The notes under the pieces were generated by a model that was given only the letters and a program-made list of their open reading frames with translations, made no database searches and was not told where the DNA came from. From Eledone cirrhosa (Eukaryota), in contig OZ024743.1 in NCBI GenBank assembly GCA_964016885.1, positions 56,172,001 through 56,236,000 of the forward strand: a DNA stretch of 64,000 nucleotides. The letters are read 5' to 3'. Made by a program: the position numbers and the translations under genes. This document shows, piece by piece, positions 1 through 64,000 of this stretch (positions are counted from its first letter, which is position 1; the number at the start of each line of letters is the position of its first letter).

Positions 1-284
1 ATGAGACGAATAAAATGAGTTAGAGGGGTTGTAAAAAGAAAGGTCTTGCATGTAGTAGAAAAGAGGAGTTGACGAAGAGTGTGAAAGGAGAGGTTAGTGA
101 GAGGGATGTGATGAGTCTGTTATGACAAGTGAAAGAAACGTATGTGGTATATGAATGAGAGAAATAGTGTAGTGCCTGGAGGAAATGGGGATGAGAAGAG
201 GTGCTGCTCAGATGGAATAATGGATTAAATGGATACACGATCAACCTAGAGGGAAATGTAGGTTTATGAAAATGAATTGAATAT

Positions 285-318
<34 letters not shown>

Positions 319-322
<4 letters not shown>

Positions 323-638
323 TTATTAAAATAACAGATTAAAGTTTAAGCAAATAATCGCTGCTTTCATCCTTAACGGGATCTTCTGAAACTAAAAAAG
401 TCAATCTGTGAACGCAGAAGTAAATATTTCAAAAAACGTTGCACGGGTATGTTCTTTGTAGAAATATTCAGATGTTGTTTCTGCATGATGAATATAAGTC
501 AACAGAGTGCTCAACCGAGGGAACTTAAACTTTAATCTGTTATTTTAATAAATATTTGCTCTACGGTTCTTATATATTTGATATATATTTATCCTTATCG
601 AGCCCTCTTTGGATTTTAGTCTTCAAATTTATTATTAT

Positions 639-641
<3 letters not shown>
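319..641 (-). mobile_element. Short (TA)n-embedded repeat, family A, with an internal inverted repeat and an HHR-like motif; partial copies near 14980, 24897, 28087, 29180, 29330, 49034, 49880
   Basis: TTTATTAAAATAACAGATTAAAGTTTAAG recurs directly after (TA)n at several loci; ~321-350 is inverted at ~524-553. Confidence 0.7.
343..393 (-). ncRNA. Hammerhead-like motif with CAGAAGA core
   Basis: Minus strand: AGTTT CAGAAGA TCC-cgttaa-GGAT GAAA GCA-gcgattatt-TGC TT AAACT; stem I AGTTT/AAACT. Confidence 0.55.
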
Positions 642-680
<39 letters not shown>

Positions 681-754
681 CCTTCCATATACTGTACCGA
701 TTGTGTTGTTATTTCTGTTTAACTTTTACTTACACTCTCACACACTCACACACG

Positions 755-828
<74 letters not shown>

Positions 829-830
829 CA

Positions 831-874
<44 letters not shown>

Positions 875-1144
875 CTTAAATGGAAAAAATGAAATTTCAT
901 TTCTCACTCTTAGTACGGCTGATACTTAAATATAAGTATGTATACGTGCATACATATATGTATACAGACGTACAGTAGTATGTATATACATACATACATG
1001 CATGCACACATATATATATATGTACGTATGGGTTTATTGAACACTTATTATAATGTTCGGTTTGTTTGTAAACAAACAGCCCGAATTAAGCCGTACAGTG
1101 TTCGGCAACCATCGTTGCCCTTTTGTTCAACACTGACAAAGGAA

Positions 1145-1185
1145 CGATGAACTAGTTTCTAGCTTATTAGCTGTCATCAGCACCG
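1145..1185 (-). ncRNA. Type I minimal hammerhead ribozyme (inverted copy of 1298-1338)
   Basis: Exact reverse complement of 1298-1338, inside a ~69-bp inverted repeat (1122-1190 / 1293-1361). Confidence 0.75.
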
Positions 1186-1297
1186 TATACCTTCCTGTCA
1201 ATCGATTGAACATTTGAAAGTATATACTTTCCTTATGCATATTAACGGCTGAGCAGCCTAATTTGCATATCGAGTGAGTTAGTAGGCCGGGCGTATA

Positions 1298-1338
1298 CGG
1301 TGCTGATGACAGCTAATAAGCTAGAAACTAGTTCATCG
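1298..1338 (+). ncRNA. Type I minimal hammerhead ribozyme
   Basis: CGGTG CTGATGA cAGCT-aata-AGCTa GAAA C-TA-G TT CATCG; stem I CGGTG/CATCG; palindromic stem III AACTAGTT. Confidence 0.8.
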
Positions 1339-1364
1339 TTCCTTTGTCAGTGTTGAACAAATAG

Positions 1365-2957
1365 CTAGTGAGGGATGTTGTATGTACTAGAGAGGGCATG
1401 TCTGAGAGAGCTACGAAAAACAGTAGTGGTCCCAGGACTGTGCCTTGGGGCACCCCACTTGTTATTGATGTTCTTTTGAGAGGGCTCCGTTTGTTGCAAC
1501 TGTCTGGCTTCTGTCCTTTAAGAAGTCATGCAGCCACTCACCTACTTTTCCAGTTATGCCGAGTCTGTGTAGTTTGTGACATATTCCGTGGTCGACCTTG
1601 TCAAAGGCCTTCGCAAAGTCAAGATATACCACGTCCACATGTGAGCTGTCTAGCAGTTGTTTCAGTACCCAGTCGTATTGATGTAGCAGCTGTGTAAGGC
1701 AGCTTCTTCCTGGGCGAAAGACATGCTTCGTGCTAGTCAAGCGGTCATTTTCTTCGAGGACACTGATCAGCTTCTTTCTGATGATTCGCTTAATGACTTT
1801 ACTGATATGTGACGTCAGGGAGACTGTCCTATAGTTTTTGGCCTCCGCTCTGCTACCTCCTTTATAGATAGGGCATATTGTGCCTTCTTTCAGCTCCCTG
1901 GGTAGTCTACCCCTAGCCAAGGAGCTTCTGAAGAGCGTCGTAAGGCCCGCTTACATGTTTTTAAGAGGATTGCTGGGAATCCATCAAGCCCAGCAGCTGA
2001 GTCTGTTCTAATTTCATCTATGGCGTATACCACATCCTCCTCCGTTATGTCTATGTGGTTGATGGTCGCCAATTCTTCGTGGAGTGTTGTGGCATCAAAG
2101 AAATCCTCTGGCTTTGTTATTTGCATGTGCCTCAGTGGACATCTGAACACATTTTTGTACTGTTCGTTCAGTATTTCACTTATCTCTTGGGGATTCTCGG
2201 TTAATGAACCGTCTTTATGGAAGAGTGGCCCAATCTTGCAGTGTACCGAGGCAGTCTCTTTTGAAAATTTAAAGAAGGCCTTAAGGTTTGTTTTAATATT
2301 TTCTATGGCCCTGCTTTCTTTCTTTGCCCTCTTATTTTCATGGGAAAGTTTGAGTGCAATCTCGATGTCAAGTAGTGCACGTTTCAAATAGAATTCCTTC
2401 TTGTTTTGTTTTTTAGTTGTGTATTCAACTGGTTTGAGAGCTTAGTTCTTCGTCTCATAAGGATTTTCCTATCTCTGGGAATAAGATTTTTGTGTCTGTT
2501 GGCCTTTTTCTCCAGGACAAACTTTTGGCATATAGTTTGTATCGTGGTCATGAAGTGTTGAAAATGTGTGTTTGTGTCTTGTGTGGCGGTGTTGTCGCTC
2601 CATATTTGCTTCCGTATTTCTCTCTTGATCACTTTCCAGTTAGCCTTGTAGAAGTTAAGGCTGGATAAGGCCCCGATATTTCTTGATTGTTGTGTCTCTG
2701 TTGGTTCTCTCGGACCACATATCATTAGTTCTACTAAGTTATGATCCGAGAAAATCGTTGGTGTCACCTTTACATTGTGGATGAGCACTGCGTTGTTTGT
2801 AAAACAGAGATCTAGGACATTCTCGCCTCTTGTTGGGAGAGGTACTGCTCGTTCCATGAACAGCCTGTGTGTGAGGGCCAGCAGGGACTCCGTCTGTCTC
2901 TGTTCTAGTGATGTCATTCCAGGGAGGAGGTGGCCCTCTGGCCATTTGACCTTTGGC

Positions 2958-2960
<3 letters not shown>
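1365..2960 (-). mobile_element. Decayed CR1-group LINE ORF2 fragment (end of APE domain to RT), frameshifted
   Basis: ORFs 2384-3058, 1890-2387 and 1462-1920: PTRGENVLDLCFTN, FSDHNLV, AAGLDGFP, NYRTVSLTS, DVVYLDFAKAFDKVDH; GVPQGTVLGPLLF readable at ~1417-1460 on minus. Confidence 0.85.
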
Positions 2961-3257
<297 letters not shown>

Positions 3258-3518
3258 GGGTGAGTCTGTCTGTGTGTGCATGTGCATTAGCATATTACCC
3301 GTAAAAAAATGAAATTAACTAGCAGAAGAACCGCCCTTCTGTCGGTTTTCTGCTAGCATATGTAGTGTGCATATTGGTTTTATACGCAAATATATATACA
3401 TATAGATATGATATGTAAATTGACAATATCTTTTTCTTCTTAGCCCACTTATTTCTGAGAGAGCCGTGGGGTCCTTCTGAAACACTCCTTCCAGTGAGTC
3501 TGTCAGAAGCAAACAACC

Positions 3519-4040
3519 CTAACTAATCCAGCTGGATCCCAAAGCATGACCAGCCAAGCTCATGAATGTAATCCAACTATCTTGCTCAGGGTCTACCCCT
3601 GGATCTTTTGTCGTCGGTTTTGCCTGTAAAATCTGTCCAGCGATTCTTTCCTGAGACATTCTAACCACATGCCCGTAGTATCGGAGCTGTGAGACAATCC
3701 AGATAAGTAGCGACTCTACCAGGAGTGACTCTTTGAACTCCGAGCTATGCACCTTATTGAGTAACGTTACTCCAAAGAGCCTTCGGAGGAATCCCATTTC
3801 GGCCGCTTGTATTTGAAATTGTATTCTTTCGGTCATTACCCAAGATTCATGACGCTCGGTAAGAGTTGGCAGCAATACCAGGAAGATAGCGAGTTTAGTT
3901 TTTACACCTACCTCCCTTCTGATTACTGGATGCTGAAGCTGGCGCATTACTGCATCAGCTTTTGGAATTGTTGCACTTAATTCAGCCTCTGCCCTCCATC
4001 ACTCTGATACTTGAGCTTCTTCAGCTGCTTCAGTGGAGCG
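3519..4040 (-). mobile_element. RTE-clade LINE 3' ORF fragment
   Basis: KTKLAIF..ESWVMTER..IQAAEMGFLRR..SQLRYYGHVVRM; homologous tail [17 protein letters not shown] at ~57240-57400 (+). Confidence 0.75.
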
Positions 4041-4159
4041 ACTTCTGTCCATCCGTCCGTCATAACATGTGTGTGTGTGTGTGTTTAAGCGAATGTATGT
4101 GTGTGTAAAAGGAAAAAAGGGGATATACACATATGTATGTCTCTAACTTAAACATGGTG

Positions 4160-4191
<32 letters not shown>

Positions 4192-4289
4192 ATATATATA
4201 TATATATATATCATACACACACGTCTCTAATTTAAGAATTCCGACAAATTCACGCGCGCGCACATAAACACACTGTCCTATTACCACTT

Positions 4290-4735
4290 AAGAGCTTTGG
4301 CCAGGGCAAGCATACCCTCAATTTTAGAACTGTCTGGGTTGTCCAGAATTGATGGGGAAAGACCTGACGGTCTTACTCTGCGCCCCTGGTCAAGAGGCAG
4401 GTGACTTATCTGTGACGTCACAGTTAGTGACTCTTTTCCTTCTTCCCACATCCTGATGCAACAGTAAGGGCGAGAGCTACAGCGTCCGCAGCTGAACGGA
4501 ACGAAATCCTCAAATACCGTGATCTGTCGGCTAACTACATTTTCCAGCCTGTGGTGTTCGAGACGTTTGGGGGAGTCGGGCTACCGACAGCGAGATTCTT
4601 ATCTTCACTGACGGCTCGCCTTACCGAGGTAACTGGTGATGCTCATGAAGGCGCTTGGTTGTTCGAGCACCTCATCCTCTCTATCACCCGAGGTAACGGC
4701 GAGATTATGCTGGCTTGCCTCAAAAATTATTAGAG
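4290..4735 (+). mobile_element. C-terminal restriction-like endonuclease fragment of a CRE-like non-LTR retrotransposon (pseudogenised)
   Basis: Manual translation DGERPDGLTLRPWSRGR*LICDVTVSD...KYRDLSANYIFQPVVFETFG fits the RPD..D RLE pattern. Confidence 0.65.
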
Positions 4736-4812
4736 AGGTTTCCCAGCGCTCCTCATTATATTGTTATCTTTTGCTCTGGTAGCTGCTCGTTTGTCCACGC
4801 CTTTCGCCTTTT

Positions 4813-5175
4813 GTTGTATGTGGTCCTAGATGTGTGTATTACCTGCATGTTTGTTGTATGTGGTCCTAGATGTGTGTATTACCTGCATGTTTGTTGTATG
4901 TGGTCCTAGATGTGTGTATTACCTGCTTGTGTGTTGTATGTGGTCCTAGATGTGTGTATTACCTGCATGTTTGTTGTATGTGGTCCTAGATGTGTGTATT
5001 ACCTGCTTGTGTGTTGTATGTGGTCCTAGATGTGTGTATTACCTGCATGTGTGTTGTATGTGGTCCTAGATGTGTGTATTACCTGCATGTGTGTTGTATG
5101 TGGTCCTAGATGTATGTATTACCTGCTTCTGTGTTGTATGTGGTTCTAGATGTGTGTATTACCTGCTTGTGTGTC
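4813..5175. repeat. 40-bp minisatellite, ~9 copies
   Basis: TGGTCCTAGA recurs every 40 bp from 4821 to 5141 (last copy TGGTTCTAGA); unit GTTGTATGTGGTCCTAGATGTGTGTATTACCTGCATGTTT. Confidence 0.95.
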
Positions 5176-6077
5176 TTTTTCTCTTTCTTTTTTTCCTTTC
5201 CTTTTTCTTTGTATATATTATATTTGTTTTTGTTCATAAGAATAAGTAAATAAAAAGTTATACTTCATTTTACCCTCCTATTTCCAAATTTATCGAATGC
5301 TGCTATCATGACTGTATGTGTATGTGGTTGTTTGTGTAAATATGTGTTTGTGTGAAAGCATGTATGTATTTGTGTGAATGATTGTCTGTGTCTCTGTGTT
5401 TGCACGATTAGTTATATACTCATGCATATAAATGTATGTAAATGCGCATACGCACACACATGCACGTCAGCGCGTTGAAAAGCATCCTAACTTCTTCGTC
5501 TTTCTCTTTCACTCTCACTATCTCTCACTCTCTCTCTATTTATATATATATCTGTCACTCTATCTATCTGTATCTCTCTCTTCACACACTCTGTCTTCCT
5601 TTCTAGCTCTGTCTATATATATATATATATGGTAGTGGTGTTGGTGGTGGTGGTGGTGGTGGTGGTGGTGGTGGCGATATACCGGAAATGTTGAAATTTG
5701 AAACTTTTAAAGGAAGTGAATCTTGAAATACGTAATAAAATTATTTATATTTAATCAAGAGTTACGAAATTTAGTACATAAATTATGCAATATTCATTCA
5801 TTATTTATTCAAAGTAATCCAACTTGTTTTCCTTGCGGGATAAAAAAAATATATTCAGGACACAATCCCGCACTCCTCCCTTTATTATATTATGATTATT
5901 TCTTGATTACAACAATCTATGTAAAGTTACTTCGATCCTAGATTTTCCTAAACCTACTCCATTTTGTGATCGCCGTAATTTATTTTACAATCAGTTAAAT
6001 CAACTACATTAATTCTTTAATTCATCATTATGAAACATATTACTAAATTACCATATATATATATATATATAATTGCA

Positions 6078-6164
<87 letters not shown>

Positions 6165-6169
6165 GCAGC

Positions 6170-6483
6170 TATATATATCTCACATCTATATATATACATA
6201 TCTCACATATATATCTCATCTATATATATATATATCACATCTATATATATACATATCTCACATATATATCTCATCTATATATATATATATCATATCTATA
6301 TATATACATATCTCACATATATATATATATATATATCTCACATCTATATATATACATATCTCACATATATATCTCATCTATATATATATATCACATCTAT
6401 ATATATACATATCTCACATATATATCTCGTCTATATATATATATATATATCATCTATATATATACATATCTCACATATATATA
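6170..6483. repeat. Compound TA-derived minisatellite (ATCTCACAT/CATCT units in TA)
   Basis: Repeated ATATCTCACATATATATCTCATCTATATATA-type units. Confidence 0.85.
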
Positions 6484-6734
6484 TTGACAGGGAATAACGA
6501 GAGTCTATGGCTCCGTTAATTTATCGTGATATTTCGCTCCTTATAACAGTCTTTCCTCTCTCTCTGTTTGGTTGAGCACACTTCTTTGAGTTGTTTTTTG
6601 GGCTGCCCTTTCTAGCAGCTCGTCCTTCGAATACCACTGATTCACTGCCCTAAACACACTGTGACATCTCTCTGTCGCTTGTAGCTGGACGGTCGCTTTA
6701 GATTCTCTTAGAGTTATCTGGAATGTATAGTCTT

Positions 6735-6817
6735 GCACGCGCTAATGACCCATAGGCTATTCCATTTCAGTCAACAACTTCCTGGCGAAACAGATCTCTT
6801 TGGATTTGTACGCGTGT
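6735..6817 (+). ncRNA. Degenerate type I hammerhead (CTAATGA core)
   Basis: GCACGCG CTAATGA ...CCTGGC GAAA CAGATC-tcttt-gGATTTG TA CGCGTGT; 7-bp stem I and long stem III. Confidence 0.6.
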
Positions 6818-6978
6818 TATATAGTTATAGAGGTGCGTATATACATTTTAATTTATATTTTTAATTATTGTGTGTCTACCCTGCCTTCCATAGATTATAG
6901 ACTCCATACACTGGTTGTTTTTCCCTGTTTTATTGATGACACACTATCTCTCTTTAGTGTGTTACCTTTTCAACATAT

Positions 6979-7053
<75 letters not shown>

Positions 7054-7056
<3 letters not shown>

Positions 7057-8070
7057 ACACATCTCCTGGAAGTACTTAAAATGAACGGATACCCGACGTC
7101 CACCGCGAACCGTGCCAGAAACAACAGAGGACACCACATCTGAGGCACTAACATCTGCTTCCTGAAGCTCCCACACTTCAGTGACGAAACACCAACAGCC
7201 ATCCGCAGAGCTATCAGACGAGAGGGACTAGATATCCAGCTAGCCCACTCAGGACCTTCTCTACGCGGACAGCCAACCAAAAGACATTCCACCTGACATG
7301 ACAGCCGCTGCAGGTTAGCCAACTGCCCCATCGACGACACAGACCTATGTCACCAGGCTTACGTCGTATACAGATTAGAGTGCGACAAATGCAGCAATTT
7401 CTACATAGGTAGCACCACCAGACCATTTCATATTAGAATAAAAGAACACCTCAACACTAACGCTTCCTCATTTAAGAAACATCTAGTGAAATGCAAAAAC
7501 ACCGACAAAAACATAATAGTTAGGATAGAAGCTAAGGAAAGAAACCTCGGCAATCTTAGAATTAAAGAAGCACTAATTATAGACAAAACACAACCACCAA
7601 TCAATAACAGACTAGAACTCAACACCCAATTTTTAACATGATAGAGCACGTAGCCCCACACTTACACCTCCACACACCATCTCACACACACGCACACGCA
7701 CGCTTACACCTTCACTTATTCTCTCACACACACAGATACACACACATAGACCAGTTTTAACATGATAGAGCATCTAGCCCCCACATTTACATATAAACAT
7801 ATCCTCTCGCACTCACACACACACACACACATGCTTACACGTTCACGTATTCTCCCACACACATTTAGACATACATGTCCAAACCCTTTTAAAGGGACAC
7901 AACCCCTTTATCAACGTAACCTTCACTCTTTGATATTAGAAATAGAATGGAATTTCTATACTATTTCCTCTGTCAGCATGACTTGGCAAGCTAATTAGAA
8001 CACTGGATTAACCCCTTTACTTCCCTCCGAAGAAGAGATATCTCGAAAATTAAGGATATTCAAATAAATT
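7054..8070 (+). mobile_element. 5'-truncated Penelope-like element: GIY-YIG endonuclease pseudo-ORF (7081-7641) plus 3' region
   Basis: Manual translation CRLANCPIDDTDLCHQAYVVYRLECDKCSNFYIGSTTRPFHIRIKEH...LRIKEALIIDKTQPPINNR; two in-frame TGA; starts directly after (TA)n. Confidence 0.9.
8023..8056 (+). ncRNA. Degenerate minimal hammerhead at the Penelope 3' end
   Basis: CCT CCGAAGA aGAGA-ta-TCTC GAAA AT TA AGG, followed by AATAAA; U4C change. Confidence 0.45.
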
Positions 8071-8330
8071 TAAGGTAAAAGACTAATTGTCAGCAATATC
8101 TTTTGCATTTGTATGTATATTCTATATCCATATCTGCATTGTTCTGGCAATGCTTCAAATAAACTACAATTTCCTCCTTTCTCTCTCTCTCTATATATAT
8201 ATATAATGTGAGTAATAATAAGTGCTATCCAATTACACCTATGAAAATAGTTCAATGTAAAATACCAAGTATACTACAGAGCCGAAATACAATATAAATG
8301 ACAATCAAAGAGTGTTTAAAACATTTAATC

Positions 8331-8374
8331 GCTTACGATCGTTTCATCATAATACAAATCCAATTCATCAGAGT
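8331..8374 (-). ncRNA. Minimal hammerhead; inverted 3'-half copy at 8811-8861
   Basis: Minus strand: ACT CTGATGA ATT...GAT GAAA CGATCG TA AGC (AGT in the inverted copy); palindromic stem III; weak stem II. Confidence 0.6.
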
Positions 8375-8869
8375 AAAAGTCAAACACAAATATAATATCA
8401 AAACTTTGTCACAAGAACATTAGGAGGATACATAATATGGCAGGCTAGATAAGCATAAGTATCAACATTTATATAAGATATTAGATAACAGATGCGGAAG
8501 AGGCATAAGGAGAATAGGAGCATATAAATGCAATAAAAATTAGGAGCATATAATTATAAAATATACTGCTATAGAAAGGTTAAGTACAGTGAAAAATTTA
8601 TATCATAAGCAGTAAAGAAAATTAATAAAGTTAATAAGAGGAGGCATGCAATTAAAATATAAATTTAAAACATACATCTCCAAAAAAAAATGTTTTTCAT
8701 TATGCATTCAAAAAATATATTTAATTATACATCTTAAAAAAAGTTCGCAAACTGTGCAAAATAGTTAATGTTGAGTAAATTGAATCATCAAAGTAAAAAG
8801 TCAAATATAGGATGAAACGACCGTAAGTGATTAAATGTTTTAAACACTCTTTGATTGTCATATATATAT

Positions 8870-9901
8870 GCTTACAGGCTTATGGAATCCCCAAGAGGAT
8901 AGTGGACCTGATATCACTGCTCTACACCAACACCAAAGCCCAAGTCATTACACCTGATGGGATGACAGAGTTCTTTGAGATACTGGCTGGAGTGCTCCAG
9001 GGAGATACATTGGCTCCCTACCTTTTTATCATCGTAGTGGACTATTGTATGCGCCTTTCACTGGAGAAACACCAGGACTCTGGCTTTACTGTAGCACCGG
9101 CTCAGAGCAGGAGAGTTAGGGCGAAAAAGGTATCGGCTGCTGAGTTTGCCGACATCATAGTTTTGGTGACAAATACAGTGAAGGAGGCAGAGGATTTGAT
9201 GCGGGAGGTTGAGACTGTGTCGATGAGTGTGGGGCTGAGAATGAATGAGACTAAAACAAAATATCTGGTAGAGAATGTTGAGAAGCCAGAGGGGATCACT
9301 AATGTAGGCGGGAAGCCGCTGGAATTGGTTGAGGACTTCCTGTATTTGGGAGCAAAGATTGGGAATACGGAAGATGATGTGGTTGAGAGGAAGAGCAAGG
9401 CCTGGGCGGCGTGCCACAGCTTGAGATCAGTGTGGAAGTCGGACCTTCGTAGAGACCTGAAAATCCGCCTCTTCATTGCTGTAGTGGAGTCTGTGCTGCT
9501 GTATGGGTCTAAGACTTGGACATTGACCAAGAAACTCACTCAGATGGTGGATGGGTGCTACACGAGAATGCTGAGGATGGCTCTGAACATTAATCAGTAT
9601 ACACTGAGGATGAAAAACTCAGAGCTGTATGGGAGCATCCCAAAAGTCAGCTCAAAAGTGACACAGAGGAGACTGAGGTTGGCTGGACATGCTCACCGAC
9701 ATCCAGAGTTGACATTGCACTCAGTGCTCCTTTGGGAGCCCCTACATGGACACACTAGAAGAGGAAGACCAAGGTTAACATATGTTGATGCCCTAAGGAC
9801 AGACACTGGTCTGTTGGAGATGCAGGATGTGGCAGCGATAATGAGGGACAGAGACCGCTGGAGAGAACTCGTCCATGGATCTCGGGAATTTTACCCGCCT
9901 T

Positions 9902-9903
<2 letters not shown>
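8870..9903 (+). mobile_element. 5'-truncated RTE-clade LINE (RT to C-terminus), open frame
   Basis: GVLQGDTLAPYLFIIVVDY, FADII, FLYLGA, VESVLLYG, RRLRLAGH, RRGRPRLTYVD; stop codon runs straight into (TA)n. Confidence 0.9.
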
Positions 9904-9974
<71 letters not shown>

Positions 9975-10004
9975 AAAGAATATAGGTGTAACACATAAGT
10001 TATT

Positions 10005-10273
10005 ATATATTGGTAAACGGAATAGAAAATGCTGACAAATTGTTCACAGTTGAAAAATGGTTTAATTAGGAATAAAAGAGTATTAGTGATTGTATGGGTT
10101 AGTATTCAGTTGTGGTTTTAAGTTTTAAAGTTTTTACCGGTTGCGCATTTCTAAATGCTTTTCAAAAATAATTTTGAGATAAAGTGTCTGTGCTGTTTGC
10201 TCTGATCTGATTAGTTTTGGGAATTCTACCTGTTTTTATGTTAAAAAAGTGGCTCCAGCGTTACTTTGGTGTT

Positions 10274-10365
<92 letters not shown>

Positions 10366-10711
10366 TTGTTGTGAAAGAGTCATTTCTCAATCTTGGCGTA
10401 AAACCAATTTTTTATTCACATGACCTCTACCGACCAATCAAAATTGTTTTGACCACAAGAATTGTTGCTGGAGCCACTTTTTTAACATAAAAACAGGTAG
10501 AATTCCCAAACTAATCAGATCAGAGCAAACAGCACGGACACTCTATCTCAAAATTATTTTTGAAAAGCATTTAGAAATGCGCAACCGGTAAAAACTTTAA
10601 AACTTAAAACCACAACTGAATACTAACCCATACAATCACTAATACTCTTTTCTTCCTAATTAAACCATTTTTCAACTGTGAACAATTTGTCAGCATTTTC
10701 TATTCCGTTTA

Positions 10712-10720
<9 letters not shown>
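10005..10720. repeat. Fold-back element: ~255-bp near-perfect inverted repeats around a (CA)n-containing spacer
   Basis: 10005-10259 is the reverse complement of 10467-10720; flanked by TA tracts. Confidence 0.9.
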
Positions 10721-10796
<76 letters not shown>

Positions 10797-10824
10797 ATAT
10801 ATATATGTATGTATAATATATATA

Positions 10825-11346
10825 GTTCAACCTGTCGCATGGTCGGGTCGTCGGCGACTAAACCGGCAACCCCACCAAGTTGGTGAGGAGGTTGATTTTG
10901 GACACCCTACAGGACAAAAAACAAAACCTAACAAAGGGTGGAAGAACTCATAAGAGTCAACGGCCATCCAAAAGTGTGTAAATATGTATATATACACATG
11001 TACATATGTATGTATATGCGCGGGGACACCCGATCACGCGGTTAAACCACTGGGAGTGAAGGACTCCTACCCTTTGTCAGGGCATTCTTCTAGGAGAAGG
11101 CAACTCAGGAAACTGGGATAACTCCGATATAAAACCTGCGGCTCAGTAGTTATCGATGATGTTGATCTTTTCTTCTTTTCAGGTTATAGCTACTGTCGCT
11201 CAGAGAGTGGGATTGGCTCAGTGCACAGTCTGTCACTTTAAAAAATATCTTCACGCACAGGCATTGCATGATAAAATTAATTAATAATTATTAATAATGG
11301 TGTATCGTGCAATGGCCATACTCAATAACGAGGGGGCAGCCATCAT

Positions 11347-11350
<4 letters not shown>
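10825..11350 (+). mobile_element. Probable RTE 5'-UTR-like repeat fragment
   Basis: GC-richer island in TA containing TCTAGGAGAAGGCAACTC, resembling RTE leaders; recognition from memory only. Confidence 0.3.
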
Positions 11351-11432
<82 letters not shown>

Positions 11433-11440
11433 ATATATAT

Positions 11441-11533
<93 letters not shown>

Positions 11534-11705
11534 TTGTATATATATATATATATTTAATTACTGTAACTGACTTTGGTCTTATATATATCGGCTTCTAGCG
11601 GTGACGCGTCGTCCAAGCACCCAATTCTTCTTAGAGTCCTCTGTTCTACATATGGATCGTTCTTGTGATATAGGTCGGTGGAGTTTATACTATCGATCTA
11701 ATTCC

Positions 11706-11770
11706 TCTTTATAACACTCTGATGGGTCCTGCAATTATGCAAGGACGAAACACTGTCAGCAAATAAAGAT
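11706..11770 (+). ncRNA. Minimal hammerhead (CTGATGG core)
   Basis: CT CTGATGG GTCCT-gcaattatgca-AGGAC GAAA C-act-G TC AG, then AATAAA; distal TCTTT/AAAGA pairing. Confidence 0.6.
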
Positions 11771-11803
11771 TAATTGATGATGAAATAGCTTTTTGTTTTT
11801 CTT

Positions 11804-11861
<58 letters not shown>

Positions 11862-11865
<4 letters not shown>

Positions 11866-27255: not shown

Positions 27256-27810
27256 AAAGACTGAGAACTTAGCAAGATTGAAGGGACGGGCGAGGTGGAA
27301 TTGGAAAAAAATGTCTTTAGAGAAAAATAACAGGTCCATTCATGTTGCCATATATATATCAAATTAAATAAACGGAGTTAAGGACTCACGTTAATCTCCT
27401 ATAATTTAATGACCTCAAGGAATAGAATCCGAGCTCTTTATAAGACAGTATATCGAGAAAAATACACAGAGGTATGTGTTCAATTATAGGGGATAGAATA
27501 CCACCAAAGTGAAAATCATGTTGTCTACGAAAGGAATGGAGAATACAAATCAATTAAAAGAATAAATTCAAATGTACAGACCATCCGTTTAATACTATAT
27601 CACCTGGGCATGCTGTATAGCATGTTACGCCACAAATAAAGTGTAGATTCATACCGTGGAAGGCTTATAAACAGGAGGACCAACAATGTAATCCACACTT
27701 CTAAAAAAATATCAGAAAACTAGTATGCGCACATGGTGGAAAGAGAAAACATGCGCTCTATACAGCAGATGATGGTGTGAATGGACCAAAAGACCGCTAA
27801 AAACATATAC

Positions 27811-27990
27811 ATACGAGGGTTGGCGGAAAGATTCATAGGCTAACCAAGATACTGTCATGTAAAGTGACGAAATGAGGTTTATTTTTCAACGTAGTCCCCC
27901 TTGCGGTCCACACACTGCTTCCATTGGATACTATCAATGAAGAACCTTTCGTCCTGTTAGTAAAAAAGTCATCAATAGCAGATATGACGT
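27811..27990. mobile_element. Mariner-like terminal fragment
   Basis: TA-CGAGGG start and TTTTTCAACGTAGTCCCCCTTG resemble mariner ends. Confidence 0.4.
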
Positions 27991-27994
27991 CATC

Positions 27995-28090
<96 letters not shown>

Positions 28091-28254
28091 TAAAATAACA
28101 GATTAAAGTTTAAGCAAAGAATCGCTGCTTTCACCCTTAACAAGGCCAGCAATTACTCCAGTGCATTACTGGTACTTTATTTTATCGACCCCGTAAATGA
28201 GTAAATTATAGGAATGTCGTGTCGTTTAATGCCGTTTTGCTTAAGAAATATGCC

Positions 28255-28435
28255 TCAGAATCATGACGAAATAAGAAACTATCTTGGTTGGAGGCATGTG
28301 TCTCCGCCAGAAGCAGTGTGGTGTCTCTCTGAATTTAAGCTTCATGTTAAATCACATACAGTGCAAAGACTAACTATACACCTGGATAACAAAGAGTTTA
28401 CATTCAAAGAGGTCATGCTCCGGTCGCGGTAGAAA
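28255..28435 (+). mobile_element. Helitron RepHel fragment
   Basis: DEIRNYLGWRHVSPPEAVWCLSEFKLHVKSHTVQRLTIHL matches the DEI..Y...RYVS..EA.WR...F.......V.RL..HL motif. Confidence 0.8.
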
Positions 28436-28463
28436 GACAAGACCCTTATTGCCTTGTTCAAGC

Positions 28464-28532
<69 letters not shown>

Positions 28533-28533
28533 A

Positions 28534-28564
<31 letters not shown>

Positions 28565-28581
28565 ATATATATGTATATATG

Positions 28582-28617
<36 letters not shown>

Positions 28618-28685
28618 AAAGACGTAAAATAAGAAAATTTTTAAAAAAAGTTTTTTTTAAATTAACTTACTTACTTAAATTTTCA

Positions 28686-28765
28686 CTCCAACTAATTAGT
28701 TTCTGCAATGGGATAAAGACAGTTACGTAATGAACTGTTGAGAATTTCATTGCGTCATCAGGGAG
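28686..28765 (-). ncRNA. Type I hammerhead with extended stem II
   Basis: Minus strand: CTCC CTGATGA cGCAATG..ACAGTT-cattacgt-AACTGT..CATTGCa GAAA CTAATTAG TT GGAG. Confidence 0.85.
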
Positions 28766-29079
28766 GTCTATTCTCAGCCAAGTCTCCAGGCAATGCGCGG
28801 ACACTGGGGACTCATATAAAAATAATAATAATTCGGTAAATGGAACAGCTATCGGGGACTGGATTCCAGGCACTGAAAATTCTCACTGCCACTGGTCAAA
28901 TGGCCGATTCTAAAGAATCAATCGCGTGACACTGAGGCTAGTCGGTAGGAATGGGATGGTAAGATGTCATCTTACCATCCCATTCCTGCATTGAACCACC
29001 TAGGTACTATGACATAACCTGTGTATTTGCTGGCATTAGCGTACATCTGTGCGCTTATGTTAGTAGATATATTAAATTA

Positions 29080-29185
<106 letters not shown>

Positions 29186-29252
29186 TAACAGATTATCTGT
29201 TATTTTAATAAATATTTGGTCTACGGCTTTATATATTTTATATATATATTAT

Positions 29253-29335
<83 letters not shown>

Positions 29336-29402
29336 TAACAGATTATCTGTTATTTTAATAAATATTTGGTCTACGGCTTTATATATTTTATATATATATT
29401 AT

Positions 29403-29454
<52 letters not shown>

Positions 29455-29552
29455 TGCCACTGGATTCAGTGGTACCAAAACGAGCACTCGGTGCACAGGC
29501 AGAATGAATATATTAAGAATGACGATGAAGTTTCGTTTACATGTATTTAGTT

Positions 29553-29584
<32 letters not shown>

Positions 29585-29699
29585 GTAGTGTATCAACCTG
29601 TTACTACATATTTTTACGGTTCCATTAACGCACTGTACTTGAACTTCCTAACTAACTGTACTCTTTCTGGTTCTTTGAAGTCCATCTGTTCAAGATTCG

Positions 29700-31800
29700 T
29701 GCTGGGGCAATTAGTAACATATCTAAGAGCCCTAATAATTATAGGTATAAATCTAAAGGTGGAATATCAACAGCTTTCTCATTAGTTCGGCATAAATATC
29801 CTCCTTTTAGTCAATCTTTAACATTATATTAACATCTGCTTCGTAGCTGATTTCTGCTATTGTGAATGCCTTCTTTTCTCTTATGCCACTTTTTCTTGTT
29901 TGTTATGTTTACATTTTTATGGGGTTTTGACAACACCATTTTACCAGTAATCTTTCATGTGTTCGTAAACCCTCTGCAACGCTGTAAATATTCATATTTT
30001 TATCCCAAGGACTATACATTCTACATATTGCATTATATAGTGTTTCGGTCACTACATCATACCTCATAGATAGAAAGTATCATGATGACATCTTTGGACA
30101 GCTGCTTATGATGTGGGTGACATCCTCGTTGTTCATTCCACAGAGTCTGCATCTGCTGTCACATCTAGGTATTCTGCCTGCATCTTTAACTTGTTTGTGC
30201 ATCAGGTATTTCGTTGTCATTTACTTCAAGGAACGTTAATATACCTGCTATATTCCTCTCAATTTGAATCTTTCTAACAGTATAGCCATGCATCACATTT
30301 TACTGATAATCATACAATTATTACAAATCCTCCATGGGATATGTTTGCATCAATCCCTAGTTGTCTGTAGAATTCTTCGTCAGATACCGAGGAAACAATT
30401 AGGCCTTTCACAAAGACACTGCTTGTAGTTTTTCCTCACTCTACAACCATCTAGGAACATTTATCCTAGCCAAACTCCATCCCTATATATTTCGAGAATG
30501 TCGTAATCAGATCAAGGTTTTTCTTCATATCATTTATATTCTTGGCATACATTTTCAGGTCGTCCACAAAGAAATTGTGTGTTAGGTTAGTGTTTCCTTT
30601 GCATAAAGGACAAGAGGCTTACTGACAGTATAAACACCATCACAGAGAGACTGTCTCCTTTAAATATAACCCTGCAATACGCTATACTATCAGTAAAAAT
30701 AATGTTCTTTCCTGGAATTATGGATAGTGACCAAGGATGAAGATAGGTTTTTTATTGCTCTGGTTATGGTATCTGGGATTTTAGTATTTAAGTGGGGGGA
30801 ACAGAATCGAATGCTTTCCTGGAACCCAGCCAGACTGTAACCAAGTTCTTTCTATGCTGCCGCGCCTCCGACATCACATTCTTGTTAATTAAGAGTTGTT
30901 CAGGACATCACCAAACCTCCTAGCTAACCACCGGTTCATCTGTGATTATATTGTTATTGCTGTGTATATGTGTATGTGTTTGTGTGAATGTATGTCTGAG
31001 TGTGTATTTTTACAAGTGTGTCTGTGTTTGCACGTTTATACATATAAATGTATGAGTATGCACATACACACAGGCATACACATATACACATAAGCGTCAG
31101 TGTATGAAAATAATTCTAGCACATAAAACTTTCACGTTGAATTGGTCGGTATTTTTTTTTTTTTTTTTTTTTTTTGTAATAGGAGTTTATTTGTTTTTAG
31201 GAACCAATCATATCTCTACCAATGCCAACTAGCTAATAGAAGTTGGCTGGTAAGAGAATCAGAGGCCGGCAGCCAATACGATGGCTTGATAATATCAACT
31301 TATGGACTGGACTCTATCTTTGCTCTTTAAACTCTGTTGTCAGTGATCGAACTTTGTGGAGAAAAATATCTCATGTTGATGCGCAGTTTGCAACTGGTGG
31401 AGTTAGTGTCTAGAAGAAGAATAGATGTTGATAACATACCTCCGATAAAACCTCAATTTATTGTACCAGTAGCTAACAATCAAGTCTTCTTCTAATGCTT
31501 TCTTTTTATCCTGAAGTTTTCCTATTACAGTCTCAAAGGGATAATATGGTGTAATGTAGAGGAAATAGTTCCTTCTGATTTCTTTCGAACACATTGCATC
31601 TAGGTTAAACTTCTTTTCCTCGCCCATATTTTTCTCCAGAATAAATCTGTAATCTGGGTTGGAGTCTCAGTCACATTTATTTATTAGCCTTTCATATCTC
31701 TATAAACTGATGTTTGGTTTTGACTGAATGTTTACTTATTAGCTATGTTTCTTTTGGATAGTCTTTTCTGATACCGGATATTCTCACTGCCAGCTATTAA
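29700..31800 (-). mobile_element. Heavily decayed R4/Dong-like RLE non-LTR retrotransposon
   Basis: Manual minus-strand translation: WLGSRKAFDSVPH, GIFKGDSLS, LTHNFFVDDLKMYAK, CRLCGMNNEDVTHIISSCP. Confidence 0.8.
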
Positions 31801-33324
31801 CTCTTATTTGATGATGTTCAATTTATATTCAAGAGTTCTCTTTTTCCTGTCTCCAAACACTGTTTCTATGATATTTTACTTTCACTATTTGTTAGTGAAG
31901 AGTGTACTTTTGTTTTTGTTTACATGTGTGATAAGCATCCCCATATGACCGATAGTTTATAGCAGATCAACGGTCTTTTCATTTTCATTTTAAAAATACA
32001 CGATGGCATTTTCTTTTTTGTTTTGTTTTATCTCTGTTTACAACTCTAGTAACACCAAGGCAGGGCTTTAAAGTCGTTGCTGGGGCATATAAACAAACGT
32101 TTATTCACCAAACTGTAGAAGCATTAATGTGCTGTAAATATAAACCTTCGATTTCATTAATAGCAGGTAGTTTCTTTGTTCGGTCATTTGTTTAATATCG
32201 CCGAGTGATGTCTCTCTTTAAAAGGCACTTTTAAACAGAAATCTAAACTATAATAAAGTAAGAAGCGCGGGATTGCGTACGGTTTATAAATTTTTTATCC
32301 CATTAGTAAAATAAGTTGGAATACTTTGAATAAATAATGAATGGATATTACATAATTTATCTACTAAATTTCGTGGCTGTTCATTAAATATATTTTATTA
32401 TTTATTTAAAGATTCAATGTCAACCCTTCCGGTGGCGATCGCTTAAATAAACATACTAATTTTCTGTCACTAATTTTCTCCTAATGCAGTTTATATATAA
32501 TATCGTCTTTTTTTTAATGTATAATGGATTACGTTACTGATTAAATAAGACAGTGTAACGCAATCTTCGTTCAATTTCTATGTATTATATATTGTCAATT
32601 ACGATTTTATTTGATGTATCATATCTACATGTATATATACATGCGTATAATATCAATATACACACTACACGTGCTAGCAGAAAACCACCCGAAGGCTGGT
32701 TTTTATGCTAGTATATATAATTTTTAATGATTTTAGTGTCAATGATAAAAAAATAAAATATTTTTTTTAAATGAGGACCCCGAGTGTGTGTGGCCCTAAG
32801 CTATAGCTTCGCAACAGCCTGCTCATGTAAAGAAGAAGAAAAAGACGAAATAAAACAAACCTAGCCTGTCATGTGGATCCAAGAAAATATAGTTTCCATT
32901 TGTCTTTCCATTGCTGATATCATCTGCCGGTCGCAAATCCTGGCAGAAGAAGCAACATGAGATAGACTTTTGCTCAAGAACACAACACGCCACCCACTTC
33001 TGTCACTGAACCCACAACCTTATGAAATGAATGTGTAAGTGACTGGGCATTCTACTGATGCTTGTACCCTTATCATAATTCTCAGGGAAATTCGGCGCGA
33101 CGTAGTGTGACACGGATTGTCCTTTGAATTACATACATTTACAGTTCATCCGACGACTTTCCGGTCTAAATGCCTAATGTACGCCGTATATCACTACAGC
33201 ACCAGAGTGATCCCTCGAAGAGTTAAGCGTCCATGCATGATTTAACTAATCAAAAATGAACCCATCTGAACATTAACCCTTTCATTGATATATTTCTAAT
33301 GAAGTTCACTTTACTTATGAAAGT

Positions 33325-33640
33325 GTGTGGCTTTGTGTTAGGTTATTCGGCTCACAATCGTAAGATCGTGAGTTCGATTCCCGGCTGCACGTTGTATCTT
33401 AGAGCAAGACATTTTATTTCGAGTTGCTCCAGTCCACTCAGCTGGTAAAAATGAGTTGCACCTGTAATTCAAAGGGAAGCCTTGTCACATTCTGTGCGAC
33501 AGTGAATCTTCCTGAGAATTAGGTTAAGGGTACGCGTGTCTGTGGAATACTCAGCCACTTGTACGTTAATTTCATGAGCAAGCTGTTCCGTTGATCAGAT
33601 CAACTGGAACACTCGTTGTCGTAAACGACAGAGTGCCAGT
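33325..33640 (+). mobile_element. tRNA-type SINE, second family (related copies ~19770-20000 +, ~46380-46480 +, ~58930-59250 -)
   Basis: B-box GAGTTCGATTCCC, then GAGCAAGACA core; tail shared with the other copies. Confidence 0.7.
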
Positions 33641-33868
33641 ACACTACTTTTCAATTAATTAATGGAGATGTTGGTGCGATTTACTAAAATTATAAATTAT
33701 CCCATTAAGATAGTTTGAGGGCAGCTGGTTGGCAGAATTGTTAGTGTATCGGATGAAATGCATTGCAATATTTCGGCCCTCAAATCCCTTCGTGCTCAAC
33801 TTCACTTTTCATCTGTATAAAATAAAGTACCAGTAAAATACTAGTATTGATTTAAACATCTTTCCACG

Positions 33869-34242
33869 TATTCTCGGGTCCCAAATAATAAGGTTGGAAT
33901 AAGCGGGTTGTTGGAATAAGTGGGGGGAATTAGATTAAGCGGAGGGAGTTGGAAAATCGGTAATTTTCTAGGTTGCCTTCGTTGACATTTTTAAAACCAG
34001 AATTAGTCGTTTAGTTTACATATTGAGACCCCAACACATCCTATTTATTTTATAAGGTATGGGATTTCTAGTAATGTACTTTTTTGCTATGTATAATGTT
34101 TTTTAATGTCTACAGAAAATTAATTATTGCAGGAGATAGATTAGCAACATTTAATAAGCTGGGATAGAATAAGAGCAGGGAGGCTGGAAAAAATCAGAAA
34201 AATTAATAAGCGTGGGTGACGATTATTCGAGATCCGAGTGTA
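33869..34242. mobile_element. MITE-like DNA element nested in a SINE
   Basis: Imperfect TIRs TATTCTCGGGTCCCAAATAAT / ATTATTCGAGATCCGAGTGTA; the SINE sequence resumes after it. Confidence 0.55.
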
Positions 34243-34764
34243 CCCCCAAAGTTATTGGCCTTGTGCCTAAATTAAAGTCCATTATCTCAGATAGTATTTG
34301 TAACAAATATTTCTAATATAAAATTAAGTTTTCTATCATTTATTTATTTCATCAATGTAAACGTCTGTATAGAGCTGGTAAGCGAAAGGTATTTAATACC
34401 CCTTATAATTAAGATCAACAACAAGAGAGGGGGGGGCTAGAGAGAGAGAGAGTGAGCGAGAGAGGGGGGAGAGAGAGAAAGATAGATAGATAGATAGATA
34501 TGTTTCTTTTATTTGCCACTAGGGCATCAAAAGTGGGACAAGTACAAAGGGGGGAGTTTACACAAAAAGGCGTCCTCAATAAGGAGGAGGCAATAACAAA
34601 ATATAAAAATAAAATAAGATATAACAAAAAATAAAATTTTTAACAAAATCCTCAATAGAGAGGAGGCGCCTTGGGGGGTCGCACACACCCCCGAAAAAAG
34701 TGTGCAACCCTTCTCCTCAGGAGCACAGAGAAGGGGTGCTCCCTTGGTCTTTCATCTTCCTCAC

Positions 34765-37700
34765 CTATAGCCTGATGTAGAGTGAAGGCCCATTCACACG
34801 GGCCATTCTCGCCACTTTCACCCATCTTTCATAGAAACGGCTGGGGTGCAGCACCTCTCTCTCCATCCTGATCCTTCTTCCGAAATGATATCGGAAGAAA
34901 CGGACCAGTTGTTGGCCAGAGAGAAAGGTGCCTGACCTCAGTCCTTTCAGACGCGTCCACCATACAACCTCTTTCGCCATGGCTATTACGCACAGAAACA
35001 CCGCCTCTGCTTCATCTTTGAAGGGGGGAGGCGGCTTGATCATTACAATAGACTCGGTGGTCAACCGGATCGGTCCCACCCTTGACAGCAGTTGTTCGAC
35101 ATAGCCCCACAGATCGGCTACGCCCGAGCAGTGTACCAATGCGTGTGCAACGGTTTCCTCGTCGCACACGCATCTGGGACAGATCTTTTTGGCGGGGTCC
35201 CTACCCGGGCGCCCGTGTCTGTAGAGCCTTTCTCGAACGGGTAAAGCCCCTCGGTAGCACTGCCAGGCCAGGGACTTCTGGAAGTTGTCCATAGGTCCCG
35301 GGCTGAATGTCCTACCGAACAGGCTGGCCAGTTCGTCCTCCTCCATGTCTAGGGCTTCTCCGAGGGCGTCGTCGCACCTGCTGCGTACCAGCCCTCTATA
35401 GAATGTTGCGGTGGAGTCTCCACTGATAACCGGATCCGCCTGCCAGAGGGCGGTGAGCGCCTGGGCACACTCAGTGTGCCAGGCGCCCAGTTTTCTCGGT
35501 CTTTGCTTGACCCAGGATTGCAGCTCGGTGAGTGAGACGAGTCTGGGAAAGGTTCGCCTCACAAACGAGGCCCACACCGGTTGTCCGGTGAGGAATACGT
35601 AGAGGTGCCGTAGCCTTAATGCGTGTTTACGCATCATTAGCCACGGCATCCCCAGCCCCCCTTTCGAAGGGTGTTGACAGCAGATGGATCTCCTCACCAT
35701 AGGAGCCCGCCTCTTCCAAAGGAATTGGAAGAGCGCGCGCTCCATCTTGGTGAGGGTTTCCCTTGGGCAGGGCACTACGGTCAGGCGGTAGTAGATGACG
35801 GACGCTATGTAGGTGTTCGCCACCTCCGCCCGACCTTTCAGGGATAGTTTGCAACTGGCCCACTTCTGGGTCAGTGCAAACACCCTGTTCGTAACCTCCG
35901 CCCAGTTTTTCTCCACCTGGAGGTCCGGTCCGAACCAGACCCCGAGCAACTTCACCGGGCCCTCCGTCCAGCGTCCGACGACGCCATCGGAGGGCATCGG
36001 TCTGCCCCTCCACGTGCCGAGTTGCAAACCGATTGACTTGTCCCGGTTCAGCTTAGCCCCTGTGAACTTTTCGTACTCCTCCAGTAAGGTGCCGACCGCC
36101 TCGATTTCGGAGGCCGTCGACACCATTACTGTCACGTCATCGGCGTAGGCCGACACCGCTTTCCGCAATCCCGGTTCCAAAGGGATGCCCTGCAACAACT
36201 CCAACTTCCGCAGTAGTGGCTCGAGAGTCAACACATACAGAAGGGAGGAGAGAGGGCACCCCTGTCGGATGGACCGCGCGATTTTGAACGGCTCCGAGAG
36301 GTAGCCGTTCACCTTGACCCTAGAGCAGATGCGGCTGCTGTGCATAGCAGTGATCCAGCCCCTGAAAACGGGTCCGAAGCCTGCCGCCGCTAGCACCGCA
36401 TCCAGGTAACCATGGTCGACCCTATCGAACGCCTTAGATTGATCCAAGTTGATCAGAGCCCCACCAAAGCCGGGTTCGTTCCCAACCCTCTCTATGATGT
36501 ATCGCATGAGGTGGAGGTTGTCATGGATGGACCTGGACGGGATAGCGCATGTCTGCGCATCTCCCACCAGGTTGCCCACGACAAGCGCCAACCTCTTTGC
36601 TAGCACCTTGGCCAAAATCTGTAACTCTGTATTTAGCAGAGTTATGGGCCTGAAGTTACTTATTTCGTCCCCCTTGTTCTCGTCCTTCCTCACTAGCGTG
36701 ACTACGCCCTTGGTCACAGTACAGGGAATTCTCCCGTTCTGTTGCCAGTTGCAGTAGACCGCCTCGAGGAGATCGGGGAACAAGTCCGGCATAGCTAGAT
36801 ATAATTCGTAAGGAAGACCATCGAGACCCAGGGATTTGCGTTTGCCGCATTGGCTCAGCACGTCCTCTATCTCAGCGGCCGAAATCGGCTCCTCGCAGGA
36901 CTTCGCCTCCCTGTCCGAGAGGCGCGGCAGGCCGTCGAGGTATGGACCGAAGTCCACGTTCCCAACCGGCTCCCCGCCCCTCCCGAACAGTCGGGCAAAG
37001 TGCCTTTGAAAGGCCTCACACATCTGCTTAGGCTCAAGAATCGCCCGTCCATCCAGGTCTCGCAAAGACCGGATGGTGGATTTAGTTCCACTGTTGGCCT
37101 CTGTCACGCGGGCCCAGCTAACAGCTTTGGTCCCCTCGTTCCCTAGAGCACGTATTTTACTTCGGACAACGCAGCCTTCGTGCTTCGCGTCGAAAAACTG
37201 GCTCAAAGCCGTTCTCGACGCTAGCACTCTGGCCACGTCGCCGCTTCTAATTGCCTCTTCTACTCTATCTATTAGCTCCCTTTCCTTCCTATTCCTATCC
37301 GCAGCTAGAACCTTACTAAATTCTATCGAGACTACTCTAATCTCTCTCTTTAGAGATACCCACCACCTGCTGTTGACGATCGCTCCAGTCAACCGTTCCT
37401 TAACTAACGTACTAATCCGATTCCTGTAGGCTCTACTTGCCGGCAAGGACAAGTTGAGCTTCCAGTAACCGGGGCCCTGTCTATGAGTTCTGTCAAGGTT
37501 GACCATGCAGGTCACTAATTTGTGGTCTGAATAGCCAACCATGCGCATTTTTGGACAACTTAAAAAGTCCTTATCCTTAATTCTAACTAAGAACCTATCT
37601 AGGTACGACCTAGATGATCCGCTACGATTTGCCCAAGTCCAGGTTGGCGCAGTCGGAAAATCTAGTCGATATCTATCGGCCAGGTCAAATCGACCGATTA

Positions 37701-38202
37701 ACCCTTTGAGGCTATTACACCCCTCTCTATCGGGGCAGGCCCCTACGTAGTCCCAGCGTGCATCTAGGATACCATTCCAGTCCCCCACTAATAGCAAGGA
37801 GCGGGACGTCCCCAGAAAAGTCTCCAGACGATGGAAGAAGTCCGGCCGCATTGACCCGAAAGGGCCGTAGGCGGCTACCAACCTAAACGCTCCGCCTTTA
37901 CCACTGCCAAGGTCCAGAACCACTAGTCGACCCTCCGGGTCCAAATGTACCATCTGTGTTGCGAGACCCAGATGTTTTTGCAGCAGAACGACAACTCCAC
38001 CCCCACCTCCGGGCTGACAGAGAGATGCGTGCATCTCAAAGTCATCAAAGGTGGGGGCCAGCTGTCGCACGTTGCTGATCCGGGCCTCGCAAATAACCAT
38101 CACATCTATACGTTGTGACCTGAGGTCATTTAGAAGCATTGCTTGCTTCCAAGTTGAGCCCAGGCCACGCGCATTTAAACAGCCTACTCTTAGCATAGCC
38201 AT
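34765..38202 (-). CDS. Tx1-like ORF2: APE endonuclease + reverse transcriptase + C-terminal Cys/His motif (~1145 aa from ATG)
   Basis: CLNARGL, GDWN, YLDRFL, SDHK, GPGYWKLN, NFRPITLLN, LDQSKAFDRVDH, IRQGCPLS, AYADDV, CPRC..EETVAHALVHC. Confidence 0.93.
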   Translation of the reverse strand: MAMLRVGCLNARGLGSTWKQAMLLNDLRSQRIDVMVICEARISNVRQLAPTFDDFEMHASLCQPGGGGGVVVLLQKHLGLATQMVHLDPEGRLVVLDLGSGKGGAFRLVAAYGPFGSMRPDFFHRLETFLGTSRSLLLVGDWNGILDARWDYVGACPDREGCNSLKGLIGRFDLADRYRLDFPTAPTWTWANRSGSSRSYLDRFLVRIKDKDFLSCPKMRMVGYSDHKLVTCMVNLDRTHRQGPGYWKLNLSLPASRAYRNRISTLVKERLTGAIVNSRWWVSLKREIRVVSIEFSKVLAADRNRKERELIDRVEEAIRSGDVARVLASRTALSQFFDAKHEGCVVRSKIRALGNEGTKAVSWARVTEANSGTKSTIRSLRDLDGRAILEPKQMCEAFQRHFARLFGRGGEPVGNVDFGPYLDGLPRLSDREAKSCEEPISAAEIEDVLSQCGKRKSLGLDGLPYELYLAMPDLFPDLLEAVYCNWQQNGRIPCTVTKGVVTLVRKDENKGDEISNFRPITLLNTELQILAKVLAKRLALVVGNLVGDAQTCAIPSRSIHDNLHLMRYIIERVGNEPGFGGALINLDQSKAFDRVDHGYLDAVLAAAGFGPVFRGWITAMHSSRICSRVKVNGYLSEPFKIARSIRQGCPLSSLLYVLTLEPLLRKLELLQGIPLEPGLRKAVSAYADDVTVMVSTASEIEAVGTLLEEYEKFTGAKLNRDKSIGLQLGTWRGRPMPSDGVVGRWTEGPVKLLGVWFGPDLQVEKNWAEVTNRVFALTQKWASCKLSLKGRAEVANTYIASVIYYRLTVVPCPRETLTKMERALFQFLWKRRAPMVRRSICCQHPSKGGLGMPWLMMRKHALRLRHLYVFLTGQPVWASFVRRTFPRLVSLTELQSWVKQRPRKLGAWHTECAQALTALWQADPVISGDSTATFYRGLVRSRCDDALGEALDMEEDELASLFGRTFSPGPMDNFQKSLAWQCYRGALPVRERLYRHGRPGRDPAKKICPRCVCDEETVAHALVHCSGVADLWGYVEQLLSRVGPIRLTTESIVMIKPPPPFKDEAEAVFLCVIAMAKEVVWWTRLKGLRSGTFLSGQQLVRFFRYHFGRRIRMEREVLHPSRFYERWVKVARMARVNGPSLYIRL

Positions 38203-38226
38203 GTTGGTGGTGAAGAGAAAAGGCAC

Positions 38227-39519
38227 TTACCTCTCTGCGTCCCGGGTATCGGGCTGCACAATTTCCATTAGGGTGGGGGATGGGTTGTTGGGTGGGGTGG
38301 TGGTTTGTGGAAGTGTGGGGGCATCAGTGTGTTGTGTGGTTGGGGAGCTTGGAGTTGTGTGGGTGTTTGGGGAGGGGGTGGGATAGTTTTTTAGGAGGAC
38401 GCGGTTAATGGGCCCGACGCAGGGGGGACCCACGTCCTCTTTAAAATTGTTTTTTAAAGTTTTATAGGTGTCCTGTGGGGCCTTAATCATTTTGAGGTGG
38501 GGGAAATCCCCTGCCTGGGTGAAGTTAGGCCCTTGTGTTTTTATTAGATTGTTGTTGTACACAATGTTTAACAGTTTTTTGTTTCTTGTGTTTATGTATG
38601 TGTATGCATGTTTTTGTTTTTGTGTGGTGTTTTTTGTTTGCTGTTGTGAGCTCTTTTGTGTTGGTGTCAGTGTTATGTTTTGGGGAGGGGTTTTTTTCAT
38701 TTGTGTGTCTGAGGTGTGTTTTCTTTTTTTTCTTTTGATTGTGTGGAAGTGCTCCTCCTCGTCTGACGACGAACTAGGGTCATCTTCCGCGTTGGAGGGG
38801 AGGGGTATATTTTCGGGTTGTGTTTGCGGTACGGGTGTTTTGGAAATTGTTTTTGTTTTTTGAGTGGAGGGGATGGGTTGGACATTGTTTTGTTTTGGTT
38901 TGAGCTGTGGTGGTTGTTTTTGTAGTGGTAGTTGTGGTGATTGTGTTGGTTGTGCAGTTGTTGGTGGTGTAGGCAGGATTGGGGTTTTCTTATTAAGTTG
39001 GGGACAGACAGCCCTCAGGTGACCTCTGGTTCCGCAGAGGTAACACGAGGGCCGTCTACCCTCAACGGTAATGTTGATGAAGGTTAGATCATCCAGTATG
39101 ACGCGTTCAGGGATCTGGGCGATCCTTTCGGGCCTCATTTGAACTACAAGTTCGAGGCTCGTTCCACTGAACGCGTCACCCGATGCCTTTCCCATGGACA
39201 CCAGCATGTCATCCTCCAGGTCCAGAAAACCTGTCAAAACCCACCATATGTCCATAATCGGCAGGATGGTGTGGATTTTTATTTTTTGTGTTCTTCTACC
39301 CATGTACGTAGGGTAGAAGGTGTATGCGGTGGATGTGATTGGTTTGATGGACAGTTTCACTGCTGTGTCCCTGTCCTTCATGAGAATGGATAGACTCCCG
39401 TAGAGTCTATCCTTCTGAATGAAGGTGATGTCCTTCATGACGTCTTTTAAAACCAGCTCTATCTCGCTCTGTGATGGTTGAGCTGGTTTTTTACTTTTGT
39501 TCGAGATTGTCCTAAACAT
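38227..39519 (-). CDS. Tx1-like ORF1, nucleic-acid-binding protein with CCHC knuckle (~430 aa from first ATG)
   Basis: CYLCGTRGHLRAVC knuckle, Pro/Gln/Thr-rich linker, KRKKRK; the ORF-track N-terminus (LSIY)n is flanking microsatellite. Confidence 0.85.
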   Translation of the reverse strand: MFRTISNKSKKPAQPSQSEIELVLKDVMKDITFIQKDRLYGSLSILMKDRDTAVKLSIKPITSTAYTFYPTYMGRRTQKIKIHTILPIMDIWWVLTGFLDLEDDMLVSMGKASGDAFSGTSLELVVQMRPERIAQIPERVILDDLTFINITVEGRRPSCYLCGTRGHLRAVCPQLNKKTPILPTPPTTAQPTQSPQLPLQKQPPQLKPKQNNVQPIPSTQKTKTISKTPVPQTQPENIPLPSNAEDDPSSSSDEEEHFHTIKRKKRKHTSDTQMKKTPPQNITLTPTQKSSQQQTKNTTQKQKHAYTYINTRNKKLLNIVYNNNLIKTQGPNFTQAGDFPHLKMIKAPQDTYKTLKNNFKEDVGPPCVGPINRVLLKNYPTPSPNTHTTPSSPTTQHTDAPTLPQTTTPPNNPSPTLMEIVQPDTRDAER

Positions 39520-39529
39520 GACCGTGTTT

Positions 39530-39609
<80 letters not shown>

Positions 39610-40104
39610 GGGGGGGAACAAGGAGGCAAAAGAAGCAAAAATAAGAAAAAGGTAAAACTTTTCTTTCCTATTGGAATATCTTGTTTATGTTTTGTAGATC
39701 CTTGACAATCTATTGCACCTCCAATCTCAGTAGCTTTTTTTAATTTTTTATAGACCAGCTTTAAAATGTTCTCTCTGTCTCAGACTGGTAGGTTTTACAT
39801 TAGAATTTAGATAGGAACCCTTTAAATAGGTAGTTTAGTTTCATAGAATCATGGGTGGTTTGAGGAGGTTTGCTATCAAAAAAGCATGATATACATTTGA
39901 TGCTTTTACTTACCACCATTTAAAAGGGAGCAGACAAAAAGTCAAACAACAAAAAACCAGAATGCTAATACCGGAAAAAAAGAAAGGCTGTTAACAACTC
40001 TATTTGTCGAAGTGTTACTCGATTTTAAAGAGAAAATATTATCAACTCGTGAGCAGAATTACTTGGCAATATTTTTGATTGATGATCGAAAATTGAATCA
40101 ATTT

Positions 40105-40492
<388 letters not shown>

Positions 40493-40887
40493 TTTTTGAT
40501 ATTTTGTTTTGTTTTTTGAAGAAATTTAGTTAATCAGATCAAAATGCACAATAGGTCTTACTGTTTACCAATCGCCTTGTTATTAACACATTGTTGCTCA
40601 AATTTACATTTTCATAATACGGCAATCGTGTAAGACTAACTTTCTTTTGCCTTTTGTTTTGTGTTGTTTTGTATAATTTTGTATTAGTTTAATATTTTTT
40701 AACATTTAAAAAAAAAATTCTTATCCCAACTGAAAATATGTTTAATAAAATAGCAAAATTTAAATATTTTTTAAAATTCACAACTTCTTTACCAAAGTTA
40801 TATTTCACCATTTTGTACTGAGAGACTAAAATTACAAATATGCGCGAAAAGCAAACAGTTTTTAATTCATTTTTACATACAAGGCGA

Positions 40888-41293
40888 TAGATTGGCAGTA
40901 TTTGTAAAGGGTCGGACGCCATGCTTTGCAGCATCGAGTTATGGCCCTTCGCGATCTGAGTTCAAATCTCACCGAAGTTAACTTTGCCTTTCATCCTTAC
41001 GGGGTCGATAAAATAAAGCACCAGTAACGTACTGGGGTTGATTTAATCGACTTTCCCCTTCCCCCAAATTACTGGCCTTATGCCTATACTAGGAATCATT
41101 ATTATTGGATTGGCAGTACCGGTAGAGAGTCGGACACCATGCTTTCCAGCATAGGGTTACGTCCCTTTGCGGTCTGAGTTCAAATCCCGCCGAGGTTAAC
41201 TTTGCCTTTCATCCTTACGGTGTCGATAAAATAAAGTACCAGTAATGCACTGGGATGATTGCTGGCCTTGTGCCAAAAGTAGAAACAATTATT
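40888..41293 (+). mobile_element. Two tandem tRNA-type SINEs of the dominant family (others at ~20330, 33725, 47430, 48665, 49460, 62150; minus ~57990-58135)
   Basis: TTGGCAGTA..GGTAGAG A-box region, GAGTTCAAATCCC B-box, CTTTGCCTTTCATCCTTACGGGGTCGATAAAATAAAGTACCAG core, (ATT)n tail. Confidence 0.85.
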
Positions 41294-41295
41294 AT

Positions 41296-44200
41296 TGGAA
41301 GTAGCGAATGCGTACATCGCGTCCGTCATCTACTACCGCCTGGCCGTCGTGCCTTGCCCCCGTCTGCGCCTCGCCATGTTGGAACGGCTCCTCTTCAACT
41401 TCTTGCGGAGGGGACAGGTCCCGTTGGTGAGGCGGTCTATCTGCTGCCACCACCCTCTACACAGAGGGCTGGGCATGCCGTGGCTAATGATGTGCAGACA
41501 TGCGCTGAGGCTGCGACATCTCCAAATATTCTGCCTAAATGGTGAACAGGTGTGGTCGCCGTTTGTCAGACGGAGCTGCAGACCTGGGTCAAGAAGAGAC
41601 CGAAACTGGTGACTGGTATCTGGATTGTTGCCAGGCACTCACTGCCAGGCACTCACTGCCAGGCGTGTAACGCGGTCAGTGGAACTTCCACTCTCGATTT
41701 CTATAGAGGATTAGTGGTGGACAAGTGCGACGACGCTCTCGGAGAGATTCTAAGCGTCGACGAGAACGAACTAGCCAGTCTTTTCCGGAGTACTTTCAAG
41801 CTGAGGACTATGGTAAATTTCCAGAAATCCCTCGCTTGGCAGTGCTACCGGGGAGCCCTGCCGGTTCGAGATAAACTCTATAGGCACGGTAGAGCTGTCA
41901 GATGGAGCTGTCCGAGATGCGCACAGAGCGACGAAACCATTTTGCACGCACTCGTCCAGTGCCCGTATATTGCTGAATATGGATTTATGTCGAACAGCTG
42001 TTATCACGTGTGGGATCAATCCGGCTATCGGCCGAGTCCATAGTGAGGATCTCCCCACCGCCTTCTTTTAGCCGGAAAGAGCAGACAATTTTCCTCTGTC
42101 TGATAGCTGTAGCGAAAGAGGTTGTGTGGTGGACGCGACTGAAAAGTCTGAAGACAGACACATTCCTCTTCGGCCAAGCCCTCGTCAACTTTTTCAAGTT
42201 TCACTTGAAAAGGAAGATAAAAGATGGGTGATTGCTGCGACGATGGCCCGTGTGAATGGGCCGACTCTGATCATCCGCCTGTAGGCTAGAAGGATGGAGG
42301 GAGAGAGGAGCACACTCCTAGGGTGCTCTTGGAGATGAGGGTGGGTTGGGATTTGTCATGTGCTATGCCCCCCCTATTGGGGAATTCTGTTGTTGATATT
42401 CTTTGTTAAACAACCTAAACCGCAAACAACCTAAACAAACACAAGAACAAATAAACACATAGACACCTGAAATTGCAGACACCACACCTACAACAAACAC
42501 AAACATACGCGAAACAACACCAACAAAACCATCACCACCACAGTCACCGAAATGAAAACAAATAAAACCACACCAATAACATAAAAAACTTCGTGCTATC
42601 AGAAGGGCCAATAAGAAATTGATGTCCTTCTTAGCACGAAGCGAGGATATTCAAATAGAGGGGAAGATCTTTGAATTGAGCGCATTTTGTACGCCAGAAG
42701 ATTTGTTTCTGGTGCGAATGTCGCTCGATTCCTACAAAGAAATTCGAGAGAGCTTTCCTCAGGACGTGGGAACCCCGAACGTGAAACTCACATCGAGACT
42801 TTTAAAGGGGTTCCCAAAAGAAACCCCACCAACCATGGAGGTCGAACCACCCGACCTTCACATGACCGCGAGAGGTAGGTAAACCTTCTCTCTCTTCTCT
42901 TTTAGTTTGAAGAATGGCCATATTAAGAGTAGGATGTTTAAATGTTCGTGGTCTGGGGTCACCCTAGAAGCAGGGTCGCCTGCTCAACGACCTCAGGTCT
43001 CTGGAAATGGATGTGATTGCCGTCAGCGAGACCAGGATTTCCGACACGCGCGCACTAACCCCCATTTTCGACGACTATCAGCTCTTCGCATCTGTTAGCA
43101 GGCCGAGAATAGGAGGTGGGGTAGCAGTGCTGTTTAGGAAAGGCCTAGATATCGAGGTAAGGTCGATCTACCCGGACGGTAATTTGGTGGTCCTGGATGT
43201 GAACAATAGTAAAGGTAGTGCCTTTAGACTGCTGGCCGTCTATGCCCCTACCGGGGCCAGATGACCGGACTTCTTTGGACGCATGGAAGCCTTTCTGGGT
43301 ACGTCTCACCCTTTACTATTAGCGGGGGACTGGAACAGCATCTTAGACGCACGCTGAGATTGTGTGGAAGTAGCTGATAGAAGCGGGGGTGGGGTACAAA
43401 AGCATCAAGCACCTAATCAGCCAGTTTCAACTGTCTGACAGGTACCGACTAGATTTCCCACAATGCGCCAGTGTGGCGTACACCAACCGCATAGGGTCAT
43501 CTAGATCGTATATAGACAGGATCTTCATTAGGAAAATAGATAGAAATATTGTAGGCTGCCCACTTTTTAAAACGGTCGCCTATACATATCACAAATTTGT
43601 GATTTGGTCGATCTAGATAAAGCGCGTAGGTTAGGACCAGGTCATTTCCGGCACGTAAGGCTTACAGGGACCGGGTCAACAATTTAGTTAAGCAAACGTT
43701 TACAAGGGGGATTGTCAACAACAGATGGTGGGGGTCTCTCAAAAAGAGATTAGAGCAACTTCGATAGGATTTAGCAAAGAAGTAGCGTTAGAGAAAAAGG
43801 GGAGCTGGTAGCTAAGTTAGACGGAGCTATTTGTTGTGGGATTGAAACAAACGTGCTAGCGGCGAGAATGGCAATGCGAAACACGAAGGTTGCATTGTCA
43901 GAGCTAAGGCGCGTGCTCTGAGAAACAAGGAAACCAAAGCTGTTCGATGGACCCGCGTGGCGGAGGAGCAGCGTGGTAATAAAACCACAATTCAGTCTTT
44001 GACGGACCGAGACGGAGACGAGATGAACGATTCCAAGCGGATGTGTGAGGGCTTTCGCCAGCACTTTGCTAGGTTGTTCGGGGAGAGTGGTATGTCAGAG
44101 ACAGTGGCGGACTTCAGTACCTACCTTAACGGCTTGCCACGCATCTCTACGGCCGACGTTGAGCGCTGCGAAAGGCCGAAACTCAGGATGCCCTTGTCGG

Positions 44201-45572
44201 CTGCACGAGACGCAAGTCACTCGGTTTGGATGGCCTGCCCTACGAGCTTTACGTAAATATGCCAGGCTTGTTCTCCGATCTCCTCGAAGCGCTCTACTGC
44301 AACTGGCAGCAGAATGGGAGTATTCCCAGTTCTGTGAGCAGGGGAGTGGTGACGCTGATAAGGAAAGACGAGAACAAGAGGGATACATTAGACAACTTCA
44401 GGCCCATAACTCTACTCAACACGGAGTTTAAAATTTTGGCCATCTCCACCTCATGCGAGACATCATAGCGAGGGTTGGGGTAAACCTGGCTTCGTTGGGG
44501 CACTGATCAATTTAGATCAATTGAAAGCATTCGATAGAGTCGACCATCGGTACCTGGAGGTATCGGACCAGACCTCCAGGTGGAAAAGAATTGGGATGAG
44601 GTAACGAGCAGGGTAGCCAGTCTCACCCAGATATGGGCTGTGAGGGAGCTATCACTGAAAAGTCGGACGGGGGTAGCGAATGCGTACATTGCGTCGGTCA
44701 TCTACTACCGCCTAACCGTCATGCCTTGCCCCCGTCCGCGCCTCGCCAAGTTGGAACGGTTCCTCTTCAAATTCTTGTAGAGGGGACAAGTCCTGTTGGT
44801 GAGGCGGTCCACCCTCTACGCGGAGGGCTGGGCAGCCGTGGCTAATCATGCGCAGACATGCGCTGAGGCTGCGACATCTGCCTAAACGGTGAACAGGTGT
44901 GGTCGCCGTTTATCAGACGGGCCTTTCCGCAGCTCGTCTCTTTGATTGAGCTGCAGTCCTGGGTCAAGAAGAGACCAAGACTGAGTGACAGGCATCTGGA
45001 ATGTTGCCAGGCACTCACTTCCCTCTACCAAGCGGGCAATGCGATCAGTGGAACTTCCACTCTCGAGTTCTATAGAGGATTAGTAGTGGGTTAGTGAGAC
45101 GATGCTCTCGGAGAGGCTCTGGGCTTCGACGAAGTCGAACTGACCAGTCTGTACCGGAGGACTTTCGAGCCGGGAACGATGGACAATTTCCAGAAATCCC
45201 TCGCTTTCCAGTGCTACCGGGAGGCACTGCCGGTTAGAGATAAACTCTACAGTACGGAGGTGCTGTCAGACGGACCTGACCATGCGCCTATAGGCTAGCT
45301 AATTTGAAAAGGGGGGTTCTCTCCCTGGGTGCCCTAGAAGCGCAGGGTGGTTCAGGATTGGTGGGGTACCTGAGTTACCCCTGGGTCCTCCACCCCCTAT
45401 AGGGGAATTTATTTTGTTATATTTATTCATAGTTTATTTTATATTTTAAATCTTCATTGTAAAATTAGTCTTGCCATTGTGCACTTTTACTCGACCTTTT
45501 TGTAAACCCCCACTGTCCCTGTCTTTGTATTGTCCCCTACATGTCGGCCCTTGTGGCCAATAAATGAAATCT
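41296..45572 (+). mobile_element. Decayed second Tx1 family: 3' fragment (41296-42410) followed by a longer internally deleted copy (ORF1 tail, ORF2 from 42914, 3' UTR)
   Basis: Fragments homologous to the intact ORF2 (VANAYIASVIYYRL, GLGMPWLMM, FQKSLAWQCYRGALPVR, DGLPYELY, NFRPITLLNTE) with many frameshifts; ends CCAATAAATGAAATC then (TTA)n. Confidence 0.9.
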
Positions 45573-45589
45573 TTATTATTATCATTATT

Positions 45590-45640
<51 letters not shown>

Positions 45641-46008
45641 ATCATCATCATCATCAGCAACCATTATCATCATCATCATTGTTATGGAGGTGGGGAGATT
45701 GATTGTCACTCATTGATATATTCATGAGACTCAATCACTTCTTGACAAATCTGAAGACATTAACAGCTAGTTAAATTTCTTTGCACATGAATTGAATCAG
45801 TAATCACATGCCATTGATTGCTTTTATTGTTGAGCGTGATGATGATCATGATGATGATGGGGATGATGATGGTGGTGGTGGTGGTATGGTAGATGATGAT
45901 GATGGTAGTGGTGGTGGTAGATGATGATGATGGTGAGATAGATGATGATGATGATCATGATGAAGGTGGTAGATGATGATGATGGTGAGGTAGATGATGG
46001 TGAGATAA

Positions 46009-46040
<32 letters not shown>

Positions 46041-46358
46041 GGTGGTTGATGATGATGATGATGATGATGGTGAGGTAGATGATGGTGTGGTAGATGATGG
46101 TGTGGTAGATGATGATGGTGGTGGTGGTGGTGGTGGTGGTGGTAGATGATGATGGTGGTGGTGATGATGATGGTGTGGTAGAGGATGATGATGGTGTTGG
46201 TGGTGGTGTGGTAGATGATGATGATGATGATGATGATGATGTGGTAGAGGATGATGGTGGTGGTGGTGGTGATGGTAGACAATGCTGTTGATGATAATAA
46301 TGATGATGATATAGTTGGTGTTTTTGACGATGATGATGACGTTTTTTGTTGTTGTTGT
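45573..46358. repeat. Compound trinucleotide repeats (TTA/TTG/ATC, then GAT/GGT)
   Basis: Direct inspection; source of poly-H/S/D/V pseudo-ORFs. Confidence 0.9.
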
Positions 46359-46757
46359 ACCTCCGTCGGTTCATCGGTTACGGTGATGAGGGTTCCAATT
46401 GATTCGATCAACGAAGGCGCATGCTCAAGAAATTAACATGCAAGTGGCTGAGCATTCCACGTGATACAGTACGTGACAAGATTGGTTCTTTAGACCTCAG
46501 ACCCAACTTATTTTTGCCAATCAAGTGGACTAGAATCACGTGAAATAAACTGCCTTGCTGAATGATACAACGAGTCGTCCGTTACGGGAATTCAACAAGC
46601 GATTTTTTAAAATAAAATTAGAAATAAAAATATTTAACATTTAAAATTGAATACACTGTTAAGCAACCTTGTCAAAATAGTAATACAAATATTTGGTTTG
46701 TAGCTACACAGTAGAGCAACACGATGCTAAGAACTAAAATGTATCGAATATATCTAT

Positions 46758-47059
46758 CTAGGGTGGGTAAAATTCCCGAGATCCATGGACGAGTTCTCTC
46801 AAGCGGTCTCTGTCCTTCATCATCGACACCATGTCCTGCGTATCCCAGAGATCAGTGTCTGTCCTTAGGGCATCAATATATGTTAACCTTGGTCTTCCAC
46901 TTCTAGTGTGTCCGTGTAGGAGCTCCCACAGGTCCACTGAGTGCAGTGTCAACTCTGTATGTCGGCGAGCATCATCCAGCTAAATTCATTCTCCTCTGTG
47001 TTATTTTCGAGCTGACCTTCGGGAGGCTCCCGTACAGCTCTGAGTTCTTCATCCTCAGT
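46758..47059 (-). mobile_element. Short 3' fragment of the same RTE family as 8870-9903
   Basis: LRMKNSELYGSLPKVSSK...GRPRLTYIDALRTDT...ELVHGSREFYPP* followed by ATAGATATAT. Confidence 0.9.
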
Positions 47060-48108
47060 GAGACCGAAAACGAACAATTTAAAAAAAAATAGGAAAGGAG
47101 ATAATCGTCAGATCGGATCGAGGAAACATTGTTTCCTTTGGTATTTATTTCCATTGCTGATAATCTCTGCCGGTCGTGGCAGATGAAGCAGCAACTTGAA
47201 ATAAAGGACAGATATATCTCACTCTACATCGTTTATCGGTTCCAGAAGTCAAGACTTAAGTCGAAAGACGATAAATGTCAAATTAACACCCCTATAAACC
47301 ACTAATAGGCATTTCGTACATTACATTAGGCTGTATATTTTAGAATTTATTTAAATATGATTTTATATGTTTTTATTTGGGGTTTACTAGTGTTTTTATG
47401 GTTTAATATTTTTGGCCGACCGAGGGCGGTGGATTGCCAGTATCGGTAGAGCGTCGGACATGCTTTATGACATAAGGTTTATGTCATAACGTCGGACATG
47501 CTTTACGATCTGAGTTCAAATCCTGCCGAGGTTAGCTTTGCCTTACATCCTTACGGGGTCGATAAAATAAAGTACCAGTAACGCATTTAATCGACTTTCC
47601 CACTTCCCAAAAATGGTGGGTCTTATGCCTAAATCAGCAACCAATATTTTGGGCAGACCGACGTAAGTTGAGTCAATTGATATAACACGAGGTTTACTTT
47701 TGCCATATGATATTAAGAGAAAAACGCCTTAACTTCGAAAATGCCGAAACTCAAAACGCCGTAACTCGAGGTACACTAGTATTTTGATCAGCAAAACAAT
47801 CCACCGCTTAGTCAGGGGAAAATCGAACCCGCAACCTCATAACCGTGAATCAAACACTTTAACCACTCGTCCATGCGCCTTCGATCAAACAAAGAACATT
47901 AAAATTCCAGTCTAATAAAATTAGAAATAAAAATATTTAACATTTAAAAACTGAATAAATAAACTGTTAAGCAAGCCTGTCAAAATAGTTTTTAAAAAAT
48001 AGAAAATATTTTGTTTAATGTTTATTTAACGATTAGATGCTGAATTATTTTGTAGCTTCATAACAGTTTCACCTCCATATAAACGTGTGTGGAATATCAT
48101 ACACACAC

Positions 48109-48145
<37 letters not shown>

Positions 48146-48978
48146 GACATACATACACACACATACACATCACATACACGCACACATACATACACACACA
48201 TACATACACACACGCACGCACACACACACATACATACACATACACACACACGCATACTCAAACACATACACACACACATACATAAACACACACACACATA
48301 CACGCACATACATATACAAACATATACACACACCTACATAGAAACACACATACATGCACACACACACACACACCTACATACACACATACACAAACATATA
48401 CACACATATACACACATACTTACATATACACACACACTTACATATACACACACATACATAACATATACACACGCACACGCACACACACCTACATACACAC
48501 ACATACATACACAAATACACACACACACATCTACAAGCTCACACCTATATATACACACACACACATATCTATATATACATACATTTGTTATTAAAATTAT
48601 TGTAATTATTATTATTTGGCAGTATCAAAACTGCTGGCCTTGTGCCTATATCAGAAACCATTATTTGGCAGTATCGGTGAGTTACGGCCCTTCGCGTTCT
48701 GAGTTCAAATCCCACCGAGGTTTACTTTATCTTTCATCCTTCAGGGGTCGATAAAATAAAGCACCAGTAACGTACTGGGGTCGATTTCATCAACTTTCTC
48801 ATTCCCCAAATTGTGCCTTGTGTCTATAGTAGAAAGCGTTATTGTTATTATCAATATTGTAGGATAGGATGTCCGAAGGTCAAATGTTGAGTATCCTATA
48901 ACGATATCTATACTCTACTTAAACGTGGAGTCCTAAATTGAATAACAGTCTTATTTAACATCTCTTTCATAAATATAG

Positions 48979-49039
<61 letters not shown>

Positions 49040-49133
49040 TAACAGATTAGCTCTAGGGTTCTTATATATTTGATATATATTTATCCTTATCGAGCCCTCT
49101 TTGGATTTTAGTCTTCAAATTTATTATTATTAC

Positions 49134-49250
<117 letters not shown>

Positions 49251-49298
49251 ATGATATTAATAAATGGAAACTATATTTATAAAACCATATTTATTCTA

Positions 49299-50846
49299 TC
49301 TATACTATAAAGCTGACGGCCGTATGTAGGTATCAAACATCCGCCAAACGGCTGGACCAAACAGCACCAAATTTGCACCATAGATGTAACTTTTTCCAAG
49401 TAAAAAAGTGAGGGAATTTTTGTCTACGGAATTTTGTTAAAAGATTAAAGACATTCGGTGAATTGGCAGTATGGGTAGAGGGTCGGACGCCATGCTTTCT
49501 AGCATAGTTACGTCTCTTTACAGTCTGAGTTCAAATCCCGCCGAGGTTAACTTTGCCTTTCATCCTTACGGGGTCGATAAAATAAAGTACCAGTAATGTA
49601 CTGGGTAATTGCTGGCCTTGTGCCTAAAGTAGAAACAATTATTTAAATATTCACTTCTTTAAAATTTCAGATGTCAACACTTCCTGTTATACGTCATTCC
49701 TCACTTTTTCTTATGATGTCTCACAACATTCCCCTCTTTTTCTTAGTCTTTCTTTTTAGATAGATACATAGCTATAACGTAGCGCCCTTATAAAATGTCT
49801 CTGTATGTCTGACTGTCTGCATTAGATAACGTTTTTCGAAATATTTACGTCTGCGTTCACAGACTGATTTTTTTAGTTACGGGTGAAGCAGCGATTCTTT
49901 GCTTAAACTTTAATGTTATTTTAATATATATATTCGTGTACAGATATTTTTGCATACACAAAAACAAAAACCTATTTATTTCACGAAAGCTCATTGTTAC
50001 TGTTCGAGGTTAGAGGACCACTCTTTCCAAGATCTGAGAACCATCAATGGCCATCAATGTTCCACTTACCGTTTGGCTTGCCAGATGCGTGGTATGTTAC
50101 ACTATGACAGCCATTGGCACCTCACCCTGCAAGAAGCAGCAACTGCTAAAGTCCCTTCTCAGCTGCGAAAACTTTTCGCCGACCCTCTCGCAATGTGGAA
50201 CAACCACCGCGAAAGTCTAGCTGAGGACATCCCCCACCGCACACGCAGACACAATCCGAACGTAACATACGATGTCGTTTTCAATGAGGCGCTCATTTGT
50301 CTTGGAAACAGTGTCCTGGAGATTGGTGGTTGGCCTCTAAGTCACTACAGCTTACCTGCTTCTGACAGGAGTGTCCAGAGGTCAAGGTCTACAGAGCTTC
50401 TTCGTGAGACGAGCTACGAAATCAGTGATTCTCCCATGGTCAATTGTATGTAGGATGCTCTCGGGTGAGCTCGCCAAACAATCTCTTCATCTTTTCTCCG
50501 GAGGGCCGAACAAAACATATTGTATACTCTGAGGCTCTAACAATGTAATTTAAATATTTTCTGTTACTTGGAATTTCCATTATGGTTCTACAAATTATTG
50601 TTTGTTAAAAAAGTTGTTCTCTGTTCAGCGTTTATTGTTGTAACTATCAATTTTCTTTAATGTACTGGCTACTGAACTGGGGAATCCTAAACACTATTCA
50701 AACCCAACATCAGAGCACGTAACCCCCCCCCCTCGTTGACCTGAGAGGGCGTGCGGTATCTTTGCACTGGAGTGGAGGGAGATTCCTGAAAATATAAAAT
50801 GCCGGTATACCTAGCCGAACGCCAGCCGAACGGGCCAGTGAGCTAT
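49299..50846 (+). mobile_element. Internally deleted Helitron containing a SINE and other inserts
   Basis: 5' A|TCTATACTATAAA; RepHel remnants SFQDLRTING..TYRLACQMRGML..W..TLQEAA..PSQLRKLF and FSHGQLYVGCSRV; 3' hairpin GCCaG-ccgaa-CGGGC followed by CTA. Confidence 0.8.
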
Positions 50847-51080
50847 ATATATTTCAAGGGTACCAAAACTTTGGTACGCCCTCATCAGATAAAATGCAAA
50901 GTTTATTTTATAAATATTGACATATCCAGGAACGAGACCTTAACGGTTCAAATTTTACCTATCCAGGTAAAACTTGAACCGTTAAGGTCTCGTTCCTGGA
51001 TATGTCAATATTTTTAAAACAAACTTTGTATTTTATCTGATGAGGGCGTACCAAAGTTTTGGTACCCTTGAAACATATAT
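50845..51080. repeat. ~236-bp near-perfect palindrome carrying a hammerhead core on each arm
   Basis: Centre ACCT-atcc-AGGT at 50957-50968; arms are reverse complements with few mismatches. Confidence 0.92.
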
Positions 51081-51086
51081 AATGGA
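51032..51086 (+). ncRNA. Type I hammerhead
   Basis: TTTAT CTGATGA GGGcGTACCAAA-gt-TTTGGTACCCTT GAAA (C/T)ATATA TA ATGGA, followed by ATAAA. Confidence 0.7.
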
Positions 51087-51454
51087 ATAAATATGGTTTT
51101 ATAAATATAGTTTCCATTTATTAATATCATTGATATTATACTCCAGAAAACCTGTCGAGTTCTTCGAATCAGTTATAAATATATATAATTGTTGAATTAC
51201 CAACAATTTAAATATCCCTTTGCTTATATATATATAGGAAAAGAATCAAGACCCCGACGGCAGAGCTCAAGCTGTTTCGACGGCTATTTCTGGACTAAAT
51301 TGGTCTAAATTGGTCTCAATTTAGTCCAGAAGTAGCCATCGAAACAGCTTGAGCTCTGCCATCGGGGTTTTGACTCTTTTCCTATTACCCACTCTACTAC
51401 CCAAAGTTCTCTGGTGCGTTATGGTCCCCCTGGTTCCTTACCACACTTCCTTCG

Positions 51455-51515
<61 letters not shown>

Positions 51516-51706
51516 AAAAGGTATGACGCCGACGGCAGAGCTCAAGCCGTTTCGACAGCTATTTCTGGACGTCCAGAAATAGCCGTCGAAACGGCTTGAG
51601 CTCTGCCATCGGGGTCATACATTTTCTTATTATCCACTCTACTACCCTAAGTATTGAATACTCTGGTGCGTTATGGTCCATCTGGTTCCTTACCACAATT
51701 CCTTCG

Positions 51707-51765
<59 letters not shown>

Positions 51766-52833
51766 TATACATATATATACATATAGATATAGATATTGAA
51801 AATTGCAAACTTGACTGTCACCACTGAATATGAACCTGAAGATTGCGAAAGCATGAAAGTACTTGTTCAATTAACATTTAACATTCTACCATAATATTTC
51901 ATTATAATATCATTATAATTCTAAAGGATTGTAAATAAAACGAGTAAATCAAAGTTGGAATTCCTTTTATTAATATAATCTACTATACACAATCATACAC
52001 ACCCGTTATATTTATATACATATATACACACACACACACATATATATATATGTAAATTCTGTAATATGTTTATATTTTTATAATTTTTGTAATGTTTAGA
52101 TAATATTTATTTATACCAATTGTATAAAAACTTGACCTCCGTCTGTTTTCTTACAACGGTATAGATATTTTTCCAGCACAATTTTTTCAACACAATTTAG
52201 TTCTGTATGATATTTTTTCTCACCCTGTGTGTAACTTTATATGATTTGTTAAGTTATATGCCAATATATTATAATATTGTTATTATAGTGTTATTGTAAT
52301 ACTTATATTGTTTGTGCAAATTGACCGGAGATTATAAATTATATAATTATATAGTATATTATATATTATATGTTTATTTTTACTCATTTCTTTATCATTT
52401 TATACTGTAAATAATATATGTATTATATTTTTATTTTTATTTTTATTTATATTTAAACTCTTAATAAGTGTTAGTTTGTGTTTGTATTGATGGATATGTG
52501 TATTGATATATATATATATATATATATGTACATATGTATATATATATATATGTATATTGGACCTTATAATATTATTATTATTATCATTATCAATTATATT
52601 ATATTATATTATATTATATTATATTATATTATATATAGTACTGTAATTCTCGCTTTATATCACCACTTGTGTTTAGTTTTAGTTTTTGCATTGTACTATA
52701 TTTGTAATATGGTTCAAAATGTTATTCACTTCCTTAGCAATTTTTACTTGATAATTTTCCTATGCTTTATTGTATGTATACTCCATATTCTTCTGAGTTT
52801 TTGGCTTGTATTGGCCGATAGTGCTTCTTATAG

Positions 52834-52887
52834 CTTTACTTGCCCTGATGAGTCCTTAATAGGACGAAACATTGTTGGCTAATAAAG
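52834..52887 (+). ncRNA. Type I minimal hammerhead ribozyme
   Basis: GCC CTGATGA GTCC-ttaata-GGAC GAAA C-att-G TT GGC; distal CTTTA/TAAAG pairing over AATAAA. Confidence 0.85.
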
Positions 52888-53057
52888 ACTTTTGATGTAT
52901 TGAAGGCTTCTTTGGTTTATTTTCATAAATATATATATATATATATATGAATGTATATATATATAGTGTATTTTGCAATACACTGTATACTTAATTAAAA
53001 GCATTTTGGAGACCTTACGCTATTGTTTTAAAGTATTGACTATGTCACTTACTTCTT

Positions 53058-53149
53058 TTTTCAGCAAACAAAGGGAGATAAGCTGACAGATCTCTGTTTC
53101 GTATTGTTGGTACTCCTCAGAGCTCACCACTCCCTTTGTTTGCTGAAAA
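53058..53149 (-). ncRNA. Type I hammerhead with a long perfect stem I extension
   Basis: Minus strand: TTTTCAGCAAACAAAGGGAG-tggtg-AGCT CTGAGGA GTA-ccaacaa-TAC GAAA CAGA-ga-TCTG TC AGCT-tat-CTCCCTTTGTTTGCTGAAAA. Confidence 0.88.
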
Positions 53150-53502
53150 TTATGAATGTTGGATTCTTATAGAATTCCAGTAATAATCAGGAACTGATTA
53201 TACAAAGCGGTTTCCGGTCAATAATTGAAAATTAGAATTGGTGCTCTGAAATAGCGATATATATATGAATGTATATATAGTGTATTATGCAATAAACTGT
53301 ATGCTTAATTAAAAGCATTTTGAAGACCTTACATTCATATATATATTGCTATTTCATATATGAAAAAAGAAGTAAATGACATAGTCACTACTTTAAAACA
53401 ATAGCGTAAAGTCTTCAAAATGCTTTTAATTAAGCATACAGTGTATTGCGAAATCCACTATATATACATTCATATATATATATCGCTATTTCAGAGCACC
53501 AA

Positions 53503-53567
<65 letters not shown>

Positions 53568-53821
53568 CGAAGGAAATGTGGTAAGGAACCAGGTGGACCA
53601 TAACGCATCAATACTTAGGGTAGTAGAGAGGGTAATAGGAATGAGTAGGACCCCGACGGCTGAGCTCAAGCCGTTTCGACGGCTAATTCTGGACGCAGAA
53701 TTAGCCGTCGGGGTCCTACTCGTTCCTATATATATATATATATATATATAGGAACGAGTAGGACCCCGACGGGTAATTCTGGTAAATATATATATATATT
53801 TACATACACACATATATATAT

Positions 53822-55479
<1,658 letters not shown>

Positions 55480-55480
<1 letters not shown>

Positions 55481-56365
55481 GATGTGTGTCAGAAAAGTTC
55501 CAGGACTAATGTCACAAAAGATTTATTTCAAACCCTAACTTCACACTAAGAGTTTTCTCCTTCAAAGTAATCCCCCTGGAGTATGTAACCGTAATCTTAG
55601 CCTCTCTGCAGCGATCAAACTTTTTTCTTCATAACTTTATATGCATGTCCTCTGTTTCAGGTCGTCAAGCAAAGAGCACAGGGCAACGAACAAATTTGAA
55701 GTTTCTGGTACGGTTGGGGAAAACTTCGTCAGAAGCACTGGGATTGCAGCAGCAATGTATGGAGATGAGACGAGGTCACGCTCACGTGTTTTTGAGTGGT
55801 GCAAGATGACCGCAGGAGCGGAAGGCCCTCAACAACCAGGACTGAGGTCAACGTTGAGCGCGTCAGGCAGATGGTGCGTAGCGATCGTCGGCTGACTGTT
55901 CGACTGATGTCAAATGAGCTGGGCATGAATGGTGACAGCGTCTGGAAGATTCTCACTGAAGATTTGGACATGCGGAAAGTCTGCACGAAGATGGTGCCAA
56001 AACTGCTGAACGATGACAGAAGGGTCGACGCATGCAAGTGTGCCGGGACATTCGCGAACGTCTTGAAACCGAACCAGACTTGCTAGGTACAGTCATCACC
56101 GGTGATGCGTCATGGATCTTAAAGTACGACCCGGAGGGAACCCGTTTTGAAGACGTGGACGACATCAAAAAGGCCGTGACGACGCAACTGTGGAGGATCC
56201 CGGAAAAATCCTTCCAGAAATGCATGCAAGCATAGCAGAAAAGGATGGAAAAGTACATTAGACTTCAGGGGGGATTACTTTGAAGGAGAAAACTCTTAGT
56301 GTGAAGTTTTAGTTTGAAATAAATCTTTTGTGACATCAGTCCTGGAACTTTTCTGACACACCTCG
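55480..56365 (+). mobile_element. Internally deleted mariner transposon with ~100-bp TIRs and TA target duplication
   Basis: TIR CGA(T/G)GTGTGTCAGAAAAGTTCCAGGACT...; DDRRSGRPST, DRRLTVR, MRKVCTKMVPKLL, ITGDASW joined directly to RFEDVDDIK. Confidence 0.92.
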
Positions 56366-56372
56366 TATATAT

Positions 56373-56441
<69 letters not shown>

Positions 56442-56462
56442 TATATCCATATATATATATAC

Positions 56463-56543
<81 letters not shown>

Positions 56544-56564
56544 TATATCCATATATATATATAC

Positions 56565-56642
<78 letters not shown>

Positions 56643-56759
56643 ATATATATATGTATATATATATGTATATATATATATATCCATATATATGTGTGTGTAT
56701 ATATATAAATCTGTCCATCTACTGTGTGTAATATTTATATTACAACACTACGGAAAATA

Positions 56760-56837
<78 letters not shown>

Positions 56838-56870
56838 GTATATATATATATATACATATATATATGTATA

Positions 56871-56901
<31 letters not shown>

Positions 56902-56930
56902 GTATATATATATATACATATATATATATG

Positions 56931-57101
<171 letters not shown>

Positions 57102-57117
57102 GTATATATATATATAC

Positions 57118-57240
<123 letters not shown>

Positions 57241-57871
57241 TTCTAAAGAAAGAATCGCCGACAGATTTTCCGGCAAAGCCAACCGGCAGGAAACCCAGAG
57301 GTAGACCACCAACAAGTTGGTTGGATAACACCTATGAGCTCGTCTGGTTACGCTTGAAGATTCAGCGAAGTCAATTCTGATAGAACCCGCTGGAAGGTGT
57401 ATTTGATAACTCTTAAATAAACTTAATTTTCATTATTTTAACCATTTGTCTCAGACATATGAACAAATATCAAGGAAAGGCGAATTAAACCCGGTGGAGT
57501 TTCATCTTCGAACCTAAGAAGACGTGTTAAAATACCGCAAAGATTTTGTCCAGATTTTGTCCAGCTCTACCAATTTTAGCAAGCCACCACCAAAGTTTAA
57601 TTCCACGCGACATGTACTCCTGGGGGAGTCGTTGGTGTACCGTCATGGTACATAGCGTATCTTAATCATTTAAGCCTGGTGGAGCTCATTCCACTCCAAG
57701 TCTGAACAAAGCCTATTACTTCCAGAGAAAGTAAGATGGAGAGAGTGTGGGTCGACTCCAGTACTGGACTAGTTATTCATTTATCAACCTTGAAATACAA
57801 AGTTGACTGGTGGATTTCAACTCAGGAAAATATGTAGCCGCAAGGCCATCAATTTCTGAGGACCAAAAATT

Positions 57872-57954
<83 letters not shown>

Positions 57955-60289
57955 AATAGATAAAGAGAAAAAAACCAACAAACCTAGTACTGAATTAATA
58001 TTTTATATATCGCCCTCTAAAATAGGAAAAGCAAAGATGACCACAGTGGGATTCGCACTCAGAGTGCAAAGAGCTGAAACAGTTACCGCGAAACATTCTA
58101 TCCGACGTTTTAATGACTCTGCCAATTCTTCGCCTTAGAAGTTGAACTACCTAAAAAACATTTATAAAATCGATACAGTTACGGTAATTTTCTGAAATAT
58201 AATAATCGTTTGAAACTTTAATCAAGAATACATTTATTAGCAAACAGAAGTATACAATAATGAAAGTATTTTATTTAATTAGAATAATAAACAGGAAGAG
58301 AGAAGAGATAAAAAAAAAAACTTAAATGAATTTTTAAAAGAAGGAAAATGAGAAGGTGGATGGGTAAATTCTACACCCCTGGCTGGGTTATATATCTCAG
58401 CTCCACCGTGCGGACAAGATGGCAAAAACATTGCTGTGGAACACCCACTGCGTCAGCAATTTCGCCTCAGAAGGCTCTTCCTCTGGCGGAATGCACTCTT
58501 CCCGCCTTTGTACAAAGGAAAATGAGAAAATGACAGTCGTTGAATACAAGATACAAAAGATCTCAACGGCTATCCACACGGAAAGGAAAGTCTCGGTCAA
58601 ATCCCGGTATTTAGGAACATGATAAGTTAGCTGACATGTAATGTATAAAACATCTGTTCGATATATCAGCTGTCTCTATACACTTGTGCTTGCTTCCTAT
58701 TGCACACCAGTCCAGTCCAATTTAGATATCACTTATCTTAGCTACGAAGAAGAATTATTGTTGTATGGTTGAAGTTCCGTCGGTTTCGAATATGATTGGA
58801 CTGGGGAAATGCGAAATAAAGTATCTTACTGAAGGTCACAATACACCACCGAGAATCGAACTCACGGCCTTACAAGCGCGGGTCGAACACCCTACCCACT
58901 AAGCCACGCATCTTCACTATAAAGAAGAATGGGCCTCCGCTGGTTCGGTGATGGAAGTTCCAGTATGTGATCGATGGATCATTCTGTTCATGAAATGAAT
59001 ACGCAAGTGGCTTAACATTCCATTAACTCGTGAACTCTTAACGTAATTCTCGGTGAGATTGGGCGTGACACAGATACAGGTACAATCTATCTGAAGGGCT
59101 TCCAAACACTTTCTGTATATCCAATTCCTCTCACAAGACTTGTGTCGACTCGAAGCTATGATAAATGACATTTGCTCAAGATGCCTCGCCGTGGGATTGA
59201 ACCCGAAACCTAACGATTGTGAAGGGAACTTCTTAACCATTCGACTATACCACGTCTACTATGATGAAAGATAGTCATAGCACCAGACGAAAATATGATC
59301 AGGTTGTCAAAAGAAGCTAAAAAGCAATATAGAGCCAACCAGATCAGAGAAATCAGACAATCGCAAATGTGAATTTTATTGGTCAGTATAAGATATTTCT
59401 TTCTTGGCTTTATTTTATTTTTAGAAACCCTTTTTAAGACTTCCGCTACAATAGTGGTAACTTATGTAACTAAAAGAAGCCGAACAAACAAACTGTATCT
59501 AGTCGAAACAGAAATAATCCTCGCTCTTAAAGATTATACACTTTCTTTTAAATCCGCCACCAACACCGACAATAACAGTAAAGCTATGCTCGTTTTAAAC
59601 CTCATGCTGAATTATCTATCTGTTGCCATTGTTTACAGCGTATGACCCAAGGTTCCTATATATAAATCAATGAATCCTTTTCATCCTACCTTACTAGTGC
59701 CGTCAATAAAGGCTTCTAATTGAGGCACAATGCCACAAATCTTTCTTGATGGTAGGGAGGCGGCATTATAACGACCCAAGCACTCAAACATTACTTTATT
59801 TTATCGTTACTAAAAGGATAAAAAGCAAAGTTGCCCACGGTGGTATTTGAAAGGAGAATAATTGTTACTGATTTAGGCACAAGGTTAACAATTTTTGGAT
59901 GAGGGGGAGAAAGTTGATCAAATAGCTCCCAGTGTGTTACTGGTGCTTTATTTTATTTAATTCTTCGAGTTCAGTATCAGTGTGGCATATAATTAATTCT
60001 GGTATTAACGGATATATGAACAATCATACATCTGGCGAGTTTGCATTTTGATCATTTATGTTGATAACTGATATAAATGATATTTTAAAGATAAAAAACG
60101 TTATTTTAATAATTCATTTTCTAGGAATTGTTTTGGCTGGTCTCGCTTAGGGATCAGTTGTAGACGATTGCTTCTGACAGGACCCACTGGAAGGAGTTGC
60201 TTGAGGACTCTGCCCCTATGACACTCTCAAGAAGAAGAAGAAGAAGAAGAAGAAGAAGAAGAAGAAGAAAAAGGAGGAGGAGGAGAAGA

Positions 60290-60510
60290 AGGAGGAATTG
60301 TTCTGATGAACTTTCCTTCTTGTTGCCTCGTCTTCACGAATTTAAATGGAGCACCAGATTGGTGGCTATGTCACGTCCATTTATAGTTGAAATTCCTAAA
60401 TGCAGTCGCAAATTCTATTGTGATGGTTTCTTCCCTCACACATCTCACCAATGGAATTACTTCTCTGTCGGCTTCTTTCTCCTGCAAAAATTCAAAAGCC
60501 ATTTCGTCAT
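60290..60510 (+). mobile_element. 3' end remnant of a CR1/L2/Jockey-type LINE ORF2
   Basis: PFIVEIPKCSRKFYCDGFFPHTSHQWN resembles the FF.RT...WN.LP terminus. Confidence 0.5.
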
Positions 60511-61998
60511 CTTCTGCCTTGCTTGGGGTGAGCAAAAGAGGATGAAATTACAAAAATGTTTAGCATGTATGTACAAATAACAGGATTAATTGTATGAGTA
60601 ACTTCGAAGAAATAACTATTTACAGGAAAGCGAACTTCTTATAACAGAAAGAGGAATTATGTATTGTGAGTGTGTACGTGTGGGGGGTGGGGTGCGATGG
60701 ACCACTTCAGCTCCCGATGACAAGTGTCTCCAGTTCGAATTCTTTTAGGGTTTTTAATCATTAAACTGTGCCAATGCTGAGACACCAACGTGGAAGAACT
60801 TAGTCGGTCATATCAACCAAGAACTTAATTTTCAAGACTGGCACTGGTACTTATTCTATCGATCCCATTATTTATGCTCCTACTGGTAAAACCAAAAACA
60901 TAGTGCATCCTAAGTTGGATGAAAGATGGCTTCTTTTGTGAAAATGGGTTTAGCTTTCATTCTGAAAAATTTCCTCATTTTGCCTCATCCCCCCCCCCCC
61001 CCCCGTTTTGGAGCACTTTTTATCATGGTACACCCCGTTTGGGTTTTCAGAGATTGGAAGGTGTGTGACAGTGTACAGAATTCCTAAAGCTGTCTTGGTT
61101 ACTGGATCAAATGCCGTATAACAAGGATTCATCAAAATTCTTTGTTATTTTATTTTTTTATTCTTACAAAGATGAAAATAGAAATTTTATTCAAATTAAA
61201 CTCGCGAAGTTGGTATAAAAAACCATTGATAATTACATAGATATGATTAGGAAATATAAAAACAAAATTAAGTAATGAGAGAGGAAAGGACTATAAATAC
61301 CATAAATGAGAGGAAAAGGAGGGAAAAGCAAGGAATCTTGGACCACAGAAGAAAGGGAGGGTAAGAGGAGAGAATACTGGGCTCTGGGCCTAGAGCGGGG
61401 TGGTGTTTGAGCTGCGCCCCGCTGACAAATCTAGTATTGCCAGTCATGTCGCCAATTTTTGGTGTTCAAGGGTGGAGTTCTCTTCAGAACAGTCTTTTAA
61501 GCAATAATTTAAAGAATATCAAAGCACATTTTTTTCTAAATCTGAGGGTACAACATAGAAAGTAGGGATGCTGTGCCATCCAGTGCCACCACATAGCGAC
61601 TGAACTGAGTATTGTTCGAGGTCATTTACAATATTTCATTTGTGATACCTTTCGTCGAACCGCTAAACTACAAGATATAAAAACAGATAGCACAAACATA
61701 CTCACATATGCACACATAAATAAAAGCACGCATACACGGACGGGGACACACACATACACACATACACATACGACAGACTTCCGCATATATTCCCTCCACC
61801 AAGTTTCACTCACAAGGCATTGGTTACCCCAAGTCCACAGCAAAATACAATTGTGCAAGGTGACACGCTGTTAAACTGAACCCAAAACATTGATAAGCAA
61901 AACTTTTATCCACACAAATATGCTTACAGTATATTTGTGTGTGTGTGAGTGTTTGCATGTGCGTATATACGCGCTGTGTGTTTGCGTTTGTATATATA

Positions 61999-62449
61999 CA
62001 GTTCTCCGCCGGTGTTCGCAGGGGTTATGTTCCTAGAGCACCCGCGAAGAGTGAAAAACCGTGAATATTGGACGTAGTCTATAAAAATGCCTATAGATGT
62101 CAAAACATAAGGTAAAATATAGTCCGACAAATACGGTATATTGTTATTAGATCTGAGTTCAAATCCCGCCGAAGTTGACTTTGCCTTTCATCCTTACGGG
62201 GTCGATAAAATAAAGTACCAGTAATGCACTGGGTAATTGCTGGCCTTGTGCCTAAAGTAGAAACAGTTATTAATAATCTAGCGTTAAAAGTGTGAAAAAA
62301 TATATATATTGCCACGAAAAAAGCCATTAAAAAATTGCGAAAGATAATTATAATCCCGCGAATATGCGGTGGTTTCCCTGAACAATTATTAATTAGGGTC
62401 TAATGAAAATTCCGCGAATAACCGGAACCGCGAATGCCGGGTTACACTG
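61999..62449. mobile_element. Tigger/pogo-type MITE with a nested SINE (62150-62275)
   Basis: TA|CAGT...ACTG|TA termini, imperfect TIRs, repeated CCGCGAA subterminal motif. Confidence 0.6.
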
Positions 62450-62794
62450 TATATATATGTGTGTGTGTGTGTCTGTGTGTACACACACACATATATATAT
62501 AAATATATATATATATTATATATATGTATGTATATGTCTATATTTGTATGGTGGGGTGAATATTTATGTATAAACGTTCATGAGGATTTCGTAAATCTAT
62601 GAGTTCAAAGAGACCCTAGTAATGCAGTGAGTGAATTTAGACAGAGTAATGTCCCCTTCAGATGGACAGTTACTAAATTGAACTCTGCAGCCTTTCATAA
62701 ATATTGTCTGTGCATTTTGATAACCAAAGACAACCCTCTACGTACTTTTACCGATAAATATGTACATACACATACTCATGCACACATTTGGTTT

Positions 62795-62829
<35 letters not shown>

Positions 62830-62861
62830 ATCTGTGTGTGTGTGTGTCGGTGAGTGATCTA

Positions 62862-62990
<129 letters not shown>

Positions 62991-63047
62991 GTGTGTGTGT
63001 GTATCTGTGTGTGTGTGTGTCGGTGAGTGATCTATATATATATATAC

Positions 63048-63170
<123 letters not shown>

Positions 63171-63177
63171 CACACAC

Positions 63178-63208
<31 letters not shown>

Positions 63209-63217
63209 CATATATAT

Positions 63218-63288
<71 letters not shown>

Positions 63289-63333
63289 CATATATATATA
63301 TATATGTATAGATATATATATATACATATATAT

Positions 63334-63364
<31 letters not shown>

Positions 63365-63548
63365 TACACACTCACAGATACACACATATATATATATATA
63401 TGTGTGTGTGTGTGTATATAGTGTGTGTGTCTGAGCGTGTATGCGTGTATGTATGTATATATATACGTGTCTGTGTATCTATCTATCTAACTATATATAT
63501 ACACATGCACACACCCACATATATAAATATATATGTGTGTGTGTGTGT

Positions 63549-63614
<66 letters not shown>

Positions 63615-63770
63615 ATGAGAGAGAGAGCATGTGTGTGTGTGTGTGTTAAAACTATATATGTATCGCTACATTGTCTGCTTATATATAGCGTGCAAAAGTA
63701 AAAAAAGCATATATTGAAAGACATAAGTAGACATATTCATACAAACACACATTGATATATATGTACATAG

Positions 63771-63811
<41 letters not shown>

Positions 63812-63815
63812 CATA

Positions 63816-63908
<93 letters not shown>

Positions 63909-64000
63909 ATATATATATGTATATATATATATATTGATAGAGGTGTAGATCATACGTAAACCGTGTCTTTAGAAATATCTCTTATATATAAGTGTGTGTG

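Follow-up and report, generated by a model that had tools for sequence, protein, structure and literature searches.

The locus analysed here raises the question of whether a hammerhead-like motif in Eledone cirrhosa DNA is a real ribozyme, what kind of element carries it and what the C·A opposition at the base of its stem II means. The motif lies on the minus strand at positions 28765-28686 of a 64,000-nt stretch (the window, to which all positions below refer) from a microsatellite-rich genome of 3.0 Gb. Based on sequence comparisons, we conclude that it is a real Penelope-type hammerhead, predicted to be self-cutting, in a retrozyme-like non-autonomous element. We further consider it probable that this type I core, housed in a 553-bp non-coding repeat, cuts after GUU as predicted, with the dimer as its likely form and a pseudoknot as a likely brace.

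A structure-based scan recognises a type I hammerhead with three helices at 28765-28686 (-), and all of its elements lie where the first-pass annotation had placed them. Stem I is open and consists of 4 bp. Its 5' strand CUCC (28762-28765), assigned from sequence and covariation, is followed by the core residues C3-A9, CUGAUGA (28755-28761, from the scan), and by an unpaired C (28754), which corresponds to the extra base of Penelope-type motifs, had previously been labelled C10.1 and is replaced by A in one subfamily. The proximal helix of stem II comprises 6 bp supported by covariation, with the 5' strand GCAAUG (28748-28753), the first base of which is the canonical G, and the 3' strand CAUUGC (28705-28710). 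Between these strands, stem II passes through an internal loop into a distal hairpin (28719-28738, from sequence), in which ACAGUU (28738-28733) pairs with AACUGU (28724-28719). The long stem II and the ACAGTT/AACTGT hairpin of the earlier description are thereby borne out on the minus strand, together with the core. As read from alignments, the sequence of the distal hairpin varies in sister subfamilies while its pairing is retained, and one subfamily has a UUCG loop. An unpaired A (28704, formerly A11.1), placed by family counts and a tree, precedes a block at 28690-28703 that was delimited by sequence, folding and the scan and contains GAAA (28703-28700), the palindromic stem III (ACUAAUUAGU) and U17; within it, CUAAUUAG occupies 28699-28692 and is followed by UU (28691-28690). 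The motif ends with the 3' strand of stem I, GGAG (28686-28689, from sequence), and the cut is predicted from the sequence between 28690 and 28689, after GUU. CUGANGA, GAAA with an A15.1-U16.1 pair and an NUH site, which define a type I hammerhead, are thus all present.

The motif is not a chance occurrence: the full type I descriptor has three matches in the 64-kb window, as compared to none in each of 100 Markov resamples. Covariation is present in stems I and II. Among 22 diverse copies, which were selected to have C...A, the second pair of stem II occurs as U-A, C-G, A-U and G-C and the fifth as G-C and U-A; the covariation score was 0.261 versus 0.105 for shuffled alignments, and none of 500 shuffles scored as high. 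When 125 copies are placed on a tree by 220 nt of sequence lying outside the ribozyme, stem II shows five same-branch double changes. Stem III is invariant and therefore carries no covariation signal. The core, stem III and the cut triplet are identical across subfamilies that are only 69-79% identical, in a sample selected on those motifs. The Rfam hammerhead families did not match the local sequence at E <= 10, and among the best 150 of 483 matches in a whole-window Rfam search there were only microsatellite-driven miRNA-type matches. The motif had also been counted as the third long-stem-II hammerhead; this part of the description could not be confirmed, as a descriptor scan of the window found no other with an intact core.

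In several respects the motif resembles the metazoan Penelope-like hammerheads described by Cervera and de la Pena (2014; PMC4209133), namely in being type I, in its short stem I and long stem II, in an extra H followed by G10.1-C11.1, in a palindromic stem III that implies dimers, and in the GUU site, which is common among them. The reported Hydra motif has the stem III CUAUUAG, which is close to CUAAUUAG of the window motif. It differs from the motifs of that study in that stem II here, 51 nt long altogether, continues beyond an internal loop into a second hairpin, and from Penelope-like hammerheads in general in its predicted pseudoknot, as Penelope-type hammerheads are said to lack tertiary loop-loop contacts (PMC7761336).

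The host element is, judged from its genomic copies, a non-coding tandem repeat of retrozyme-like organisation with a unit of 553 bp (511-571 bp), numbered here from the predicted cut site. A 72-nt core has 1,039 genomic matches at <=3 mismatches versus none for the control, and the wider superfamily that shares the stem III comprises about 9,150 cores genome-wide. Units of 511-571 bp follow each other head to tail, each with one type I hammerhead, in one case 13 in a row, and 23 representative monomers are 69-79% identical (minimum and mean). Contigs of a second organism hold near-identical DNA. Non-coding tandem units with one type I hammerhead each, thousands of copies and a proposed mobilisation by Penelope-like elements are also features of the animal non-LTR retrozymes (PMC7229834; preprint of Li, Clavereau and Pollet, bioRxiv 10.64898/2026.07.22.740005). 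The unit is longer than the 150-450 bp first described for retrozymes and falls within the 51-972 bp of the preprint. In contrast to the canonical loop 1-loop 2 type of ribozyme reported for animal retrozymes, the ribozyme here is of the Penelope type; its stem II differs from a 4-bp helix closed by a short loop, and a pseudoknot is predicted instead of the loop 1-loop 2 motif, the canonical tertiary form of which is missing from mussel retrozymes. Animal retrozymes are expressed in the form of monomer RNA, both linear and circular.

The palindrome in stem III bears on how the ribozyme might fold. The 12-nt palindrome that had been described as stem III does exist (28701-28690), but it includes A14 and U17, and stem III proper has 10 bp; if all 12 bp formed, A14 could pair with U17 and the cut site would be hidden. 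Only 8 nt are free sequence. In a monomer, stem III is reduced to 3 bp with a 4-nt loop; a dimer forms all 10 bp. The best predicted fold of a lone monomer is not the hammerhead (-14.7 versus -11.9 kcal/mol; z = -1.12); in it the core pairs with stem III, and it would be inactive. Two copies are predicted to cofold into a strand-swapped dimer (-39.0), and a dimer forced into the active type reaches -35.8 versus -23.8 for two monomers. In these models, folding favours the dimer and the palindromic stem III acts in its favour, as in Penelope-type hammerheads; in a natural 651-nt dimer, however, the cross-copy stem III helix has a near-zero probability in the folding model. In the axolotl, the active motif Amex2 likewise carries a mismatch at its stem II base and shows better cleavage when dimeric (PMC7229834).

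Since the predicted monomer fold is inactive, one might ask whether the hammerhead is nearly inactive on its own, either because it needs a Penelope protein or because it has been kept as a protein-binding structure. The Anolis Poseidon hammerhead is reported to cleave only with the protein of its element and to be dispensable for insertion in vitro (PMC11167929), and low activity has been described for Penelope hammerheads (PMC4209133). As for retrozymes, eight of nine Xenopus dimers gave no cleavage in vitro (bioRxiv 10.64898/2026.07.22.740005). What speaks against this reading for the element studied here is the constancy of the core, stem III and cut triplet across subfamilies, in the sample selected on these motifs, and, as a hint at most, a slight enrichment of 5' ends of copies just past the predicted cut: 27 of 189 fall within the first 27 nt 3' of the site, a count that is inflated by an A/T hairpin; at least eight of these ends seem to be artefacts of the alignment, and position 1 itself has none. 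We think that either form of this reading is somewhat unlikely, and we favour a ribozyme predicted to cut its own RNA, likely as a dimer.

A further structural element, which had been overlooked in the first-pass annotation, might help such a ribozyme to fold. Four nucleotides upstream of stem I lies UGAGAAU (28770-28776, minus strand), which, read from 28776 to 28770, could pair with AUUCUCA (28745-28739), a part of the internal loop that interrupts stem II. The two strands were assigned from their complementarity and, for the upstream strand, from compensatory change. Because MAFFT misaligned the internal loop, the pairs were parsed by script. In 204 distinct copies, the central pairing is GAGAA/UUCUC in 131 and GAAAA/UUUUC in 26, a perfect 5-bp core in 157 copies; 34 have mismatches and 13 lack the anchor. 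A helix of at least 5 bp is found in 166 of 204 copies, as compared to 8-23 for flanks shifted upstream. Complementarity alone is weak evidence, since shuffled flanks give a 5-bp match 20% of the time.

The pattern of change is more informative. An upstream GAAAA is accompanied by UUUUC in the loop in 90 of 100 copies among the matches listed (560 in total), and both changes map to one branch of 15 tips, the sister copies of which keep GAGAA/UUCUC. The ten core positions show three clade-level changes where 13 would be expected (P = 0.014), and the probability of a same-branch pair given so few changes is P = 0.008; as the compensated copy was first noticed by eye and tested afterwards, both P values are partly post hoc. 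The third clade-level change is uncompensated and occurs in a group of five tips from a five-copy tandem array. Compensatory support amounts to one clean event, GAAAA/UUUUC, and a weaker second one, and the contigs of the second organism contribute no further pseudoknot variants. Pairs flanking the core are often mismatched, and the pairing as such is kept in every sampled subfamily. Most copies of a distant family with CCGCGG and GUA, which differs in stems I, II and III, have UGAGAAA/UUUCUCA, and the layout of their internal loop is the same. Another family with a long stem II, whose stem III is CCAUGG, has two genomic matches, too few for this comparison. The sequences predict a conserved Watson-Crick helix of at least 4 bp that joins the stem I and stem II sides and shows compensatory change, as in pseudoknot-stabilised hammerheads. 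We conclude that a pseudoknot, formed by the 5' flank of stem I with the loop inside stem II, likely braces the hammerhead.

Contacts of this general kind have been described before. In the pseudoknot hammerheads of Perreault et al. (2011; PMC3088659), the sides of stem I and stem II likewise make a Watson-Crick contact in place of the loop-loop contact, and pseudoknots were reported in about 40% of representatives, in all three types and including human C10. Stem I/II pseudoknots have also been reported for HDV-like type III motifs from toad and termite (PMC7936874). In the published examples considered, the partner is either the terminal loop of stem II or a loop inside stem I (PMC3088659, PMC7936874), while here an internal loop of a long stem II would pair with the 5' tail that extends from an open stem I, and the motif belongs to an animal repeat of high copy number. 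The arrangement is also distinct from the PK hammerhead of PMC11300833, in which the pseudoknot replaces stem II. Among the papers listed in literature searches, no title or abstract opening describes this pseudoknot or this repeat family, and figures or supplements of earlier papers could bear on their novelty.

The covariation between the two strands would also fit a pairing that is real but acts as a folding trap or off-switch. In that case, the GAGAA/UUCUC helix would form first during transcription and enclose the core strand, cleavage would be delayed, and multimers or circles would survive for retrotransposition. The 7-bp helix alone reaches -4.6 kcal/mol as a hairpin round the core, and most genomic copies span an uncut site, both of which would be in keeping with such a switch. 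We nevertheless regard it as unlikely, as the spacers place the two strands at matching distances from the core, 7-9 nt along stem I and 8-11 nt along stem II, which is what a brace needs, and as stem I-II pseudoknots speed up cleavage in tested hammerheads (PMC3088659).

If the helix does act as a brace, one might speculate that a high-copy animal lineage of Penelope-type hammerheads has rebuilt a contact of this kind. The C·A step would then set the register, the enzyme strand would be pre-folded and the dimer would be fast without a protein. We put this forward as a tentative reading; were it correct, the contact would have been missing from earlier assays in which constructs were cut at stem I. 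The predicted pseudoknot matters more than the combination of C·A and GUU and bears on the question of why Penelope-type hammerheads cleave poorly in vitro. The family offers natural variants in this respect, with about 9,000 copies in many subfamilies that include A·A, U-A and compensated pseudoknot forms.

The C·A opposition had been put forward as part of a recurrent variant together with GUU. It is indeed conserved and recurrent: of about 9,150 superfamily cores, 8,670 have C...A, so that most homologs do not have a Watson-Crick pair at 10.1-11.1. Another 36 have C with a different base, 14 of them G as counted by eye, and 448 have another first base. Among the 100 of these in the matches listed, we counted by eye 67 with A, 30 with T and three with G, and the 3' A was kept in 99. 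The A rows represent one subfamily (A·A), and the T rows lie scattered, the pattern expected from CpG decay. The pairing just inside the mismatch is the canonical G-C in 198 of 204 copies. The published Penelope consensus reads CUGANGAH G...C GAAA with a palindromic stem III, with an extra H after A9 and then G10.1-C11.1 (PMC4209133 and its Fig. S3). Here, too, C, A or U follows A9 and G10.1-C11.1 comes next; the C therefore is the known extra base of Penelope hammerheads. By analogy with the rotifer Penelope-like hammerhead, the 3' A is a second extra base: the Athena motif of Adineta vaga has an extra A on both sides, Hydra and D. willistoni have U...U (all PMC4209133 Fig. S3), and the Cotesia row of the same study, matched to its species from the order in the text, appears to read AGAAA. 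No row of that figure has C...A, unlike the window motif. A natural U·U at the base of stem II has also been described elsewhere (PMC3088659, section 8), among others in Amex2 (PMC7229834, section 15). GUU occurs in 15 of the 56 rows of PMC4209133 Fig. S3, counted by eye. Penelope-type hammerheads were already known to be mismatched at the stem II base and to have GUU sites, so that on its own the combination of C·A with GUU holds little interest. Hammerhead structures contain a sheared G12·A9 pair. The C·A would be a tolerated 1x1 mismatch between this pair and the canonical G-C pair.

It could still be argued that C10.1·A11.1 with GUU is a distinct variant that has been selected to tune activity, given its frequency in the superfamily, its presence in several unrelated families (2,863 short-stem matches versus 61 in the control) and the fact that U-A is one CpG transition away and yet no sampled subfamily has fixed a Watson-Crick pair; the single fixed change led to A·A. 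In the family tree of 125 copies, the C has a single change, to A, and the A has none; however, 90 of 201 background columns (45%) never change either, and the conservation of the two bases is therefore no more than background. C·A is also not tied to GUU. The CCACUGG and CCGCGG families combine it with GUA and a CAAUUG family combines it with GUC, and in a loose genome-wide pattern other hammerhead families have A·A, U-A, A-U and G-C at this position. The C·A and GUU shared with the motif noted at 1298 are present in the hammerhead at 1303 (+), but that family alternates between C·A/GUU and U·U/GUA, each in 11 of 23 copies. Together with the published U·U (PMC3088659, PMC7229834) and A...A (PMC4209133 Fig. 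S3) mismatches, this makes a selected variant quite unlikely. The sequence comparisons instead indicate that the C·A mismatch, although real and recurrent, represents one of the states that a relaxed position can take and does not form a unit with GUU.

The insertion pattern of the copies gives some indication of how the repeat might move. The 3' ends fall into two bands that hold 145 of 167, with 64 at unit positions 61-80 and 81 at 171-210; 118 of 167 run into (TA)n (108) or (TC)n (10). Target-site duplication is a trait of animal retrozymes; the ends of the copies here lie in these simple repeats. The 5' ends are spread and often inverted. Fourteen 5' ends that had been assigned to position 1, the cut site, were rejected as artefacts of subfamily mismatch. 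The window copy follows the general pattern, being truncated, partly inverted and inserted in (TA)n. Its sense part (28613-28969, -) covers unit positions 274-553 and then 1-77 and reaches (TA)n at the first of the two preferred 3' ends, and an inverted segment (28984-29090, +) covers unit positions 93-199 and ends in (TA)n at the second. This copy has a single hammerhead and probably represents a dead insertion. Penelope-like insertions are described as truncated, as partly tandem, as having inverted 5' copies and as biased towards (TA)n (PMC8557442), and for an Anolis element reverse transcription has been reported to start at two internal sites (PMC11167929). Most insertions span an intact cut site, which implies that many templates were uncut or circular.

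We propose the following model. Tandem arrays would be transcribed, and neighbouring hammerheads would pair through their palindromic stem III and swap stem I strands. Cleavage would free monomers of about 550 nt, which may circularise. A Penelope-like reverse transcriptase/endonuclease acting in trans would nick (TA)n, and reverse transcription would start within the unit at position 77 and at about 199. Two such internal starts could give rise to truncated, partial-tandem and inverted insertions.

Unlike in the hammerheads of PMC4209133, no RT-EN frame (RT plus GIY-YIG) is joined to the unit in the examined loci, which comprise about 200 of about 9,000 copies, and an autonomous element that shares the unit or its hammerhead was not found in the loci searched. 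RT or GIY-YIG matches in these loci occur only in separate neighbouring insertions, which have their own hammerheads or none. That the repeat is instead made up of truncated fragments of a pseudo-LTR belonging to an autonomous Penelope-like element would agree with the truncation, inversion and (TA)n targeting and with the relationship of Xenopus retrozymes to pLTRs (bioRxiv 10.64898/2026.07.22.740005), but is very unlikely, as the units join head to tail without a coding insert, up to 13 in a row, and as the RT and GIY-YIG matches in the roughly 200 of 9,000 copies lie in separate insertions. Frames near the loci L284, L278 and L290 were considered as an autonomous partner and rejected for being separate insertions. 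A young Neptune-like Penelope family (L141, L144, L145) has intact 796-aa RT plus GIY-YIG frames and a microsatellite-filled 3' UTR; no canonical hammerhead was detected in scans of these three loci, and the family was rejected as a partner because it has no sequence in common with the unit.

Some further features of the repeat are worth recording. The 13-hammerhead array (L176, G000:C1:152491500-152501000) belongs to the A·A subfamily; its copies are decaying and include the uncompensated pseudoknot change. At unit positions of about 310-325, the palindrome TCACGTGA, followed by TTGATTC, is nearly invariant across monomers that are 69-79% identical; in the window it lies at about 28920-28935 with one change. 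TCACGTGA is possibly an internal promoter or a protein site. A 5'-splice-site-like GTAAGT is located 3' of stem I in the superfamily and in the distant CCGCGG family (window 28669-28674, -), and the 5' ends of several copies begin at or beside it. Introns occur in Penelope pLTRs.

Hammerheads are abundant in this genome beyond the family described here. A loose pattern has 181,278 matches genome-wide versus 13,598 for a reversed control, some of them counted twice, from which we estimate that the 3 Gb genome likely holds well over 100,000 hammerheads, as many as the much larger axolotl genome with its reported 126,247 (PMC7229834). Low-copy families in which stem II is very long and interrupted and GAAA is preceded by an extra A (L279-L282, L276-L278 and L066/L193) have the stem III sequences CAAUUG, CCAUGG and CCUUUGG. 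In the window, the motif noted at 1298 is one arm of an inverted pair (1180 on the minus and 1303 on the plus strand; window 1124-1360) and belongs to another, very abundant repeat, two same-strand copies of which are spaced by 434 bp. Hammerhead-like motifs of other families, some of them degenerate, lie at 52845 (+), 53120 (-), 24580 (-), 27252 (-), 8371 (-) and 51836 (+). Frames at 28232-28429 and 49914-50450 (+), for which a Pfam search found no match, presumably resemble fragments of a Helitron Rep/helicase. A LINE at 34768-39684 (-) contains a 1,153-aa frame with endonuclease, RT and zf-RVT domains, preceded by a 485-aa frame that has a weak zinc knuckle.

Follow-up and report, generated by a model that had tools for sequence, protein, structure and literature searches.

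A predicted hammerhead ribozyme in a dispersed 319-nt repeat of Eledone cirrhosa, with copies that resemble Penelope-like insertions

A hairpin at positions 53058–53149 of the window (the whole stretch of Eledone cirrhosa DNA that was analysed, 64,000 nucleotides) raises two questions: whether it could encode a self-cleaving RNA of the hammerhead type, and how the repeat that carries it came to be copied. A preliminary description, made from the sequence alone, had put it forward as the best monomeric ribozyme candidate, lying within direct repeats of a retrozyme-like unit.

The hammerhead motif and its fold

Read on the minus strand, the hairpin has a complete type I hammerhead layout that caps a perfect 20-bp helix, with the following parts (positions within the repeat unit are prefixed u):

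53058..53149, minus strand: whole hammerhead hairpin, equal to unit positions u108–u199 (descriptor match and fold)
53149–53130 TTTTCAGCAAACAAAGGGAG with 53077–53058 CTCCCTTTGTTTGCTGAAAA, minus strand: 20-bp perfect helix (read from sequence)
53129–53125 TGGTG opposite 53080–53078 TAT, minus strand: internal loop of helix I (read from sequence)
53124–53121 AGCT with 53084–53081 AGCT, minus strand: proximal stem I (read from sequence)
53114..53120, minus strand: core box CUGAGGA, that is C3 U4 G5 A6 G7 G8 A9 (read from sequence)
53101..53113, minus strand: stem II and loop II, GTA/TAC enclosing CCAACAA, 3 bp (read from sequence)
53100–53097, minus strand: GAAA, of which G12 A13 A14 come first (read from sequence)
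53097–53086, minus strand: stem III, A-CAGA ga TCTG-T, with pairs A15.1–U16.1, C–G, A–U and G–C and loop AGAU (sequence and fold)
53084..53085, minus strand: predicted self-cleavage site, C17 (53085) / A1.1 (53084) (from hammerhead numbering)

By our own type I descriptor, which asks for a stem I of at least 4 bp, a stem II of at least 3, a stem III of at least 3 including A15.1–U16.1 and an H17 other than G, this is the sole match on both strands of the 64-kb window, and 200 dinucleotide-preserving shuffles gave none. The minus-strand reading of the hammerhead parts in the preliminary description is thereby borne out, as is the perfect 20-bp extension of stem I. All core letters (C3 U4 G5 A6 N7 G8 A9, G12 A13 A14, A15.1–U16.1 and H17) are in place at 53120–53085 of the minus strand, and both descriptor and fold set three helices round them, of which II and III end in loops and I is open. 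The minimum free energy (MFE) of the hairpin is −40.5 kcal/mol (z −6.7), with the three-way junction retained, and the hammerhead fold lies 0.4–0.5 kcal/mol from the MFE both in the window copy and in a typical copy of its subfamily.

Three details differ from the earlier reading. The stem III described there as stable, CAGA-ga-TCTG, does exist, but a 2-nt loop is unable to close, so the stem has 4 bp and a tetraloop. The letters of the TGGTG/TAT internal loop are likewise present, but RNAfold favours a 2-nt bulge and a 7-bp stem I above the 5/3 internal loop. Canonical animal type I hammerheads are described with a 6-bp proximal stem I (PMC4209133); here helix I is interrupted by an internal loop or bulge and loop II has 5–7 nt, but helix lengths (4 or 7 bp) and loop letters are unlike the canonical pattern, so that a loop I/loop II contact of the kind that makes natural hammerheads fast, as the preliminary description envisaged, is at most a possibility. 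Finally, the window copy is not the best candidate of its family: position 53104 is A here but G in 35 of the 38 other distinct copies of the same subfamily, and its stem II is therefore 3 bp instead of the 4 bp of the subfamily majority (GUAC-CAACA-GUAC). At that position, contigs of three sequencing runs from one sample carry T>C on the plus strand across nearly all contig depth. At 53104 and at 53125 these contigs bear out the letters of the family; they also point to core variants. As the window locus has a single ribozyme, it cannot by itself release a unit-length RNA.

Curated hammerhead models miss the whole 319-nt family, which matters for annotation. Rfam gave no hammerhead match (clan CL00010) for the motif at the gathering score and none at the 53058–53149 site at E ≤ 10; a typical copy of subfamily A reaches 14.0 bits against Hammerhead_1 (RF00163; gathering 34), and one of subfamily B 13.2 bits against HH9 (RF02275; gathering 52). 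Several miRNA-like Rfam models (mir-6511, MIR9563 and others) also matched over the hairpin at 15–23 bits, against gathering scores of 87–90, and were dismissed as recognizing a generic hairpin. In typical copies of all three subfamilies (A, B and C), an alternative helix, CUCUG/CAGAG, replaces stems I and III in the MFE structure, over which the hammerhead fold costs +0.5 (A), +3.9 (B) and +2.9 (C) kcal/mol.

The 319-nt unit, its subfamilies and their covariation

The motif lies in a dispersed, AT-rich (GC 0.32), non-coding repeat unit of 319 nt, which no open frame of at least 150 aa overlaps. Folded as a circle, the unit reaches −84.8 kcal/mol (z −8.1) and retains the hammerhead junction. 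Elsewhere, the window also carries a LINE frame.

Exact core patterns define three subfamilies in the 3.0-Gb genome, A with 99 copies (the window copy among them), B with 322 and C with 1,257. Their majority sequences are identical at U4, G5, A6, A9, G12, A13, A14, A15.1 and U16.1, and vary at N7, at H17 (C or U) and at the paired positions 3 and 8; variation at N7 and H17 is permitted by the motif. The core of subfamily C has U3–A8 in place of C3–G8. When the combinations at 3 and 8 were counted by exact pattern across the genome, U3–A8 had 1,257 matches and C3–G8 had 99, compared with 13 for U3–G8 and 11 for C3–A8, that is 1,356 Watson–Crick and 24 mismatched among 1,380, with all reversed controls at 0. 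The C3–G8 tertiary pair is thus supported by covariation between subfamilies, and the same U3–A8 covariation is described for hammerheads of Penelope-like elements (PLEs) in Schistosoma (PMC4209133).

Pairing in the helices was assessed on an alignment of 73 distinct copies of subfamilies A and B, in which 93.4% of pairing cells hold a pair, against 44–55% with partners slid. Twelve pairs are altered on both sides, including compensatory exchanges in stem II (UA to CG and back, 39/33 copies; AU to GC and back, 39/31) and at four pairs of the long, distal helix I, and these changes divide just three lineages, so they represent a handful of events and not hundreds. In addition, G10.1–C11.1 has become A–U in two copies. 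Across the 73 copies there is next to no variation in stem III or in most of proximal stem I, so covariation is uninformative there. Subfamily B departs from regular pairing in having U–U as a base pair of stem II and C–U at one pair of the long helix, and its stem III has 3 bp and a 3-nt loop.

Architecture of the copies and Penelope-like elements

Mapped onto the unit, the window locus resolves into two pieces in opposite orientations:

52916..52950, no strand: (TA)n tract, where the window element and a neighbouring element have their 3' ends in common (sequence, unit mapping)
52938..53332, minus strand: retroelement piece 1, 400 nt or 1.25 units, ribozyme sense (unit mapping, direct repeat)
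53333..53360, no strand: junction filler between pieces 1 and 2 (read from sequence)
53361..53509, plus strand: retroelement piece 2, inverted 5'-truncated copy from u194 to u26, 152 nt (unit mapping, inverted repeat)
53508..53570, no strand: (TA)n tract beside the 3' end of piece 2 (sequence, repeats, unit mapping)

In piece 1, a complete unit that ends at u319 in (TA)n is preceded by an upstream unit truncated at its 5' end (from u239). Piece 2 stands head-to-head with it; the foot of the 20-bp helix marks its 5' end, and its 3' end carries a 26-nt 'tail'. (TA)n flanks the window copy on both sides. The filler between the pieces contains a small remnant of the unit boundary in sense orientation and may be a template-switch scar. 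The direct restart noted earlier at ~53257, with a unit of ~320 bp, corresponds to a direct repeat (52943–53018 / 53257–53332, 89% identical, 314 apart), and the inversion placed at ~53365–53505 to arms at 52941–53063 and 53361–53483 that are 91% complementary. The suggestion of a retrozyme-like unit of ~320 nt is also supported by the genome-wide copies, the covariation and a retrotransposition footprint in the ribozyme sense.

This footprint was read from 52 pieces at 29 loci, chosen as the best-scoring matches to the ribozyme region and hence a biased sample. Of their 3' ends, 23 lie at u310–319, 21 at u20–36 and 8 elsewhere, giving two end points ~26–36 nt apart that adjoin (TA)n; 28 of the 44 clustered ends run straight into (TA)n of at least three units, in which target-site duplications are unreadable. 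The 5' ends are scattered evenly along the unit, as 5' truncation in the ribozyme sense. Eighteen of the 52 pieces exceed one unit, 36 have a single ribozyme and one has two or more complete ribozymes. All 20 adjacent inverted pairs in this sample are head-to-head and none is tail-to-tail; likewise, inverted pairs stand in −/+ order in 12 of 12 cases among the first 100 of the 1,257 C matches and in 9 of 9 among 97 A matches, and 20 C loci show the same architecture of 5' truncation and inverted pairs.

The preliminary description had also proposed looking for tandem arrays of the unit. Multimers do exist, the longest piece having 2.7 units (locus L030), and 97 A cores yield 2 direct pairs 317–321 nt apart and the first 100 of the 1,257 C cores yield 5, but most copies are partial tandems and inverted pairs. 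Subfamily A's one exact-core direct pair (C2:109.07 Mb) proved to be ~1.5 units with a tail, not a long array, and no long array was seen in the loci sampled by this non-exhaustive search.

Published accounts of PLE insertions describe 5' truncation, partial tandems, an inverted 5'-truncated copy, a 30–40-bp tail and (TA)n targets (PMC8557442); the tail is delimited by two internal sites at which the reverse transcriptase (RT) starts, and the DNA that is cleaved is AT-rich (PMC11167929). The architecture of the copies matches this footprint, and the two clusters of 3' ends would reflect two adjacent reverse-transcription start sites.

PLEs are abundant in the same genome as the unit. A genome search for GIY-YIG gave 10,597 first-look candidates, and all 150 of those that were scored exceed the Pfam cut-off; in one 938-aa frame, GIY-YIG passes its Pfam cut-off and RVT_1 falls slightly below (28.0 bits, cut-off 29.6). 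The PLE copy at locus L032 is head-to-head inverted as well. Comparison of the unit with the flanks of 11 PLE loci (blastn) found no similarity other than inserted copies of the unit itself (L032 and L040), and a relaxed descriptor run on these loci gave two implausible matches and nothing else; since the PLE population is very large and diverse and 11 loci cover little of it, the partner element may have been missed. PLE coding sequence adjoins units at 3 of 59 A/B loci (L020, L042 and, weakly, L002) and at 0 of 20 C loci.

Proposed origin, alternatives and known systems

Taking together the motif, its conservation and covariation in three subfamilies, the insertion architecture and the abundance of PLEs, we think it probable that the motif is a hammerhead, predicted to cut between 53085 and 53084, in a 319-nt repeat likely to have been copied from RNA by PLE enzymes. 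The window repeat would then be a further member of the known class of metazoan retrozymes and Penelope hammerheads. Master loci of two or more units would be transcribed in the ribozyme sense, and the multimer would be cut by its hammerheads into 319-nt monomers, whose ends would be kept paired by 24–27 bp of stem I and so could be closed into a circle by a cellular RNA ligase or by the ribozyme. A PLE endonuclease would nick AT-rich or (TA)n DNA, and the PLE reverse transcriptase would start at ~u319 or ~u26 and copy over a variable distance, sometimes for more than one round. Such copying would leave 5'-truncated partial tandems, head-to-head inverted twins and a 26–36-nt tail. The window copy, with its one ribozyme and weakened stem II, would be a dead-end product.

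A chance hammerhead-like pattern in the inverted-repeat loop of a SINE, MITE or foldback DNA element is hardly credible. The window does contain 92 overlapping loose CTGANGA...GAAA matches, Rfam gives no significant match, and the context is palindromic, with (TA)n and other palindromic repeats adjoining. Nevertheless, the full motif is absent from all the shuffles, and conservation and covariation extend across subfamilies; moreover, a DNA transposon would have two intact ends, whereas these copies have one end in common and a truncation at the other, and partial tandems of more than one unit and a two-site tail are foreign to SINEs and MITEs (PMC8557442). It is more plausible, if still quite unlikely, that the hairpin was retained for another role, such as recognition or stalling of the RT or as double-stranded RNA for editing or small-RNA pathways, and that the hammerhead letters are the relic of a PLE terminal repeat that does not cut in vivo. 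Consistent with this are the extended hairpin, instead of a hammerhead junction, as the MFE structure of typical copies, the non-standard U3–A8 core of the most prolific subfamily (C), the loose clustering of 5' ends at the foot of the helix (u171–198, 7 of 52), as expected of RT stalling, and the excess of purine over pyrimidine transitions on the sense strand of the 20-bp helix (51 versus 14), which fits editing of double-stranded RNA. Against it, a relic would not retain every invariant core letter in three lineages that are ~20% diverged and have remodelled stem II, nor would it change positions 3 and 8 together; and in the alternative hairpin G8 is part of an internal loop, with no partner to compensate a change from G to A.

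Another alternative takes the motif as real and selected but acting only as a dimer within multimers, where two neighbouring motifs would join their self-complementary helix III segments into a single extended helix, and not as a monomer. Newt satellite 2 and the minimal hammerheads of PLEs are reported to act as dimers in multimeric transcripts, and in animal type I hammerheads helix III is usually short, its loop palindromic and the active form a dimer (PMC4209133, PMC7229834). Here too helix III is short, just 3 bp with a 3-nt loop in subfamily B, and parts of it are self-complementary, namely AGAUCU in subfamily A and, in subfamily C, the full palindrome ACAGAGCUCUGU of 12 nt. On the other hand, when the fold is constrained, A and C pay little to form a helix III of 4 bp closed by a tetraloop, which exceeds the 1–2 bp described for dimer-dependent amphibian motifs (PMC7229834), and most genomic pieces have only one ribozyme to offer. 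We give this alternative a low probability as well, and retain the hammerhead in a PLE-copied repeat as the preferred explanation.

Animal retrozymes are known, and their dependence on PLEs has been argued chiefly from co-occurrence and sequence similarity; to this the family adds a non-coding unit of 319 nt whose copies bear a clear insertion footprint of the Penelope type. In addition, three sister lineages that differ in the core (C3–G8 or U3–A8), stem II and helix III offer a natural experiment. Footprint and lineages make it directly testable how much ribozyme activity is needed for spread and whether the template is a circle. Possible, though we hold it doubtful, is the further-reaching proposition that the mechanism can be read from the copies themselves (unit-length RNA circularised across the cut hammerhead, and Penelope-type copying from two fixed internal starts on both sides of a (TA)n break) and that the U3–A8 lineage has out-multiplied the canonical ones, its copies being ~three- to thirteen-fold more numerous (1,257 versus 322 and 99). 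If true, a tuned-down or differently regulated ribozyme spreads best. A literature search by topic words, not by sequence, found no paper naming the 319-nt family, which does not establish it as unpublished, and a conserved 28-nt segment of the unit had 0 matches in a metagenome scan.

Among known systems, newt and salamander satellite 2 and Schistosoma Sm-alpha (RF00163; PMC6155905, PMC7229834) are described as repeats of ~330 nt with a non-coding transcript and an internally looped extension of helix I. The unit shares with them the type I topology, the near-equal repeat length and the looped extension. It differs in its low score against the RF00163 model (14.0 bits versus gathering 34), in showing no satellite-like array, in a helix III longer than that given for the amphibian satellite 2 motifs (PMC7229834) and in that the conserved loop letters of the tertiary contact are unrecognisable in the unit.

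Compared with PLEs, the unit has no reading frame, is just 319 nt long and shares no sequence similarity with the ends of the 11 PLE loci compared; its real 4-bp helix III also sets it apart from the minimal PLE hammerheads described without a helix III (PMC4209133). It resembles PLEs in 5' truncation, partial tandems, head-to-head inverted copies, a tail between two fixed 3' ends and (TA)n or AT-rich targets (PMC8557442, PMC11167929), and it resembles their hammerheads in the replacement of C3–G8 by U3–A8 in some motifs and in the self-complementary helix III (PMC4209133).

Metazoan non-LTR retrozymes are described as non-coding, low-GC units of 150–450 bp with a type I hammerhead and without LTR, PBS or PPT (PMC7229834). 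They occur as head-to-tail tandem copies, from dimers to long arrays, with abundant linear and circular RNA of unit length; monomers and short multimers are reported to dominate in most families, 75% having at most seven units and the monomer share ranging from 0 to 1 (preprint 10.64898/2026.07.22.740005). Unlike those in the cited accounts, the family here shows no long head-to-tail arrays in the loci sampled (longest piece 2.7 units), is described here at the DNA level, has its ribozyme at the tip of a perfect 20-bp helix, has a 4-bp instead of a 6-bp proximal stem I and has U3–A8 in its largest subfamily. Like them, it combines a type I hammerhead with a small, AT-rich, non-coding unit, thousands of copies, PLEs in the same genome and a strongly self-paired unit RNA (PMC7229834), and, as in the preprint, monomers and short multimers prevail.

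The hairpin and its hammerhead motif

Read on the minus strand, the hairpin at 53058-53149 was found to have the coordinates and all of the elements that the preliminary description had listed for it, with cleavage predicted from the sequence between 53085 and 53084:

Outer arms of 53149-53058, minus: perfect 20-bp helix, TTTTCAGCAAACAAAGGGAG pairing with CTCCCTTTGTTTGCTGAAAA
Within 53149-53058, minus: internal loop, TGGTG facing TAT
Within 53149-53058, minus: 4 further pairs next to the internal loop (proximal stem I), AGCT/AGCT
Within 53149-53058, minus: hammerhead core, CTGAGGA, GAAA and C17 at 53085
Within 53149-53058, minus: short stem II, GTA-ccaacaa-TAC
Within 53149-53058, minus: stem III, A-CAGA ga TCTG-T

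Because the loose CTGANGA...GAAA...TH pattern is frequent in the window (92 overlapping matches versus 6.4 expected), we built a strict type I descriptor (stem I of at least 4 bp, stem II of at least 3, stem III of at least 3 including A15.1-U16.1, and H17 not G). Its sole match in the window is the 53058-53149 site, and 200 dinucleotide shuffles gave none. RNAfold retained the three-way junction in a 100-nt stretch (-40.5 kcal/mol, z -6.7); the TGGTG and TAT of the proposed 5/3 internal loop in stem I are present, but the program prefers to draw stem I as 7 bp with a 2-nt bulge. At gathering score the window matched no Rfam model, and the hairpin matched no hammerhead model down to E<=10. Typical family copies reached at most 14.0 bits with Hammerhead_1, whose gathering score is 34, and 13.2 bits with HH9, whose gathering score is 52. 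The curated Rfam models do not recognize the hairpin as a hammerhead, and the case for this putative ribozyme rests on the descriptor and the comparative evidence.

Other CTGANGA...GAAA motifs with a stem II hairpin occur in the window, several as inverted pairs. None of these nine matches the strict descriptor, and they may be minimal hammerheads of the type found in Penelope-like elements (PLEs):

1129-1180, 24549-24580, 25220-25283, 50828-50888 and 54045-54104, minus: motif with stem II hairpin
1303-1354, 26097-26153, 51037-51103 and 55146-55205, plus: motif with stem II hairpin

Three subfamilies and their covariation

Searching the genome (3.0 Gb, 1,796 contigs) with the 131 bases around the hairpin gave 2,354 first-look candidates; the 46 matches that were scored had 92-100% identity and were spread over many contigs. 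Homology among the copies delimits a 319-nt unit, numbered in ribozyme sense (u1 = 53256, u319 = 52938, hairpin u108-199). The window copy has A at 53104, where 35 of 38 other distinct subfamily A copies have G, the usual stem II of the family having 4 pairs (GUAC-CAACA-GUAC), and G at 53125, where all 40 compared copies have A. A copy of only 80% identity inside a PLE locus led to subfamily B (1,993 first-look candidates), while a variant in locus L040 and loose ends of contigs aligned to the window led to subfamily C. Exact genome-wide matches to core plus stem II numbered 97 + 2 for A, 322 for B and 1,257 for C (reversed control 0 for each), which places the window copy, a member of A, in the smallest sister lineage of the three. 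On contig G000:C2, a 40-nt subfamily A core recurs as four exact copies, all on the same strand and spaced by about 44 kb (338330079, 338374305, 338418272 and 338463040), which suggests a large tandem segmental duplication carrying the element. One subfamily B copy (L070:1880-1971) has its core, stem II and GAAA inverted between the long-helix arms, a loop inversion inside the palindrome.

When the hammerhead structure was mapped onto an alignment of 73 distinct A and B copies, 93.4% of alignment cells paired, versus 44-55% with partners slid by 1-3 columns, and 12 of 32 pairs showed two-sided change. In stem II, U-A and A-U in A become C-G and G-C in B, and four pairs of the long helix carry compensatory changes; G10.1-C11.1 becomes A-U in two A copies, with four other copies showing the first change alone. 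Subfamily B has three weak points: the basal pair of stem II is U-U, the long helix contains one C-U, and stem III is 3 bp long. Because stem III and proximal stem I are almost invariant, the alignment speaks neither for nor against them. In the minimum free energy structure of typical A, B and C copies, an alternative helix (CUCUG/CAGAG) replaces stems I and III, placing the hammerhead fold +0.5, +3.9 and +2.9 kcal/mol higher, respectively; it is within reach by these models, but in B and C another fold is the ground state.

The majority letters of U4, G5, A6, A9, G12, A13, A14, A15.1 and U16.1 are identical in A, B and C, and those that differ are N7 (G, U, U) and H17 (C, U, C). The hammerhead motif tolerates variation at N7 and H17. 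Positions 3 and 8 are paired in the active fold only. This pair is C3-G8 in A and B and U3-A8 in C, with genome-wide counts in the same context of 1,257 for U3-A8, 99 for C3-G8, 13 for U3-G8 and 11 for C3-A8. In the mismatched forms the loop is that of one family or the other, and their counts agree with single mutations in pre-existing copies. Positions 3 and 8 give the most telling sign of selection on the motif; the same U3-A8 covariation is described for Schistosoma mansoni PLE hammerheads (PMC4209133). With only three lineages, few evolutionary events lie behind these changes; even so, they lie exactly where a working hammerhead permits them.

On the ribozyme-sense strand of A copies, purine transitions exceed pyrimidine ones both overall (143 versus 78) and in the 20-bp helix (u108-127 and u180-199; 51 versus 14), shared variants being counted many times in either tally. 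Variants such as AA to GG leave G-U pairs in the sense RNA and C-A mismatches in the antisense RNA. The excess fits either A-to-I editing of an RNA intermediate or tolerance of G-U pairs.

Insertion architecture and Penelope-like elements

Comparing a four-unit query with 29 loci including the window (duplicate L011 dropped) resolved 52 pieces. In ribozyme sense, their 3' ends fall at u310-319 in 23, at u20-36 in 21 and elsewhere in 8, and 28 of the 44 clustered ends lead directly into (TA)n, while 5' ends are scattered evenly over the unit. Complete ribozymes number one in 36 pieces, none in 15 and three in a single piece. The tandem copies anticipated earlier do occur, 18 pieces exceeding one unit (338-850 nt), but long arrays are rare. 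Adjacent pieces lie head-to-head in 20 cases and tail-to-tail in none across the 29 loci. Inverted pairs were in -/+ order in 12 of 12 cases among the first 100 C matches listed and in 9 of 9 among 97 A matches, where direct pairs 317-321 nt apart numbered 5 and 2, respectively; C loci share the architecture of the other samples.

The window locus and its neighbours comprise the following:

52938-53332, minus: piece 1, 1.25 units by comparison with the unit; a unit from u239 onward, truncated at its 5' side, followed by a complete one that runs out in (TA)n
53361-53509, plus: piece 2, by the same comparison an inverted copy from u194 (helix foot) to u26 (tail), then (TA)n
52051-52925, plus: a second, different and very young repeat of ~880 nt, beyond the left (TA)n tract
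52829-52899: minimal hammerhead-like motif near the 3' end of that repeat (HH9 29.1 bits, gathering 52)
53697-53781, also 51511-51700 and 53571-53695: palindromic repeat with central (TA)n and arms GGACCCCGACGG...
34765-39684, minus: LINE-type frame of 1,153 aa (Exo_endo_phos and reverse transcriptase over Pfam cut-offs, zf-RVT just under)
8827-9903, plus: separate reverse-transcriptase fragment

Pieces 1 and 2 stand head-to-head over a 28-nt junction. The ~880-nt repeat (1,715 first-look candidates, copies 98-100% identical) likewise occurs as 5'-truncated copies and as copies inverted head-to-head, and its motif reads CTGATGA-GTCC..GGAC-GAAAC with helix III nearly absent, so that two ribozyme-bearing elements meet by their 3' ends at one (TA)n tract. 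Inverted arm copies of the palindromic repeat flank the whole cluster on both sides, and its sequence also adjoins the unit in locus L030; strong microRNA matches to it in Rfam (up to 60.8 bits, under gathering) are spurious. Ahead of the LINE-type frame lies a 485-aa frame without Pfam match.

The PLE footprint described in PMC8557442 is one of strong 5' truncation and of partial tandems, with a 5'-truncated copy lying inverted on the 5' side, a tail of 30-40 bp that is optional, and a preference for (TA)n targets; PMC11167929 attributes the tail to two adjacent internal reverse transcriptase start sites and reports an endonuclease that favours AT-rich DNA. The insertion pattern of the unit matches the published footprint in each point. 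Read in ribozyme sense, it is the 3' end that the copies have in common, so the RNA that was copied was of the hammerhead-carrying polarity. PLEs are abundant in this genome: a GIY-YIG search gave 10,597 first-look candidates, with 150 of 150 scored above the Pfam cut-off, and one 938-aa frame combines RVT_1 (just under cut-off) with GIY-YIG. At L032 (G000:C1:267122449-267125712) the PLE coding sequence forms two 5'-truncated copies head-to-head, with subfamily B units ~660 nt past the end of the reading frame. Two of 11 PLE loci hold a unit copy, above expectation from the family's genome share; apart from these inserted copies, the flanks of the 11 showed no similarity to the unit, and PLE coding sequence almost never adjoined units in the loci examined.

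A proposed retrozyme cycle and its relatives

The small unit, its GC of 0.32 and the strong self-pairing of its RNA (-84.8 kcal/mol and z -8.1 for the circular fold, with the hammerhead junction retained in the sense strand) resemble those described for animal non-LTR retrozymes (PMC7229834) and for the retrozymes of a 2026 preprint, and for this reason the retrozyme cycle is taken as the best model. Loci holding at least two units would be transcribed, each hammerhead would cut the transcript, the monomer would be closed into a circle and a PLE enzyme would copy this circle into (TA)n DNA. Many pieces are continuous across the predicted cleavage site and 18 of 52 are above one unit, so the template was uncut or re-joined. 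With 24-27 paired bases, stem I would keep both ends of a cleaved monomer in place as a nicked helix, and such a helix would be a good substrate for a ligase. The uninterrupted pieces and this geometry are compatible with the cycle, without proving it. Action of the hammerhead as a dimer in multimeric transcripts, rather than as a monomer, is a live alternative, given the self-complementary segments of helix III, which reach a full 12-nt palindrome in C.

Overall, the analysis points to a non-LTR retrozyme as the most likely identity of the element, non-autonomous, PLE-dependent and bearing a type I hammerhead. The unit had been called retrozyme-like, which its 319-nt length and retrozyme properties support. 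Unlike textbook retrozymes, the Eledone family rarely forms long arrays, extends helix I by 20 bp, has a proximal helix I of 4 bp and is dominated by a U3-A8 lineage. The retrozyme class is already known, and the value of this family lies in its clean insertion footprint and three naturally varied ribozymes.
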